A stretch of DNA of 64,000 nucleotides from contig JBCBZT010000003.1 in NCBI GenBank assembly GCA_039815185.1, positions 160,001-224,000 of the forward strand, read 5' to 3'. Source of the stretch: Cyanobacteria bacterium P01_A01_bin.123. GTDB taxonomy: Bacteria; Cyanobacteriota; Cyanobacteriia; Phormidesmidales; Phormidesmidaceae. Under the pieces are notes generated by a model. The model searched no databases. It had not been told where the DNA came from and saw only the letters and a list, made by a program, of their open reading frames with translations. Of the stretch, positions 1-64,000 are shown one piece after another. Position numbers and translations under genes: made by a program. Within the stretch, counting starts at the first letter, position 1. The number at the start of each line of letters is the position of its first letter.

Positions 1-2147
1 TGATAGATCTGAGATTTCATCAAAGTCAGGTGCTAATACGCCCATTTCAGAGCCAAATTTGTAAGCAACGAAGAACTCAAGTAGTGAACGATGGGCTGGC
101 GTGTAATCTCCCTCGGCGTTACGAATCAGCATGGTTTGCCCCATCATGTCGTAATGCCAATGATCCAGATCTTTCTGCTCCTCCACTGCTGGCCCGAATA
201 ACTTCCGAATGCGATCGGGAAACTCGCGATAATTAATACTCATCCGGTCCGTCGAAAGCATTTCCCAAGACAGCTCACACATGAAATAGAGCTTATCCGC
301 CATCGATGTAAACGTCCGCTCGGCCTTGATATCTCGCTCCATCTTGTGGCGTACGGCATACAGATACACCCGCGACATATCCACAGGTTTACCCGCCTCA
401 ATATCCGGCAACGCCTCCAAAATTAGCTCTGTCAACACCGGGCGATGGGCCAAATCCAACAGTTGAGGATTGCCCATAATTTGTTCAACTGTCGAAGGTT
501 TTGCCTGATGCGACAATACCTGCCGAATCTGCTCATCATTGAACTTCTCTAGCTCCAACACCTCAAACTGAGGCGTTTCCCCGGTCAAATCCTTCGTCGA
601 GGCTTGTAGTTCTGCATTCAGTAGCGCCCGCCCTTCTTTTGCTTCTGGGAAATGCTCGGTACGACATGTAAGGATGACCTTGGCTCCCGGCACCACCACC
701 TTCGCCAATTCCCAGAAATTGTTGATCATCTGCTGACGGTCGACGCGGGCTGCCATTTCATCGAAGCCGTCAAAAATCAACAGCAGCTTGCCCATCCGGT
801 TGAGCTGCTCAAACGCTGAATAGCCCGGAATCGGAATCTCGTGCTTACGGAAGAAGAACTCAGAAAATAACGATTCTACACTGACCGCTTTGGCATAGTC
901 TCGCAGCGGCACTACCAACGGCAGCCGGGGGCGTTCCAGGCCCCTTTGTTTGGCTTCGCCGTAACGCTGAAGCGCCTTCCAAGCGTAGTGAAAAGCAAAC
1001 CAGGTTTTACCCGTGCCAAATTCACCTAGGACAGAAATATGCTCTTTAGCGGGGTCATCTAGCCAAAGATCCAAGTAGCCCTCAATCCACCCATCCCGCT
1101 CGTCGTAGCGGCTGATGCCCATACGCTGATGGGTGTCAGGATCAATCTCCTCTTTGATGCAGGCCAAGGGCACATAGTTCTGGTCAATGCCCCGCTGCTG
1201 AATTTCAGCCTCTAGCCAAGTTAGGTAGCCGCTAAAGTCGGCATCCTGATCAAGCAGTTCATCAAAGGTGTAGCAGCCCAAACCATCATTTTCTGCTTTC
1301 TCGATCTCATCCCGTGCCGCCCGACTAATTCGCCGTGCAGTGACTAACCAGCCCTCATCTGTACGATGGGTCTCAACCGATTGCCTCAACACCTCAACAT
1401 CTGATAGCCCCGCTTCACCATCAATGCCTAGCACCAGAATGCGATCGTAACGACCCGTCTCACCGGGATATTGATGATCCACTCAAAACAATCATCCTGC
1501 CAGACTTCATGGGACTCTAACCGGAATCCCAACGTCTCAAACCAGCCCCGCATTTGTTGAGCCATCGCAAAAGCTTTGCATTGTTCAGCGCCAAAAGTCA
1601 CCGATCCCGGTAAGGCCAGATACTCCTGAGCTGCCAGTCGGGCCATTTCAGTCCGCATACCTTCTAAAGTCGGCAGACGATTTAGTCGTTCTTGTAGGGT
1701 GCCAATTTGTCGATGGAGCGACTCTAGCTTTTGCTGGGCTAAAATTTCGGCTGGCGTCCGGGTGCGTTTAGCCACTTCAATAAACACAGCGGCAAATTCG
1801 TAGAACTCTCGGCGCACATCGACTTGATTGCGCTGAATGGCTGCACCCAAAGGATGCTCAGTCAGAAAAGCTTCGCCCTACTGTAACAGCCTAGCTGGGT
1901 TATTTTGTGCCAACGCTTCCCGAAAAAGCTGCTGAATTTCGGGTTGCCGAAAAATTTCTAATACAGGTTTAGGCTTACCCACCCCGTATTCCACCAAGGC
2001 GTATTGGTAGACCCCCGTAAAATCAGCTGGAGGGTGGTCTGGATCAAGCTTGAGCTGTTTGAGCAGCTTGATCACTGTCTCATTGCGAGACATGCTCTCT
2101 ACAGCCGCATCGAAAAGCAGATCGATCAGATTATCCAGACCAAACAC
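1..2147 (-). pseudogene. NACHT (STAND) NTPase gene, disrupted by an in-frame TAG and a frameshift; runs off the window start
   Basis: The ORF 2147-1878 ends at TAG (1878-1880) and continues in frame into ORF 1850-1428. A frameshift near 1455 (AGACGGGTCGT) leads to a frame open to base 1 with Walker A GEFGTGKT (~1003-1026), Walker B LLLIFDGFDEM, ILTCR and the winged-helix motif PAHRSLLEFF. Confidence 0.8.
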
Positions 2148-2220
2148 AGGCGTTCTCCCAGAGCTTTACTCTAGTGAAACTCAATTTTTGGGTGTCAGGT
2201 CAAAAATCTACCGACATATT

Positions 2221-3267
2221 TTAGAGCAGGGCTTGGTGGCAGAAAATCTCAGCCTGAGCGGGAGGTAGTTCATTGGCAATCAGTTTCACCAATTGGTTAG
2301 GCGTTGTCGGATGATGAGTGGCAATAATCTCATCGACAATCACCTGCGCCATTGGGCCAATGTCGTCAACCAGAGACTGCTGACATTTTTCGATAAAGGC
2401 ATTTGTTAATGCCGGTGCGTTTGAACTGTAGGGTTGCTCAACCCTTTCACTAGGCAAAACGCTGTGGCGAAAGCGGATCGCCTCTTGTGGATCAGGAATT
2501 TTATCAGCGACTAGATCAATGAGTTGACTGGGTGTTCTGGGGCGGTGCAGCTTGATAATATCGTCTAAAACTAGAGCCACCACCGGGTCAATGAAATACT
2601 CAGACAGCTTACGCTGACATTGCTCTAAAAGTGTCGGGTTCCAGGCTGCGGGGGGAGTCTTGCAATCTGTAATCAGGTGATTGTCAAGATGGGCCGGTTT
2701 CTCAAAACCAGATGTTTTAACCTGTACAATCGTTTGAGATTGCCGAGTTTTGGAAATGCTAGCCTGAGACACATCAGGTTGATGGCCGCTCACCTGAGCC
2801 ACCTGAGCCATCACTTTGAGCTGATCTGGCCACTTGACAACAGCAGGGTTCGGCAGTGGGCTAAGGTTTTGCGCAGTAGGGGCGAGGCAAGTCCCCGTGA
2901 GGATAGCTGCCTCTAAATCAGCCTCAGTCGTCTGCGCCTGAAACAAATCTGCATGGCTGAGGTTAGCACTACTGAGGTTGGCACTGCTGAGGTTAGCCTG
3001 ACGCAGATTGGCAGACGCTAGATTAGCCTCACTCAAATACGCATTGCTGAGGTCAGCGCCACTCAAATCCGCGTTGCGGAGGTCAGCGCCAATCAGGCAG
3101 GCTCGGCTGAGATTAGCACCCCTCAAGTTAGCGCCCCTCAAGTCAATTTCAAACAGATAACATTTGCTCAGGTCTGCACCACTCAGAGCTGGCACCAGGG
3201 TCGGGTTATTGATTCGCCACTGATTCCATTGGTCTACATCACATTCAAGCAAACGTTGATAATCCAT
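2221..3267 (-). CDS. Pentapeptide-repeat protein with a duplicated C-terminal helical module
   Basis: A(D/N)LxxA repeats follow QWNQWR. Two similar C-terminal units: LLEQCQRKLSEYFIDPVV..PRTPSQLIDLVA and FIEKCQQSLVDDIGPMA..PTTPNQLVKLIA. ATG 3267 preferred over GTG 3297. Confidence 0.85.
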   Translation of the reverse strand: MDYQRLLECDVDQWNQWRINNPTLVPALSGADLSKCYLFEIDLRGANLRGANLSRACLIGADLRNADLSGADLSNAYLSEANLASANLRQANLSSANLSSANLSHADLFQAQTTEADLEAAILTGTCLAPTAQNLSPLPNPAVVKWPDQLKVMAQVAQVSGHQPDVSQASISKTRQSQTIVQVKTSGFEKPAHLDNHLITDCKTPPAAWNPTLLEQCQRKLSEYFIDPVVALVLDDIIKLHRPRTPSQLIDLVADKIPDPQEAIRFRHSVLPSERVEQPYSSNAPALTNAFIEKCQQSLVDDIGPMAQVIVDEIIATHHPTTPNQLVKLIANELPPAQAEIFCHQALL

Positions 3268-3627
3268 GGTTGACTCGACTTTGCCTAGGCGACTCACTCA
3301 ATGCTTCAAAGCCCCATGCTGTCATTTCTGAGACTAGATACTAGAAGTTGCCTTTGTTGCATCTACAGAAAAAGTACAGGCAATAACCCTGAACTTTTGA
3401 CAGGCATGGATGTGTTGACAGCTATGGGATAGACCGAAATTGTGCTAACGCAGCTGCCTTAATTATTAAGTTACGTGATTCAATACTTAAACATTCTCAT
3501 CCGACAATCGTGATTTGGCGATCGCTGCTTACGAATTCTTCATGCGCATTACGGATAGTGAATGAACTTCTTGCACCAATCAGCTTAGTAGAGCTGCCCA
3601 GAAGTAGACAGTATTCTAACTATCGCA

Positions 3628-4290
3628 CTAGCTAGCTGCCCGCAGGTTAGATTGCACCATACCCATGGTTTCGCATGCAACTGCTTCCCAAGCCTCTGTT
3701 TTCATCTTGAGGGGAGCTGCAATGTCTAAGCATTGAAATGCCAGCGTATCTGCTACCTTGGTCGCGATCGCCTTGGCTGTTATCCCTTTAGGCAGGTTAA
3801 GGTGCGGAAACGGATAACAATCAATGTCTTGCCAAAACACAAGCTCACAGTCATAAAATCCATCTGCGTTGAGAAAGTGGCTGGCTTTGAGAATTTGGAG
3901 TCGATGGGTATTGATAGAAATTCCGCGCTGGCGTTTTTCTGTAATTTCTTTTTTCTTCTCAATTGCTTTCGGGGTTTGCGTGTCGCGTAAAGGCCCCAAA
4001 AAATCCATATAGATGTGCAAATCCATTGGTGTTGAGACTACCACCATCTTGGCTGAGTTAAGTTTCTGCCGCCTGGGACTATACATCCAGGTTCTAACTG
4101 CCCGAGGTGTGTCTCTTCCGTCTAATAGGTGAATAAAGCCAAACTCACCGTCAATTGATTTTGTTATTTGAAAGGGCTGATTTGTCGTGGCCTCGCCTTC
4201 ACGAGACCAAAGCGTTTGACGAATAAAACCTAAACTATCTTCAAGAATCCGATCGAATAACATGGCATCATGCCCCTGAAAGTGCACCAT
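3628..4290 (-). CDS. Hypothetical protein
   Basis: ~220-aa ORF filling the space between genes; no motif recognised. Start uncertain (TTG 4317 or ATG 4290). Confidence 0.6.
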   Translation of the reverse strand: MVHFQGHDAMLFDRILEDSLGFIRQTLWSREGEATTNQPFQITKSIDGEFGFIHLLDGRDTPRAVRTWMYSPRRQKLNSAKMVVVSTPMDLHIYMDFLGPLRDTQTPKAIEKKKEITEKRQRGISINTHRLQILKASHFLNADGFYDCELVFWQDIDCYPFPHLNLPKGITAKAIATKVADTLAFQCLDIAAPLKMKTEAWEAVACETMGMVQSNLRAAS

Positions 4291-4496
4291 TAAAGACTCG
4301 GGTTGCCTGATCTGCAAGTGGCGAGACTCAATACGGCTGTCAGTCCTTACTGACTCAAGTTCTGTGCATCAGGCTGTTCCATTTCCATGATGGGTTTCTG
4401 GGACGATCTACATCCAAGGGAAAATCACTTAATTTGACGCTCTAGTATTTTTGAAAGCTCCGTAATTATGGCCATGAAAATTATCGCTAAATAGTT

Positions 4497-5345
4497 TCAA
4501 AGCAGGATGTCGAGCCCAAAGTCTTCGCAGATTTGACGAACGGCGATCGCCCATCCTGTTGGCCCCGGTGCAGGCGCGATCGCCCAACCGCGATCGCGCA
4601 ATTGAGCATGTGCCCCATCCTTACCTGGAATCACAATCGGCCGATCGACGTTTTCGAGCATGTCAAGATCGTTGGGGCTGTTGCCTAAGCCCACAGTGAC
4701 TATGGTTTTCTCAGGGGGCAGAATGGACTGATATAGCGCCCGTAGTTGCAGCACCGTTGCTCCTTTCCCAGCTTCACCCCCGATTAGGTGCGAAAAGCGA
4801 TCGCCCACGACTACCCGAAAGCCCATCTCTTCGACTGCTTCTGTAAGCCGACTAGCGTCTACATTTTTAGGCGTTAAAAAGGGCTCACTAAATTCTCGGC
4901 TTTTGGCTTGCTGGGCGTCTGCTTTGGATAATCCAGTCAACTGCTGAATTTGATCGACCGCGAGATCACCGAATCCCTTAAGTGGACGACCGAGAGATTG
5001 GGCGATCGCTTTGAGCCCAGCCCGCGCCATCACATACTGACAGCCCAACAGCAGCAGGCGATAATCGCCAACATCGTCTCCCTCTGGCAGGTCAAAGGGC
5101 GTACCGCTGGTCGGGATGAATACCCCACTGCCGTTTTCGACAATAAATGGGTCACTGAGCCCAATTTGCTGGCGTAGCGTTTCCACCTCCGCCCGAGTTT
5201 TGCTGGTCACCGGAATCACCGGAATGCCTTGGTCTTTGAATCCGTTGATCAGCGGCAAGGCCGGTGCATAACTGTAGGTCTCAGAATCGAGCAGGGTGCC
5301 GTCGAGGTCGGTAAAGATTAGAAGTTGGGAAGTAGCCTGCATCAT
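4497..5345 (-). CDS. HAD-IIB hydrolase, mannosyl/glucosyl-3-phosphoglycerate phosphatase family
   Basis: IFTDLDGTLL, VTSKTRAE, PFIVENG and GNSPNDLDML motifs. Confidence 0.85.
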   Translation of the reverse strand: MMQATSQLLIFTDLDGTLLDSETYSYAPALPLINGFKDQGIPVIPVTSKTRAEVETLRQQIGLSDPFIVENGSGVFIPTSGTPFDLPEGDDVGDYRLLLLGCQYVMARAGLKAIAQSLGRPLKGFGDLAVDQIQQLTGLSKADAQQAKSREFSEPFLTPKNVDASRLTEAVEEMGFRVVVGDRFSHLIGGEAGKGATVLQLRALYQSILPPEKTIVTVGLGNSPNDLDMLENVDRPIVIPGKDGAHAQLRDRGWAIAPAPGPTGWAIAVRQICEDFGLDILL

Positions 5346-5556
5346 ATTGGCTTTGGTAGAACACAGCGGCAGCAAAGGTGCCTTTCAATTATCAACCCAA
5401 GGCGATCGCTCGCATAGTCTTCCCGTTGTTGCCGACCTAGCGGTTTACAATCCCTAACGATCCGTAAACCACAATTAACCCCCTGTAGGTTTTTATGCGC
5501 CCTAAACAGCGCTTAATTATCCAAAAAATGAAATTTACTTTCCAGGTAATTTAACT

Positions 5557-6045
5557 ATGACGAATATCAATCTAGTTCGATCTATGCAGTTGACTGCGAT
5601 CGCGCTGCTTGCAGGCACGACTTTAGCAGCCTGTGGTGCCCGTGATGCCGTCGAAGAGATTCCTGAGATTGTTGATAGTTCTGTCGATGAAGCCCTACAG
5701 TCGGAAGGCAAAACTTTTATGGGAACGATTGTGCGCGGTCAACAGGCTTATTTCTTGGGTGAAGGTCAATTTGCAGGGACATTAGAAGACCTGGCACTGG
5801 GACTCGCCCCTGAAACCGATCAATATACCTATGCCGTCGTTGAAGCTGATGATACTAAAGCCATCGCCACCGCAACGGCCAAGCAAGAAGGGTTCAAAAG
5901 CTACTCAGCAGCGGTATATGCAGTAGATGAAAGTACCGTTCGCTTGGTGTGTGAGGCAGATGAAGCTGGCAGTACTCCTCCCGGAGCCCCGCAACTGTCA
6001 GGAACCGAAGCCACTTGTCCAGCGGGGTCATCGGCAGTGGAGTAG
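5557..6045 (+). CDS. Lipoprotein with a type IV pilin-like G/H domain
   Basis: Lipobox LAAC. QSEGKTFMGTIVRGQQAYFL...KSYSAAV...CEA...CP pattern typical of cyanobacterial pilin G/H globular domains. Confidence 0.75.
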   Translation: MTNINLVRSMQLTAIALLAGTTLAACGARDAVEEIPEIVDSSVDEALQSEGKTFMGTIVRGQQAYFLGEGQFAGTLEDLALGLAPETDQYTYAVVEADDTKAIATATAKQEGFKSYSAAVYAVDESTVRLVCEADEAGSTPPGAPQLSGTEATCPAGSSAVE

Positions 6046-6185
6046 GTAGGGTCTTGTTCGGTGACTTTAATCAGTGTCATAGGCTAGGCTCAATAGGTCA
6101 GATTGAATGGATCAGCTGAGTTACGGCCAAATCGGGGAAAGATACCCTCTATCCTAGATAAGGATAGTCAGCTGATTACTCGCCC

Positions 6186-7118
6186 ATGAATCCGTCACCG
6201 TCTCAAGCCAACCCCGTCCTCAAAATTGCCGTTGTCGGTGATGTACACGATCAATGGGGGGCCGACGACGCGATCGCGCTGGATCATCTCAACCCTGATC
6301 TGGTTTTGTTTGTGGGGGATTTTGGCAACGAATCGGTGGAGATTACTGGGGCGATCGCTGCCCTCGATCGCCCCAAAGCAGTCATTCTGGGAAACCACGA
6401 TGCTTGGTACAGCGCCACCCACTGGGGACGAGAAAAATGTCCCTATGATCGCAGCCAAGAAGATTGGGTACAGCAGCAGCTTGATTTACTGGGCATCACC
6501 CATGTGGGTTACGGCAAACTGGATTTTCCTGATCTAGGTCTAAGCGTCGTTGGCGGACGCCCTTTTAGTTGGGGTGGCCCCGAATGGCGCAATAAGACGT
6601 TCTATCGCGAACGCTACGGCATCCATAATTTTGAAGAATCCACCGCGCGCATTTGCGAAGCTATCGATCAGACTCGCCAAAATACCTTAGTTTTCATCGG
6701 ACACTGTGGCCCGCAAGGTTTAGGTAAGACCCCAGAAGATCCCTGTGGGCGCGACTGGAAGCCCCTCGGTGGGGATTGGGGAGAACCGGACTTAACCAAC
6801 GCGATCGCCTATGCGCGACAATTGGGTAAACAGATTCCCCTGGTGACCTTTGGTCATATGCATCATGGGTTGCGCCACCGCAAAGATTGTCTGCGCAAAC
6901 GCTGGGATGTGGATGATACAGGCACGCTTTATCTGAATGCGGCTAGCGTGCCCCGCATCATGCAAACTGTAACGGGTACCCAGCGTAACTTTTCTTTGGT
7001 GACCCTAGATTGCCACCAGGTGCGGGATGCAGCACTCGTTTGGGTCAACCCCCATCGACCTTCAGTGCAGGCTGAGAGACTCTACAGTGCTAGTCCGTTG
7101 TCAGCTTCAACCGCTTAA
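6186..7118 (+). CDS. Calcineurin-like metallophosphoesterase (TIGR04168-type)
   Basis: GDVH, VGDFGNE, GNHD and FGHMHH motifs. Confidence 0.85.
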   Translation: MNPSPSQANPVLKIAVVGDVHDQWGADDAIALDHLNPDLVLFVGDFGNESVEITGAIAALDRPKAVILGNHDAWYSATHWGREKCPYDRSQEDWVQQQLDLLGITHVGYGKLDFPDLGLSVVGGRPFSWGGPEWRNKTFYRERYGIHNFEESTARICEAIDQTRQNTLVFIGHCGPQGLGKTPEDPCGRDWKPLGGDWGEPDLTNAIAYARQLGKQIPLVTFGHMHHGLRHRKDCLRKRWDVDDTGTLYLNAASVPRIMQTVTGTQRNFSLVTLDCHQVRDAALVWVNPHRPSVQAERLYSASPLSASTA

Positions 7119-7197
7119 TTTTGAAACAGCGGTCGATTTCTATTCAGGGATTAGGCTAGAATTTCCAAGTTAGCAGTTCGTTGGAGCTGCCCCACCG

Positions 7198-7282
7198 GGA
7201 GAGGTGGCAGAGTGGTCGATTGCGCTCGACTTGAAATCGAGTGAAGCGAAAGCTTCCGAGGGTTCGAATCCCTCCCTCTCCG
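7198..7282 (+). tRNA. trnS: tRNA-Ser(UGA)
   Basis: GGAGAGG/CCTCTCC acceptor stem, anticodon arm CTCGA-CT TGA AA-TCGAG, long variable arm, GGTTCGAATCC T-loop. Confidence 0.97.
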
Positions 7283-7299
7283 TTGATGCTGCTAAAGGC

Positions 7300-7887
7300 T
7301 CAGGGCCTTTTGAGGAGCAAAGTTTGTAACGTATTCACCTGACGCTGATACTCGGCTTCGGTTAACACGGGAGTACTGGGAGTCGTCGCGAGGGTTGCAG
7401 CTAGCTCAATCCAAGATCGGCATCCCCCATAGCTGGTTTGATAAGGAATCGCGATTGCCTGGGTTAAGCGATGAACGCGTAGCAGCAAGACAAACAACGG
7501 CTGGTTCGGTTTCCAGTGAAATCGCTCTGCTGCGAACTGTTCAGTCCAAATGTGATGAGGCAGCAATGTGTCAACTGAGTGAGCCTGATCGATTGAAAAA
7601 ATGTGAGTAATCTCAGCCCAGGCTTTGATCGCCACTGAGTCAGGATGCCAACCAGAAGGAACCGATGTGACCTGAGTTTTATAAGCTGGTTTGAGTAGAT
7701 GGGGCTTTTGATGCTCATAGGTGGGATACAACCAAACGCGATCGCGTTTCACCGTAAAGCGCCCTGCCGCTTCTCGAATGCCGCCTTTCCGCAGCAGCAT
7801 GATAGTCTCACCTTGTGCCAAGGCATCAACAGCAATCGACCATTCTTTGAGGGCAGCTTGTAATCCTGTCGTTGTTTGGGTGGCCAT
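7300..7887 (-). CDS. DUF1802 family protein
   Basis: ALKEW...LLRKGGIRE...LYPTYEHQ...YGGCRSWI signature. ATG 7887 preferred. Confidence 0.85.
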   Translation of the reverse strand: MATQTTTGLQAALKEWSIAVDALAQGETIMLLRKGGIREAAGRFTVKRDRVWLYPTYEHQKPHLLKPAYKTQVTSVPSGWHPDSVAIKAWAEITHIFSIDQAHSVDTLLPHHIWTEQFAAERFHWKPNQPLFVLLLRVHRLTQAIAIPYQTSYGGCRSWIELAATLATTPSTPVLTEAEYQRQVNTLQTLLLKRP

Positions 7888-7907
7888 CAACTTCCCTATG
7901 GCAGCAA

Positions 7908-8333
7908 CTATGAATGGGAACGCGATCGGGGTCTTAAATAGAGTTGCCTCAAGTAGCTCAACAACAACCCCCCAAGGGCACAGCCCACTAAATAATGGGG
8001 ATAGTCCCAAAATGAAAATGTTGTGCCCAGCAACAGTCGCCACAGCAAATGGGCTTTGAGATCTGCCGGAAAAGGAATTAACTGGGTTAACTCAACCAGT
8101 CCGGTTGCCATAAAGACACCGATGGCAATGGTGCGGGCAGGCCAGCGGATCTTCCAAATGCCAAGCAATATAACCCAGGCCATTTCGTACAAAATATCGC
8201 CGCTGAAGTCGTGCACCCAAGCTTGCCCTAGGCCGCTATACCACTTGGTGCCCAACCCCACAAGTACTAATACGCTCAGGGCAAGGCACCCGGCCCAACG
8301 ATAGTGGATGACTCGGTTGACTTTGATCTTCAT
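7908..8333 (-). CDS. DUF2809-like membrane protein
   Basis: Hydrophobic; GDILYE, VELTQL and LLLGTTFSFWD motifs. Confidence 0.75.
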   Translation of the reverse strand: MKIKVNRVIHYRWAGCLALSVLVLVGLGTKWYSGLGQAWVHDFSGDILYEMAWVILLGIWKIRWPARTIAIGVFMATGLVELTQLIPFPADLKAHLLWRLLLGTTFSFWDYPHYLVGCALGGLLLSYLRQLYLRPRSRSHS

Positions 8334-8639
8334 GGGCGATCGCAGGGAATGATTCACAGTGAGTTGAGTGTTTATGGCAGGGTTGTGCAAATTCTAGCGC
8401 TTGTAACCTGAGTCACACGGGATATCTGCTTCGAGTCACAAAATGTGCACCGGGCTGTCACGGTTAAGGGCTTTGAAGATCACGCCTATGAACTGGGTAA
8501 AGTCACGGAGAAATTCAGCTTCATCACCGATATTTAGATAGGGCGGCAGCGGCATTTACCTGTTTTGGTTCAAAGGGATGTCCTGTAGCTGCCTATAAAT
8601 CCTCTGTCCGCAGCATCGATTCAACTGAGTGAGAAAATC

Positions 8640-8915
8640 ATGAATGCAAATATGAGTCAAACTGCCCCACCTGTTTTTCCCTCTCTCTCGAGGCTAGAGC
8701 TTAACACCCGGATTAAACAAATCGGTGTGTTGTACTGGATTAAACTCATGCGCGAGGGGATACCCCGTAATGAAAGTCGCACCATTGCGGCTGCGATCGC
8801 GAAGTTTAGAATCGCCAATCGTCGTCCAACAAGTGATCAGAAATTGTTAATTGTGCAATATAGTGCCCTGATTTGTCGGGCAGGATTGTGGCATAGCGAC
8901 TTACTCGTGTCTTAA
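8640..8915 (+). CDS. Small hypothetical protein
   Basis: 91-aa ATG-initiated ORF in an otherwise empty interval. Confidence 0.55.
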   Translation: MNANMSQTAPPVFPSLSRLELNTRIKQIGVLYWIKLMREGIPRNESRTIAAAIAKFRIANRRPTSDQKLLIVQYSALICRAGLWHSDLLVS

Positions 8916-9071
8916 TTGTGCAGCCAAATAGCCATCATCGACTATGGCGACGAGCGTTAGCTGATCATAATCCAACAGCGCCTGCTCAATACCAAGCTGC
9001 ACTGGCGGATCATCTTCAACAATCAAAACACGCCTTGTGGGCAGCTAGATCTGTAGAGGCATTGGGGCCAT
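8901..9071 (-). pseudogene. Remnant of a response-regulator receiver domain (NarL-like N-terminus)
   Basis: Hand translation gives MAPMPLQI*LPTRRVLIVEDDPPVQLGIEQALLDYDQLTLVAIVDDGYLAAQLRHE*. Internal TAG at 9045-9047; truncated before the phosphoacceptor Asp. Confidence 0.7.
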
Positions 9072-9126
9072 CTCGCACAAGGATAAATATTCGGTAACGA
9101 GCTCTATTTAAACTTGTGCCGAGAAG

Positions 9127-9660
9127 TCATAATCTGCACGGGGCAAGTAGCGTATCTTTAACAGCTGTGCGGGTTAATGTCGTGCCCGCTAACTGCGCCC
9201 CTTCTAACTTGGCCCCTTCTAAATTAGCTCCAGTTAAGTCAGCACCGCGTAGGTCAGCCTGACGCAAATCAGCGCCCTGCAGATCTGCGTAACAAATGTG
9301 GGCATGCCGTAACTTAGCCTCCCTGAGATTGGCACCATTCAACTGCGCTAGCCGCAAGTCTGCTTCTGTTAAATCCGCCTGATACAGCAGAGTGGCCTGT
9401 AGCTGACTGCGAATTAGAATGGCTCGCTGCAACTTAGTCTGACTCAAATCAGCCTGCCTTAAATCGGTACGCCAAAGGTTAGCACCAGATAGGTTTGCCT
9501 GACTCAACGTTGAACAGTAGAGGATCGTCCCCGTCAAGTCGCTACGACAAATGACAACGCCTGGTAAGTAGGCATTGATCATCTGCGCCTCGCGCAAATC
9601 TAAATGAGAAAACTCTCGCTGACCATTGGCATAATCTTCAAGAAATTTACCGACTTCCAT
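9127..9660 (-). CDS. Pentapeptide-repeat protein
   Basis: YANGQREFS N-terminus followed by continuous A(D/N)Lxx repeats. Confidence 0.9.
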   Translation of the reverse strand: MEVGKFLEDYANGQREFSHLDLREAQMINAYLPGVVICRSDLTGTILYCSTLSQANLSGANLWRTDLRQADLSQTKLQRAILIRSQLQATLLYQADLTEADLRLAQLNGANLREAKLRHAHICYADLQGADLRQADLRGADLTGANLEGAKLEGAQLAGTTLTRTAVKDTLLAPCRL

Positions 9661-9696
9661 GATGTCTGTTCCTATGAGGCATGCCTGAGCTGATCA

Positions 9697-9714
9697 TTTG
9701 TAAACTAATGTAAC
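9697..9714 (-). promoter_or_regulatory. HLR1 (RpaB-binding) motif
   Basis: Minus strand reads GTTACATT-AG-TTTACAAA, an exact match to (G/T)TTACA(T/A)(T/A)-N2 repeated, 37 nt upstream of the pentapeptide gene start. Confidence 0.7.
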
Positions 9715-9972
9715 AAATTTTTGGGGGCTTAGCCATTTTCCGCTCTAGCGATATCGGATTTTGAGGCGTCATGGCACAGAAACGAATGCTGAGGCTGTAA
9801 GCCTTGCTAAGTTAGGTCTTTGGCCCTAGCAATGCTGCTCATTAGGCGTATTGGGGTTCCTGTAACGGCATGAAGCTAACTTGTTGTCAGGCTTCGGCTA
9901 GCGCCAAATATTAGCGTCCCAGCATATTGATGTAGATATGTCCCAAGGGCGATAAACGGCTTATTCCTCGCG

Positions 9973-9987
9973 ATGCATGAGTTACAT
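9973..9987 (+). promoter_or_regulatory. Candidate NtcB (LysR-type) site AT-N11-AT
   Basis: ATgcatgagttacAT centred at 9980, ~50 nt upstream of the NtcA box centre. The motif has low information content. Confidence 0.4.
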
Positions 9988-10024
9988 AGAACCTATGCGA
10001 TTTTACCCTCCGCAATAATATTTT

Positions 10025-10066
10025 GTAGCTGGACATACTAAATATCTGGATTGAGAGCCGTAGATT
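10025..10066 (+). promoter_or_regulatory. Canonical NtcA-activated promoter
   Basis: GTA-gctggaca-TAC (10025-10038), a 22-nt spacer, then the -10 element TAGATT (10061-10066), upstream of nrtP. Confidence 0.85.
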
Positions 10067-10401
10067 GGTTGCCAAGTCAGAAAACCCTAGAGAAGTTAAT
10101 TGTTTTCTAGGTCTAGAAAAGAGCATTTCCCAAAAGCAAAATATTCTGTTCTTCAATGCCATTAGTAGAGATTCGGAGCTTTTCTTGGTTCTCTGAATCA
10201 ACAGGATAGTAGTGAGAAAAATACTGAGATCGGGGATCTTCAACGATCAATTCTGATCTGATGAAGTTGAACAGTTTTGTCTGTCAGTGCGAGGGTTGCG
10301 ACTATTGGATTCGTGCGGGCTCAGTCAATACTTGACCGCCTGACAGAATGCTTTATTTGTGGTCACTCACCGAATTATTGCCGTATTTCGAGAGCATGAT
10401 T

Positions 10402-11889
10402 ATGGCTGGAATTTTTTCGTTCAGCGGTCGTTACCGAATTCTACATTTAACCTGGTTAGCATTTTTTCTAACCTTTGTTGTTTGGTTTAACTTTGCCCCC
10501 TTTTCGACGGCGGTAGCCACAGAATTTAGTCTGGAGCCGCCTCAAATTAGAGCGATCGCATTTTGTAACGTCGCCCTCACCGTCCCGGCTCGAATCATTG
10601 TAGGCATGATTCTGGATCGGTTTGGCCCTCGCATTACCTATTCATGCCTGCTGATTTATGCTGCGATACCCTGTTTTGCCTTTGCCCTGGCCCAAAACTT
10701 TGGTCAGCTGGTGGCCAGTCGTCTAGCCCTTAGCATTGTGGGTTGCGGCTTTGTAATCGGCATTCGCATGGTGGCCGAATGGTTTGAGGAAAACGAGATT
10801 GGTCTAGCTGAAGGCGTTTATGGCGGCTGGGGCAACTTTGGTTCTGCTGCTGCTGCCTTTACCCTGCCCACCGTTGCCACGATGCTGGCTGCGAGTCAGG
10901 CCGATGTGATTAACTGGCGACTGGCGATCGCAGGCACTGGCATGATCGCCGCTCTCTATGGCGTCTTTTACTTCTTTAACGTTCAAGATACCCCCCCGGG
11001 CAAAGTCTATCAGCGGCCAGCCAGCTCGCGGGGCATGGAGGTGACCACCCAGCGAGACTTTTGGTTCTTGCTAGTGATGAACATTCCTTTAGTTGGTATT
11101 TTGGGTGTTCTAGCCTGGCGACTATCGGGGGTCGGGTTATATGGCACTCCCACATTGCTAGTGATTTTAGCTTTGCTGGTGGGTCTATACCTGTTCCAGG
11201 CCTCCAATATCTATGCTGCAAACAAGGATCTGATGGCGGGTCGGAAACAGTATCCGGCTAGCGATCGCTATCAATTCTCCCAGGTAGCCCTATTAGAACT
11301 GGCCTATATCGCTAGTTTCGGTTCGGAGTTAGCAGTCGTGTCAATGCTGCCTGCCTTTTTCCAGGGTACGTTTGGCCTAACAGCGGCAGTGGCCGGGATG
11401 GTGGCCGCGACTTATGCCTTTATGAACCTGTTGGCCCGCCCAGGGGGTGGCCTGATGTCCGATAAAATTGGTAGCCGCAAATGGACTCTAGCAGTCACTT
11501 TGGCGGGAACGGGCATCGGTTATCTGGTGTTCAGCACCTTGGGGGCGATCGCCCTACCCTTCGTAGTGATCATGACCATGGTGGCCTCCTTCTTTGTTAT
11601 GGCGACAGAGGGGGCGACCTACGCCATTGTGCCACTGGTGAAACCGCGCATCACCGGACAGGTGGCGGGTAACGTCGGAGCCTACGGCAATGTTGGTGCA
11701 GTGGCTTATCTAACGATTTACAGCTTCTTACCAGAGGGGGGTGCGGGCGATCGCATTTTCTTTCAAATGTTGGGTTTGGTAGCCCTGATTGTGGCTAGCT
11801 TGATTGCCTTCATGCTCAAAGAGCCGAAGGGCGGTCATGGTGTGGTTGAACCGAGTCGCGAGTTGGCTGAAATGGTACATCACCGTTAG
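10402..11889 (+). CDS. nrtP: NarK/NrtP-family MFS nitrate/nitrite transporter
   Basis: ILHLTWLAFFLTFVVWF, GVYGGWGNFG, FGSELAVVSMLP, ARPGGG and GNVGAYGNVG motifs; ~12 TM segments. Start probably 10396 or 10402. Confidence 0.92.
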   Translation: MAGIFSFSGRYRILHLTWLAFFLTFVVWFNFAPFSTAVATEFSLEPPQIRAIAFCNVALTVPARIIVGMILDRFGPRITYSCLLIYAAIPCFAFALAQNFGQLVASRLALSIVGCGFVIGIRMVAEWFEENEIGLAEGVYGGWGNFGSAAAAFTLPTVATMLAASQADVINWRLAIAGTGMIAALYGVFYFFNVQDTPPGKVYQRPASSRGMEVTTQRDFWFLLVMNIPLVGILGVLAWRLSGVGLYGTPTLLVILALLVGLYLFQASNIYAANKDLMAGRKQYPASDRYQFSQVALLELAYIASFGSELAVVSMLPAFFQGTFGLTAAVAGMVAATYAFMNLLARPGGGLMSDKIGSRKWTLAVTLAGTGIGYLVFSTLGAIALPFVVIMTMVASFFVMATEGATYAIVPLVKPRITGQVAGNVGAYGNVGAVAYLTIYSFLPEGGAGDRIFFQMLGLVALIVASLIAFMLKEPKGGHGVVEPSRELAEMVHHR

Positions 11890-12051
11890 CCCTTTAGCAG
11901 CGGAGTCAAGACTTAAATTTCTGCTGCTTAAGTTAAGGCTGATTTTTGTCCAAAAGTCTTGGGTGGCGGAGTCCCGACGGGCATCTATCCACCCATCTGA
12001 CTTTTCAATCCGCTCAGCCCAACGCGTCTATGCAATTGTCGAATTCTGAAT

Positions 12052-13464
12052 GTGCAAAGGATTAACCCGGTGACACTTCAACCTGATTTGGCCCAAGCGG
12101 CAACCCAGACGACGACAACCCCAACCGATGAATCTCCCAATCAACGTCAACTGACCTATCCGCAGCTAGTGCTCTGCTCAGGCGCGATTGGTATCGTCGG
12201 TGGGTTAGTTGCCACGCTGTATTACTTTGTCTTAGAAACGATGATGCATGGGGTCTGGCACACGTTGCCAGAGCGGATTGAACCCTACTTCCCAAGCTGG
12301 TTACCCACCAACAACTATGTCTGGATTGCCACGACCATCGGCGGCTTTGGTGTCGGGCTAGTGCTCTATTTCATGGGTCTCCCTGGTGAAATGGCGCAGG
12401 TGGTAGACAACATTCACCAGCCCGGTCGCATCGATATTCGTAAGACCCCGGCAATGGTGATTGCCTCGCTGGTAGCCATTACATCAGGCGGCAGTGCCGG
12501 GCCAGAGGCTCCCCTCGTCCAGGTGAATGGCAGCTTCGGCAGCTGGTTGGGCGAGATCCTTAAAGTCGATATCACCACGGTTCGGGTGCTCACATTTTGC
12601 GGCATGAGTGCAGCCCTGGGAGCCTTTTTCGGAGCCCCGATTGGCGCAGCCCTGTTTGCCCTGGAGATTCCCCATCGACGTGGGCTGGAATATTACGAGG
12701 CAGTTGCCCCAGCGGTAATCTCCGCCATTCTTTCTTTCGCCGTCTTTCGAATCAGTACTGGCATGACCATTGGTGGCTTCTACCACTTCGAATCAGTGCC
12801 GCCGCTAACGCCCATGAACTTATTCGAAGGACTGGTTCTGGGGGGGATTGGGGCGGGGATCGCGGTGATATTTATCTACATTTTTCGGGCCATTGGCCGC
12901 TTGCTAGCGCCACTGGAGCACTATCGTATTATCCTAGCGACCCTAGGGGGGCTATCTATCGGCCTGATCGCCTTCTTCTTTCCGCAAACGCTGTTTTTTA
13001 GTGAGCAGCAAATCCACACCGTGATTGAAACCGGGATGACGCTGGGGGTCACCATGCTGTTGCTGATCGCGGTCGCGAAGATGTTTGCCATCAGCTTTAC
13101 GTTGCACTCAGGATTTCTGGGGGGATTCATCTTCCCGTTATTTTTTATTGGTGCGAATGTCGGCTTGGCAATTGCCCTGGCAGTTCCTCAGATCCATCCC
13201 ACTGTTGGCATGGTGTGTCTGATGGCAGCGATCAATGTAGCGGTGACTAAAACCCCTATCAGCACCAGTATCATTCTCAGCGTCCTGTCGGGGACTGCCA
13301 TGCTGCCCGTGATTGTGATTGCTAGCTTCACCAGTTTTCTATTGACCAGCCAGATTGCCATGATTAGAACCCAGCGATCGCGCTGTGCCGATGAGGAGAG
13401 TATCCCGGCCTGGTCACAAAATGGGGTTATCCTGGGCAAACCGATGACCAATTTTCAAGGTTGA
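12052..13464 (+). CDS. CLC-family chloride/anion channel or transporter, atypical motifs
   Basis: GGSAGPEAP, AFFGAPIGAALFALE and GFLGGFIFP motifs; multi-TM. Confidence 0.88.
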   Translation: MQRINPVTLQPDLAQAATQTTTTPTDESPNQRQLTYPQLVLCSGAIGIVGGLVATLYYFVLETMMHGVWHTLPERIEPYFPSWLPTNNYVWIATTIGGFGVGLVLYFMGLPGEMAQVVDNIHQPGRIDIRKTPAMVIASLVAITSGGSAGPEAPLVQVNGSFGSWLGEILKVDITTVRVLTFCGMSAALGAFFGAPIGAALFALEIPHRRGLEYYEAVAPAVISAILSFAVFRISTGMTIGGFYHFESVPPLTPMNLFEGLVLGGIGAGIAVIFIYIFRAIGRLLAPLEHYRIILATLGGLSIGLIAFFFPQTLFFSEQQIHTVIETGMTLGVTMLLLIAVAKMFAISFTLHSGFLGGFIFPLFFIGANVGLAIALAVPQIHPTVGMVCLMAAINVAVTKTPISTSIILSVLSGTAMLPVIVIASFTSFLLTSQIAMIRTQRSRCADEESIPAWSQNGVILGKPMTNFQG

Positions 13465-14101
13465 CTTGATTTTCAATCAGTCGAGTCAATTCCCCGCGAT
13501 AACTCACCAACCGCGATCGCTCTAGGGAATTTGTTGGGACTTGGGTGATCAGCAAGTCCACCGTCTGGGCCGCACAAATCCAATCCTTTTGAGCTACGGA
13601 TTGGTTGAGCTGCGCTTCCAAAATGTAGCGTTCAACATTTCGAATGGCTGTGGTGGCATAGATATCCCCAGGGCGGTTAGCCAAGGCACGGCGAAAATTA
13701 ATCAGTGCAGTTTGGTAGTCCCGTGCTTCGGTGGCACCATAGCCAATGGCCATGGCTTGCTCATAGATATAGCGTTCGACATTTTGAATGGCTGTGGTAG
13801 CCCGGGTATCCCCAGGGCGGCTAGCCAGGGCACGGCGGAAATTAATCAGTGCGGTTTGGTAGTCCCGCGCTTCGGTGGCAGCGTAGCCATTGGTCATGGC
13901 TTGCTCGTAGGTGTAAGCCGACGTTGCGGGTTGTGATGCTTGGGCTAACACCCTTGGTGCCGTAGTTGCTGTCTCGATCACAGTGTGTGGCATCTGAGGA
14001 TTATGGGCTAATCCATGAGCCCCGAGCCCAACGCTTAACCCAAACACAGAGAGTCCAACCCAAGCAAACTTGTTCAAAGTCCCAGTCATCATCTTCATCA
14101 A
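13427..14101 (-). CDS. Secreted TPR-like protein with a 48-aa internal duplication
   Basis: Signal peptide; two units of YEQAM..GY.ATEARDYQTALINFRRALA.RPGD..ATTAI.NVERYI. 3' end overlaps the CLC gene by 38 nt. Confidence 0.8.
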   Translation of the reverse strand: MMKMMTGTLNKFAWVGLSVFGLSVGLGAHGLAHNPQMPHTVIETATTAPRVLAQASQPATSAYTYEQAMTNGYAATEARDYQTALINFRRALASRPGDTRATTAIQNVERYIYEQAMAIGYGATEARDYQTALINFRRALANRPGDIYATTAIRNVERYILEAQLNQSVAQKDWICAAQTVDLLITQVPTNSLERSRLVSYRGELTRLIENQVNLENWSSVCPG

Positions 14102-14131
14102 TCACTGCGGTTTTAAGGATACAAAGCGGTT

Positions 14132-15229
14132 TTAAGGATACAAACTGAGGTGAGGCAGCCCCAAGGTCTCGTCAAACCCCCACATCAGGTTAAAGCACTG
14201 GATGGCTTGCCCAGCCTGACCTTTAATCAGATTGTCAATGGCGGCCATCACAATTACCCTGCCGGTACGGGGATCAACCTCAACCCCCAGATAACAAAAG
14301 TTGGTTCCCGCCGCCCATTTGGTTTGGGGATATAACCCATTGGAGAGTACTCGGACCCAGGGCGCATTGCGATAAAAGGCTGAGTAAATCGTCAGCAGAT
14401 CGTCGCGCACTAAGCCCGGATCGCGCATGTTGGCATACACGGTGCTCAGCAGTCCCCGCACCATGGGGACCTGATGGGGGGTAAATTGCACAATCACTTC
14501 ATGGCCGGTGAGATCGCTGCAAATTTGTTCGATTTCAGGGGTGTGGCGGTGGCGAGCCACACTGTAGGGGGCCAGAGAACCGTCGGCTTCTGACAAGAGT
14601 AGATGGGATCTGGCCTGTCGTCCGGCGATGGAGGTGCCGCATTTGGCATCGATGATTAGGCTTTCGGGTTGGGCCAGCCCTTGTTTGAGTAAGGGGGCAA
14701 TCGCTAACAGACTAGCTGTCGGATAACTCCCAGGACACCCCACCAACTGGGCTGCTCGAATCTGGTCTCGGTAGAGTTCTGGCAGACCATAAACAGTTTG
14801 CTCAAGCAGGGCTTGATCTTGGCGATCGCCCCCGTAGTAGTTTTGATAAGGCTCAAGCCGATAGAACCGATAGTCGGCAGAGAGATCAATTACCTGACAT
14901 GACCGCGCCCGTAGACCAGGCACGAATTGGCAGGCCAACCCATCTGGCAATGCCAGGAATACCAGCTGACAACGACTGGCGATCGCGTCTAGATCAACCG
15001 CTTCAATTTCCAGTTTGGGGTCAATGCTGAGTTGAGGATAAAGATCGCCCAGGCGCTTGCCGACGGTTGTCAGCCCCCCGAGATAGGCGATGTGTACATG
15101 AGGATGCCCCATGAGCAGGCGAACCAGCTGTATTCCTCTGTATCCAGAGGCGCCTAGAATGCCGACTGATACAGGATCAACCGCTATGGGGTCAATAGGG
15201 GCCGGTTCAGATTCTCCCATCGCGATCAT
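14132..15229 (-). CDS. argC: N-acetyl-gamma-glutamyl-phosphate reductase homologue with a divergent active site
   Basis: [30 protein letters not shown] and [12 protein letters not shown] motifs. The catalytic motif reads CPGSYPT rather than PGCYPT. Confidence 0.85.
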
Positions 15230-15375
15230 GGTTCTTCGGGCAAATAAGGGTGACGACTATCAGTTGGGGATGCACCCTTAACAACTGAGTCCGATGCTGA
15301 ATTGTAATATCAATCTGGCGGGTTGACGTGTCTTTGCTGCGTTAAGTTATTTCCATAACCGAACAAGTATTTCCC

Positions 15376-17142
15376 GTGTCGAATTTACCTAACCCCAACC
15401 CCAGCCTAAACGATACTGAAATCGAGACATCGTCTGCTGGTTTTAAGTTTGATGCCATTGAAGCAGCGATCGCAGATTTAGCCGCGGGCCGCTCGATCGT
15501 TGTGGTCGATGACGAAAATCGCGAGAACGAAGGCGATGTCATTTGTGCTGCCCAGTTTGCCACCCCCGACATGATCAACTTTATGGCGGTGGAAGCGCGG
15601 GGGTTGATTTGCTTGGCCATGACTGGCGATCGCCTTGACGAACTGGAACTGCCACTCATGGTCAGTAACAGTGCCTTTGAAGATGAAAACGAACAAACCG
15701 CGTTTACCGTCAGCATCGATGCGGCCTATCATCTGGGCGGCACCACCGGTATTTCTGCCGACGATCGGGCTCGCACCATCCAAATCACGCTCAACCCCAA
15801 CACGCGCCCCACAGATTTACGCCGTCCCGGCCATATTTTTCCGTTGCGGGCCAAGGCGGGTGGTGTACTGAAGCGCGCTGGCCATACCGAAGCGGCCGTT
15901 GATTTAGCCCGCTTAGCGGGGCTTTATCCGGCTGGGGTAATTTGTGAGATTCAAAACCCCGATGGATCTATGGCTCGGCTGCCCCAACTGATTGACTACG
16001 CTAAAACCCATGACCTAAGGCTGATCAGCATTGCAGATTTAATTAGCTACCGGCTGCAACACGAACGATTTGTCCATCGGGAAGCGATCGCCAATTTGCC
16101 CAGTCAGTTCGGCCAGTTCAAAATCTACGCCTACCGTAACTTGCTCGACGACGCTGAGCACGTTGCCCTGGTCAAAGGCGATGTAGACAGCTTCAAAGAC
16201 GACGCGGTCATGGTTCGGGTTCACTCCGAATGCCTCACCGGAGATGCCTTTGGCTCCCTACGCTGTGACTGTCGGATGCAGCTGCAAGCCGCCATGAAAA
16301 TGATTGAAAATGCGGGCAAAGGTGTAATTGTTTATTTGCGCCAAGAAGGGCGCGGCATTGGCTTGATCAACAAACTCAAAGCCTATTCGCTGCAAGATAT
16401 GGGCCTGGATACCGTAGAAGCCAACGAAAAATTGGGCCTACCCGTGGATCAGCGCAACTACGGCATCGGCGCTCAAATCCTGAATGATATCGGTGTCCAA
16501 AAAATTTGCTTAATTACCAATAATCCCCGCAAAATTGCAGGTTTGAAAGGGTACGGTCTCGAAATGGTAGACCGGGTGCCCCTGTTGATTGAAGCCACGG
16601 CTTACAACTCAAACTACTTGGCCACTAAAGCGAAAAAGCTGGGCCACCTGCTGCTGCAAACCTATTTGATTACGGTCGCCATCCATTGGGAGGGAGAACC
16701 CTTACCCGTTAAATTGCGCTATGAACGGTTAGAGAAGCTGCGGCACGTGGTCAAACAGCACAACCTACTGCTGCAAGAAGAAGCTCGTTCAGTGGCGGTG
16801 GCGTTGTTTGGCAAGGCGTCTTTAATCGCCCATATTGGCCTCGATCAACCCAACTTGGCCACCCCCGATTGGTATCAACAAGCTGAGCATCCTTGCCGAA
16901 ACGCGATCGCCCGTATTTTAGACACCCTGGCGAGCTGGTCTGACATTAGCCAACTGGAGTTTATCGTTTCCCCCGGTAGCGATCCATTCACCACCCTACA
17001 GGTCAAACTCGATCGCCAAATTTTTCGCCTAGCCAGCAGCGACTCAGACTCGATGCCACCCTCTGAGCTTTTCGGTCGCCTGCAAACTCAGCGGATTTAC
17101 GTCTTTTCTCGCCATGCCCTGCCCGAGGCCCCTTTGACCTAA
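15376..17142 (+). CDS. ribBA: Bifunctional DHBP synthase / GTP cyclohydrolase II
   Basis: [34 protein letters not shown] and RQEGRGIGL motifs. Confidence 0.96.
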
Positions 17143-18488
17143 AGGTCAATCCCTTGGCCCACTTGAGGAACCTCTGTGCTGGTGGGGATCGCCACATTAG
17201 AGTCTTCTCGCTGGGCTAGAACCGTTTCTTCCAACAAGGCAGCGGCCCGAGCATATTGGGGATCAGCCTCGGTCGCAATCAGTTGGGGATTTCCCAACAA
17301 CTGTCGTCGTTCCCCAGCGGTCAGATTAATCTGAATGTCTGGGGTAATGCCTTTACTGCTGATATCGGTACCGTTGGGCGTGTAATAGTGGGCAATGGTC
17401 ACCGCTAATCCAGACCCATCAGACAAGTTGTGGAGAGCTTGCACCAAGGCTTTCCCATAGGTTGTGCTGCCCACAACGGTCGCCCGGCCATTGTCGCGCA
17501 GGGCTCCAGTCAAAATCTCGCTAGAGCTGGCAGACCGATTATCTACCAAGACCGCTAGGGGCAACTGGGTCAGCGCTGTGCGATTCGCAGAAATTTCTTC
17601 ACTGTCACCAGAGCGATCAACGGTGCGTACAATCGGGCCCCGCTGTAGCCACATGCGGCTAATTTCAATACTGGCCTGGAGCAGGCCCCCAGGATTGCCC
17701 CGCAGATCGAGTACAAAGGCTTCAACCTCAGCTTTAGTCAATTCTTCAATGGCTTTCTCCATTTGCTCTGCAGCGTGGGCGCTAAATTCGCTGAGCCGGA
17801 TATAGCCCAGGGTCGTGCCATTTTGCTCTTTAATGTCGTAACTGACCGTGGCCAATTCAATCAGGCCACGGGTGACAATGACCGTACGCCGTTGCCCGTC
17901 ATCTGAGTTGCCAATGGTCAACGTGACTTGGCTCCCTTCAGTGCCGCGAATCAGCTGGGAAATCGCTTCGATGGTTAAGAGATCTGTGGACTGACCGTCT
18001 ACCATCAACAGGCGATCGCCGGCTTGAATCCCAGCTTCAGCAGCCGGCGAATCTTCAAATGTCTCAACAATCACCACCATCCGAGAATTTGAATCACGCT
18101 GGAGCCGGATCCCTACCCCGGATACTTCCCCAGCGGTTTGGTCGGTTAAGGCCGCATATTGCTGGGGATCTAAAAACCGAGTGTAAGGGTCATCCAAACG
18201 CCGAAGAGCTTGCCGCAATGCCCCATAGGCTGCCTCCCGTGAGGTATAGTCTCGCGATAGCAGACTTTGCCGCATCGCCTGCCAGTCTACGTGGTTAAAC
18301 TCCGAGTCGACATAATCGCGGTTAACAATCTGCCAAGCTTCATCTAGTACAGCTTTGGGACTGTCTTCCCAAGCGGCTGCCACGGGCTCGCTGAAAGTAA
18401 GGGATAGGGGGGTCAGCAGGGTAGTCGCGATCGCGCCCCCAACAAAGCAAAGTTTAGACAGATTCAGGAAGCTCAGGGCTTGGTTCAT
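17139..18488 (-). CDS. ctpB: Carboxyl-terminal processing protease (S41, PDZ)
   Basis: [39 protein letters not shown] and GKALVQ (Ser/Lys dyad). Paralogue assignment is tentative. Confidence 0.85.
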
Positions 18489-19074
18489 TAGCAACCTCGG
18501 CGGCAGGTGGGCAAAGCGGTAGTGAGGCTACGAGAGCGTTCGATTCAACGTTGGATGAACGGCCTCGACAATTATTGCAAACAGGAGATGTCATCAGGCA
18601 CTAGACTGTGACGGTCATTCTTAAGGGCAGCCACTTATCAACGAGTTGCCTTTAAGTGGGACACTTGCTTGTCAGCTAGAACGTCTATCAAATCAAGGTT
18701 TTGGTATCGGGCATGGGCATGGCTTGGAAGCGCGAAGCAAGGAAAAAAGACCTGCTTTCAGTGAACTGTCACTGTTAACGCTGAGCCACCAACAGTGACT
18801 AGACATGCTTAACGCTCAGTCGCCTAATACGCTTCCTAGAGGATAATGCTAGATGGCAGACCCTGATGGGGGTGACCCTACGGTTAGGTTTGGAGACTGA
18901 TGCTTGAGTTGCTTGACACGTTGATCTCTTCTTAATCTAGCCGAGGAGCTTGCAGGCGTGGGGATTACACCACATAAATTTTAGTTAATTTGCGAAACTC
19001 ATGCAGGGGCATTTTATTGAGCTGGTTTAGTTTAAGGCAATTGTGTTGCACTATCACCATCAGGATTGTGTCTG

Positions 19075-19752
19075 ATGTCTAGTCATCACTCACCCAAGCA
19101 TCGATGGTTTCGCCGCTGGCGAGCATTGTTCTTGCTAGGAGGGCTTGGCGGTTTCGCAGTATGGGTGATCGCGATTTGCATCAGCCTCTATATTGCGGCT
19201 CGATCCCCAGTGGATGGCTTTCTAGTTTTGGGCGGCAGTATTCGTCGTGAAATCTATGTGGCTGAACAGGTGGCCCAATTTCCCGGTGCCAAAGTGTTGA
19301 TCTCGACTGGGTCGGCAGCGCCCTGCATTCGCATTTTATTTGAGCAGGCAACTGCCCCATTAGATCAAGCCTGGTTAGAAAACTGTGCTGACTCCACCTT
19401 TGGTAACTTTTACTATGGTCTTCCCCTGCTGAAGCGATGGGGTGTAAAAAAGGTGCGCCTAGTGACCTCTCCTACCCATTTACCGCGGGCTCAGTGGATG
19501 GCCCAAATCATTTTAGGTGCCCACGGCATTTGGGTTGAACCTGATATCGTTGAGGAAATTGGCATTCCTGGCAACCAAGAAAGCCGATTCAAGACGGCAT
19601 TAGATGTCACTCGGGCCTTGGTTTGGGCTGTGATGAGTCAAGGCTATCGACCCAACTGCGATCGCGTCACGCGTCTGTCCTCTGTTGACCTAGAGGCTTG
19701 GCGTCGCCGAGGCTTTCAATGCGAACACCAGGCGGGCATCGAAGAAGATTGA
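19075..19752 (+). CDS. YdcF/DUF218 family protein
   Basis: N-terminal TM; VLGG, ADSTFGN and LVTSPTHLPRA motifs. Confidence 0.85.
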   Translation: MSSHHSPKHRWFRRWRALFLLGGLGGFAVWVIAICISLYIAARSPVDGFLVLGGSIRREIYVAEQVAQFPGAKVLISTGSAAPCIRILFEQATAPLDQAWLENCADSTFGNFYYGLPLLKRWGVKKVRLVTSPTHLPRAQWMAQIILGAHGIWVEPDIVEEIGIPGNQESRFKTALDVTRALVWAVMSQGYRPNCDRVTRLSSVDLEAWRRRGFQCEHQAGIEED

Positions 19753-19967
19753 GTCTATCCCAGTAAGACTCGGTTGTAAATTATCAGAGCTAAGCTAACG
19801 GTAGTCATCACAGAAACAGCAATCACTATATTTTCCATGGTCAACACCGGGTATGACGTCAACGTTGACCATTGTCGTGATTCTCTATGGGGTCCATCAG
19901 AGCAAGATTACGCAATTCTACAGTTGTAATATTCCGTAATCAGTAGTTATACGTATTAGCGGCGTGT

Positions 19968-20618
19968 TCAGCTAGGTTTGCGTTTGATCCAAATGCCATG
20001 GAGTCCTGCCGCTTTTGCCCCCTGATAATCTTGCTCACGACTGTCGCCAATGTGCCAAGCTTCGGCTGGGCGACAGTTGTGTTTTGCTAAGGCCGCGTTA
20101 AAGATGCGGCTATCGGGTTTTGCGGCTCCGACTTCGGTAGAGAAGGTCACTGAGCTAAAAAAACGCTTCAAATCCAGGGCATCAAGCACAGCATTAAGTC
20201 GCGAGTCAAAGTTCGACACCACGCCCAGGGGAGTGCCTTGGTGATGCCAATGCTCCAAAATTTTTAAGGTGTCGGGATACACTTGCCAGGGATCAGCTTT
20301 AGCAAAATAGGCGTAAACATCGGCAAAGAAGCGATCAAAGTCCGCAAATTGGGGCAACACCCCAGCGGCATCAAAGGTTTGCCGTGCGATGGTATGCCAC
20401 CAACGGTATTCATGGGCTGGAACCTGGGTTCGCTCAACCTTAGGAAAGGCCATGGGGGGAGCAGCCCTGAAGTGCTTGAGAAAGGCTTTGTCGAGGATCC
20501 CTGCATTCACATCGACGTTAGCAGTTTGGGCTAAATCACGATAAATTTGGCCAACACTGCTGCGTACCCCAAACACCGTACCAACGGCATCGAGAAAGAT
20601 GACTTTGGGATAATCCAT
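19968..20618 (-). CDS. HAD-IA hydrolase (REG-2-like)
   Basis: FLDAVGT, VSNFD, KPDSRIF and HIGDS..DY.GA motifs. Confidence 0.88.
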   Translation of the reverse strand: MDYPKVIFLDAVGTVFGVRSSVGQIYRDLAQTANVDVNAGILDKAFLKHFRAAPPMAFPKVERTQVPAHEYRWWHTIARQTFDAAGVLPQFADFDRFFADVYAYFAKADPWQVYPDTLKILEHWHHQGTPLGVVSNFDSRLNAVLDALDLKRFFSSVTFSTEVGAAKPDSRIFNAALAKHNCRPAEAWHIGDSREQDYQGAKAAGLHGIWIKRKPS

Positions 20619-20623
20619 AGGGG

Positions 20624-21826
20624 TTACAGTGATAGCAAATCACGAATGGGTTGGCCAATCCAGTTCAGACCCACTCGAATTTGATGGTCTAGCGTGGGCA
20701 TGCGGTAGAGATAGGCCAGTCGCCGCGCCACATGGGCAGGAATGCCATCTAGCTGAATGCCTAGCCCAGTTAGAGTGGCGTTGTTGGTGCCCAGGGTCAT
20801 CATTTCGCCCAAGTGATTGTAGCGGAAGGGCAGCAGCGGGCGTCCCGTGAGGGAGGCCCAAATATTCCAAGCCACGTAGTCGGCTTGCTGGATGGCGACT
20901 TGGGCGGTACCAGGCATTTGCTGACCGCCGGCGTCCTTGCAGTCGGCTAAATCACCCAATGCAAAGAGGGTTTCATGGTCTGTCACTTGCAGGGTGGGTT
21001 CGACGCTGATCTGCTGTCGCTGATTTTGTTTGAGGCCCAGGGTTTGCACGACTGGTGCAACCTGAGTGCCAACAGTCCACAGCACTACATCTACCGGGAT
21101 CTTATCGACTTGATCGCGATAGTGCAGGGCAAGGGTATCGGCAGTGATGGACTCGACCGTTGTCGCTAAATCAAGCCAGACATCCCGGTCTGAGAGCGCC
21201 TGCTGGGCTGCCTTGCGATTGAATTCAGAAGAGGTCTGCAAAATTTCTTCTGACCGTTCGATAATCCGGATCCGCCCGCGATCGCCCAACCGATCCGCCA
21301 GCTTACAGGCCAGCTCAATGCCGCTGTAGCCGCCACCGACAACAGCGACGCGAATCTTATCGGTGTCACTGCTTTCCAGTGTGCGGAGGCATTCTCCCAG
21401 GCGATAGGCGTCTTCGATGGTGCGAAAAGGAATGGCATGTTCAGCCGCGCCAGGCACCAAATCCATGGGGGTTTCCCCCCCCATGGCCAGCACTAAGCGA
21501 TCGTAGGTCAGGGTGGCTCCGTCACTGAGGGTGACCTGGCAATCGCTGAGATTTAGCCGCTCTATGTCCGCTTGGTGAAATCGCACTGTGGTGGTCGCCA
21601 ACAGTTCTTCGTAGGGTGGGGCAATTTCCCAGGTTTGCAGTTCTCCGGTCAACAGCTCATACAGCAGGGGAGAAAACAAAAACCGATCGCGCTGATCAAC
21701 CAGCACAATATCGGGTTGAGGGTTACCCCAAGGTAACTTACTGAGGGCGAGGGCTGTATAGAGCCCCCCGAAGCCACCGCCCAGAATAGAAATTTGAGGT
21801 GCTGATTGGGTCGTTGATGGGGTCAT
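20624..21826 (-). CDS. ndbB: Type II NAD(P)H dehydrogenase, NdbB/NDC1-like (demethylphylloquinone reductase)
   Basis: ILGGGFGGLYTAL..LPW, FLFSPLLYELL, VVGGGYSGIELA and TAQVAIQQA motifs. ATG 21826 preferred. Confidence 0.8.
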   Translation of the reverse strand: MTPSTTQSAPQISILGGGFGGLYTALALSKLPWGNPQPDIVLVDQRDRFLFSPLLYELLTGELQTWEIAPPYEELLATTTVRFHQADIERLNLSDCQVTLSDGATLTYDRLVLAMGGETPMDLVPGAAEHAIPFRTIEDAYRLGECLRTLESSDTDKIRVAVVGGGYSGIELACKLADRLGDRGRIRIIERSEEILQTSSEFNRKAAQQALSDRDVWLDLATTVESITADTLALHYRDQVDKIPVDVVLWTVGTQVAPVVQTLGLKQNQRQQISVEPTLQVTDHETLFALGDLADCKDAGGQQMPGTAQVAIQQADYVAWNIWASLTGRPLLPFRYNHLGEMMTLGTNNATLTGLGIQLDGIPAHVARRLAYLYRMPTLDHQIRVGLNWIGQPIRDLLSL

Positions 21827-21869
21827 GGTGTGAAGGGAAACCCTTATATTTTCCCCTTCAGGATAACAA

Positions 21870-23822
21870 CTACTGGCGTTTTTCCCGGTTGGGCCGACTC
21901 TCTTGCCAAGCATTACCAATCCCTTGCAAAATGCCTCGTCCCACTAATCCAATACCTCGCCCCACCACCTCTGTCAGAACATAGACGATGCCGTTGCCCA
22001 GGAGGGCGATCAGGGTTTGCAATCGGGGCGCGATCGCATCCCGAGCTTCTAAGGCTAATGTCAAGCCATACTGTAAGCCCGAGAGGGTCTCGAGCTCTTG
22101 GCGACGGGGGGCATAGATGTAGCATGTATTGACGCCCTGATCGCTTAGGGTCAACAACCGATATTGGCTTTCAAAGATAGCTTTGGGATGGTATACCGCA
22201 TCGTCCCAACGGTAGCGCCAAGATAAGTTATTGCGAAACCGCTCGATCTCACGGGTTGACATGACTTGGCGATTGTAGAATCGCTTTTTAAAGGCTTCCA
22301 CATCAGCAAAATGGTTGAGTAGGGGTTGCAGCACGCTGCAGGCCACTTGAATCAGCAGATTTTCTAGGAGACGCTGGCTGTGAATCAGCGCTTCGTAGCT
22401 GGTGGCGGCTTGCAAGGCCCCATCTACCGCTAACGGTTCTGCAAACAGCAGATGGCCTAGCAGGGAAGGCACCAGCGGAATCCGGCTGAGCATAGTTTGT
22501 TCAACGATCGCGGCATCTGCCAGCAGGGTTTTAACCACGGCTTGTTCAATGCCGTCGAGCTGCAAGGTGTAATATTTGCCAAAAAAGTCGTTGGTCACTG
22601 CTTGCCACAAATCCACCAGCACCCCAAGCGTTTGATCGTTAAGTTGTCCGGGCTGCACTTGGGAGTGTCGCAGTTCGTTCAACTGCGCTTCTAGCTGACG
22701 CAAAGTGACATAAAGCAGTTCGCGTTTCTTATCTGTCCGTAAAATATCAATCTCCAAAGGAATAGCTGTAGGATTTTCTAGGCTATGTTGAAGCTTGCGA
22801 AAAACCGCATCGAATACTAAGGCTTGAATATCACTAGGGCCTGCATTGAGCACAGCCGAGGGATTAGTGACCAACCTCCCATCGACGCCCCTAGAGGCGG
22901 GCCCAGCAATTGACCCAGAAACTGGCATAAGCGTGGGACTGGCTGAGTCGATCGCCAGAGACTCATGCCCCCCAGCTTCCTCTACCGTTTCTTCCCCAGC
23001 CTCCCTTCCCGAGCGGGGGTCAGGGGTTGCGAGCAGCCGTTGGGTTAGCCATCGTGCTGCTCGCAGTTCTCGCCGTCGCCCAGTCAGCACAATCCAAGCG
23101 AAGAGTGATAAGTTCGTTTCCAGTTCAGCGTTGACTGCATTAATGACAGTATCAATTTGCTGGACTCCTACCTGGCGCATCTGGCGCCGTAATGCGGTCC
23201 AAAGTCCAGGAGATTGGGCGGAGGCCACCGCTGCTGCTGGGTCTAAAGATTGGGTGGGCAATGCCCCCATCGATTGGGCAATCGTTTGGCGAACTAACTG
23301 AACCAGTTGCGCCACAGGCATTCCCCGAGCCCCAAAGGCAGTCGCCCCGGCGCTCAAGGCCGCCTCGCGCAAAACTGGCGCAACTTCGGTGCTCAACACC
23401 AATAGGGGCAAGGGGGGGAATTCTACCCGCATTTGCTGGCAAAGCTGTAAACCCAGAATTTGACTACTGTCCTGTTGCCCTAGGCCAATGTCAATGATCA
23501 CTAAATCAATTTTGAGGGCGGCAGTCGCCACAGGCGTTGTCGTTGGGGATTGCCTGGCTTCAGGTTGGTCCGTCATCGCCTGGGGTGGTTCAGATGCAGC
23601 GCCTTCAGCGATAGCCTCACTAGCAGTTCCAGGGGTTTCAGAAGATTCCGTGCTGGGCGAGTTTGCGGATTGATGGCGGCGTAAAGTCTCTAAGGCTTCC
23701 CCTCCGGTGGACGCTTCAGCGACAACCACAAAATCGACAAATTGCTCAAGCCAAATACGTAGTCCTAATCGAAAGACTGGATCTTCGTCCACCAACATGA
23801 GTTGAAAGGGGCGATCGCGCAT
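21870..23822 (-). CDS. ycf55: Ycf55-like protein (receiver domain + DUF3685)
   Basis: N-terminal receiver LMLVDEDPVFRLGL; C-terminal LEIDIL..KKREL, STREIERFRN and LEARDAIAPR. Confidence 0.82.
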   Translation of the reverse strand: MRDRPFQLMLVDEDPVFRLGLRIWLEQFVDFVVVAEASTGGEALETLRRHQSANSPSTESSETPGTASEAIAEGAASEPPQAMTDQPEARQSPTTTPVATAALKIDLVIIDIGLGQQDSSQILGLQLCQQMRVEFPPLPLLVLSTEVAPVLREAALSAGATAFGARGMPVAQLVQLVRQTIAQSMGALPTQSLDPAAAVASAQSPGLWTALRRQMRQVGVQQIDTVINAVNAELETNLSLFAWIVLTGRRRELRAARWLTQRLLATPDPRSGREAGEETVEEAGGHESLAIDSASPTLMPVSGSIAGPASRGVDGRLVTNPSAVLNAGPSDIQALVFDAVFRKLQHSLENPTAIPLEIDILRTDKKRELLYVTLRQLEAQLNELRHSQVQPGQLNDQTLGVLVDLWQAVTNDFFGKYYTLQLDGIEQAVVKTLLADAAIVEQTMLSRIPLVPSLLGHLLFAEPLAVDGALQAATSYEALIHSQRLLENLLIQVACSVLQPLLNHFADVEAFKKRFYNRQVMSTREIERFRNNLSWRYRWDDAVYHPKAIFESQYRLLTLSDQGVNTCYIYAPRRQELETLSGLQYGLTLALEARDAIAPRLQTLIALLGNGIVYVLTEVVGRGIGLVGRGILQGIGNAWQESRPNREKRQ

Positions 23823-23842
23823 AGATCCTACAGGTGCCCCCC

Positions 23843-25678
23843 TCAGTTGGATTCAGAACCGCTGGTGTCCTCAGCATTGTCACCGCTGTCATTGCTGTCA
23901 TCGCTGCCATTGCTATCAGTGTCGCCACGAATAGACCAGATGTAGGCTCGTTCCGCTTTCCAGAGGGCGATCGCGCTCTGCGCTTCCCCATACAACACAC
24001 GCCCGGGCCCAATTTGACTCGCCGTATTGATGGCTCGGGTGAAACTGCCTTGATAGGCCAAGTCTTTTGCTCTGGCCAAAATGGGGCCATCTTCTGCAAC
24101 TTGAATCCGAGCCGTCCAGTCACCAATGGCAGATTGAGCCTGATCGTATAGTGCCCGATCCGCGCTAATTTGCTGGGCCACTTGAATTGCGTCCCATAGT
24201 TTGCCTTCACTAGCGAGGTCATTGGCTTGCTTTAAGATGGGTTGGTCTTCAATGATTTGAATATTGGCGCGCCATTCCGCAATCCAACTTTGGGCTTCAA
24301 TTCGCAGTGCCCGCTCTGGCTCGACCTTGCTTGCTTCTGCGATCGCCTGTTGCAGTGCTTCAACAGTGCTGGTCTGGGCCAATTGCTTTGCCCGTCGTAG
24401 ATAAGGCCGATCTTGAATCCGCTCCATTTGCTGCTGCCAATGGGCTATTAGGGTTTGGGCTTGTTGCCGACCGGGACGTTTGACATCAACCTGCACCGCT
24501 TGGGCAATGGCAAACTCGTAGGCGGAGGGTTGTCCCAGATTGGCCACAAAGGTAGCGGCCTGCAAACGCAGTAGGTCTTGGAGCCGTATCCGCCAGTCTG
24601 CTAAGTGGACTTGGGCCTGCTCATAGAGTGGGCTGTCGGACGTAATTTGCTCTACACCCTTGATGGCTTCCATCAGCTTTAAGACATCTGTTGCCTTAGG
24701 TTCCCATACTGATAGGGAGTCAGCCAGCTTTCTGGCGTGGCTCAACTGCAATAAATCCTTAGCATCAGGGGCCAATGTTAGATCAGCCGGAACTGCTTGA
24801 ACAATCGTGACCGCCTGGTCTAAATCACCAAGCTCCCAGAGTTGAAAGGCATAGGATAAGACCTTTTGACTCCAGCGATCGATGTTGATCTGGGCCGAGG
24901 GCCACGCTTGACTGCTCATGTCAATCGTTTGAGCTAATTCCAGCGCTTGCAACCAGTCGTTGAGGCGATCAGATGCCCCCAGAGATCGAGCGGTTTCCAG
25001 CTGTGCCCAAGCCTGTTGTTCCACGCTAATTTGCTGCTGCAAAGCCTGAAACTGTTGCCTCACCCAATAATCAGTGTAAAACCCCTGCAAGGCTTGGCTC
25101 AGGTCAATGGCATCTTGCCAGTTACGATTATTAATCGCGGATGTAACCTGCTGGGTCACCTGAGTCCCCGTTTCCCACTCTTGGTTCCAAATCTCCACCG
25201 AGCCCTGGGCCTGCTCATAAACCGTAGCCTGGGGGGGAATATGCTGCACCATTTCAATGGCTTCATCCAACTGTCCCTGGTGAACGCGAGTGCGAGCGAT
25301 GGTCAACAGTTCTTCAGACCACTGCTGCAGTAAAGGGTCAGCATCTCGATGCAGAGTATGGCCAATGGACCAGTCGCTGACTAAATCAAGCCCTGCCATG
25401 AGATGGTCTGGAGCCCTCGAAGCGGCTTTAGTCTTGGCACACAGCAAGCGATCGCTATCGGCGCTAAACCGATGAATTTGTCCGCAGTTTGGGAACGGGG
25501 GAATTTCGGTCAACAGCGCGATCGCCCAAATGCCTAACCCGCTAGAACCCAACAGCAAGGCAAACCACAGCAGGGGCCAAATCCAACTTAGGATACCTGC
25601 CCAGCCCCCGGGGCGAATCACAACACTGATGGGTTGGGGTTCAGCAGAAGACGGCGATGTCATGGAAGCCTCAAGCAT
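23843..25678 (-). CDS. Conserved cyanobacterial membrane-anchored alpha-helical repeat protein
   Basis: N-terminal TM, PNC..S.RL.CA motif, repeated ED.PIL..A..LA..G...AI..A..I...RALY.EAQ..I..W units. Confidence 0.8.
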   Translation of the reverse strand: MLEASMTSPSSAEPQPISVVIRPGGWAGILSWIWPLLWFALLLGSSGLGIWAIALLTEIPPFPNCGQIHRFSADSDRLLCAKTKAASRAPDHLMAGLDLVSDWSIGHTLHRDADPLLQQWSEELLTIARTRVHQGQLDEAIEMVQHIPPQATVYEQAQGSVEIWNQEWETGTQVTQQVTSAINNRNWQDAIDLSQALQGFYTDYWVRQQFQALQQQISVEQQAWAQLETARSLGASDRLNDWLQALELAQTIDMSSQAWPSAQINIDRWSQKVLSYAFQLWELGDLDQAVTIVQAVPADLTLAPDAKDLLQLSHARKLADSLSVWEPKATDVLKLMEAIKGVEQITSDSPLYEQAQVHLADWRIRLQDLLRLQAATFVANLGQPSAYEFAIAQAVQVDVKRPGRQQAQTLIAHWQQQMERIQDRPYLRRAKQLAQTSTVEALQQAIAEASKVEPERALRIEAQSWIAEWRANIQIIEDQPILKQANDLASEGKLWDAIQVAQQISADRALYDQAQSAIGDWTARIQVAEDGPILARAKDLAYQGSFTRAINTASQIGPGRVLYGEAQSAIALWKAERAYIWSIRGDTDSNGSDDSNDSGDNAEDTSGSESN

Positions 25679-25864
25679 GCGGTCACCTGGCCCATAGACC
25701 AGAATTCCCTGTCATTGTAGGAGCAAATTCCTAACCTGAACGGTCAGTTTAGGTGAAAATTGAAATCAGAGTTGTGTTTACTTGAGTCGCATCCAGCTCA
25801 GGCTGTGGCGTTTTCTCGTCAGCAAAACTCCAGTTCTGGATGTGGCAACAGTTTAGGTCAAAAA

Positions 25865-25938
25865 CGGGCCCTACAGGATTCGAACCTGTGACCTACCGAT
25901 TAGAAGTCGGTTGTTCTATCCAACTGAACTAAGGGCCC
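25865..25938 (-). tRNA. trnR: tRNA-Arg(UCU)
   Basis: Reverse complement reads GGGCCCTTAGTTCAGTTGGATAGAAC-AACCGA CT TCT AA TCGGT-..GGTTCGAATCC..AGGGCCCG. Confidence 0.97.
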
Positions 25939-26333
25939 CCACGACAGTTCAAGACGTCTATAAGGCTTTTAGAATAACATTCTATCGCTTGATTCCAGGG
26001 GAACGGGGGTACCCTAAAGTTGGCTTCAAAAGTGGGGCCATGTAATACGTTTAGTGCTAAGCTGATGCCCGCTTCCTGGGAACCTCTGGCACTACATATG
26101 TTAGAAAGCTGCTGGGTTGGTTAAAATCATGCCTGACTAAAGTTAAGGTATAAATGCGCCTTGTCAAACAGCTCCCTGGGTAGGTTTATGTCTATCTTGG
26201 TGCCTACCAGCTAAAATCAAGCCACTTTGCTTGATTTGATTTGTTTGAGGGAAGTGTTGAGCTTTCCCTATTCACCCAGCGCAAAGGATATCGTGTCATC
26301 CACGACCCTGATTAGGAGTGAATTGGCAGCCCC

Positions 26334-27014
26334 ATGTTTATTTTGAAACGACAGGATGTGGACATTAAAAATGTTCAGCATCCTTCTAAAGATCAAAAAA
26401 TCCCAATCCTCGCTTACCAGGAGCAGACTTTTCGCCTGCTGAGTGTGTTTAATGCCGCACAGCATGAAGAGGCCATGGCACTTTGGCGTGATCTGACTGA
26501 CAACAAAGGGAAAGCCTGCGTATTGCTCGAGGAACCCGAACGGTTTAGCGTTTGGGGCAAGGTTCGACTTGATCAAATTGGGGCTGCTGGAGAGGGCGAC
26601 GATCATGCCCCCACCGGGCCTACTGCATCTCAAGCATTTGTGAAGGCGTGCTTGCTGTTGTTACAAGCACTGTATATTGACGTCGAAGATTTACTCGGTG
26701 ATAAGCAAGCCAGCTTATTTGCCAAAGACATTTCGGGGACGTTTGAACAGTGGCAGTTTCCTCAGACTAAAACCCCCAAGGCTGTGGAGACCCTGTTGAC
26801 AGTTGATCCCCTGGCGATGGCTCATATTCCAGCTTGGCAAGAACGCCATCTGACGATCCTGCTGCAAGAGCTGCACCGCCTAGGTAAAAACTATTTTGGC
26901 AACGCCAATTTTGCAGAGCGGGCGTTAGATGCACTGGAAGATTTGCCAGAAGGCGATCGCCAACAGTTTGTCGTCTGGCTAGGGCAAACCCCTAGTGGTC
27001 AGCTGTGGCAATAG
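26334..27014 (+). CDS. Conserved cyanobacterial protein (Npun_F0813-like)
   Basis: MFILKRQDV..PIL.YQ.QTFRL..WRDLTDNKGKACVLLEEP.R.SVWGK. Confidence 0.8.
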   Translation: MFILKRQDVDIKNVQHPSKDQKIPILAYQEQTFRLLSVFNAAQHEEAMALWRDLTDNKGKACVLLEEPERFSVWGKVRLDQIGAAGEGDDHAPTGPTASQAFVKACLLLLQALYIDVEDLLGDKQASLFAKDISGTFEQWQFPQTKTPKAVETLLTVDPLAMAHIPAWQERHLTILLQELHRLGKNYFGNANFAERALDALEDLPEGDRQQFVVWLGQTPSGQLWQ

Positions 27015-27278
27015 ATCTGCAAAGCCTTGACCTGGATTGCCAGGCGTGAATCCACCGTTGATTCATCGCGTTAAGGCGCGATCGCGGCGCCATAGCTTTA
27101 AGATTTTTTGATATTTTGTCCTCACCCGTTATCTTGCTCGGTTCCTGGCGCACAATAGACTCGCTAAAAGCGTGTGTTAACAAAGCCTTAACAAAGGCGT
27201 ATTCTTAATAAACGCCCTTGGTTAACTGTCATTGATTGATGTGGCCAGCTTTGTCAGGTTGCATGTTGTTCTCTCAAC

Positions 27279-28313
27279 GTGAGGTGTATTGCCTTGAGTA
27301 GTTCGTCCTCAGGGAAGTCGATCCTTTCTACCCGAAAACTCATTTTATTTTGCATCGCCTGGGCAGTATTCTCCCTGGTCTTTTTCTTGCTCTTTAGTGT
27401 GCCGTCGCCAGGGCAGAGCCTACCTGATTGGTACTTTCTGGGGATTACCTTCCTCGAAACGGGAGCCTTTGCAATCGCCTGTGCACTTTGTCTGCGTAAC
27501 TGGAAAAGCGCACAGATTGTCAGTGGTCGTGGTGTTTGGCTGGCCATCGGGCTAGGGCTGTTGTCCTATACCTTGGGCAATGTGCTCTTTTTCTTCTGGG
27601 GTAATGTTTGGGGACTTGACCCAGCGGTTTCCCTGGGGGATTTCTTTTACATCATCAGCTACCTATTTCTGGCATGGGGGATGTTGCAGGCAGTCCTGCC
27701 CCGTCGGCTTAACCTTGAGATTAGCCAATGGTTCATCATTGCTGGCGTGGGGCTTGGGGGGGTTGCCTTGGCGGTCTTCTTAACCTATTTTGCCTCCGTT
27801 GAAACGGCAATGATACCGGGGATCAATCAGCCAGCCTATGCTCAAGAATCGGTTCCCGTGGACTCGGTTCCGTTGGAAACAGAGGAGGTTCCCATATCAC
27901 CGCCTGAGGTTGTGCCTGGAATTGCGGATGAGGAGATTGTGGATGAGGAAGACGCCAGTAATGCTCCTGGTGTGATCGTTTTTCTAGATCAGGTTCTCAG
28001 CCCATTGGAAGATGTGGCTGGTATTCTTTATCTGATTGGAGACTGTGTGCTGGTGATTATTGCCACAACCCTGCTGGTGGCATTTTGGGGGGGGCGATTC
28101 TCCCAGTCATGGAAGTTGATCGCGATCGCGGCGTTTTGCCTTTACATTGCCGATATGTTTTTTGCCTACAATGTCGGTCTAGATACCTACGAAGAAGGTC
28201 GGCTTTGGGAGGTCTTTTGGACTTTCTCTGCAATTTTCTTTGCCCTTGGGGCGGCAGTCGAATACGAAATTTCTACCAAATCACGCCGCACATCCCGTCG
28301 CAGAAGGAGTTAG
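27279..28313 (+). CDS. Conserved multi-pass membrane protein
   Basis: ~8 TM segments with an acidic loop; LRNW...IVSGR.VW and FWGGRFSQSW motifs. Start uncertain. Confidence 0.8.
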   Translation: MRCIALSSSSSGKSILSTRKLILFCIAWAVFSLVFFLLFSVPSPGQSLPDWYFLGITFLETGAFAIACALCLRNWKSAQIVSGRGVWLAIGLGLLSYTLGNVLFFFWGNVWGLDPAVSLGDFFYIISYLFLAWGMLQAVLPRRLNLEISQWFIIAGVGLGGVALAVFLTYFASVETAMIPGINQPAYAQESVPVDSVPLETEEVPISPPEVVPGIADEEIVDEEDASNAPGVIVFLDQVLSPLEDVAGILYLIGDCVLVIIATTLLVAFWGGRFSQSWKLIAIAAFCLYIADMFFAYNVGLDTYEEGRLWEVFWTFSAIFFALGAAVEYEISTKSRRTSRRRRS

Positions 28314-28389
28314 GTTAGAGGGGAGGGTTCTGGCGCGGCAAGGCTGCTTGAAATACTCCAGTTCATATCGTTTTCGGGTTCCCGGTAGC

Positions 28390-29556
28390 ATGGCTCCAAG
28401 TAAACTTTCTGATGCAGATAAGCAGGACATCATTGTCTTGTACAAAAATCCGGGGGAAACCACATCGACCCTGGCTGAGCGCTATGGCGTCAGTAACAGC
28501 ACCATTAGTCGATTGCTCAAAAGTTCTTTGCCAGAATCCGAGTACAGCGCGCTGATTCAGCAAAAGCGTTCAGCGTCTGATTCAGCCCCGGCTTCAACCC
28601 CCTCAACTGCGCCGTCGGCGCCCAAGCTGCGCCAAACCGCTGCAAAGACGAGTTCGTCTACTACAGCGGGGGAAGAATCGGCAAAAGATGAGCAATCCCA
28701 GAAAATGCCCCGCCGTCGGACGCGATCGAAGGCCACTCAAGATAAGTCAGATCAGGCTAATGGGGAAGCGATCGGAACAGCTCTGGTAATGGCCAATCCG
28801 GGGGCTCCCTCCCCAAAGCTACAAACTGACAATGCGTCGTCCGTGTCAGACCCCATAGGGGATGTGCCCCCCTCTAAGGTGACCAAACCCACTCGACGAA
28901 AGCGATCGCGGCAGCCATCCCAAGCTGCCACGGAGACTGCAGAACAAATTAACCTGCTCGATCAATCTGAGCCCTCTGAGACGGTGACGGAACCCATCCA
29001 GGAGTCGAAGCGACCTCAGCTTAAACTACGCAATCGCGAGCCGGTTGAAGCTGAACCGCCCATGGATGAATCTTTGGATGAGCCCTTGGACGAGATCAAT
29101 GTCCTTGATGATGACGATGCTGCGTTGCCTACCCAGGATGACGACTATGGCGACGATGAAGACGACTGGGATGACGGTGATGATGAGGATGATCCCGAAG
29201 AGGGAGATGATTCGGCATCCTCGACTCAGTTCCCCAGAGAAGCGATTGTGCAGATTATTCCGCTAACCCAGGATGTACTGCCCAAACCTTGTTACTTGGT
29301 AGTCGATCGCATGGCAGAACTAGTTACCCAGCCGTTGAAGTCCTTTGGCGATTTGGGCCCGCTTCCTGAGGCCAAGACGACTGCTAGAACCCTGCCTGTG
29401 TTTGATAATCATCGAGTTGCTCGACGCTTTACCCAGCGTAACCAGCGAGTCGTCAAAGTCCCCGATGGCGGACTGTTGCACAAGACAAGCGTTTACCTCC
29501 AAGCGAAGGGCATTACCCACCTACTGATTGATGGCCGGGTGTATTCGCTGACGTAA
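28390..29556 (+). CDS. HTH protein with a long disordered acidic linker and a conserved C-terminal domain
   Basis: ETTSTLAERYGVSNSTISRLLK HTH, a D/E-rich tract, and C-terminal CYLVVDR..EL..LPVFDNHRVARRF..YLQAKGITHLL. ATG 28390 preferred. Confidence 0.8.
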   Translation: MAPSKLSDADKQDIIVLYKNPGETTSTLAERYGVSNSTISRLLKSSLPESEYSALIQQKRSASDSAPASTPSTAPSAPKLRQTAAKTSSSTTAGEESAKDEQSQKMPRRRTRSKATQDKSDQANGEAIGTALVMANPGAPSPKLQTDNASSVSDPIGDVPPSKVTKPTRRKRSRQPSQAATETAEQINLLDQSEPSETVTEPIQESKRPQLKLRNREPVEAEPPMDESLDEPLDEINVLDDDDAALPTQDDDYGDDEDDWDDGDDEDDPEEGDDSASSTQFPREAIVQIIPLTQDVLPKPCYLVVDRMAELVTQPLKSFGDLGPLPEAKTTARTLPVFDNHRVARRFTQRNQRVVKVPDGGLLHKTSVYLQAKGITHLLIDGRVYSLT

Positions 29557-29965
29557 GGATCAAGTGCGGCTTGCATGGTTCAAAACAGGGTATCGAGGAT
29601 TGTGATTAAGCGATCGCACGCTTCTAAGGTGTTGTAGTGCAGCATACTGACCCGCACCATACCGTTTTGTGTTGTTTGCCCCAAATCTTTAATCAGGCGT
29701 TTGGCATAGAAGTGGCCATGGCGGATACTAATGTTGTGGCCATAAACGTGAATGTTTGGGTGGGTAAATGATGTTTTGGTGAGTAAATGATGCGATAGTT
29801 GTCAATTCCAACTAAATACTGATACCATTTTTTACATTACTCTAGACTTCATTGCTTATGACTTCAGACAACGTCATAAGCTAATGTTAATTGACGGGTG
29901 CTACACCGTTCGAAGCCACGTGCAATAGAACCCAGAACACCGTCCTAAATTAATTATTGGGTGCA

Positions 29966-31096
29966 ATGGAGAGCATTTTAGAGACTCAGGAATCTTTTGA
30001 CACTCTGGAAAGAGAGTTGCTGATCTACGAGCGTGTGCTTGAGGCTCAGCCTAATAATCATGAGGCTTGGCGACATCGCAGTTATTTGCTGGGCCATTTG
30101 GGGCGTTATCAGGCGGCGATCGCCAGCTATGAGAAAACTCTAGCGCTCAATTCTAGTCATTCCGATGATTGGTTTAACTACGGCGTTGCATTAGCCCAGG
30201 CTGGGTGCTATGAAGCAGCGCTATCCAGCTATGATGAAGCACTTAATCGGTCTCCTCAATCTGCTAAAACCCTGCATCGTAAAGCATTTAGCCTCCATCG
30301 TTTGGAACGACATGAGGAAGCTTGTCAGTGCTATAAAGCTGCGCTCGCGTTAGATCCAAACTATGCTTCGGCTTGGTACCATTTGGGCAAAGTGCAGTAT
30401 GGATTGGGGCGCTATGAGGACAGTCTAGAGAGCTTTCAACAAGCTGTTGTGCTCGAACCCAATTCTTTCAAGGCGCAACAATGTTTGGGATATTTACAGA
30501 TGCGTTTTGGTTATTACACTGAGGCGCTCAAGCATTTTGTGATTGCCAGTCGGCTTCAGCCCGATAACCCCCAACCCCTGGTCCTTCAGAGCTATTTGTT
30601 ACGTCAACTCGGCAAGACTCAAGCCGCCCTTAAATGTCTCGAAGAGGCGATCGCGCTTGAGCCAGACGACCATTACTTTTGGTATCAGCGGGGGCTGACG
30701 TTAGTCAATATGGGGGCATATCCTGCTGCCCAGTCTTCTTTGGTGAAGTCACTCAAAGCAGAAGCCTATCAATATCAGGCTTGGTTGGCCTTGGGGTTAA
30801 CATTACAAAAGCTAGGCGGCTATCAAGATGCGATTGAAGCTTACAACAAAGCGTTATCCATTGAGCCAGATTTAGCCTTTGCGTTTTATCACCAAGCCTG
30901 CTGCTATGCCTATCAAGATCGGCCTGACTGGGCCATTGAACATCTGCGTCGCGCCATTGCCCTAGCCCCCCAAACCTACTTAGGCCGCGCTAAGCAAGAG
31001 CCGGTGTTGGCAAGTTTGCAGCAGGATGAACGTTTTCAAGCATTGTTAGAGGAAGATCCGACTTTAGAGACGTATTGTTTGCTCAAGGGATCATAA
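29966..31096 (+). CDS. TPR protein
   Basis: About nine TPR units (AW...G..L...G.Y..A...Y.KAL...P) ending in FYHQACCYA. Confidence 0.9.
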   Translation: MESILETQESFDTLERELLIYERVLEAQPNNHEAWRHRSYLLGHLGRYQAAIASYEKTLALNSSHSDDWFNYGVALAQAGCYEAALSSYDEALNRSPQSAKTLHRKAFSLHRLERHEEACQCYKAALALDPNYASAWYHLGKVQYGLGRYEDSLESFQQAVVLEPNSFKAQQCLGYLQMRFGYYTEALKHFVIASRLQPDNPQPLVLQSYLLRQLGKTQAALKCLEEAIALEPDDHYFWYQRGLTLVNMGAYPAAQSSLVKSLKAEAYQYQAWLALGLTLQKLGGYQDAIEAYNKALSIEPDLAFAFYHQACCYAYQDRPDWAIEHLRRAIALAPQTYLGRAKQEPVLASLQQDERFQALLEEDPTLETYCLLKGS

Positions 31097-31342
31097 GGAC
31101 TAGAGAGGCTAGGTCGATGAGTTTTCAGTGTGGCATTCTGAGTTGAATGCAACGGAATATTACGCGATCGTGCTTAAAGTTCAAGCATTCCTAAGCGATG
31201 TCCTCAATTGGGTCAGTGCTTTATTAGGATAAAGATAAGCCCCATCTGATTTGCAAACTTGAGGGTTTACCTCAAAGAAAAGCTGTGGATCTGGATGTTG
31301 ACGCGGTTTCGATGCCCTTCACACCCAAAATCGGAGACCATC

Positions 31343-31522
31343 ATGGACAAAACACTGCTTGGCCTCTTCATCCTAAGCTTGGTTCTGGTATTAGCTTGGG
31401 CAACTCATGCGGTAATGATGCTAACAATCATTATTGGGTTGGCATATTTAGTGATTTGGGGATCTTGGAATTTGTTGCAGGTTTTGAATAATGCCAGCAA
31501 CCCTAGGCGGGTTTTGGATTGA
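31343..31522 (+). CDS. Small two-TM membrane protein
   Basis: GGAG SD-like element before ATG 31343; two hydrophobic helices. Confidence 0.55.
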   Translation: MDKTLLGLFILSLVLVLAWATHAVMMLTIIIGLAYLVIWGSWNLLQVLNNASNPRRVLD

Positions 31523-31531
31523 GCCACTGCG

Positions 31532-32437
31532 CTAGCCAAATTCTTGCAGGCTGAATTTTTGTAGGGCTAGCTTTGCTGCGCCAACGGTTCCAGCTTGGTT
31601 GCCTAATTCTGCTAATAAAACCTGTAGCCCCTCCCGAGAACTAGGGATGACTCGACGTTCAATTTCAGCTAGGGTGGTGGGCAAAAATAACTCGGCTCCG
31701 GCGCTGATGCCGCCCCCCAAGACAACAACTTCTGGGGTCAGCACGTAGATCAAGCTGGTAATCCCTGCCCCTAGATGACGACCGTACTGTTGCCAAAATG
31801 CGATCGCCTCTGAATCGCCAGCTTTAGCTTTGGCGGCCAGTTCTCCAGGTTCGCACCCCGTTTCACGCCGAACTGCTTGTACGGAGCAATGCTGTTCTAA
31901 GGAGCCTTGGTTGCCGCTATTACAGGGTGGCCCATTAGGGTTAAGTGTAATCAGACCCAGTTCTCCCGCGGCGCCCGTGCGCCCGACAAAAAGTTGGCCA
32001 TTGAGAATCACAGCGCCACCGACACCTGTGCCCAGAGTCAACAAAATTAAGTTGTTGTAATGGCGTCCAGCCCCGAGCCACGCTTCCCCTAAGCCGGCAC
32101 AGTTAGCATCATTGGCCAACACCGTTGAGCGCTGGGTTTTAGCTTCTAGCCATTCGGCTAGGGGCACATTATGCCACCCAGTTAAGTTAATGGCGACCCG
32201 GGCAATGCGTCCATTGGCGTCAGCAGGGCCAGGTGTACCAACGCCAATGGCCTGGACTTCATGGTTGGGATCTATAGTTGCGATCGCGTCAATCATGGCT
32301 GCTGTCACGGCTTCAGGGGTAGCGGGTTGGGGGGTAGCAACGTTCAATGATTGCAGGCATTTGCCTGTGGTAGTAAAGCGACCGAGTTTGATTGCGGTTC
32401 CGCCTAAATCAATACCGATGACTTGGGGCTGTGCCAT
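31532..32437 (-). CDS. ROK-family sugar kinase
   Basis: IGIDLGGT, NDANCAGLGE, TLGTGVGG and C.SGN.GSLE motifs. Confidence 0.92.
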   Translation of the reverse strand: MAQPQVIGIDLGGTAIKLGRFTTTGKCLQSLNVATPQPATPEAVTAAMIDAIATIDPNHEVQAIGVGTPGPADANGRIARVAINLTGWHNVPLAEWLEAKTQRSTVLANDANCAGLGEAWLGAGRHYNNLILLTLGTGVGGAVILNGQLFVGRTGAAGELGLITLNPNGPPCNSGNQGSLEQHCSVQAVRRETGCEPGELAAKAKAGDSEAIAFWQQYGRHLGAGITSLIYVLTPEVVVLGGGISAGAELFLPTTLAEIERRVIPSSREGLQVLLAELGNQAGTVGAAKLALQKFSLQEFG

Positions 32438-32695
32438 AGAAATCTGGCCAAAATGCTTGAAAATCTAACCCAAAGATTGTCTCAGATTTTGCCTAGAGAT
32501 GCGATGTGTTCCGCTGCTAGGGGGGATGGCAGGCAATTGTATGACTGCACCTAATATTTGTCTGCTCAACCTGCCCCTCTCAAGATGGTTCGGATATGCC
32601 TGATTGCTCCTAGAGATCTTCCCATCCCGCTATCTCCCTCCTCTCCATTCTTCCCGTAAGATAATTCGAGCAGCACTACAGCAAGGGAGCAACCT

Positions 32696-33673
32696 ATGCA
32701 GCCAAAGTTAATCATCCACGGTGGGGCGGGCAGTTCGCTTAAGGGTGGGCGAGCGGCGGTGCGCCAAGATCTCTATGACATTGTTGAGGCGATATATGCC
32801 AGGTTGATGGCTGGGGCGTCAGCGAAAGCGGCGGTTGTTTATGGCTGTCAATTGCTAGAGGCAAATCCTCGGTTTAATGCAGGCAAGGGATCGGTGTTGC
32901 AATCTGATGGGCAGGTTCGCATGAGTGCGGCGTTGATGGATGGGGTAACCCAGCGGTTTAGTGGGGTGATTAATGTGTCCCGGGTTGAGCATCCGATTGA
33001 ACTGGCAGAATTTTTGCAAGCTGCTGACGATCGGGTGCTGTCGGATCATGGCGCTGCGGATTTGGCGCGGGAGCTGCAGTTACCGATTTACGACCCGCTG
33101 ACAGATTTGCGGATTCAAGAGTGGATTCAGGAAAGGGCTGGTAATTTTCAAAAAGCAATGGCTGGCGTGGTGGCTGAGAATGGGTCACCTGAAGGTGGGT
33201 CGCCTGACAATGGTTTGCCTGAGCGTGACGGTGCCCGTTCTAACGCTCGGCGAGGCACAATTGGCGTGGTTGCCTTAGATCAAACAGGTCAAATTGTTGC
33301 GGGAACCTCAACTGGCGGCAAAGGGCTGGAACGAATTGGCCGGGTGAGCGATTCGGCTATGCCTGCGGGTAACTATGCTATGGCTGAAGCAGGGGTGAGC
33401 TGTACGGGAGTTGGGGAAGATATTATCGATGAATGTTTGGCGGCAAAAATTGTGATTCGTGTGGTGGATGGCGCATCCCTAGGGCAGTCCATGGAAAAGT
33501 CGTTTACTGAGGCGAGCCAGCATCAACGAGATTTGGGCGCGATCGCGATTGATAAAACGGGTGCGATCGCCTGGGGGAAAACCAGCGAAGTGTTGCTCGC
33601 GGCTTACCACGATGGTTACCAAATGGGCGACAGCCTAGATGCTGACGTGGCGCCACAGACAGTCGTAATCTAA
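32696..33673 (+). CDS. Isoaspartyl peptidase/L-asparaginase (Ntn hydrolase)
   Basis: IIHGGAG, FNAG.GS, GTIGVVA (autocleavage Thr), TSTGG and GRVSDS motifs. Confidence 0.92.
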   Translation: MQPKLIIHGGAGSSLKGGRAAVRQDLYDIVEAIYARLMAGASAKAAVVYGCQLLEANPRFNAGKGSVLQSDGQVRMSAALMDGVTQRFSGVINVSRVEHPIELAEFLQAADDRVLSDHGAADLARELQLPIYDPLTDLRIQEWIQERAGNFQKAMAGVVAENGSPEGGSPDNGLPERDGARSNARRGTIGVVALDQTGQIVAGTSTGGKGLERIGRVSDSAMPAGNYAMAEAGVSCTGVGEDIIDECLAAKIVIRVVDGASLGQSMEKSFTEASQHQRDLGAIAIDKTGAIAWGKTSEVLLAAYHDGYQMGDSLDADVAPQTVVI

Positions 33674-33776
33674 ACCCATTCATTTTCGGAAATTTGCTGG
33701 GACTCGTGCCGACTAGCCAGAATCTGAGTACTATTTGACCCAGTGCCGCTCCTTGAATTTTGCAGTTCTACCTGTG

Positions 33777-34673
33777 ATGAAGCGTTTTTTTAGTCCGTTA
33801 GCAAGTTTGTTGGCTTTTCCAGGTTGGGCCTTACTGTCTCTGGCGATGAACGGTGTCTTGTTTGTCACGGTGCTGGTGTTGCTGCGGCAACCCCCCAACA
33901 GTGTCTCGACTTCGACTGGTGCTGGCGCGTTTGCCGCTGATAGAGCGGGGGGAAATGCAACTGAGTCAAAGTCTTCGATGTTGCCTCAGGCCCAAGCTTC
34001 AGCCGCTCAATCTGATTTAGCCAACCTGCAAATTTCGTCACAGTTGGGCGATCGCCATCGGTTGAGCTATCAACAATGGGTGGCACTGCTCCAGCAGGAA
34101 GCCGACGCGATCGCTCAGCAGAAGCCTAAGAATCTTAGCGTATTGCTAGGGGATTCTATCAGCCTGTGGTTTCCCCCAGAACAGTTGCCTGCTGCCCAAA
34201 CCTGGCTAAATCAAGGTATATCTGGGGAAACGACTGCCGGATTGCTCGATCGCCTGAGCCTGCTTGATGATGTCCAGGCCCAGACTATTTTTTTGATGAT
34301 CGGCATCAATGATTTGATTTGGGGCAAACAAGACGCCGATATCATTGCTAACTACCGCCGAATTGTACGCGATTTGAAGGCGACCCACCCCGAGACGACC
34401 CTCGTTGTGCAGTCCATTTTGCCCCATGCGGCTGAACAGGCGACTTGGGAAGGGCGCGATCGCCTCTTAGTCTTGCCCAACCGCCGGATTAGCGCCCTGA
34501 ATGAATCGCTCAAGATCATCGCCTTTGAGGAAGGGGTCGAATACCTTGATCTCTATCTGCTGTTTGCCGATTCCGAAGGGCGTCTGCGATCAGACCTGAC
34601 CACCGATGGTCTCCACCTTAATCTCCAAGGTTATGTGGTTTGGCAAACGGCGATCGCCCTTTATTCCCGATAA
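33777..34673 (+). CDS. SGNH/GDSL hydrolase
   Basis: LGDSI, NQGISG, IGIND and DGLH blocks; N-terminal TM. Confidence 0.9.
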   Translation: MKRFFSPLASLLAFPGWALLSLAMNGVLFVTVLVLLRQPPNSVSTSTGAGAFAADRAGGNATESKSSMLPQAQASAAQSDLANLQISSQLGDRHRLSYQQWVALLQQEADAIAQQKPKNLSVLLGDSISLWFPPEQLPAAQTWLNQGISGETTAGLLDRLSLLDDVQAQTIFLMIGINDLIWGKQDADIIANYRRIVRDLKATHPETTLVVQSILPHAAEQATWEGRDRLLVLPNRRISALNESLKIIAFEEGVEYLDLYLLFADSEGRLRSDLTTDGLHLNLQGYVVWQTAIALYSR

Positions 34674-34767
34674 TGGTTTTCATTAAGACTCAGATCGGTA
34701 GCTGTACCCCCAATCCCGTTATCCTAGGTAACAACTCGCAACTTGTGGGGAACCTACGAGAAAGTTT

Positions 34768-35973
34768 ATGGATACTAAAGCGTTTAAGCGATCGCTACAA
34801 AAGTCAGAGCACTATCACCGCAAGGGATTTGGCCATGAAGTCGCAGTGGCCGAACAGTTGCAAACCGAATATCAAAGTAGTCTGATTCAGAAAATTCGCG
34901 ATCATAACTACAAACTTACCCAAGGCCGCGTGACCATTCGCCTCGCCGAATCCTTTGGCTTTTGCTGGGGCGTAGAGCGGGCCGTGGCTATGGCCTACGA
35001 AGCGCGGCAGCATTTCCCCCAAGAACGCATCTGGATCACCAACGAAATTATTCATAATCCAGAAGTTAATCAAAAGCTCAAAACGATGGCCGTAGGCTTT
35101 ATTGAGGTGATTGACGGAGCCAAAGATTTCTCTGTGGTTGATGCCGGAGACGTTGTGATTTTGCCCGCTTTTGGGGCCAGTGTTCAAGAAATGCAGTTGC
35201 TCAGCGATCGTGGCACCACCATTGTCGATACGACCTGCCCCTGGGTTTCAAAAGTGTGGAACACCGTCGAAAAACATAAAAAGAAAGATTGCACTTCTAT
35301 CATTCACGGTAAATACAAACACGAAGAAACCGTCGCGACCAGTTCCTTTGCAGGTAAATATTTGGTTGTGCTCAATTTGGCCGAAGCTGAATACGTTGCC
35401 GACTACATTCTCAACGGTGGTGAACGCGATGTGTTTATGGCAAAGTTTGCCCAAGCGGCCTCGATCGGGTTTGACCCTGATCGTGACCTCGATCGCGTTG
35501 GTATTGCCAACCAAACCACCATGCTCAAAGGTGAAACCGAAGCCATCGGTAAATTGTTTGAGCACACGATGTTGAAGAAGTACGGCCCCCTCAACCTCAA
35601 CGACCATTTTCAGAGCTTCAATACCATCTGCGATGCTACCCAAGAGCGGCAAGATGCCATGTTTGATCTGGTTGATGAACCCCTTGACTTGATGGTGGTG
35701 ATTGGCGGCTACAACTCCTCCAACACGACCCATCTGCAAGAAATTGCCATTGAACGAGAGATTCCTTCCTATCACATTGACAGCGCTGCTCGCATTGGCC
35801 CTGGTAACCAGATTGAGCATAAACCGCTCCACGGTGATCTGATCGTCACTAGTCCCTGGCTCCCCGATGGTTCTATCACGGTAGGCGTGACCTCTGGTGC
35901 ATCCACCCCCGATCGCGCCGTTGAAGAAACTATCGAAAAGATTTTTGAGCTCAAGGCAGCAGTGCTCGGTTAG
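34768..35973 (+). CDS. ispH: 4-hydroxy-3-methylbut-2-enyl diphosphate reductase
   Basis: [32 protein letters not shown] and SGASTP motifs. Confidence 0.97.
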
Positions 35974-36935
35974 GTGCTCATCTCGAGCATCCGCTGAATC
36001 GGGCGTAAGGCTCTCGCCCGAATGTCTTCGGGTAGGGTGATTTCTGGACTCCGATGCTCCATCGCGAGGTAGAGTTTCTCTAAAGTGTTTAACCGCATGT
36101 GAGGACATTCATTGCAGGCACAGTTGTTCATCGGTGGGGCAGGGATGAACAACTTATGAGACACTTGCTTTTCCATCTGATGGATAATGCCCGGTTCAGT
36201 CACGACTATAAACTGGTCGCGATCGCTGGTCTGGACATATTTCAGTAATGCCGTTGTTGAGCCAATGTATTGGGCATGGCGCAGCACGGATTCTTCGCAT
36301 TCTGGGTGGGCCACTACTTCAGCATCAGGATATTCCATCTGAAGCTGCACAATTTTTTTCTCTGAGAAGGTTTCGTGAACAATGCAGCTCCCTTGCCAGA
36401 GCACCAAATCCCGTCCGGTTTGGTTGGTCACATAACGGCCTAAGTTGCGGTCAGGGGCAAAAATAATGGGCTGATCCGCAGGAATTTGATTGATGATGTG
36501 CACTGCGTTGGAGCTGGTGCAAATGATATCGCTCATGGCCTTAATCTCAGCGGTGCAGTTGATGTAGGACACCACCCAATGATCAGGGTGATCCGCTTTA
36601 AACTTGGCAAACTCAGCTGGTGGGCAGCTATCGGCCAGGGAGCATCCGGCAGCTAAATCGGGCAGCAGGACTAGCTTGTTAGGGTTGAGGATTTTTGCAG
36701 TCTCCGCCATAAAGTGAACCCCGGCAAAGACAATTACATCGGCATCTGTGCTAGCCGCCTTTTGAGAGAGACCCAGGGAATCGCCAATGTAGTCTGCCAC
36801 ATCTTGAATGTCTGGCTCTTGGTAGTAGTGGGCCAGAACGATTGCATTTAAGTCTTTTTTTAGAGTTGCGATCGCCTCGAACAGATCAACCGCAGCGGTA
36901 TTGGGTGGGGTAGTTTTCAGGGCAGTGGTGAACAC
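35970..36935 (-). CDS. nadA: Quinolinate synthase
   Basis: LAHYYQ, GDSL, GVHFMAE, GCSLA, CIVH, AHPEC and CPHM motifs. Confidence 0.97.
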
Positions 36936-36983
36936 AGCGTTACCTTTCTTTTTGTGATTAATGACAATATAGTGAGATATTAA

Positions 36984-37004
36984 TTATAGTTGTTTTTACC
37001 AAAA
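36984..37004. promoter_or_regulatory. NrtR operator upstream of nadA
   Basis: 21-bp imperfect palindrome TTATA-GT-TGTTTTT-AC-CAAAA with the GT-N7-AC core, ~50 nt upstream of nadA. Confidence 0.75.
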
Positions 37005-37082
37005 ATTGAATAGGGATAACCGATTGCTTGGGATCGCCTCTGCCGGATATATTACGAGAGGTTACAAATAGAGCCTCCCGTT

Positions 37083-37964
37083 ATGAAAATCCGCCGTCGC
37101 CAACCGAACCCGCCGGTCAATGTCAGCGGGCTTGAGTATCAGGTCAATGTGCCTGATGCTGGCCCCCGTAATATCCTAGAAAAAATTGTGTGGCAAAAGG
37201 AGAAAGAAGTTGCCCAACTCCGGGAACGGTTGTCCTTAGCTGATTTGCAAAAACAGGTGTTGGCAGCGCCGCCGCCTCGAAATTTTTTTGAGGCTTTAAG
37301 ACGAGGGAAAACTCAACCTGCGCTGATTGCGGAGGTTAAGAAGGCCTCTCCTAGTCGAGGGGTAATTCGAGCCGATTTTGATCCAGTGGCGATCGCTCAG
37401 ACCTATGCCAACGCAGGGGCAACTTGTCTGTCAGTGCTCACCGACGAACAATTTTTTCAAGGCAGCTTTGACTATCTGACCCAAGTGCGCCAGACTGTTG
37501 ATTTGCCGCTTCTGTGCAAGGAGTTTTTGATTTATCCTTATCAGATGTACCTGGCTCGGGTGCATGGGGCTGATGCAGTGTTATTGATTGCAGCGATCCT
37601 GTCCGATGAAGACCTGCGCTACTTTGTGCGCATTGCCAAGGCCTTAGGTATGGCGGCCCTCGTAGAAGTGCATACCTTGGCGGAACTTGACCGGGTGCTA
37701 GCAATTGAGGCTGTACAAATAATTGGCATCAACAACCGCAACTTAGAAGATTTCACCACCGATTTAGTGACGACTGAAACTCTAATTGCCCAGCGTCAAG
37801 CTGAGCTTCAAGCTCGCGAGGGGGTGATTGTGAGTGAATCTGGGTTGTTGACCTCGGTTGATGTGCAGCGTGTTGCTGCCGCTGGCGCACAGGCAGTGCT
37901 GATTGGTGAATCCCTAATGCGGCAACCTAACCCGGCAGATGCGATCGCGACCTTGTTTGTCTGA
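37083..37964 (+). CDS. trpC: Indole-3-glycerol phosphate synthase
   Basis: [38 protein letters not shown] and SESG motifs. Confidence 0.97.
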
Positions 37965-38049
37965 GGTTCCACCCTCTCCCTAACCCTGTAGATTAGACCT
38001 TTAGATTTGATTGGCCATCACGCTCAACCACCCTTTACACTTAGTACCT

Positions 38050-38310
38050 ATGGATCGCCCCGTTCCACTGCCTTCGCACATCCACTATGAATTATTGTTG
38101 CAGCTGTTGGAGCGCGAAACGATATTCTCTCTTCAGCAAAACTCTTATCAGCAACAACAGGTTCATGAGCTAATTATTACCTTGCGAAAAGCCCTCTCTC
38201 AGCAGCGGCAGTTAGAGGAGAGCTGTCAGAATGCGGCTATCCCTGTAGAGTATTACTGGTCACTAAACAACATGAAGGCTGAGGAAGACACCAATTCTTC
38301 AAAGGGCTAG
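38050..38310 (+). CDS. DUF5340-like small cyanobacterial protein
   Basis: PLPSHIHYELLLQLLE..LIITLRKALSQQ.QLE..C. Confidence 0.75.
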   Translation: MDRPVPLPSHIHYELLLQLLERETIFSLQQNSYQQQQVHELIITLRKALSQQRQLEESCQNAAIPVEYYWSLNNMKAEEDTNSSKG

Positions 38311-38634
38311 GGCTGACTCGTGTGGGGTGCTTTAAAGTTCAAATCTAGGGTTGAGCTGATTGCTGACGCTTGATCTTATTTACATTTACTGACGCTTAAT
38401 CTAAAGCTTGGAACCCGGGGCTATGGGTTTATACTAGGTTTAAGCCAAAAATATTTGGCTTTGGTCTGACGCGACTTGGCCATATTAAAGGGTGCATAGC
38501 CACATTCGATTTGAAAGCCTGAGTGTTTTGCTTAGGTCAAGCTACGCATTCGCATGTGGAAAGAGTTTAGTATCTGAACTGCAAAGTTCGGGCCAAATTT
38601 AAGGTTGCTGGTACAGCAGAATTCTATTTGTTAT

Positions 38635-39000
38635 ATGGCAAAAGCTGCAGCTCAAACAAGCTACGACCCCTATATAGCCAAGCTGATTGAGTTCAGCAAT
38701 AGACGAGCTAAGGAAGATAGCGCGCGATCGCGCCACTCGACTAATCGCAACTTGGTCAGCGCGCAGACAGCACCCATGATGCCTGCGATCACGCTACGTC
38801 CCCTGAATCGCGCTGGCTCGAAAGTTCATGCAGATCCGATCTCACCTTTGAGGACGCAAGACTGGGTTGCCCTGGACGATTTATTCGCCCATGATCAGAT
38901 GACGGTTGCCGAACCAGATATCCTCCAAAATTTAGATAAACTATGCCCCGAACCTTGTTGGGAAGAAGATCCTTACGAGTTTTTGCACGGATATCTCTAA
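38635..39000 (+). CDS. Hypothetical protein
   Basis: ~121-aa ORF ending PEPCWEEDPYEFL; stop abuts the convergent galE. Confidence 0.55.
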   Translation: MAKAAAQTSYDPYIAKLIEFSNRRAKEDSARSRHSTNRNLVSAQTAPMMPAITLRPLNRAGSKVHADPISPLRTQDWVALDDLFAHDQMTVAEPDILQNLDKLCPEPCWEEDPYEFLHGYL

Positions 39001-39002
39001 GG

Positions 39003-40007
39003 CTAATGACTTGGCTGATGGCGGTGGCAATGCCACTGCCAAGCGTGGGCAATGATAGTTTCTAAGTCTGCATATTGGGGTTGCCAACCCAAGATCTGTC
39101 GAGCCTTGTCGCTGCTGCCCACAAGCATAGGTGGATCGCCAACTCTGCGATCGCAGGGAATCGCCTGAATGGTTTTGCCCGTCACTTGCCGAGCGGTTTC
39201 AATCACCTGTTTGACAGAAAAACCGTTACCGTTACCCAGGTTAAAGAACGCCGTTTGCCCTCCCTGTAATAGATACTGAAGCCCCAATACGTGGGCGTCA
39301 GCTAAATCGGCAACGTGAATATAATCACGCACGCAGGTGCCATCAGGGGTGTTATAATCGGTGCCAAAAATTGAAACCGACTCGCGTTTGCCCAATGCAG
39401 CAAACAACACGAGCGGAATCAAATGGGTTTCTGGCGTGTGATCTTCCCCTAGCCGCCCTTGGGGATCTGCCCCAGCAGCATTGAAATAACGGAAATAGAC
39501 TGATTGCAACCCATAGGCACTGCTAAAATCATTCAGCATTTTTTCCACCATGAGTTTGCTCGTGGCGTAAGGGCTGATGGGATTTTGCGGATGATCTTCA
39601 GGAATCGGTACTGTTTTAGGCGGGCCGTAAATGGCACAGGTTGAAGAGAAGACAAAGCGTTTAACGCCAGCGGCAAGCATGGCCTCGAGTAGCGTTAACG
39701 TTCCAACTACATTGTTGGCATAATACTTGGCTGGCGCTTGCACAGACTCGCCCACCGCAATGTAAGCGGCAAAATGCATCACCGCAGCGACGTCATAGTC
39801 TGCAAAGATTTGATCGAGCAAGGGACGATCGGTTGTGTGTCCTTTGATTAACTTCGCTTTGAGCGATCGCTCGACTAAGTCCTGGTGGCCATATTCAAGG
39901 CTGTCTAAAATCACAACCTGATACCCGGCATTCTCGAGCGCTAAGACCGTATGGGAACCAATGTAACCTGCGCCCCCGGTGACTAGGATAGTGGGTTGTT
40001 GTGACAC
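39003..40007 (-). CDS. galE: UDP-glucose 4-epimerase
   Basis: TGGAGYIGSH, HFAA..AVGES, Y...K, RYFNAAGA and DGTCVRDYIHV motifs. Confidence 0.96.
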   Translation of the reverse strand: MSQQPTILVTGGAGYIGSHTVLALENAGYQVVILDSLEYGHQDLVERSLKAKLIKGHTTDRPLLDQIFADYDVAAVMHFAAYIAVGESVQAPAKYYANNVVGTLTLLEAMLAAGVKRFVFSSTCAIYGPPKTVPIPEDHPQNPISPYATSKLMVEKMLNDFSSAYGLQSVYFRYFNAAGADPQGRLGEDHTPETHLIPLVLFAALGKRESVSIFGTDYNTPDGTCVRDYIHVADLADAHVLGLQYLLQGGQTAFFNLGNGNGFSVKQVIETARQVTGKTIQAIPCDRRVGDPPMLVGSSDKARQILGWQPQYADLETIIAHAWQWHCHRHQPSH

Positions 40008-40435
40008 TTGACTCTCTTTAGATTAGTAAGATGAATAACTGCTCAAGACCATGGCAATACTGCGTAGTCTTACACCCTCGGATTTATACGCCTACTCTGT
40101 CACAAGAACACGCGGTTTAACCATAAACATCTTGTAAACCTGGCAAATTTCAACACAGCCGATTTGAACTCTCGAATTTTAATTTAAGCAAAACTGTGCT
40201 GCTGAATGGGGGCAAAGGTTTCCTTGAACGAGCTGAAATCATATTCCCCCGAGCCAGGAGTACCACTATGACCGCCAATCATTTAGTATTGATGCTTGAT
40301 ATCTCACGATTAGGTATAAACCACATCCGATTTGAAAACTTGAGTAGGGGCACAAAGCCATAGGTCTTTACAAGAGAAATAATGGATCTAGATGTGGCCC
40401 AGGTTTAAACCGCACATTTTTCTTAAAATATAGAC

Positions 40436-41068
40436 ATGGAATGGCACGTGACTGATGCCCAAAGTTTAAGAATCATCGATCGCGAAATGGGGGAACATAG
40501 CTTTTCCCCTTCTGAATATGAGATTATTCGCCGGGTAGTCTACACGACTGCTGATTTTGAATACCCGTCCCTGATTCGATTTTCAGAGCAGGCGCTACAA
40601 TCGGGTGCGGCAGCATTGGCTGCGCGGACGACCCTGATTGTAGATGTACCGATGGTGCAGGTGGGCATCACCCCCAGCATTCAAGATACCTTTGCTAACC
40701 CCGTGTACTGCAGCATGGATGCCCTGACTCGGCCTCAAAAGGGTAAAACTCGCGCCTCTTGGGGCATAGAAACCTTGGCTAAACGATACCCCGAGGGCAT
40801 TTTTGTAATTGGTGAATCGCAGACTGCCCTGGAGTCTTTAGTAGAACTGATTGAATCAGAAGAAGTTAGACCTGCTTTGGTCGTGGGCACACCTGCAGGC
40901 TTTCGGGATGTGGATGTGCTAAAAGATCGCCTCCAAGATTGCTTAATTCCCCACATTCGGATCCAAGGGCGCAAGGGGAGTGCGGTTGTCGCTGCTGCCA
41001 TCATCAATGGTTTGGTTGACTTGGCGTGGCAGGCCTATGGTCGTGACATGAAACGGAAATTGGGATAA
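40436..41068 (+). CDS. Precorrin-8X methylmutase (CobH/CbiC) family paralogue
   Basis: S..II..E, TADFEY, DV.MV..GI, VG.P.GF and GRKGS.VVAAAI.N motifs. The conserved His position reads Tyr. Confidence 0.82.
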   Translation: MEWHVTDAQSLRIIDREMGEHSFSPSEYEIIRRVVYTTADFEYPSLIRFSEQALQSGAAALAARTTLIVDVPMVQVGITPSIQDTFANPVYCSMDALTRPQKGKTRASWGIETLAKRYPEGIFVIGESQTALESLVELIESEEVRPALVVGTPAGFRDVDVLKDRLQDCLIPHIRIQGRKGSAVVAAAIINGLVDLAWQAYGRDMKRKLG

Positions 41069-41128
41069 GGCAGATTTCCCGAAGCGAGTCCGGGTAGGCT
41101 AATAGGAAAGCGGTCAGGGAGTTAAGTC

Positions 41129-41407
41129 ATGAACGCAACCGAGGGTGTCTTTTCTAGAGCTAATTATTTACTCCGCAAAAAGACTTATGTGCAGTGGCAC
41201 CAACTGCAACGGAATACTCAAATTCTGCGATCGCAGGTTGGCTTTACCGACACCTCTGCCACTCGTCCCAAAGCCTGTGCAGGCTGCGCCAACTACCATG
41301 GCATCAGCTACGGTACCCATCGCGGCACCCGCATACTGCTAGTCTGTGCAATGCATCCCTACGGCTGGCACTCAGACAAGCCCTGCCCCGACTGGTGTAA
41401 CAGCTAG
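41129..41407 (+). CDS. Small Cys-rich protein (DUF6464-like)
   Basis: CxxC..YHG...LVCAMHP.G....CPDW pattern. Confidence 0.7.
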   Translation: MNATEGVFSRANYLLRKKTYVQWHQLQRNTQILRSQVGFTDTSATRPKACAGCANYHGISYGTHRGTRILLVCAMHPYGWHSDKPCPDWCNS

Positions 41408-41469
41408 CCCCTCTCTCGATGGCGTGGATCAAGGTTTGTGACCCACAGATAAGCTTAGTCAGGATAAAC

Positions 41470-44139
41470 TTAGTCAACAGCGGTGACGAAACGCACTAAA
41501 CCGAGTTCGTCGACACCCACTGTCCCCACATCGACAAAGGCCGCCCCTAAAGTGCCAGCATTCCCACTAGGGCAAGCGCCATTGGCGGTTAGTGCCGCTA
41601 GAAATGCACCTTCATCACCATCCGATGCATTGGTCTGGTTAACAGCTGCACCTAAAGCCGCCGCAGGGCTGGCATAAGCAACCCCTTGTCCAGCGGCAAA
41701 CCCATCGGTCACAAACGAGGAATTGGCAGGCACCGGGTCACAAATGGAAACATCAGTAAACGCAGCGGCGGTACGATTAATGAAGTAGATTGTGTACTCG
41801 ACCTGGTCTCCACTGGTGAGTTCATTCAGGGGTGCGGTAGGTGTTGTCACCCCCACAAAGGCATTATCCGGTGGGCTACCTGTAGGGGCAGCAAAGTTTG
41901 TTGTTACCCCACCGCGTACAATCCGCGTGATTCGCTTGATCAGCTCTAGACCAAAGGTGATGGGGGTAGGGGTGTCGTTGTTGGGGCTGGTTGGGTCTTC
42001 GTTGGCATTGTCAACCACATTGCCACCATCGTTAGAGTTATCGGTTAATGGAATGCCTGTATTGCCAATTTCACCTCCCCCCACTGCAATATTTTCATAG
42101 TTCAGTAAGTTGCCTGGGGTAACCCGAATGGTGAATTGAACTGTGATAAATGAACGAGTAACACTCCCGGTTGTTAAAATTGCTGGGCCTAGGGTTGCAG
42201 CACCCAGTAAATTAGTATCTCCGGTACCATCAAAGCCAGCATTCGCGACGGCGGTCGTTTGTGTCAATCCCGATGCAGCAGTAGGGCCACTTGTAGCCGT
42301 CACTGTTGGGGCAACTTGAACATTAAAGGCCGTTGCTCCAGCAAAGGTTGTGGCTACATTATCGGTCAGCGTCACATTGGTGAGGGCAATCGTGCTGAGA
42401 TTTTCAATGGTGACTTCAAAGAGAACATCAAATTGAGTGGCCCCCACTGGTGTGATTGAAATAACTTGTTTGGCGACCCCCAGCCCAGCGGTAGTCGTTA
42501 TAAGGCCGCTGAGCTCCGAGGTTGACAGCGTCGCTGGGTTTGTTGCGGTTGATGTGACAACATCCCCCAAAGTTAAGGCTCCTGGTCTCGTATTGGTGAA
42601 GGTAAAGCGATTGGTTGTGTCTTCGCCTTGAGCAGATTGATAGGCGGGCGGAATCCCGGGGCCGTAGCTACCTGTACCTGCTGTGACATCGTTGCCGCCG
42701 CCTTCAGTTTCTGTTAGCAAGAAAGTTTCTGCTTCACCGAAGTTGTTGGGATCAGGTGTCGTAACGGTAAACAGCTCAATAATTGCGCCAGGGCGGGCAA
42801 AGCCCGTGAGAATGAGTTGGCTATTGTCATTTGTGATGATAGCTGCCTCATAGACGGGGAAATTAAAGCGTTCGTTAGGGTCACCGTCAGCATCACCATT
42901 GTCGTTTAGGGTGATGCCGTCGCCGGTATTGCCACCATTCAAATCGATAGCCAACCTACCCGCTGCATTGACCGTGGCCCCTGTCGCTGCGTTACGGCCA
43001 TTTTCAAAAATGCTGTTTTGGGTAATGCGATTACCAGTGCCCTGGCTCACAACGATGCCGTCGTTGACGTTTGCCGTAATCGTGTTGTTAGAAATCAAAT
43101 TATTATTGCCGTTGCGGATACCAATACCCGCGTCTTGATCCGCTCCTGGCCCCAAGCCATTGGCTCGAATTGTGTTACCAGAAATCGTATTGTTATCGTT
43201 GGCAAAAGTACGGAGGTCAATGCCGTAAGCCGCATTGCACTCAATCAGGTTATTGGTAATCGTGATATTGTTAGCCGCTACTAACTCAATGCCATCTGCT
43301 AGTTGATCGGCAGCGCCCCCCCTATTGGTGCCGTTTGCACCACACATAAAGCTTGCCATTGTATTAGTCGGCACACCACCCGCGTTGACGCGAACTATAT
43401 TGTTGTCAATCGTGACGCCAGACGCCCCAAAACGGACACTAATACCGCCGTTATCATTGTTTTGAACGATACTGTTGCGAACGACAGAGCCTGCAACGCT
43501 TTGGTTGCCGAAATTAGCCTGAGCAGGTGTAGGACTGTTGTCAGTGGTGCCATTGAAGAAAATCCCAGAACCGTTTCTATCAGCGCCGATACTGTCTTGA
43601 ACAATTAAGGTATCGAGGGTTGTATTTGGTGCTTCTACCCGGATAATGGCACCACTGCCAACCCCGCCGCCTTGCCCCACGCTTTCAATCGTCAAATTTT
43701 GAATGGTGGAACCAGCCGCTGTTGCTGCGATCAGAAAACCAGGGCCACCATTGCCTTGATAGTCGATGATGGTGGTCGTCTGGCTGCCACCGACAATCGT
43801 CATCGGCGTGCTGATGGTGGGGAGTGGGGTTCCCCCCACGTTAATCGTGGTTGCGGCAGGGATATTGATTGTATCTAGGCCAGCATCACCGGCGATACAT
43901 TCATTGACTGCTGTATCGGTGTTGGCTGCTTGCATTGCTTCTCGTAGCGTACATTGACCATCAGCAGCAACGGTATCTCCAGCCCCTGTCACAGTAATCG
44001 TTGCTGCTAGAGAAGGCGTGGCACAACCCAAAATGCTTACTAGCGCAGTGCTGAAAAGCAACCCAGTTTTTATGGCTAGGGGTGACCAACAGGATTGAAA
44101 CGTTGAGGTCATATCATTGAGTGATCGCAGAGGTTTCAC
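41470..44139 (-). CDS. Secreted CSLREA-type / right-handed beta-helix / DUF11 adhesin-like protein (paralogue 2)
   Basis: Signal peptide (PSLA-A), DGQCTLREA, Asn-rich beta-helix, Ig-like domain and two DUF11-like domains. GTG 44139 aligns with the paralogue's ATG (ORF extends to 44208). Confidence 0.85.
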   Translation of the reverse strand: MKPLRSLNDMTSTFQSCWSPLAIKTGLLFSTALVSILGCATPSLAATITVTGAGDTVAADGQCTLREAMQAANTDTAVNECIAGDAGLDTINIPAATTINVGGTPLPTISTPMTIVGGSQTTTIIDYQGNGGPGFLIAATAAGSTIQNLTIESVGQGGGVGSGAIIRVEAPNTTLDTLIVQDSIGADRNGSGIFFNGTTDNSPTPAQANFGNQSVAGSVVRNSIVQNNDNGGISVRFGASGVTIDNNIVRVNAGGVPTNTMASFMCGANGTNRGGAADQLADGIELVAANNITITNNLIECNAAYGIDLRTFANDNNTISGNTIRANGLGPGADQDAGIGIRNGNNNLISNNTITANVNDGIVVSQGTGNRITQNSIFENGRNAATGATVNAAGRLAIDLNGGNTGDGITLNDNGDADGDPNERFNFPVYEAAIITNDNSQLILTGFARPGAIIELFTVTTPDPNNFGEAETFLLTETEGGGNDVTAGTGSYGPGIPPAYQSAQGEDTTNRFTFTNTRPGALTLGDVVTSTATNPATLSTSELSGLITTTAGLGVAKQVISITPVGATQFDVLFEVTIENLSTIALTNVTLTDNVATTFAGATAFNVQVAPTVTATSGPTAASGLTQTTAVANAGFDGTGDTNLLGAATLGPAILTTGSVTRSFITVQFTIRVTPGNLLNYENIAVGGGEIGNTGIPLTDNSNDGGNVVDNANEDPTSPNNDTPTPITFGLELIKRITRIVRGGVTTNFAAPTGSPPDNAFVGVTTPTAPLNELTSGDQVEYTIYFINRTAAAFTDVSICDPVPANSSFVTDGFAAGQGVAYASPAAALGAAVNQTNASDGDEGAFLAALTANGACPSGNAGTLGAAFVDVGTVGVDELGLVRFVTAVD

Positions 44140-44284
44140 ATCACACCGAAACAAGGTACAGGTTACTCCAGTTAGAAAACGGTTACTTAACTGCAAGCAT
44201 GATACCAAGGTTACGGACTGCTCCAGAGATGATTCTCCTACGGCGATCGCAGGCCAAATCTATTGCAGACCGAACATGATCAGC

Positions 44285-46945
44285 TTAATCAACCGTGGTA
44301 ACAAACCGCACAAAACCCCGTTCATCGACGTCTACCGTACCGACATCGACGAATGCAGCCCCTAAAGCCCCGGCATTGCTGTTAGGACAAGCCCCATTAG
44401 CCACTAGGGCCGCCAGAAACTCACCAGCATCAGCATCAGCGGCATTGCTTTGATTGATGCCTGCCCCCAAAGCTGCCGCCGGAACCGCATAGGAAATGCC
44501 CTCACCTTCGGCAAACCCATTCGGCGCAAAGGAGCTATTCTCAGGCACTGGATCACAAATGGAAACATCAGTAATAGCAGCGCCTGTGCGGTTGATGAAA
44601 TAGATTGTGTACTCTACCTGATTACCACTGACGAGCGAGTCTAAGGGGGCAGGCGGCGTTTCTACCCCAACAAAACTATCGTCAGGGGGATTGCCCGTCA
44701 CCGTGGTGAAGTTTGTCTCTATGCCATCTTGAACCACCCGTGTAATCCGTTTGATCAACTCTAGTCCAAAGGTAATGGGGGTAGGGGTGTTGTTATTAGG
44801 ACTGGTTGGATCTTCATTCGGATTATCAACGACAGTGCCGCCATCATTAGATTCATCTCTCAACGGAACGTCGGTATCGCCGATATTACCTGTCCCTACG
44901 GCAATATTTTCGTAATTCAGTAAAGTTCCTGGCGTGACTCGAACGACATATTCAACTTCGATAAACGAGGGCGTATCCGATCTTAAAATCCGGGGCCCCA
45001 GAGTTGCCCCAGCTGCGAGCAGATTGACATCACCACCGGGGTTTACGCCGTCAAAGTTTGTATTTTCTGCCGCGGCTGTACCATCTCCGTTTGTGTCTGT
45101 GATATCAATGGCTGAGGCTGGTGGTGTGGTTAACACTTGGAAGCTGTCCGCACCAGCGAAGGTTGTGGATAGGTCATCCGTGATTTGAACATTGGTTAGG
45201 GTAACTGAGCTCAAGTTCTCAACTCTGAGCCTAAACCTTACATCAAACACACCTGCCGACACTGGGGTCACAGACACAACTTGTTTTGCGACGCCAATCC
45301 CAGCGGTGGTAGTAATCAGACCGCTGAGCTCAGAGGTTGAGAGTGTGACAGGGTTAGTGGCCGTTGACGTCACCACATCACCGATGGCCAAGGCGCCTGG
45401 TCTGGTGTTGGTAGAGGTAAAGCGATTCGTCGTATCTTGTCCTTGAGCGGTTTGGTATCCAGGCGGAATGTCTGGACCATAACTCCCTGTCCCCGGTGTG
45501 ACATCGTTTGCACCGCCTTCAGTTTCTGTCAACAAGAAGGTTTGCGCTTCCCCAAAATTGTTGGGGTCAGGGTTAGCAACCGTAAATAGCTCAATAATGG
45601 CGCCTGGGCGGGTAAAGCCAGTAAGAATGAGTTGGCTATTGTCATCGGTGATAATGGCCGCTTCAAAAACCGGGAAGTTGAAGCGTTCGTTGGGGCCACC
45701 ATCGGCATCACCATTGTCATTCAACGTGACGCCATCCCCAGTATCGCCAACGCCTAAATCGATGGCTAACCTATCAGCTGCATTGACAATGCCCCCTGTG
45801 GTTGGGTTACGACCATTCTCAAAAATGCTGTTTTGGGTAATGCGATTCCCGATACCTTGGCTGACTACGATACCGTCGTTGACGTTTGCAGTAATGGTGT
45901 TGGTCGAGATCGTATTATCATTACCGTTTCGCACACCAATACCCGCGTCTTGGTCCGTTGACACCCCGAGACCATTGGCTCGAATTGTGTTGTTGGAAAT
46001 CGTATTATTATCGTTGGCAAAAGTCCGAAGATCGATGCCGTAGCTGGCGTTACACTCAATTGTGTTGTTTGTAACTGTGATGTTGTTGGCCCCGACTAGC
46101 TCAATACCATCCGCCCGTGGATCGGCGCTGCCCCCCCGATTGGTCCCGTTTACGGCACATCCAAAGGTCCCTATTGTGTTGGTCGGTACGGTGCCTCCGT
46201 TGACGCGAACCAGGTTGTTGTCAATGGTGACCCCAGACGCACCGAAGCGGACAGTAATCCCCCCGTTGTCGTTGTTTTGAACAATGCTGTTGCGAATGAC
46301 AGACCCTGAAACATCTCTGCTTCCAAATGTTGCTGCAGGGGGCGTGGGATCGGTGCTAGTCGTGCCATTGAAAAAGACTCCGGAGCCATTTCTATCGGGG
46401 CCAAAGCTGTCCTGAACAATTAAGGTGTCCAGAGTTGTGTTTGGTGCTTCTACCCGAATAATGGCACCCGAACCGGCAACAGCGTCTGGGCCAACGCTTT
46501 GAATCGTTAGATTTTGAACGGTGGAGTTTGCTGCTGTGATTAGTAAGCCAGGCCCCCCATTGCCGTTGTAGTCGATGATGGTGGTGTCGCGACTGCCCCC
46601 ATTAATGGTCATCTGCGTACTGATGGTGGGTAGGGGTGTGCCGCCTACATTAATCGTGGTTGCGGCGGGGATATTGATGGTGTCAAATCCGTCACCAGCC
46701 GTACACTCATTCACGGCTGCATCAGTATTGGCTGCCTGAATGGCTTCTCGCAGCGTGCAAATACCATCAGCGGCAACGGTGTCTCCAGCCCCTGTCACAT
46801 TAATGGTTGCCGCGAAGGCAGGTGCAGCGTGTCCCAAAACGCCCAATAGCGCAGTGCCAAAAACTAAACCAGTTCGGTTAGCTAAGGGTAACGAGCAGGA
46901 TTGAACCGTTGAGACGATATCGTTGAGCGATTTCAGGGATTTCAT
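44285..46945 (-). CDS. Secreted CSLREA-type / right-handed beta-helix / DUF11 adhesin-like protein (paralogue 1)
   Basis: Signal peptide (PAFA-A), DGICTLREA; same architecture as, and co-linear with, 41470-44139. Start is ATG 46945 or GTG 46960. Confidence 0.85.
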   Translation of the reverse strand: MKSLKSLNDIVSTVQSCSLPLANRTGLVFGTALLGVLGHAAPAFAATINVTGAGDTVAADGICTLREAIQAANTDAAVNECTAGDGFDTINIPAATTINVGGTPLPTISTQMTINGGSRDTTIIDYNGNGGPGLLITAANSTVQNLTIQSVGPDAVAGSGAIIRVEAPNTTLDTLIVQDSFGPDRNGSGVFFNGTTSTDPTPPAATFGSRDVSGSVIRNSIVQNNDNGGITVRFGASGVTIDNNLVRVNGGTVPTNTIGTFGCAVNGTNRGGSADPRADGIELVGANNITVTNNTIECNASYGIDLRTFANDNNTISNNTIRANGLGVSTDQDAGIGVRNGNDNTISTNTITANVNDGIVVSQGIGNRITQNSIFENGRNPTTGGIVNAADRLAIDLGVGDTGDGVTLNDNGDADGGPNERFNFPVFEAAIITDDNSQLILTGFTRPGAIIELFTVANPDPNNFGEAQTFLLTETEGGANDVTPGTGSYGPDIPPGYQTAQGQDTTNRFTSTNTRPGALAIGDVVTSTATNPVTLSTSELSGLITTTAGIGVAKQVVSVTPVSAGVFDVRFRLRVENLSSVTLTNVQITDDLSTTFAGADSFQVLTTPPASAIDITDTNGDGTAAAENTNFDGVNPGGDVNLLAAGATLGPRILRSDTPSFIEVEYVVRVTPGTLLNYENIAVGTGNIGDTDVPLRDESNDGGTVVDNPNEDPTSPNNNTPTPITFGLELIKRITRVVQDGIETNFTTVTGNPPDDSFVGVETPPAPLDSLVSGNQVEYTIYFINRTGAAITDVSICDPVPENSSFAPNGFAEGEGISYAVPAAALGAGINQSNAADADAGEFLAALVANGACPNSNAGALGAAFVDVGTVDVDERGFVRFVTTVD

Positions 46946-46969
46946 AGCACGCTGAGACACAAGACAGAG

Positions 46970-49042
46970 TTATTCCAGTTGCAGATCGGTTTCTTGACGT
47001 TCAAAGATAATGTCGAGGCCACGGGTGTCTTCAAAGATGACTTCCACGCGGCGATCGCGGGCGTAATCGAGCCGAGTGCTGCCAGTGGTTGCCCGTTGGC
47101 TTTCGCCGAAGGGCCGAATCCGCATTCGTTCAGGTTCAATGCCCTGCTGCAGTAGATAGTTACGGGCAGACAGAGCCCGGCGCTCACTCAAGGCTTGGTT
47201 GTACGCATCGCTGGCACGGGGATCGGTGTGGCCTTGCAGTTCGATCACAATAAAGGGATATTCCAACAGAACCGCTGCAATCTGATCGAGCACATTGGCA
47301 CTCTCTGGGCTGATGTTGGAGCGATCGAGGGCGAAGTGAATATTGCGCGGCACTTGCAGTTGCAATGGCTCCGGGGGGGGCGCTTCCGAGGGCGGTTCCG
47401 GGGGGGGATCAGCTGCAAAGCAGCTGGGAGGCGAGATTGGTTCGAGCGCCAAGTCAGGAATCGGTTCGCCCATAACCCGAACGGTTGTCACCGGGGCGGG
47501 TTCGGAGGTGCCATATTGGGGATCAGTGGCGATCGCACTGAGGCGAGTCCCTGCCGGTACGGACAATGTGGTCGCAAACTGGCCAGCATCATCGGCAGTA
47601 ACCGTCGCGAGGAATTTTGCCAGGGGACTGTAAACCCTCTGATCTTCCACCACCTGGTAGATGTCTACCTCTGATCCTGGATCCGCAGTGCCTTGTAAGG
47701 TAACTTCACCCTGTTCTAAGGGAAATTCATAGGCCATAAATTGGGGGGCATTGATTGCCCCATTGCCCGTGTCCGTGCGGCGGTTGTGAGAATTGCGCGG
47801 TGGATTGGGACCATCGGCCTCTTGATAAGCCCTGACCTCGCTAGCGTCAGCCGCATTCAAGTCAATGCTGAGTCCATCGAGCTGCAAAAACTGATTGTTG
47901 CGGATAATGTTGCGATCGCTGCGGGGAAAAGCCGTTACCGTCACCCCAGGTCCAGGCTGATAGCCGATCAGATTATTCAAAACCTGATGGTCATTGCCCA
48001 TGAGGTAAACGGCTGCCCGTTCGAATCGTCGCCCGTTGAACTTGATCGAATTGTCTTGAATCAGAACTGCGCCTTCGGGTTTGAACAGATAAATGCCGCT
48101 ACCGTCGTTGCCACACAGCAGGTTATTCTCCAGAACCGCATCGGTCACGATTCCTTCTAACCGAATTGCATCGGGCATCCCGGCTATGCCATTGCCAATA
48201 ATGGTATTGCCAGTCACCATTAACTCCTCAGCCCGCACCCCCGTGATAATGGCGCTACCATCGTGGTGCCGAATCTGGTTTTGACGGATGGTAACCCCAG
48301 TGGCATTAAAGACGGATACTCCAAAGGTTGAAGTCTCCTCGGGAAAGCGATTTTCTGGCGGTAATCCCAGCCAATTTTGTTCAATCACCACATCTTTCGT
48401 TGCGGCCTCAGACGTGCCGAAATCAAAAAAGCTGAGCGGGGGCGACAATGGGCTAGCGTCCGCTGGGTGTGGAGCATTACTAATGAAGATGTCGCTGGGG
48501 GGAGTGGTTTGTGTCGATCGCGGCGCTGCTCGAAACCCATAGATACTCAATCCGCGCACGGTTACCCCATCACCAATGATGGTCAGCCCACGAAAGACTT
48601 CCTGTCCAGCTGCTGGGGTCAACGCCACTACAGGTACGGGTACGGGCACTTGGGCCTGGGGTGGTTCAGCATTGCCGTATCCCGGCTGAGTTGTGCCGTC
48701 AATTAGGGTATTGGGCGTTTCAATTGCGGGCAGTAAGGTTTCAACTGCAATCGTGGTTTGAGCTAAGGGTAGATTGAACTGGATCTGCGGTGCTCCAGTC
48801 GGGGAAGGGGCAATCAGGGCTTGCTCCGCTGGGCTCAGCGCCGCCGGCGTTAGAGTCCCATTAGCCAGCTCAATCGCTTCTCGTAGGGTGAGGATCCCAT
48901 CGGCAGTTACTGGGCCATCTAGATCACTGTTGACCGTCACGATATACGGTTCAAAAGTTTGCTCGTTAGGGGTTTGGGCGATCGCTGGGAGAGCGAGTAA
49001 ATAAATAAAAGGTGCTGACAGTATCGATATCTGACGAATCAT
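46970..49042 (-). CDS. Beta-helix protein with C-terminal OmpA-like peptidoglycan-binding domain
   Basis: Signal peptide, LTLREAI, beta-helix, Pro linker, HFALD..GHTD..YNQALSERRA..RDRRVE. Confidence 0.9.
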   Translation of the reverse strand: MIRQISILSAPFIYLLALPAIAQTPNEQTFEPYIVTVNSDLDGPVTADGILTLREAIELANGTLTPAALSPAEQALIAPSPTGAPQIQFNLPLAQTTIAVETLLPAIETPNTLIDGTTQPGYGNAEPPQAQVPVPVPVVALTPAAGQEVFRGLTIIGDGVTVRGLSIYGFRAAPRSTQTTPPSDIFISNAPHPADASPLSPPLSFFDFGTSEAATKDVVIEQNWLGLPPENRFPEETSTFGVSVFNATGVTIRQNQIRHHDGSAIITGVRAEELMVTGNTIIGNGIAGMPDAIRLEGIVTDAVLENNLLCGNDGSGIYLFKPEGAVLIQDNSIKFNGRRFERAAVYLMGNDHQVLNNLIGYQPGPGVTVTAFPRSDRNIIRNNQFLQLDGLSIDLNAADASEVRAYQEADGPNPPRNSHNRRTDTGNGAINAPQFMAYEFPLEQGEVTLQGTADPGSEVDIYQVVEDQRVYSPLAKFLATVTADDAGQFATTLSVPAGTRLSAIATDPQYGTSEPAPVTTVRVMGEPIPDLALEPISPPSCFAADPPPEPPSEAPPPEPLQLQVPRNIHFALDRSNISPESANVLDQIAAVLLEYPFIVIELQGHTDPRASDAYNQALSERRALSARNYLLQQGIEPERMRIRPFGESQRATTGSTRLDYARDRRVEVIFEDTRGLDIIFERQETDLQLE

Positions 49043-52000
49043 TAGACCTCACCCCCTGTTTCGATGTCGTTTGGTGCCGCGTTAGCAGGTTGATCGGGTT
49101 CAACATAGGAGTCTTGCTGCTGCTGCGGTGACACCATCTGCAATCCAAATCCATTCAATAGTTCATTTACCTTGAAGGTGACGCCCAAATAAACCCCGCT
49201 ACCCGAGCGATACGCGTTGTCACCTACAAAGCTGCCTTCATTTGCGCCGCCAAAGCTGTAACCTACCCCTAATCGCAGATCAGGCGTCAAGTAATATCCC
49301 GCTTCTAGGGCAAATCCAGTTTCGCTATAGCCAACGGTGGGTTGACCAATCCAGCGGGCTCCTGCTGTGACATCCCAACGGTAGGCAAAGCGATAGGTTG
49401 CCCGCATTTGGGCAAAATGAATGGAATTGGAAAATCCAAAGTCGTCAGCTAGATTGACATTGCTGTAACGCAAGGCATACTTGCCATAAAGTTCCCACTG
49501 CCAGCTGGGGGATAAGATGCCCTCTAATGCCAACGTATGATCTACGGCGTCGTTGCTGGAGCCAATCAGAATGCTATCGGGTGTGGTGCTGGGATTATTG
49601 CGATACTCGTAGCTCAATAATCCGTTGAAAATATCGCTGCTTGGATCGCGGTAGGCCAGCCCCAACCTGAGATTAATCGAATTACCAAGGTTGCCCGTGA
49701 TGGTCTGGTTTGCAAAGTTAGCCTGCTCGTAGCGAAACAGGGTCGTCAACGACCGGGTAATGCGGCCCCCAGCGGCAGCCGTAAACACGGTGTTGTCGCC
49801 ACTATCAGAATCTCGATGTTCAAATCGTGCACTGGCCTGAAAATCTGGGTTGTCTGTATACTCCAAGCCAATACTATAAGCGGTGCTGGACTGGAGTCCC
49901 AACGCAGAAGCGTTTTGACCCACAGCAAAGGGTTGGGCAAACTGCTCTCCCCCCCCGGTTAGGTTGAACGCGTCGCCAAAGATGCGTTCTAGGCCAAAGT
50001 TCGCTCGCAACCCAGGTGCTAACACCATGCGGTGATTCAACCCAATGGCTCCCTGCCCCGTGATGCCGTTAAATCCTCCCAACAGGGAATACCGATTTGT
50101 CAACGTTGTGTTGTCGTCTAAGGCGTAATCGATCAGGCTATCCAGGCGAGTGACTGAGCCTGGGTTAGCCCCGCCGGTAAACTGTTGTGCCAGCCGCAGG
50201 GTCATACCGGGTTGTACGGCCCATTCTAGGCCTACGGTTTGGCGATCGGGATAAAGTGAATCGCCGGTGCCCAGGTTTAACTCACTCTGGGCCAAAAAAC
50301 TCAAATCTCCTGTGATTGGCAGATTCAGCCGAGAGACTACTTGATTAGAGTCAGTATTGAGATTGGTGATGCGATCATCGCGACCGCGAAAGATCCAATC
50401 AACGCCTAGGGTAGTGGCACCGAACCGTTGCTGAATGCCAATCTGGCCTGTGGTTAAGGTGTTATCGACTGAACTCCCCTGAATGGCCTGTTGCCCGGGC
50501 GATAGCAAGGCTCCGGCAGAGGTCAATACTGCTGGGGATGAGCCAACGTTTGTTTCTTGGTCGATTAAACCTCGAAGCAGGGTGCTGGGGCCAATGCGAG
50601 CCGCGATCTCGGCTCCCCAGCGCGTTTGTCCGGGACGAAAGCTAGAGGTGTAGTCGTTTTGAAACTCAGGTGCGGCAGATTGCAGATAGGCGCGACCAAA
50701 TACATTAGGCAGAACGTTGCCATTAAAGGCCAATCGAAAGGCATTTCCTGAAGTCGTGGCCCCCCCGCTAAACGAATCTGATCGGGCCCATTCCCCAACG
50801 AACGTCCCAATGCTGCCAATCGGCAACTGGAGATCAACGCCGTATAGATTGGAGTCAAAATCTCCCTGGTCTGCGTGGAGAAACGTAGCCCCAACCCAGC
50901 TATTGAGATCGGGGGTGAAGGCATACTGCAATCGCCCTGCATACAATTCACCGCCAAATTCACCGCCGTCTAGTTGGTAGGTGACAACAATCCGACGCAC
51001 CAGCGTCTCGCCGAAGGGATCGATCTCTGTGGCATAAATCGGTTGACGAAATAGCAGCGTGCCTCGGTCATAATCAATGTCATAGTCAGCTCCCCGATAA
51101 AGCTCTGTACGCTCAACTACCGTCCCGGGGCGATTAATCTCCTCAGTCTCGATAAAAACATTTTCACTCCCGCGCAGCACTGCCCGCCGAGATAAGAAAT
51201 AAAAGCCACTGGTGCCGTCGGGTGCAATCGTATCGCGCTGCAACTGCTGTAAGTTGTTGCCGTACATGGCCGTGACTTGCAACCCATTGGCAAAACTATA
51301 GTTGCCCTTAAAGCCGTGGAGTTGCAGTGTAGTCGCGGTAAAGGTTTGAGAAGACCGAGCAAATTCTGGAGTGCTGTAATCGCCCCACATCAGGTAGTCA
51401 GGTTCAGCCCCTGGCAAGATAGAGTCTCTCTGGAGGCGCAAATAAAGACTGTCGGCAGACGGGGTCAAAAATTCTGAGGTCGAGCTGTCGCCATAAACCG
51501 GATAGGTTTGGTCACAAGCTTGGAGATCATTGAGGATACCGTTATCCCCTCCACAACGCTCGTTTAAGTTTCGCTCGCTCGTGTATGCTCCGGTAATTTG
51601 CCAATCTCCCAGGGTGCCAATGCCAAACAGGGAAATATCAGGGTCAAACTCCGTTCCGTTGTCAAGTAGATCCGGATTGAGAAAGTCTCCAAAGCTCCCC
51701 CAAAAATCAGTTCCGGCTTGCCCCAACCGCAAATGCACCACACCCGAAACTAGAGATGGCCTCAAATCCGTGACAAATTGAACCTCGGTGTAGGCTGCGA
51801 CCTCTGGATAAGGGTCGGGATCGATCGCTGGATCAAGTCCGCGCACTTGATGGCCATTAACGGCTGCCCGAATCTGAACGGTCTGAGCGTCTAGATCAGA
51901 ACGCAGCAGCGTCTCAAACTCCCCACGACGGGCCAGAATTTGAAATCCTGCGAGATCGTTGTCATAGTCTGTCTGGACAAATACTCCAGCACTACTGGTT

Positions 52001-52791
52001 AGCGTGACAATGATATCTCGATCAAGTACGACGCCATCGACATCGAGCACTTGTCCGCTCAGTCTGACCACGGCTCGTCCATTGGCTGGAATAATGCCGT
52101 TACCAATGGGCTCAATTTGGAGTGTTGGCCCTTGATTTTCCTCCAGCAAGTCCTCTTCTGACAGACGCTCTAAGGGATCTTCGGGAGCATCGGGGCGTAA
52201 GGCAGGGGGCGGCACAAATTCGTCCATGGGGGTACCCCCATCTCCATCAAACTGAGCCATCAGTTCAGCTTGATGGGGGGATATTGGAGCGGCTTGAAAA
52301 TCAAGGGTTGACGCTTCTAGGACGCCGGAAAAAGCTAGGTTATTTCCCTCAAGCGCCAATGTTTCAGAGTCAGTTGAGTGCGATCGCGCCGGGGAAACAT
52401 GAGCATCTGAGTTGCTGACTGGGTCATTAACTGGATCGTTAACGAGGGTATTTGCCTCAATTAAGTCTCCAGTCTGTAAGACAGCGGCGTCAGTGGCCAA
52501 GCCGTCAGCTGTTTCCCTTATTCTGGGGAGATTAAGTGCAGGTGAAACATGGGTCGTCGATCCAACATTCTCATCGGCTGACGGGCTCGCCTCAGGGGAA
52601 ACTGATTGGGGTTGCAGGTCCTGATTGACCATTGGCTGCTGATCATCGCTTGGCAGCGGCGCAGCGTCATCAACCGCCACGGACAGGTTCGATGCAGCCG
52701 CTTCCCCATATGCAGGAAATGCTGCACTTAAAACTCCAGCGATAACGGCCAGTGCCTTAATTGCCAGTAAAGTTTGCTGTGAGCTTGCCAT
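49042..52791 (-). CDS. Large outer-membrane beta-barrel protein with N-terminal disordered region and Ig-like domain
   Basis: Signal peptide (PAYG-E), IPANGR..Ig-like segment, YPVYGDSS, a long run of amphipathic strands ending GVYLGVTFK. Stop overlaps the next ATG (TAATG). Start is ATG 52791 or GTG 52881. Confidence 0.8.
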   Translation of the reverse strand: MASSQQTLLAIKALAVIAGVLSAAFPAYGEAAASNLSVAVDDAAPLPSDDQQPMVNQDLQPQSVSPEASPSADENVGSTTHVSPALNLPRIRETADGLATDAAVLQTGDLIEANTLVNDPVNDPVSNSDAHVSPARSHSTDSETLALEGNNLAFSGVLEASTLDFQAAPISPHQAELMAQFDGDGGTPMDEFVPPPALRPDAPEDPLERLSEEDLLEENQGPTLQIEPIGNGIIPANGRAVVRLSGQVLDVDGVVLDRDIIVTLTSSAGVFVQTDYDNDLAGFQILARRGEFETLLRSDLDAQTVQIRAAVNGHQVRGLDPAIDPDPYPEVAAYTEVQFVTDLRPSLVSGVVHLRLGQAGTDFWGSFGDFLNPDLLDNGTEFDPDISLFGIGTLGDWQITGAYTSERNLNERCGGDNGILNDLQACDQTYPVYGDSSTSEFLTPSADSLYLRLQRDSILPGAEPDYLMWGDYSTPEFARSSQTFTATTLQLHGFKGNYSFANGLQVTAMYGNNLQQLQRDTIAPDGTSGFYFLSRRAVLRGSENVFIETEEINRPGTVVERTELYRGADYDIDYDRGTLLFRQPIYATEIDPFGETLVRRIVVTYQLDGGEFGGELYAGRLQYAFTPDLNSWVGATFLHADQGDFDSNLYGVDLQLPIGSIGTFVGEWARSDSFSGGATTSGNAFRLAFNGNVLPNVFGRAYLQSAAPEFQNDYTSSFRPGQTRWGAEIAARIGPSTLLRGLIDQETNVGSSPAVLTSAGALLSPGQQAIQGSSVDNTLTTGQIGIQQRFGATTLGVDWIFRGRDDRITNLNTDSNQVVSRLNLPITGDLSFLAQSELNLGTGDSLYPDRQTVGLEWAVQPGMTLRLAQQFTGGANPGSVTRLDSLIDYALDDNTTLTNRYSLLGGFNGITGQGAIGLNHRMVLAPGLRANFGLERIFGDAFNLTGGGEQFAQPFAVGQNASALGLQSSTAYSIGLEYTDNPDFQASARFEHRDSDSGDNTVFTAAAGGRITRSLTTLFRYEQANFANQTITGNLGNSINLRLGLAYRDPSSDIFNGLLSYEYRNNPSTTPDSILIGSSNDAVDHTLALEGILSPSWQWELYGKYALRYSNVNLADDFGFSNSIHFAQMRATYRFAYRWDVTAGARWIGQPTVGYSETGFALEAGYYLTPDLRLGVGYSFGGANEGSFVGDNAYRSGSGVYLGVTFKVNELLNGFGLQMVSPQQQQDSYVEPDQPANAAPNDIETGGEV

Positions 52792-52846
52792 AGTGCGTCT
52801 GTTTCTTAACTTCCCTGATTGTTTGGTCGATACTTCCCTGCGAACA

Positions 52847-53878
52847 CTATTGACCTGGCCCAACAACCTGGCCCTCACCAAAGGTAGGGGTCACTCCAAA
52901 GTTCATACGTACCAATCCACCTGGCTCAAGCTGAACCAGGCGCGACTGGCTGTTTTGGTCAAGACGATACAAGTTAGGCGCTAGGGTATAACCCGGCAAG
53001 CTGGTTAAATCCAACGTGCCGACTCGATACCCGCGATAGACATTTGCTACGGAAAATAAGCCCTCGGGGTCGGTAATGATGCGATTGCCATCATCCATAA
53101 AGACAACAGCATTGGGGACTCCTTCTTCTCCAGGTTGCTGTTCACCATCGAAATTTTTATCAACAAAGACCCGTCCGACAACCGTGCCACAATCGGCAAC
53201 GATCCCCGGACGAATCAGCAGTTGAAACTGAGAAGTAACGGTTGCAAATCCCGGAGCGGAGGCCTGGGCAGTGTTCTCCCCTGACCCCCGAACTGAATCA
53301 GGAGTGAGCAATACAGCATAGACAATATTGATCGATTCACCCGCGGCCAAGGTTGGAAACTCAAGGGTAATCTGACTGTTATCGAAGCTTACTGAAGTCG
53401 GTGCGGTAGGCGTTGCCTGGACTGAATCAGGCACATACAGCAGACCTAGGGGTAACTGATCAACAATGGTCAGCGGTGTAGCCGCAGTAGTCGTGCTGTT
53501 GTTGGTTACCAGCAGTCTGTACAGCACCACATCCCCAGGCTCTGCAGCAGCTCGATCTGCGGTCTTAACAATCGATAATCCTTGCTCCTGGGCAGCTGTC
53601 CCCGATACCTGATAAGAGGTGGTGTTTGAGGTGCCAGTTTGCACATTACCACCAGAGGTGAATTGAGCCGATGCTTGGTTAGTCACCGTTACCTGTGCCT
53701 GGGAGGCAGTCGGCAAAATCAGCCCACCATGAAGTGCAAGGCTGGTAAACAAAGCCAACAAAAAAATCATCCAGCGTCTAAGAAGACGCCTACCTGTAGC
53801 GAATATCGGTTTCAACACCCACAACTCCCACACACTCGGTAGATAACGTAATATCACCGAAAAATCAGATAAAGTCAA
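52847..53878 (-). CDS. Secreted DUF11 + SdrD-B/Cna-B-like protein
   Basis: Signal peptide (ASQA-Q), LSIVKTADRAAAEPGD.V.Y (DUF11), GRVFVDKNFDGEQQPGE.GVPNA (SdrD-B-like). True start is probably downstream (~53818 or 53770). Confidence 0.85.
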   Translation of the reverse strand: MTLSDFSVILRYLPSVWELWVLKPIFATGRRLLRRWMIFLLALFTSLALHGGLILPTASQAQVTVTNQASAQFTSGGNVQTGTSNTTSYQVSGTAAQEQGLSIVKTADRAAAEPGDVVLYRLLVTNNSTTTAATPLTIVDQLPLGLLYVPDSVQATPTAPTSVSFDNSQITLEFPTLAAGESINIVYAVLLTPDSVRGSGENTAQASAPGFATVTSQFQLLIRPGIVADCGTVVGRVFVDKNFDGEQQPGEEGVPNAVVFMDDGNRIITDPEGLFSVANVYRGYRVGTLDLTSLPGYTLAPNLYRLDQNSQSRLVQLEPGGLVRMNFGVTPTFGEGQVVGPGQ

Positions 53879-54396
53879 GTATCAAAAAAACAGAAATGTA
53901 CGTAATTACGCATAATTACGCATTCTCACGCGATGATACTCTGCTGAAATTCACCTAGGTACTTTATCAGAAGATGGCGTGGATGATTGCCGTCACTACT
54001 CAGAAAGGAAAGATTAGCCAAATTGCAACACGCCTAAGAGCAGTGTGCTTGTCGTCACAGCGCAAGATTCTGATAGCCTTATAAGGGGTCTTACCCCCCC
54101 TATAGAGGGGCTGTTACAGGACTAATGCAGGAACGTCTACTGTCAGATAGAGGCGAAATGGCATCAGTGCTTATACTTGATTAAGAATTGTTGAAAGTTC
54201 CTCAAAAAACGTACTTTTACGGAAGGTATTCAACTCGTTTTGGCGATTTGCACCTACTTATGTCAGGAAAACCTGACATAAGTAGGTGCTTCTACTTGTT
54301 CCCTATCCACATTCACCGCAGGCGTTTTCTCCAGGCTAAAACTCAAATTTTCAAATCGGATTACGGTTAGCTTCAATGATGAGTGACCGTTAAGCT

Positions 54397-55191
54397 TCAG
54401 CGAATTGCAGATTTGAGCGCCTGACAGAAGTCTGCGATTTTCTCCAATCCCTCCGCTGGGGGATGGTCGGCTAGGCGGTTGACAAAGGCGCTGCCCACGA
54501 TGACTGCATCAGCGCCCCATTGCTTAAGCTGTGCAGCTTGTTGAGGTTGGGAAACACCGAACCCGACTCCCACGGGTTTATGGGTTAGTCCCCGCAAATC
54601 CTCTAGTAGCCTGTTGACTCGGCTTTGAATTTGGGTTCTCATGCCGGTGACGCCGGTGACGCTAACGAGATAAATGAACCCTTCGGACTGTTGCGCGATC
54701 GCTTCAATTCTTGCTTTTGGAGAGGTTGGGGCGACCAGTAGCGTCACTTCAATACCCGCTGATAGGGCTGGCTGCCTTAGGGTTTCAACCTCCTCTAAGG
54801 GGAGATCGGGAACCACTAACCCTTTGACGCCAGCCGCCACGAGGGTTTCTAAAAAAGCTTCGATCCCCCGATTCAAAATCGGGTTGTAGTAAGTGAAAAG
54901 AATAATCGGTGCTGTCAATGTTGGGCTGACTTGCTGCACGACTGCTAAAACTTGCTCAAGTTTGACCCCGCGTTTGAGGGCCCGCGTGGCGGCGGCTTGA
55001 ATAACGGGGCCATCTGCCAATGGGTCAGAATAAGGAACGCCTAATTCAATCAAGTCGGCCCCGCTTTGATCTAGGATTTGCAGCGCTTTGGCCGTGGTTT
55101 CCAAGTCTGGATCGCCAGCGGTAATGAAGGGAATTAAGGCACACTCCTGGCGATCGCGGAGGATTTGAAACTGCTCAGAAACCGATGTCAT
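54397..55191 (-). CDS. trpA: Tryptophan synthase alpha chain
   Basis: [37 protein letters not shown] and VGSA motifs. Confidence 0.97.
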
Positions 55192-55267
55192 CCCAACCTC
55201 TACTTAATCTTGGCAAACTCCCCCATTAAACCACTTTGCAGTGTGTCATCAGTACCCACTCCATACC

Positions 55268-55594
55268 CTAGGAAGATTTAGCAGACGGGGTTACGTTTGC
55301 CTCCTCAGACAGTTCGGCTTGTAGGGCTGCCAGTTCTTCCGGGCTCATTTCGTCTAACCGTTTTTGCAGCACAGCGTCTTCATAATCTTTAAGCTGTTGG
55401 TTGTAGGTCATCGTTTGAGTCAGGGCTCTAAAAAGGTATGTGAGCAACCAGCCCACAATGCCCCCTACAAAGATGACCTGGCTCCAAATGCCAGCTGAAA
55501 GGTGATCTAATCCAGTCCTCAAAAATATCAAGTAGAGTCCGCCGCCTGCGGCAAAGATCCCTAACCCGATGCCTAAAACATCGATTCGACGCAT
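55268..55594 (-). CDS. DUF3007 family protein
   Basis: MRRIDV..AGIWSQ..TY..R....MTY.QQ..DYE; located between ndhL and trpA. Confidence 0.85.
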   Translation of the reverse strand: MRRIDVLGIGLGIFAAGGGLYLIFLRTGLDHLSAGIWSQVIFVGGIVGWLLTYLFRALTQTMTYNQQLKDYEDAVLQKRLDEMSPEELAALQAELSEEANVTPSAKSS

Positions 55595-55639
55595 TGCACT
55601 GTCATCTCCTGACTCAACCGTTAATTAGGGCAAGGGGCC

Positions 55640-55879
55640 CTAGCTTTCTACCTGGCGGGGATTGGGTCGGAAGTTGAGAAATGGGCTCAGCAACAACATG
55701 CCTGGGAAGAAGAAAAAGACGAAAAAGTAAGCTACAGTACGCTCTACAGACCCCATGACGGCCCAGCGCGTCTTTAGGTAGAACATCAAAATGCCCGGTA
55801 CCACCAGTAAATATGTGCCCCCCAACCCCAGGTAGAGCACCGCAACCAAAATGTAGGGTGTATCAATTGGCATCGGCAC
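55640..55879 (-). CDS. ndhL: NDH-1 complex subunit L
   Basis: YL.L.G.YLLVVP...YL..RW....S.ER...[21 protein letters not shown]. Confidence 0.92.
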
Positions 55880-56116
55880 GGTTATGACCTTTTAACGAGT
55901 GTTGTTAACATCTTAAGCGTTTTGTGGCGTCTTGTTGGAGGGCAGCTGATGAATGAGCCCTCCGCCTGCCAAGCAGCCGCTGTCAAAACTGGGTTTAAAC
56001 TAGAGAATTGTGAATTCTGAATTACAGTGAGTTGCATCGAACTCCACTTGGTGGTGCAATGGAAAACAGTCAAATTGGCTAACATTGCAGAACCCATCTC
56101 AAAGGTGGGTTTTTGC

Positions 56117-56565
56117 GGGGGCGTGGCGGAATGGTAGACGCTACGGACTTAGAAAACTGAGCCTTGGCGGAGAAATCTGTCAAGTGTAAGCTCTCAAACT
56201 CAGGGAAACCTAAGCCTAAGAAAATTTAAGCGATCGCGACAGGGACTGCCCTTGGCCTCTTCCCTGCGACTGAGTCTGTCGATAGTGATGCTTGCTTTCT
56301 AGGTATGGCAATCCTGAGCCAAGCCAAGAGCAATTTTAGATTGGCGAGTTTAGATTGTAGATAGTGATCTAAACTCCAAAATCCAAAATTCTCTCTGGAA
56401 GGTGCAGAGGCCCGACGGGAGCTACCCTAACGTCAAGTCGAGGGTAAAGGGAGGGTCCAATTCTCAAAGCCGGAGGCGGTATCGCTGAAGGCAGCAGCGA
56501 AAGCTGCGGGAGAATGAAAATCCGTTGACCGCAAGGTCGTGAGGGTTCAAGTCCCTCCGCCCCCA
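56117..56565 (+). tRNA. trnL: tRNA-Leu(UAA) interrupted by a group I intron
   Basis: Exon 1 is 56117-56150 (GGGGGCGTGGCGGAATGGTAGACGCTACGGACTT). Exon 2 is 56517-56565 (AAAATCCGT..GGTTCAAGTCCC..CGCCCCCA). The spliced anticodon is UAA. Confidence 0.96.
56151..56516 (+). ncRNA. Group I self-splicing intron (trnL-UAA type), 366 nt
   Basis: Conserved blocks CTCAGGGAAACCT, GGCAATCCTGAGCCAA, GGTGCAGAG.C.CGACGGGAGCTACCCTAAC and GGGTCCAATTCTC; terminal G in GAGAATG. Confidence 0.95.
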
Positions 56566-56910
56566 TACCAAATTTTATGGCCGAATCTTATGGAATGTAC
56601 GTCATCCCCTTTGTAGGGAGATGAGTGTTGCCGTGAAAACTAAAATCACGCTTAGGCAATTTGTGGAATGTACGTAACCCCTTGTGTAGGTAAGGAGGAG
56701 CTATTGCACGTATTTTCGGGTTGCCTGCGATCGCAGGCAATCAGCCCCAAACCTGATAAGCTTGATGTCTCCTTGGACTATAATCCCAAGTCACAGGTTC
56801 CCAGGGTTCTAAACCGCTAAATGCTCTGTAGGTTATTGTGTATATAAAGGCACACCTAACCTGCGACTGTGTTTCTGCCTTGCTGCTGTCGCTTAGCTTA
56901 GCTTAGGAAA

Positions 56911-58296
56911 GTGATTGATAGGTTTAGCCACGTAGATGGGGTTAGCAATAAAGATCGGGGGACATCACTGAATCGCTCTGAAAGTACTTCAAGAGATATT
57001 CAAGTCGCCCAGCAGACGATCTACGATTTTCTACTCGTTAGCGTCAAGACCCTATCTCCCTCAGAGGTCTTGGCAGAATTCAAGCAGCTTTTCATTCACC
57101 ATAGTGAGACCCTTAATTCCGAAACGTTGCCGGCGCTATACATCATCGTGTTCGCCAATCAAGAACACGAATTTCACAACACGCTCAAACGAGCATGTTA
57201 CATCCTGATTAATAACTGGGAGCTCAAGCGAGAGCATGGAGCAATTAAAAGCTTAATTGAGGTTTTCTCTGACCCAGTTTTACAGCGCAAAACTTATTCT
57301 CCAACCCTCAAGCGATTGCGGCAGTGGCTCAAGCGCTTTATCGAAGGCGAAGACTTTAACGCGATTAAGCTATTTGCCGCTCGATTTACTGAAAAGCAAG
57401 AAGAAGAACCTTGGACAAGGCGGTACACCTCTTACTTGCTAGTGCCGCAATATATCGATCCTCAAAATCCTGCTGAGCAGCGTGAAGCTGCCCGCAATCT
57501 CTCAAGGCGTCTGAAGGATCAGTTTAAGTTTGATTTGGCCATGTATACGGCCCATTCCCAGGCTCCAAGTGCGCTGAGAAGTAGCCAGCGCTACACCAAT
57601 CCTACCCAGCTAGGGGAGGAAGCGCTACGGATGGTCAAGATGATTGTGGCTAAACGGGGTCGATTTAGTCACAGAAATCTTGCCCGTCTGTTCTTACAGC
57701 AAACTCGAGATCTGCCCTATCGAAAATTCAAGCAGAGTTTAATTGCGTATCTGCTTTTTTCGACCAATCAAAAGGTTTTTGCCCACACTTTGAAGGCTCG
57801 CTTGCTTGAGCATTTGGCTAAGACTTACCGTGAGGAAGATGACCTCGCGCGGAATCCTTCATTGATTCTCAAGACTTGTAATCGTGTCATTGATTTGTTG
57901 ACGACTGAAAATAAGCAAAAGCCCTCTGAGTTATTTACATTATTGCTCTCCCAAGAGACACCGCTAACCCTGGCTATTGTCTTGTTGAAGCTGATTTTAA
58001 TTTCGCCCAAATCATTGGTTTACCTAGAAGCTAGGCTGGCGGATTTGTTGCGCTATTATGATCAGTTTCCCCGGGCTGAATGTAACTGGGTGATCAACTT
58101 CTTAGAGGTCTTTGGTGTTACCTTTGCAATCTATGCCCAGAATGTAGAATATAATTTGGTTAAGGCGAATGGTGCCGATCCTGATCATGTTTTCGTAGCC
58201 GATGGCGAGACATTGAGTGAGGCAGAACTTGAAGCTTGCCGAATCTTTTCGCAAGCCATTCGCAACCCTCGTTTCTCTGAGACAGCCGATCCTTAA
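56911..58296 (+). CDS. Conserved cyanobacterial hypothetical protein
   Basis: 461-aa helical ORF with LKRACYILINNW, RY..YLL and NPT.LG motifs. Confidence 0.75.
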   Translation: MIDRFSHVDGVSNKDRGTSLNRSESTSRDIQVAQQTIYDFLLVSVKTLSPSEVLAEFKQLFIHHSETLNSETLPALYIIVFANQEHEFHNTLKRACYILINNWELKREHGAIKSLIEVFSDPVLQRKTYSPTLKRLRQWLKRFIEGEDFNAIKLFAARFTEKQEEEPWTRRYTSYLLVPQYIDPQNPAEQREAARNLSRRLKDQFKFDLAMYTAHSQAPSALRSSQRYTNPTQLGEEALRMVKMIVAKRGRFSHRNLARLFLQQTRDLPYRKFKQSLIAYLLFSTNQKVFAHTLKARLLEHLAKTYREEDDLARNPSLILKTCNRVIDLLTTENKQKPSELFTLLLSQETPLTLAIVLLKLILISPKSLVYLEARLADLLRYYDQFPRAECNWVINFLEVFGVTFAIYAQNVEYNLVKANGADPDHVFVADGETLSEAELEACRIFSQAIRNPRFSETADP

Positions 58297-58560
58297 ACCC
58301 TATCTGGGTTGAAAACTTGAGTGGGGCGTTAGCGTGGCCATGCCCAGAGAGAGGGTTATGAGGTCTTTCACCTCTGCAAGGAAATCCCCTTGAGATCTTA
58401 TAGCGCTGGCCAGATTGCTTAATGCACCGAGTCTCGCTGGGATGCTCAGTATACAAGCAATCTGACTCGCCGTAGCGTACAAAGCTTTGTGGCTACGGCT
58501 ACAGCTCAGCGAGATTGTGGATCTAGATGTGGATGTAGTTTAGATCTCAGGTGATTTGGC

Positions 58561-59952
58561 CTAAAGGGGCTGACTTGTTGAAGGACACTGGTCTTGATCA
58601 GCCTGGGGGTGATGCTTATACCAGCAGTGCAGGGCTAGGCGATGAATTTCGCGCCAGGGGAGTTGATGTTGTCGTGCTAGCTGGGCACAGTCTTCATACT
58701 CAGGTTGGACGTTGAGCAGGGTATTGGTTTTCGGCTGCCGCCCCAGCTTGAGCCGAACTTTGCCATAGGGCGTGTCAACGGTTTGAAAGTCGCGTTTGAG
58801 AATTTGGCGGTGCTGGACGGTGTGTCGAATGCCTAAGGTAGTGGTTTCTTGAAACAGGATGGTTTGGCAAGAGAGCACTTGCTCGGCAAAGCAGAGAACG
58901 GTAATCAAATGGCCTGGTCGCGATTTCTTCATACCAATGGGTTGGGTAAACACATCCCGAGCACCGACGGTCAACAATCGATCAAAGAGATAGCCAATAG
59001 CTTGGGGGTTGAGATCATCAACTTGGGTTTGGAGTTCAATGATGGTTTCTGATTCTCCCTGAATTGGGCTGTAGGTCTGCGGTGTCGATATCGAGTCAGA
59101 GACACCCTGATCTGGCTCAGGTCTAGATTCAGGGGCATGGCTGTGGGGAGTTCGAGTTGCTTGCCCAAAGCTGTCCTGCTCAGTCAAGGCGACATGGCCA
59201 ATCCACAATCGTAGAATATTAGGGATAGGTAAATCACGGCTCCCTGCCCCTAACCCGACGGCCGTCAGAGTCATGGTTGGGGCAGGGCCAAATTGCTGGA
59301 CTAGGGTGGTCGCGATCGCAGCCCCAGTCGGCGTCACCAATTCTTTCTGAATACCGTTGCTGTAAATTGGCACTTGCCCCATAACCATCAATCGCAGCAC
59401 TGCTGGTGCCGGCACCGGGAGTTGGCCGTGGGCCGCCCGCACCAGTCCGCCTCCAGTGGGTAGGGGGGAGCAGTAGAGAGTCTCAATTCCTAACCAATCA
59501 AATCCCAAACAGGTGCCCACAATATCCACAATGGCATCCGCCGCGCCGACTTCATGGAAATGCACTTGATCGACAGGAATGCCGTGGACATCGGCTTCTG
59601 CCCGGGCCAGTTGGCGAAAGATGGCTAAACTCCAATGGGTGACTCGGGGTGGGAGTTGGGCTTGCTGAATGCGTTGTTCAATCTCTGGGAGGTGGCGTCC
59701 ACTGTGGGTGGGGTGGTGGTGGCCCTGCGCCAGTTGATCATCGTGCTGTTGCTGTAAAGCTACGACGACGTGGGTTGCTTGCTGCCCATTACGCTGTACG
59801 GTGCCAGCCGATAATGTATAGTCGTTGCTCAACCCTAATTGACTCAATTGACGCTCTAGGTAGTCCAACGGCACGCCAGCATCTACCAGCGCCCCCAAAC
59901 ACATATCCCCAGAAATCCCAGTGGGGCAGTCCAAATAGGCTAACTTTTTCAT
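58561..59952 (-). CDS. larC: Nickel-insertion protein LarC family
   Basis: YLDC..GISGDM.LGAL, His-rich linker, VHFHEVGA.DAI.DI, ELVTPTGAA, MKKSRPG, ETTTLGIR and PEYEDC motifs. Confidence 0.93.
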   Translation of the reverse strand: MKKLAYLDCPTGISGDMCLGALVDAGVPLDYLERQLSQLGLSNDYTLSAGTVQRNGQQATHVVVALQQQHDDQLAQGHHHPTHSGRHLPEIEQRIQQAQLPPRVTHWSLAIFRQLARAEADVHGIPVDQVHFHEVGAADAIVDIVGTCLGFDWLGIETLYCSPLPTGGGLVRAAHGQLPVPAPAVLRLMVMGQVPIYSNGIQKELVTPTGAAIATTLVQQFGPAPTMTLTAVGLGAGSRDLPIPNILRLWIGHVALTEQDSFGQATRTPHSHAPESRPEPDQGVSDSISTPQTYSPIQGESETIIELQTQVDDLNPQAIGYLFDRLLTVGARDVFTQPIGMKKSRPGHLITVLCFAEQVLSCQTILFQETTTLGIRHTVQHRQILKRDFQTVDTPYGKVRLKLGRQPKTNTLLNVQPEYEDCAQLARQHQLPWREIHRLALHCWYKHHPQADQDQCPSTSQPL

Positions 59953-60020
59953 ACAACTCGGAAGATGACTACGGTAATGGCTGATGATGGAACGCAGATA
60001 ACAGCAGTGGTCTTCAGCCC

Positions 60021-60680
60021 ATGGCCAAGCGATACAATATTCACCCTGACAATCCCCAAACTAGAGATATTGAGGCGGTCACAACGGCCCTAAAGCAAGG
60101 TGCACTGATTCTTTATCCTACTGATACGGTCTACGCTATTGGCTGCGATTTGAAGGCTAAAGCGGCCATTCAGCGGGTTAGGGCACTCAAGCAGTTGGCC
60201 AACGATAAACCGCTGACATTTTTGTGTGCGTCGCTGTCTAACATTGCTGACTATGCCCATGTTAGTGATATGGCCTACCGCATCATTCGCCGGCTGATTC
60301 CTGGCCCTTACACGTTTTTGTTGCCTGCAACCAAAGCTGTGCCCCGCTTGGTTATGAGTCCTAAACGACGAACAACGGGGATTCGAGTCCCAGACTCGGC
60401 AATTTGCTTAGCCTTAATTGGTGCCCTGAGAAATCCCATTATTTCAACCTCGGCCCTTTCCATTGTCGATCGCTATGGCTCACCTGTAGATCCAGCCCAT
60501 TTGTCGAAGGCAGAGTTATTTGACCGGATGGACGGATTAATTGACGTAATAGTAGATAGCGATAGGGATCTGAGCTATCAGGTCTCCAGTATTCTGGATT
60601 TGACCGCCGATCAGCCTAGGATGACACGCCGGGGGCTAGGTTCAGATGTTGCGATCGCGTGGGGCGTTGTGCCCCAATAA
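60021..60680 (+). CDS. Sua5/YciO/YrdC-family protein (YciO-like)
   Basis: IHPDNPQ.R, YPTDTVY.IGC, PGPYTF.L and GIRVP motifs. Confidence 0.9.
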   Translation: MAKRYNIHPDNPQTRDIEAVTTALKQGALILYPTDTVYAIGCDLKAKAAIQRVRALKQLANDKPLTFLCASLSNIADYAHVSDMAYRIIRRLIPGPYTFLLPATKAVPRLVMSPKRRTTGIRVPDSAICLALIGALRNPIISTSALSIVDRYGSPVDPAHLSKAELFDRMDGLIDVIVDSDRDLSYQVSSILDLTADQPRMTRRGLGSDVAIAWGVVPQ

Positions 60681-60759
60681 CCAGGCTAGGTTGAGACAGT
60701 CTCTACAGTCAGTCGTCCAATTGTGTAGACTGTCCACTCAACTGGCACACCAAAAAATA

Positions 60760-60777
60760 AATGTAAAGTTTTGTAAC
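60760..60777 (-). promoter_or_regulatory. HLR1 (RpaB-binding) motif
   Basis: Minus strand reads GTTACAAA-AC-TTTACATT, an exact HLR1 match, upstream of the HetZ-related gene. Confidence 0.7.
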
Positions 60778-61046
60778 GAAGATACGTAATCTCTCTTCTT
60801 TTTGCGTTCCCGCTCGTCTGCGCTCCACCCACCTGCGATATCCAGTCGCTTTTGTTAGGGATGTGATGGCGATGGTATAGGTGCTTGGGATAGTGACACA
60901 CCCTAGAACCTGACGCGGGGACTTCATTTCTAGAGTAAGGATAGCGATGGGCGATATGCCCCATCTGTTGTTTTACAACAGCACCGTGCTTTTCACTGAG
61001 AAGCGATCGCCGCTCCTTAACGTTTGATTGTGCATCCCCAACTGTT

Positions 61047-62396
61047 ATGAACCTCCAATCTGCATCGCATTCTACCCACGATCAATCTACGATCGCGGCT
61101 TCCGTTGCACCTACTGCAACTGCTTACAAGGACACAACGCCCCTAACGGTCAACTCGGGTGCAACTGTTTCAGCCAAAGAACCGGCTAAAGAACCTGGCC
61201 AAATTTGCCCAGAACCAGCTGCCGATTCTACTTGTAAAACGTCAGGGGCAGCCTATCCCTGGCTTTACGGCTACGTTTTGCAAGAACTATTCAAAGCGGA
61301 TTTAGGCAGCCGTCGATCAGTTGAAGGCGTCGCCTACCGCATCAGCGTTGAAGTCGAACGGGTTTGCCAAAAAAGTCAACGAATTCAACAGTCTGGTCAG
61401 GTGGAAGACTGGCTCAAGTCATTAGCGCAACATCGCCTGCAAAAGTGTTTAGACTACTACCGCTTGGGGTCTCGCCAGGGACGGGTTGAACTCCACGGTC
61501 GGCTGAGTGCCATTGCCTACCGATACATTGCGCCCAACCATACCCCATTAGGTTTTCAAGGTCGCTACACCCTGCTCGAAGACTTTCTGCAGAGCTTCTA
61601 TGTGGAATCTTTAAAGGCCTTTCGGCGAGAAAACCCCTGCGAGGCAGACTACACCCCCCGAACTCGACTTGAACTAGCTGAATATATGGCCTTTAGCGAA
61701 CACTACGCCAAGCGCCGGATTGCCCTACCGGGGTGTAACAACCAGCAGTTGCTGATTTTACGCGCTCAGTCCTTTGCCAAACGCCAGCCCACAGAAGCTT
61801 ATGTGGACATTGAGTTGGCCATGGAATCTCCTCGGGATGAAGAGTCCGACGGTTATCTGCGAACGGCACCGATGCAGCAAATCCGAGAGCACATGGTGGC
61901 TGAAGCGATCGATCCGGTGGAGTCGGTGGTGCGCGATCGGATTGTGCACACCCTAATGGATTATTTGCGCGATCAAGATCAAGACGATTGCGTTGATTAC
62001 CTTAGCTTGCGCCTGCAAGATCTCTCTGCTTCAGAAATTGACGAGGTTTTGGGACTTAGCCCCCGCCAGCGAGATTATTTACAGCAACGCTTTAAGTATC
62101 ATGTGGAAAAATTTGCCCAAGTGCACCAGTGGGAACTGGTGCATCAATGGCTTGGTATCGACTTGGAACGCAATCTGGGACTTTCCCCCAGCCAGTGGCA
62201 GGCCTTTTTAGCAGATCTCCCCAACGACCAATGCCAATTGCTCCAACTCAAGCAACAGCAATTGCTAGACGATGAGGGCCAGGCGCTCTCTGACCAAGTC
62301 ATCGCCCAGCAACTCAACTGTACTGTCAAACAGGTTCAACGGCGCTGGGGCAAAATCATCAGTGCTGCCTGGAAATTCCGTAATCAGGCCAGCTAA
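61047..62396 (+). CDS. HetZ-related protein (sigma-like C-terminal HTH region)
   Basis: EVERVC.KS.RIQ, YYRLGS..GRVELH..LSAI.YRYI, L.LAEYMAF.E.YAKR and EIDE.LGL.PRQRDYLQQRFKYH motifs. Confidence 0.8.
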   Translation: MNLQSASHSTHDQSTIAASVAPTATAYKDTTPLTVNSGATVSAKEPAKEPGQICPEPAADSTCKTSGAAYPWLYGYVLQELFKADLGSRRSVEGVAYRISVEVERVCQKSQRIQQSGQVEDWLKSLAQHRLQKCLDYYRLGSRQGRVELHGRLSAIAYRYIAPNHTPLGFQGRYTLLEDFLQSFYVESLKAFRRENPCEADYTPRTRLELAEYMAFSEHYAKRRIALPGCNNQQLLILRAQSFAKRQPTEAYVDIELAMESPRDEESDGYLRTAPMQQIREHMVAEAIDPVESVVRDRIVHTLMDYLRDQDQDDCVDYLSLRLQDLSASEIDEVLGLSPRQRDYLQQRFKYHVEKFAQVHQWELVHQWLGIDLERNLGLSPSQWQAFLADLPNDQCQLLQLKQQQLLDDEGQALSDQVIAQQLNCTVKQVQRRWGKIISAAWKFRNQAS

Positions 62397-62410
62397 GTGC
62401 TTAGCATCGT

Positions 62411-63127
62411 TTATCCGTTAGCCACGTCTGCCATATCTTCGGGTGGCTCAAACTTATAGCCGACGCCACGTACGGTTTGAATCAAAGCTGGCTGAGTTGT
62501 ATCGATTTCAATTTTTTTACGAATTTGACCAATGTGCACATCGACAACCCGTTGATCCCCAACATACTCGTAATCCCAAACCTTTTGAATGAGTTCAGCC
62601 CGCCGCCAAACGCGACCGGGGTGGCTTGCCAAAAAGTGCAGCAGATCAAACTCCAACGCGGTCAATGGCACCATCTCATTGTTTAAGGTGACTTCGCGGC
62701 GCACCGGATCGATAGCCAGTTTACTGAAGGTGAGTCGCTGCTGTTCGGCAGCGGTAACCGGCCGTTGACGCTTGAGAATAGCACCCACTCGAACCTCAAG
62801 TTCACCCAAGCTAAACGGTTTGGTCAAGTAATCGTCAGCACCTTGATTAAACCCCCGGATTTTATCAGCCTCGTCGGTTCGACTCGTGAGCATCAACACA
62901 AACACGCCAGTGCGAGTCTGCATCTCCTTACACAGATCGTAGCCGTTAGCATCGGGTAGGTTAACATCCAATACCACTAAATCGGGATTGGACTGCTCAA
63001 ACACCGCAAGGGCGCCCTTACCGTCTTCCGCTGATTCCATTTGGTAACCCTGCTTGGAAAGAAACCGATAAATCAGATTGCGGATTGCGGGATCATCATC
63101 AACGACAAGAATTTTGGCAGCAGCCAT
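62411..63127 (-). CDS. OmpR-family response regulator
   Basis: ILVVDDD, LDVNLP, GADDYLTKPF, RVVDVHI..IR.KIE and TVRGVGY motifs. ATG 63127 preferred. Confidence 0.93.
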   Translation of the reverse strand: MAAAKILVVDDDPAIRNLIYRFLSKQGYQMESAEDGKGALAVFEQSNPDLVVLDVNLPDANGYDLCKEMQTRTGVFVLMLTSRTDEADKIRGFNQGADDYLTKPFSLGELEVRVGAILKRQRPVTAAEQQRLTFSKLAIDPVRREVTLNNEMVPLTALEFDLLHFLASHPGRVWRRAELIQKVWDYEYVGDQRVVDVHIGQIRKKIEIDTTQPALIQTVRGVGYKFEPPEDMADVANG

Positions 63128-63580
63128 GGTAACTAACCTTAGCAATGAGATAGTAGACATCATAGGGGCAAGTACAAAACCTGAGCGAGGATTTGTTTAC
63201 CCTTTAGCAATCATGCTTTAAACGTACTTCATGAACCCTAGAGCTTATCAGCGGAAAAATAAATCCGCGAACGACATCTCCCCAAACAATTTACCCAAAA
63301 AACCTAACTAGTATTCATTACAAGCACAGGAACAACCCCACTCGCGACGAATGGCAGGGCAAAATAGGGGCTAGAACCCAATGATTAAATAAAAGCTTTA
63401 TCACAGCTAGCTTCCCGATCCGTCGGGTACATAGTTACACTGAGGACTAGGATTTATCAAACCATAATCGATACTGGCAATCATCGATAGGGCAGTTTCA
63501 ATCTGCTTAATGTCTACTCGGCACCAGTTATGAAAATTAACAAATCTTTATGAGCCGGGAGGTTCTCCGGAGGGTTCTGA

Positions 63581-64000
63581 ATGAGTGATCAAAGTTATTA
63601 CGAAACACTGGGATTGGATGAGTCGTCCTCATTTGAAGACATTCAAGCGGCACGCGATCGTCTGTTGACCCAGCATGGGGAAGATAGCCCGCGACGACAG
63701 GCAATTGAGTCAGCCTACGATGCAATTTTGATGGAGCGTTTGAGGCTGCGTCAAGAAGGCAAAATCAAGGTTCCTGATCGGATTCGGTTTGCTGAAAAGG
63801 TGGCTGAAACCTCTGCATCTCCCAAACCTGCCCCCCTGGCTTCGAGTCCGAGTTGGTTAGGTCAGCTGTTCGATAGCCCAGATCGTCAAGATGTGATTCA
63901 GCCTGCTATTGCGTTTTCTGTCTTGGCGCTGCTCGGAGTTTACTATCCCCCTTTGGCGTTGGCCTTTGGTACAGGAAGCACCATCTATTTTCTAAACCGC
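63581..64000 (+). CDS. CPP1-like (J-like domain) protein, truncated by the window end
   Basis: Hand translation: MSDQSYYETLGLDESSSFEDIQAAR...IESAYDAILMERLRLRQEGKIKVPDRIRF. Not in the ORF track because the stop lies outside the window. Confidence 0.88.
   Translation, partial: MSDQSYYETLGLDESSSFEDIQAARDRLLTQHGEDSPRRQAIESAYDAILMERLRLRQEGKIKVPDRIRFAEKVAETSASPKPAPLASSPSWLGQLFDSPDRQDVIQPAIAFSVLALLGVYYPPLALAFGTGSTIYFLNR

Follow-up and report, generated by a model that had tools for sequence, protein, structure and literature searches.

SpyTag/SpyCatcher and SnoopTag/DogTag are isopeptide domains that have been divided into a catcher and a tag, and pairs of this type are man-made splits of Gram-positive pilin or adhesin domains. 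In diderm bacteria, CLIPPER domains (DUF11, PF01345) occur in fibrillar-adhesin stalks; as far as its accessible text goes, the paper that covers them treats intramolecular bonds only, and the words "donor" and "operon" do not occur in its main text (Costa et al., Protein Sci 2025, PMC12617251). For BsaA of Clostridium perfringens, "donor-strand exchange and lock" has been described, with an autocatalytic intermolecular bond that is backed by mutants (10.1101/2024.11.04.621531). CryoSeek TLP-1, CPR Pam pili, haloarchaeal tafi, and F-ENA were set aside as prior descriptions, being donor-strand fibres or mentions of DUF11 with no split CLIPPER domain in the accessible portions of those sources. 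A link to Anabaena all3289 could not be established, and the paper on a DUF11 signal peptide in PCC 11901 gives no mechanism. The openly searchable literature yielded no description of a split CLIPPER system; subscription journals and bioRxiv supplements lie outside it and may describe one.

The operon considered here belongs to Cyanobacteria bacterium P01_A01_bin.123 (GCA_039815185.1, contig JBCBZT010000003.1, positions 160,001-224,000 of the forward strand, a stretch of 64,000 nt called the window hereafter). It occupies window positions 41,470-53,878, to which all coordinates below refer, and residues are numbered with the first codon of the respective listed ORF as 1. Two of its adhesins end in an unfinished cross-linking domain, and both missing strands front an adaptor encoded in the same operon. 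The parts probably snap together, and a covalent, enzyme-free lock may hold them, like a natural protein superglue.

The operon and its unfinished domains

All features of the operon lie on the minus strand. The adaptor (52847..53878, likely start 53818 or 53770) is composed of a signal peptide, a donor β-hairpin, a complete CLIPPER domain, and an SdrD_B-like C-terminal domain. The hairpin (53603..53695) forms the mature N-terminus, which is predicted to start at Q62 (53695), and carries the predicted isopeptide Asn, N67 (53680-53678). The CLIPPER domain behind it (53210..53578, K105/D140/N202) scores 40.2 bits against PF01345 (cut-off 24.6) and is a complete CnaA-like sandwich in one chain. 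The large secreted protein encoded at 49042..52881 (1279 residues) belongs to no Pfam or NCBIfam family; its Atlas look-alikes were automatically named outer membrane protein, and a crude alternation score lends weak support to a barrel near the C-terminus, which points to a putative outer-membrane barrel that may act as export channel or anchor. An OmpA-family peptidoglycan-binding protein with β-helix and Ig parts (46970..49042; Pfam OmpA 63.9 bits, Beta_helix, Big_6) is presumably a cell-wall tether, and its gene is optional in related operons, several related loci being without it.

Adhesin 1 (44285..46960) and adhesin 2 (41470..44208, likely start ATG 44112), delimited from the ORF list and Pfam/NCBIfam profiles, are 75% identical and share one architecture, namely a signal peptide, a CSLREA domain, a β-helix, a complete internal CLIPPER-like domain (triads K559/D595/N685 and K580/D616/N706, respectively, in the numbered translations), and a C-terminal acceptor domain. 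The acceptor of adhesin 1, the chain used for folding, lies at 44288..44779 (164 residues, 728-891) and contains K737 (44752-44750), D803 (44554-44552), and the Cys pair C802/C858. That of adhesin 2 (41473..41964) contains K758 (41937-41935), D824 (41739-41737), and C823, and is likewise a CLIPPER fold minus its last two strands. Both chains end on a β-strand with no membrane anchor. The acceptors clear TIGR01451 only (28 and 26.4 against a cut-off of 24); PF01345 gives 16.9 in one and is not listed for the other.

The motifs of a split DUF11 fold that the first-pass annotation had reported were all found at the positions it gave in the ORFs and numbered translations, and the last adhesin domain indeed stops before the Asn strand, with Lys and Asp kept and the final hydrophobic strand immediately followed by the stop. 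A complete one-chain set of Lys, Asp, and Asn is thus not found in this domain. The annotation had counted one absent strand; by structure models and fold comparison there are two, a β-hairpin corresponding to adaptor residues ~62-92, which is both absent from the adhesins and supplied by the adaptor.

Matches to the last domain are present in 43 of 80 related loci, and all 43 full-length ones end 0-4 residues from a stop. Because the truncation recurs in every one of them, chance and sequencing or assembly artefacts were ruled out as its cause. A representative search of 1.8 billion proteins, which gives no taxonomy, was swamped by tandem DUF11 proteins: among the 150 matches listed, 14 span the profile in full, each of them ending at most 3 residues from the C-terminus, and the remaining 136 are partial and fall in tandem-repeat proteins. 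Both results are to be read with the fact that the two profiles were built from C-terminal ends. The acceptors are strongly divergent (mean column identity 36%). In 43/43 of them both Lys and Asp are preserved, as is the donor Asn in 80/80 adaptors, although these homologues are related and the counts therefore not independent. Within the acceptor itself an alignment of 36 sequences contains no invariant Asn, on which ground an intramolecular bond there was rejected, and self-complementation was dismissed as well since none of the 43 adhesins has a donor at its own N-terminus. At the C-terminus in every case, the domain is attached to unrelated passengers, among them products of orphan genes far from the operon.

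Structure models of acceptor and donor

The acceptor model aligns to residues 18-109 of the 18-140 in 9IFR (Z 6.4, rmsd 2.7, 90 aligned), whose bonded Asn is number 118 according to the residue offset and Table 1 of Costa et al. (PMC12617251). The alignment reaches residue 307 of RrgB (Asn318), 1462 of antigen I/II (Asn1469), and 680 of GBS104 (Asn692), so that solved CnaA-like domains match the acceptor model only until 7-12 residues before their Asn; the Z values of 6-7.5 are of the size that merely common folds also give. By sequence no relative of the acceptor was found among solved structures, and no match of Z at least 8 was obtained among 48,161 chains, which does not make the acceptor fold new. 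The complete CLIPPER domain of the adaptor, on the other hand, aligns to 9IFR over 122 of 123 residues (Z 14.9, rmsd 2.9) and leaves the hairpin unaligned. In the model this domain is complete without the hairpin, which disfavours the hairpin folding onto it, a case that had been named beforehand as one that would speak against the split. A second such case was an acceptor predicted to be complete and stable alone: AlphaFold2 predicts its fold with high confidence (pLDDT 91, pTM 0.87), and therefore it may be stable unpaired, but that fold is incomplete.

When acceptor and donor were modelled together, the complex scored 0.68 against 0.02 for the best of three controls; the mark used is reached by 116/157 solved and 2/215 mismatched pairs, a calibration that is rough here given the use of our own alignments, and a split domain may pass through its likeness to solved CnaA-like structures. 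At least 96% of contacts are shared between runs, and the partner pLDDT is at least 78. As had been anticipated, the hairpin inserts in the acceptor and the interface includes K10, D76, and N31 (construct numbering). The pairs D76-A33 and K10-A33, in which donor A33 lies two residues from the Asn, are among the best contacts, but the expected K-N pair is absent from the 25 best listed. The docking of adhesins on the adaptor by strand complementation, as first proposed, is supported by fold comparison, conservation, the controlled complex model, gene fusions, and co-occurrence.

The wider system and the proposed assembly

The first-pass annotation had missed a wider system, in which several adhesins are found per adaptor and a second operon of the same genome encodes a likely polymerising subunit and a presumably dead acceptor. 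The subunit has donor and acceptor ends, its family retaining the donor N (118/118 sequences), K (120/120), and D (116/120), and it likely polymerises; its mature form has 860 residues. Of diverse examples of the small acceptor-only protein, 12/12 have a broken triad (D lost in 10 and K in 2, through five different substitutions), and in 120/120 close relatives Gln takes the place of Asp. Such a loss is easiest to understand if elsewhere the bond does form. With two donors in addition to the window adaptor, the genome holds three, and the partner of the window adhesins in the cell is therefore not unique. Its acceptors are those of three adhesins, the subunit, and the small protein.

Among 151 sampled genomes 17 have an acceptor, and all 17 also have an adaptor, which is found in 22. 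The gene block occurs in cyanobacteria, in a sister class of the same phylum, and on an Acinetobacter plasmid, where donor, adaptor, and putative barrel are joined in one chain. On plasmids of Sinorhizobium and Roseovarius the adaptor module forms the end of a giant single-chain adhesin, whose gene lies directly ahead of that for the putative barrel (E 7.6e-29 and 3e-21, respectively; 5e-14 in Vibrio), and in the Sinorhizobium protein the equivalent of the hairpin is part of the preceding complete repeat. Proteobacterial single-chain adhesins have the same junction in uncut form.

We consider it probable that this operon specifies a fibrillar adhesin of two pieces, in which the hairpin completes the last adhesin domain, a Lys-Asn isopeptide bond locks the pair, and the assembly is anchored to the outer membrane. 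All operon proteins would be exported through the signal peptides predicted in them. The adhesin would present a CLIPPER/CnaA-like β-sandwich that, by model comparison, lacks its last two strands; the mature N-terminal hairpin of the adaptor would insert and complete it as modelled, gathering the adhesin Lys and Asp and the adaptor Asn in the hydrophobic core. Following CLIPPER chemistry, the Lys-Asn bond would then arise spontaneously with the loss of ammonia and no enzyme. The fusions suggest that, through the C-terminal module of the adaptor, the large outer-membrane protein keeps hold of the assembly, and the OmpA protein may link the assembly to the wall. A single donor could serve several adhesins that are interchangeable. 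Where the operon is in its long version, at the second locus, the subunit with donor and acceptor would polymerise between adaptor and adhesin, and the small, chemically dead acceptor may shield free hairpins reversibly. We infer the intermolecular bond, with good motivation, because an invariant triad is split over two genes, because it is broken in the small acceptor-only protein, and because BsaA offers a precedent.

The two pieces could instead be held by strand complementation only, non-covalently as in chaperone-usher or TasA fibres, with Lys, Asp, and Asn kept for packing and hydrogen bonds. All structural evidence fits equally well, as does the absence of the K-N contact from the 25 best listed, and BsaA N35A oligomers are SDS-stable without the bond (10.1101/2024.11.04.621531), although in intact CLIPPER domains the bond has been shown crystallographically (PMC12617251, section 2.4). 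We regard this alternative as unlikely, given that the triad is invariant across such divergent acceptors and is broken by five substitutions in the small acceptor-only protein.

It is quite improbable that the truncated domain acts by itself as a C-terminal sorting signal, similar to a type IX secretion CTD, that is read by the surface of the barrel or adaptor while the hairpin has another partner. The acceptor is predicted to fold well alone and is terminal on every passenger, even those of distant orphan genes, but such a signal would leave unexplained why K/D and the donor N are invariant, as well as the single-chain fusion junction and the controlled pass of the complex; a sorting role is moreover compatible with the two-piece adhesin, and both could hold. 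That complementation and bond are real but the subunit donor of the second operon mainly captures the window adhesins, which would tip its fibre with the window adaptor as a minor or different partner, is very improbable: the three donors and the fact that close cousins of true partners also pass the complex test would suit it, but subunit and small protein are found in 0/80 window-type loci (60 with at least 4 kb upstream), and 5/151 genomes have adaptor and adhesins without a strong match to either, the adaptor hairpin being the sole donor match in three of these five and an insensitive 37-position donor profile missing even the adaptor in two.

At about even chances, the two-piece adhesin is one form of a class of diderm surface fibres, widespread and undescribed, that are built from split CLIPPER domains, with a donor-only base on a new outer-membrane protein, self-crosslinking head-to-tail subunits, acceptor-tailed adhesins (some orphan-encoded) as tip caps, and a dead acceptor as a reverse chaperone timing assembly. 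If so, this would be a covalently locked, sortase-free Gram-negative pilus and a natural library of many Tag/Catcher pairs for protein engineering. Diderms would bind adhesins covalently to their surface with a split domain doing its own chemistry, adhesin heads would be swappable via gene duplication or scattered acceptor-tailed genes, and a block of hypothetical genes, including that of the family-less large outer-membrane protein, would gain a role.

Comparison with known systems

The split domain shares the CnaA-like fold and the order Lys...Asp...Asn with CLIPPER/DUF11 (PF01345, 9IFR; Costa et al., PMC12617251), but 9IFR is one chain, whereas in this operon two proteins share the domain, which is divided ahead of its Asn strand. 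Sortase-assembled pili differ in relying on a C-terminal sorting signal and a sortase; the five operon proteins have no such pairing, and no sortase family was found among them with Pfam/NCBIfam.

With chaperone-usher pili (FimH/FimA/FimD; PMC11821415) the polarity and the cast are the same, with an acceptor-only tip adhesin, a subunit with donor and acceptor, a donor-only base, and a large outer-membrane protein. In both, the N-terminal extension of a neighbour would complete an incomplete Ig fold, here with two strands as modelled. No usher (PapC/FimD) or PapD profile matched the operon proteins, the large one being compared by sequence profiles only. The differences are the covalent lock predicted here and a putative helper that, in reverse of PapD, is an acceptor shielding donors. 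The archaeal thread Saci_0406 likewise combines donor-strand complementation with a proposed intermolecular isopeptide bond and a donor-only cap protein, but it has a type-1-pilin-like fold and its bond joins Asn to the N-terminal α-amine of subunit n+2 instead of Lys to Asn (PMC9715654).

As in BsaA, the Asn would lie on the N-terminal donor and the Lys and catalytic acid on the acceptor, an arrangement read here from sequence and model. BsaA is a single-strand, SipW-dependent, Gram-positive homopolymer of the TasA family with a Glu catalyst, in contrast to the CLIPPER fold, two-strand hairpin, predicted Asp catalyst, and proposed heterotypic ligation of adhesin to anchor in a diderm with an outer-membrane partner. 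Neither the TasA family nor SipW gave a match at E up to 1 in the five window proteins (Pfam/NCBIfam) or four second-operon proteins (Pfam). Set against pairs of the SpyTag/SnoopTag type, the cyanobacterial domain would be a natural, genetically modular split.

The operon and its truncated last domain

Judged by the genes in the window and the named matches of the adaptor, the DNA is that of a filamentous cyanobacterium close to Leptolyngbyaceae/Nodosilinea. The five operon genes lie on the minus strand of the window, starting with the adaptor gene (52847-53878) and followed by the genes for a 1279-residue protein (49042-52881), a beta-helix/OmpA protein (46970-49042), adhesin 1 (44285-46960), and adhesin 2 (41470-44208), the two adhesins being 75% identical. 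In Pfam and NCBIfam, the adaptor matches DUF11 and, weakly, SdrD_B, the third gene product matches the OmpA family, and the adhesins match CSLREA, beta-helix, and DUF11-type repeat families; the 1279-residue large protein has zero family matches there. According to the available part of PMC12617251, DUF11 has been renamed CLIPPER and carries an intramolecular Lys-Asn bond whose formation is catalysed by Asp. The mature N-terminus of the adaptor (53695) is a Gln in 74 of 80 relatives, and its conversion to pyroglutamate could protect the donor end. Beyond its OmpA domain, the OmpA protein ends in about 20 conserved residues (46970-47050, minus strand), which are similar even in an Acinetobacter plasmid protein and could serve the large protein as a docking strand.

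The first-pass annotation had proposed that the last domain of both adhesins (the acceptor) stops just before its Asn strand, and numbered translations place all of its motifs where it had put them. Conservation was examined in 80 related loci, the best 80 of 581 found. A last-domain profile, biased by being built from C-terminal ends, gave 43 full-length matches in these loci, all ending 0-4 residues from the stop, and no full-length internal match; the remaining loci are without a full-length match, and in several of them the adhesin extends past the fetched DNA. The N-terminal parts of the matched adhesins, among those listed, diverge widely. A protein search with the same profile matched it whole in 14 of the 150 proteins listed, always C-terminally. 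All 43 acceptors keep Lys and Asp, and all 80 adaptors keep the donor Asn; the acceptor alignment contains no invariant Asn. A Cys immediately precedes the catalytic Asp in 43/43 acceptors (adhesin 1, 44288-44779, minus strand), and a second Cys, whose loop contacts donor strand 1 in the model, occurs in 36/36 sequences of the curated alignment; the pair probably forms a disulfide bracing the groove.

In the adaptor model (pLDDT 79, 30-sequence alignment), the N-terminal hairpin is separate from a complete CLIPPER domain, which spans all of structure 9IFR (Z 14.9, rmsd 2.9, 122 aligned); the Thermus hypothetical protein TTHA1873 (PDB 7WRK/7WWO) also matches this domain with a Z of about 15. 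The acceptor is modelled confidently alone (pLDDT 91, pTM 0.87), which counts against the claim that it cannot fold unpaired, yet it aligns to just part of 9IFR (18-109 of 18-140; Z 6.4, rmsd 2.7, 90 aligned), whose bonded Asn806 is number 118 in the same numbering according to the alignment. Its alignments to RrgB, antigen I/II, and GBS104 stop at 307, 1462, and 680, short of Asn318, Asn1469, and Asn692, respectively (numbers from Table 1 in the available part of PMC12617251). All these alignments end ahead of the bonded Asn, so that two strands are missing and not the single one first proposed. The middling Z values, taken alone, would indicate only a common sandwich. The split domain is a real feature; established here are the split itself, how it is conserved, and the absence of the strands from the models.

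Fit of the adaptor hairpin

The acceptor (164 residues) was modelled with adaptor residues 26-60 of the 307-residue form. The complex scored 0.68 against 0.02 for the best control; among solved pairs, 116 of 157 attain the mark for this score, as do 2 of 215 mismatched ones, and the mark is rough here, as own alignments were supplied. At least 96% of contacts are common to the runs, with a partner pLDDT of at least 78. The hairpin inserts in the model: donor strand 1 pairs with the Asp strand of the acceptor, and donor Ala33 is contacted by both Asp76 and Lys10. The Lys-Asn pair is absent from the 25 best-listed contacts; Asn31 lies within the interface, two residues from Ala33, and would sit on the inward face. 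Since a split domain may pass through its likeness to solved CnaA-like structures, the model shows fit and not binding in the cell. Insertion of the hairpin into the acceptor is very probable from the modelling, and overall we infer that an intermolecular covalent Lys-Asn bond is likely to follow.

A longer operon and its distribution

The same genome carries a second, long-form operon (locus L081, G000:C49:45232-61508) with two genes beyond the window set, those of the subunit and the small protein; it encodes a DUF7925 subunit, a small Gln-acceptor, an adaptor, a large protein, an OmpA protein, and an acceptor-tailed adhesin of 1628 residues with SdrD_B repeats. The 860-residue subunit has a donor hairpin at its N-terminal and an acceptor at its C-terminal end; among 120 relatives, all keep Lys and 116 keep Asp, and the donor Asn is kept in 118/118 covering the site. 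The Cys pair is absent from subunit acceptors. The small protein (185 residues) consists of an acceptor only, and all 120 close relatives have Gln in place of the Asp. Among 12 diverse small proteins, ten have Gln, Gly, Ala, or Leu instead of Asp (three of the Gly cases depend on the alignment register beside a neighbouring acid or amide), and the two that keep Asp have another residue instead of Lys. The subunit would polymerise through its donor and acceptor ends, the dead acceptor would act as chaperone or cap, and the assembly would be anchored on an outer-membrane barrel. The second donor strand of long-operon adaptors (L081:4365-5873 and loci L107-L113) is unlike that of short-operon adaptors and subunits, its Ser-Asn pair often being changed; such differences between adaptors are possibly a partner code.

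The acceptor (E up to 1e-8) occurs in 17 of 151 phylum genomes, all within the 22 having the adaptor; these genomes are related, and no statistic is given on the co-occurrence. Strong matches to both subunit and small protein occur in 12 genomes and the short form occurs alone in 5, and neither protein is found in any of the 80 window-type loci. The long form was present in 12 fetched loci, of which five belong to another class of the phylum and several lack OmpA. Three adhesins can follow a single adaptor. In two genomes, acceptor-tailed adhesins stand amid unrelated genes with no adaptor nearby (L120:7212-9599 and L123:5825-7780), which we interpret as a set of adhesins working in trans. The end of the contig that holds the window contains an open frame of DUF11 tandem repeats (G000:C92:246998-250009), the tail of which resembles what we take to be a Bacteroidota gliding-motility/type IX C-terminal domain; foreign sequence or a mis-join may account for it, the stated contamination of the assembly being 6%.

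Single-chain relatives and known systems

An Acinetobacter plasmid encodes a small protein, a subunit (its gene broken in the record), one chain that joins donor, adaptor, and barrel, an OmpA protein, and an acceptor-tailed adhesin. Sinorhizobium, Roseovarius, and Vibrio records contain giant single-chain adhesins ending in an adaptor module, with a barrel-like gene directly next; in Sinorhizobium, the hairpin equivalent is the end of the repeat preceding that module. The adhesin and adaptor of the window thus correspond to such a chain cut within one domain. Loci L115, L116, L117, and L118 (alpha- and gammaproteobacteria) pair a giant single-chain CLIPPER adhesin with a barrel-like gene that belongs to no family (OmpA may be present or absent), possibly as an undescribed two-gene secretion or anchoring pair.

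Literature searches, which reached few subscription journals or bioRxiv supplements, turned up no account of either a split CLIPPER domain or the operon. The principle is not new, as a donor strand with an autocatalytic isopeptide bond is known for BsaA of C. perfringens (available part of 10.1101/2024.11.04.621531) and has been proposed for archaeal threads (available part of PMC9715654). On the features tested, the window system falls outside the BsaA and archaeal-thread families, chaperone-usher pili, and sortase pili, yet works similarly to each of them. The chemistry is of a known kind; the system around it may represent a diderm surface fibre of an undescribed class.

What the first reader, a model, noticed from the sequence alone, without database searches (positions are those of the whole stretch)
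41470..53878. Five-gene operon resembling an uncharacterised outer-membrane adhesin display/assembly system
Seen: five co-directional genes, all with signal peptides. In order: DUF11+SdrD-B-like protein; ~1250-aa protein with an Ig-like domain and many amphipathic beta-strands; beta-helix+OmpA protein (translationally coupled by a TAATG overlap at 49040-49044); two CSLREA/beta-helix/DUF11 proteins. Established: OmpA-C domains bind peptidoglycan, beta-helices often bind glycans, and DUF11 and SdrD-B are Ig-like stalk domains of surface proteins. Inference: the barrel is a dedicated usher-like pore or anchor, the DUF11/SdrD-B protein is an adaptor or base, the OmpA protein is a periplasmic tether, and the tandem proteins are exported cargo. 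No T1SS, TpsB/POTRA or chaperone-usher motifs were recognised, so it fits no secretion type I can name.
Basis: partly seen in the sequence, partly recalled or inferred. Interest (0 to 1): 0.8.

Follow-up and report, generated by a model that had tools for sequence, protein, structure and literature searches.

The report
Snap-on adhesins on a giant pore
Five neighbouring genes of a cyanobacterium encode a predicted giant outer-membrane pore, an adaptor and two adhesin-like proteins whose last domain lacks the two strands found at the start of the adaptor, so the adhesins likely plug into the adaptor, possibly lock to it chemically, and would be displayed on the cell surface by an export system of an undescribed kind.

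Summary
The five genes are real and conserved as a unit. g2 is not a TonB receptor: its model has an invasin-like Ig domain and about 38 barrel strands with a conserved mid-barrel insert, and no solved barrel fits it. g1 and g2 are two halves of one protein in other phyla. The tandem proteins g4/g5 end in a DUF11 (CLIPPER) domain that keeps the isopeptide Lys and Asp but stops before the two strands carrying the Asn; g1 begins with an Asn hairpin resembling those strands. Best reading: g1's hairpin completes, and probably cross-links to, the adhesin's last domain and roots it at the barrel. Most related loci add a self-complementing shaft gene; this locus belongs to a well-supported shaft-less clade, so a short adhesin stalk is expected here, not a long fibre. 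Binding, cross-linking and export are inferred; the complex predictor was unavailable. I found no paper on this system in eight literature searches. The scan has noted the same system before on other DNA (37 findings, at least 31 genomes).

The parts
52847..53878 (-). g1, base/adaptor: signal peptide, donor hairpin, complete CLIPPER (DUF11) domain with K105/D140/N202, SdrD-B-like C-terminal domain
   Evidence: K105, D140, N202 identical in 42 of 42 rows; fused to the barrel in other phyla
53603..53695 (-). g1 residues 62-92: predicted donor beta-hairpin with Asn67 (53678-53680)
   Evidence: anchored alignment; independent profile; this copy scores only 2.1 bits but at this place
52880..53206 (-). 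g1 residues 225-333: SdrD-B-like domain, predicted to dock on the barrel protein
   Evidence: most conserved part of g1; precedes the barrel in one chain in 34 of 40 non-cyanobacterial loci
49042..52791 (-). g2, outer-membrane protein: signal peptide, acidic low-complexity linker, Ig domain, predicted barrel of about 38 strands
   Evidence: model pLDDT 81.7, pTM 0.77; fold searches
51769..52134 (-). g2 residues 220-341: invasin/intimin-like Ig domain
   Evidence: VIA Z 11.9, rmsd 1.6, 91 aligned to invasin 1cwv; profile hits to GH2 Ig domains
50971..51243 (-). g2 residues 517-607: beta-rich domain inserted after the seventh long strand; candidate plug
   Evidence: DSSP; 14.3 near-invariant columns per 100 against 4.5 in the later strands
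46970..49042 (-). g3: cargo-like beta-helix head, Big_6, proline-rich linker, OmpA-C domain, conserved DLQxE tail; translationally coupled to g2
44285..46945 (-). g4, tip adhesin 1: CSLREA, beta-helix, internal complete CLIPPER-type domain (K554, D589/590, N680), truncated C-terminal acceptor domain
44288..44782 (-). g4 residues 722-886: truncated CLIPPER acceptor domain with K732, D798 and a C797-C853 pair; ends before the Asn strand
41470..44112 (-). g5, tip adhesin 2: tandem paralogue of g4 (74.7% identical)
41473..41967 (-). g5 residues 716-880: truncated acceptor domain with K726 and D792

Best explanation
The operon encodes a predicted ~38-strand outer-membrane barrel (g2), an adaptor (g1) and two adhesin-like proteins (g4, g5) whose last domain lacks two strands that g1 likely supplies, so that each adhesin would be plugged onto g1, probably locked by a spontaneous Lys-Asn bond between the two chains, and likely displayed through or on the barrel. 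Steps: (1) all five proteins cross the inner membrane by Sec (inferred from signal-peptide-like N-termini). (2) g2 inserts in the outer membrane; its mid-barrel insert likely gates the pore (inferred from the model and conservation). (3) g1 docks on g2 through its SdrD-B-like domain (inferred from fusion in other phyla). (4) g4 or g5 passes out head first; its C-terminal CnaA-type domain ends before the last two strands (shown in sequence and model) and is completed by g1's N-terminal hairpin (inferred). (5) K732 (g4) or K726 (g5) joins N67 of g1, catalysed by D798/D792 (inferred from CLIPPER chemistry). (6) g3 ties the barrel to peptidoglycan through OmpA-C (inferred); the side on which its beta-helix lies is open. 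Because this clade has no shaft gene, the product would be a short stalk, about one adhesin plus one adaptor long.
For: Truncation: the acceptor profile aligns to positions 1-88 of a 122-position profile of complete DUF11 domains and the protein ends there (Prob 97.6), while g1's internal domain covers 2-122. 42 of 43 acceptors end 1-2 residues after the last core strand. K732 and D798 are identical in 43 of 43 BLAST-selected rows. The acceptor model (pLDDT 84.8) matches CnaA-type pilin domains and CLIPPER 9IFR, stopping at chain residue 109 of 9IFR and 307 of RrgB. In 40 non-cyanobacterial loci, 119 of 131 internal DUF11 domains carry the Asn motif against 11 of 75 C-terminal ones. Donor: a profile built only from 28 shaft N-termini scores at least 5 bits on 28 of 41 g1 N-termini, 0 of 41 barrels, 0 of 16 g3, 0 of 23 small DUF11 proteins, 2 of 43 cargoes; the shaft donor profile aligns to positions 94-120 of the complete domain (Prob 67, E 5e-5). 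Fusion: 44 of 44 distant homologues of at least 1500 aa carry DUF11 and g1's C-terminal domain, 26 of 44 also an N-terminal donor. Cargo heads vary while only the acceptor is shared. Chemistry: intramolecular K715-N806/D748 in CLIPPER (PMC12617251); intermolecular donor-strand isopeptide in BsaA (PMC11580942).
Against: No experiment and no expression data. This window's own g1 hairpin scores only 2.1 bits against the independent donor profile, and the g1-donor profile aligns only weakly to the complete domain (Prob 3, E 0.015). An unanchored full-length alignment did not recover the donor Asn (13 of 42), and its invariance comes from anchoring on it. All fold matches of the acceptor have Z under 8, which may mean only a common arrangement. 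The strand count rests on DSSP of one model from 69 sequences. In some fusions OmpA or SLH domains lie between the DUF11/SdrD part and the barrel, so topology is not settled. One of 40 loci lacks a cargo gene nearby (L074).
Confidence: 0.58

Rival explanations
1. Same head-to-tail strand complementation, but non-covalent, as in chaperone-usher pili; the Lys and Asp are kept for folding only.
For: PMC12617251 section 2.3 says some DUF11 domains lack the bond; the BsaA N35A oligomer stays partly stable without it (PMC11580942 discussion).
Against: Lys and Asp in 43 of 43 acceptors and an Asn at the matching place in the donors are hard to explain without selection on the bond.
Confidence: 0.16
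2. The conserved C-terminal domain is a secretion signal read by the barrel itself (as in type IX secretion); cargo is released or held without g1's hairpin.
For: Unrelated heads share one C-terminal domain; barrel size is near SprA (36 strands, recalled; VIA Z 11.7, rmsd 11.5, 500 aligned).
Against: The domain is specifically missing the strands that g1 and the shafts carry at their N-termini; no type IX C-terminal-domain family in g4/g5.
Confidence: 0.13
3. The assembly stays in the periplasm as a strut between outer membrane and peptidoglycan, like SlpA/OmpM tethers; nothing is exported.
For: OmpA or SLH domains accompany or are fused to the barrel; the top Foldseek hits are SlpA barrels (TM 0.21).
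Against: Cargo heads are highly variable and up to 2000 aa, and alphaproteobacterial partners reach 4348 aa; the system is patchy (45 of 301 genomes), unlike a core envelope tether.
Confidence: 0.08
4. g2 is an import channel (TonB-receptor-like, as NCBI names its homologues) working with glycan-binding beta-helix partners.
For: Source names 'TonB-dependent receptor' on many homologues; TonB receptors appear among Foldseek hits.
Against: About 38 strands, N-terminal Ig in place of a plug; TM at most 0.18 by query to TonB receptors; no TonB-receptor or plug family in 51 of 51 family members scanned; neighbours are DUF11 proteins, not transport or degradation genes.
Confidence: 0.04

Closest known systems
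Chaperone-usher pili (FimH-FimA-FimI with FimC/FimD; PapG-PapA-PapH with PapD/PapC)
   Same: Tip with acceptor only, shaft with donor plus acceptor, terminator/base; large outer-membrane barrel with a mid-barrel insert (VIA to PapC Z 13.0, rmsd 9.1, 339 aligned over model 169-706, tied with porins).
   Different: About 38 strands against 24 (recalled); no usher or PapD-type family found; CnaA-type CLIPPER fold; two-strand donor; base fused to the barrel in many phyla; predicted covalent lock.
CLIPPER/DUF11 domain (PF01345; PDB 9IFR; PMC12617251)
   Same: CnaA-like fold with Lys-Asp-Asn triad; complete copies sit inside g1, g4 and g5.
   Different: The passages read report the bond within one chain; here the terminal copy is split between two genes.
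BsaA fibres of Clostridium perfringens (PMC11580942) and archaeal threads (PMC9715654, search listing only)
   Same: Donor-strand exchange locked by an intermolecular isopeptide bond, Asn from the donor, Lys and acid from the acceptor (BsaA N35, K74, E56).
   Different: TasA-related, SipW-processed, single-membrane cells, no outer-membrane barrel.
Type IX secretion translocon SprA
   Same: Very large single-chain barrel; cargo with a shared C-terminal domain.
   Different: No sequence match, TM 0.15-0.17, half the length, no type IX C-terminal signal in the cargo.
TonB-dependent receptors (the name NCBI gives the homologues)
   Same: Large outer-membrane barrel with an internal domain.
   Different: Strand number, position of the internal domain and family profiles do not fit; the name looks like a misannotation.

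Membership tests
TonB-dependent receptor | 22-strand barrel | tested here: not met
   about 38 long strands in the model
TonB-dependent receptor | N-terminal plug domain with TonB box | tested here: not met
   the domain before the barrel is an invasin-like Ig; no plug or receptor Pfam family in 51 of 51 members scanned
Chaperone-usher usher | 24-strand barrel | tested here: not met
   about 38 strands
Chaperone-usher usher | beta-sandwich plug inserted mid-barrel (after strand 6, recalled) | tested here: inconclusive
   insert after the seventh long strand; PapC Z 13.0, rmsd 9.1, tied with porins; no sequence-profile match to ushers
Chaperone-usher usher | PapC-type N- and C-terminal periplasmic domains and a PapD-type chaperone gene | tested here: not met
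   barrel is followed only by a low-confidence tail; no such family among the five genes
Chaperone-usher pilus | subunits joined by donor-strand complementation | tested here: inconclusive
   complementary donor and acceptor halves shown by sequence and model; binding not modelled or measured
Type IX secretion | SprA-family translocon | tested here: inconclusive
   VIA Z 11.7, rmsd 11.5, 500 aligned; Foldseek TM 0.15-0.17; no sequence match
Type IX secretion | type A or B C-terminal signal domain on cargo | tested here: not met
   no such NCBIfam or Pfam hit in g4/g5
Type IX secretion | PorV, PorU and Gld motor genes in the genome | not tested
   no genome-wide family search was run
Type V secretion (autotransporter, two-partner) | 12- or 16-strand barrel, POTRA domains for TpsB | tested here: not met
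CLIPPER/DUF11 isopeptide domain | Lys on first strand, Asp, Asn on penultimate strand within one chain (g1 internal domain) | tested here: met
   K105, D140, N202 in 42 of 42 rows; full-length profile match
CLIPPER/DUF11 isopeptide domain | the same triad within the C-terminal domain of g4/g5 | tested here: not met
   Lys and Asp present, chain ends before the Asn strand
CLIPPER/DUF11 isopeptide domain | covalent bond actually formed | not testable with these tools
   needs mass spectrometry or a structure
BsaA/TasA fibres | TasA-family subunit and SipW peptidase in the operon | tested here: not met
   no such family among the five genes or their four scanned neighbours

The most novel reading that the evidence does not exclude
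This is the shaft-less member of an undescribed, multi-phylum secretion and assembly pathway of two-membrane bacteria: one of the largest single-chain outer-membrane barrels exports folded Ig/beta-helix proteins, and a naturally split isopeptide domain (a natural tag-and-catcher pair) covalently joins tip, optional shaft and base without sortase, chaperone-usher or ATPase.
Probability: 0.5. Interest if true: 0.9.

Novelty: categorically new. Interest (0 to 1): 0.78.

Why it matters
It would add a new protein export and surface-assembly route to two-membrane bacteria, found here in 45 of 301 cyanobacterial-phylum genomes and in loci of several other phyla, and would reassign a large family now named 'TonB-dependent receptor'. 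It would show covalent, enzyme-free linking of surface subunits in Gram-negative cells and offer natural split-domain ligation pairs. The shaft-less form in this window is the simplest test case: two proteins and three residues (K732, D798, N67) decide it. It also gives a candidate for attachment in mat- and biofilm-forming cyanobacteria.

Tried and rejected
Complex prediction of g4's acceptor with g1's hairpin could not be run, so there is no verdict on binding. Foldseek of the acceptor model never entered the queue; only the VIA search ran. Sequence searches of the PDB found nothing for the barrel, mature g1, g4 or the acceptor profile; the barrel profile hit only Ig domains. No solved barrel matched the g2 model as a whole (best TM 0.22, rmsd 19-40). 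The ESM Atlas returned unnamed clusters only. An unanchored alignment of long and short g1 forms failed at the N-terminus. The idea that the small ~187-aa DUF11 protein of long loci always lacks the catalytic acid failed outside cyanobacteria (9 of 21 have Asp). HesF/Alr0267 and CryoSeek TLP-1 fibres were checked as possible prior descriptions; the passages read gave no link to DUF11 or this barrel, but their sequences were not compared. CPR Pam pili: no DUF11, CLIPPER or isopeptide in the text. Promoter and terminator scans were at chance level. The barrel tree is the quick version, not the finished careful search.
Full report
Observation. The window is from a cyanobacterium: the closest named barrel homologues are Almyronema, Nodosilinea and Leptolyngbya proteins. 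The TAATG overlap of g2 and g3 is there. g4 and g5 are 74.7% identical; g3 shares their head at 26%. Each N-terminus looks like a Sec signal peptide without a lipobox on a crude hydrophobicity scan.

The barrel. g2 hits no Pfam or NCBIfam family and no PDB sequence, yet has 1808 relatives at the 50%-cluster level, 200 of them at E under 1e-30. NCBI names many of them TonB-dependent receptors. A model of residues 220-1235 from 69 sequences (pLDDT 81.7, pTM 0.77) shows an Ig domain and, by my count of long DSSP strands, about 38 barrel strands, with a loop after strand 3 and a 91-residue beta-rich insert after strand 7. Loop and insert are the most conserved parts: 13.6 and 14.3 near-invariant columns per 100 against 4.5 in strands 8-38 (122 rows). 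Foldseek ranks other large barrels first (SlpA, SprA, MtrB), all with query TM at most 0.22 and rmsd 19-40. VIA gives partial matches to porins (Z 12-15.7), PapC (Z 13.0, rmsd 9.1, 339 aligned, model 169-706) and SprA (Z 11.7, rmsd 11.5), and a tight match of the Ig domain to invasin (Z 11.9, rmsd 1.6). None of 51 family members scanned has a TonB-receptor, plug, usher or POTRA Pfam family. The barrel is therefore not a TonB receptor; a remote link to ushers is neither shown nor excluded.

Neighbourhood. 45 of 301 genomes of the phylum have the barrel. I fetched 20 kb around 39 of the 45 strong matches outside this genome (six left out, mostly near contig ends) and this genome's second locus. 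In these 40 loci g1 precedes the barrel in 40, a cargo with the shared C-terminal domain follows in 39, and g3 is present in 16. Outside cyanobacteria, 40 loci from Desulfobacterota-type, Nitrospirota, Verrucomicrobia, Lentisphaerae and alphaproteobacterial records (a query biased to deltaproteobacteria, several contigs short) have g1's C-terminal domain and the barrel in one chain in 34, a shaft in 26 and a tip in 26. All 44 distant representatives of at least 1500 aa carry DUF11 and g1's C-terminal domain. So g1 plus g2 is a split base. These genomes are related, so counts are descriptive.

The split domain. DUF11 is CLIPPER, a CnaA-like domain with a Lys715-Asn806 bond catalysed by Asp748 (PMC12617251: passages and sections 2.3 and 2.4 read; supplements not opened, and they may list truncated copies). 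g1's internal domain has the full triad in 42 of 42 rows. The last domain of g4/g5 keeps Lys and Asp in 43 of 43 rows selected by BLAST but ends 1-2 residues after its last core strand in 42 of 43. Its profile aligns to positions 1-88 of a 122-position profile of 83 complete domains, while the control covers 2-122; the first strand was mis-registered in that alignment because of an insertion. Its model (pLDDT 84.8) matches Gram-positive pilin domains and 9IFR at Z 6-7.5. The 9IFR match ends at chain residue 109; if numbering starts at 18 with two tag residues, as the 123-residue length suggests, that is residue 797, nine before Asn806 (inference). The RrgB match ends at 307, before its Asn318 (recalled). 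Among non-cyanobacterial DUF11 domains, 119 of 131 internal and 11 of 75 terminal ones have the Asn motif.

The donor. Mature g1 begins with an Asn-x-Ala strand and a second strand. Long loci add an 800-970-aa gene that has such a hairpin at its N-terminus and a truncated acceptor at its C-terminus, the layout of a self-polymerising shaft. A profile from 28 shaft N-termini alone scores at least 5 bits on 28 of 41 g1 N-termini and on 0 of 41 barrels, 0 of 16 g3, 0 of 23 small DUF11 proteins, 2 of 43 cargoes and 5 of 287 other ORFs, of which the four printed are family members. It aligns to positions 94-120 of the complete domain. Against this: the window's own g1 scores 2.1 bits, though at residues 64-94; the g1 donor profile aligns weakly (Prob 3); and an unanchored alignment did not recover the Asn. 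g4 and g5 have no donor, so they are tips.

What is particular here. 29 of 40 loci have a long g1 and all 29 have a shaft gene (27, 2). The 11 with a short g1 have none in the fetched stretch, and the shaft was not found with this query in 4 of 4 genomes that hold only a short locus (99-100% complete). Short-locus barrels, this one included, form one branch (12 rows, SH-aLRT 100, quick tree) spread over seven families. The window thus holds a stable shaft-less version with two duplicated tips.

Mechanism. Shown: genes, domains, truncation, conserved residues, fusions, order. Predicted: barrel fold and size. Inferred: g1 docks on g2; the tip leaves through the barrel; g1's hairpin completes the tip's last domain; K732 or K726 bonds to N67; g3 ties the barrel to peptidoglycan. 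The precedent for the chemistry between chains is BsaA (PMC11580942: abstract and first part of the discussion read). g3's role is the least clear: it has a cargo-like head, and three copies lack OmpA.

Novelty. Eight literature searches listed no paper on this barrel or operon; the library lacks most subscription journals. Passages only were read in PMC11821415, 10.1101/2025.08.19.671072, PMC11494351, PMC4390845 and PMC13278184; none describes it. The parts of the mechanism have precedents, but the translocon family, the split CLIPPER and the fused base fit no named system, so I class it as categorically new, pending experiment. The scan has noted this system before: one note seen suggested a surface fibre, I recorded the split-domain idea, and one search then showed 37 findings in at least 31 genomes, the eight listed giving the same reading. 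They are not independent support and did not set the score. Interest 0.78.

Noticed in passing
L038:9236-11941 and L006:1968-15509 (G000 contig C49): The same assembly holds a second, long-type locus: shaft, small DUF11 protein, long g1, barrel (49% identical), beta-helix-OmpA, and an SdrD-repeat cargo with the same acceptor. The assembly has 5.99% contamination, so co-residence is likely but not certain.
   Followed up: partly
L043-L055, L078-L117: A small 170-245-aa truncated DUF11 protein beside the shaft gene; cyanobacterial copies mostly lack the catalytic acid, others often keep it. Possible cap or chaperone.
   Followed up: partly
L049:663-3461 and L049:3561-5696: Two cargo genes with both donor and acceptor: candidate minor shaft subunits.
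   Followed up: no
L003:836-13882, L004:3335-13810, L005:7859-13786: Alphaproteobacterial plasmids have a giant DUF11 protein (1975-4348 aa) ending in a g1-like region directly before the barrel gene: a one-piece version of the stalk.
   Followed up: partly
L001, L076, L077; P0251, P0258, P0213, P0225: The barrel is fused to OmpA-like domains after it or before it, or to three SLH domains.
   Followed up: partly
window 46970-47000; L002:17590-18672; L108-L113: The OmpA partner ends in a DLQxE-like tail conserved from cyanobacteria to Acinetobacter and Geobacteraceae; possible barrel-binding strand.
   Followed up: no
L095: A 2.1-kb contig labelled as a Methanomicrobiales archaeon carries a 64%-identical piece of a deltaproteobacterial barrel; probably misbinned.
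   Followed up: no
L015, L018, L025: Barrel matches in G059, G098 and G035 are listed with one stop inside the match; not examined.
   Followed up: no
window 54250-54289: An 18-pair inverted repeat between trpA and g1, probably the trpA terminator.
   Followed up: no
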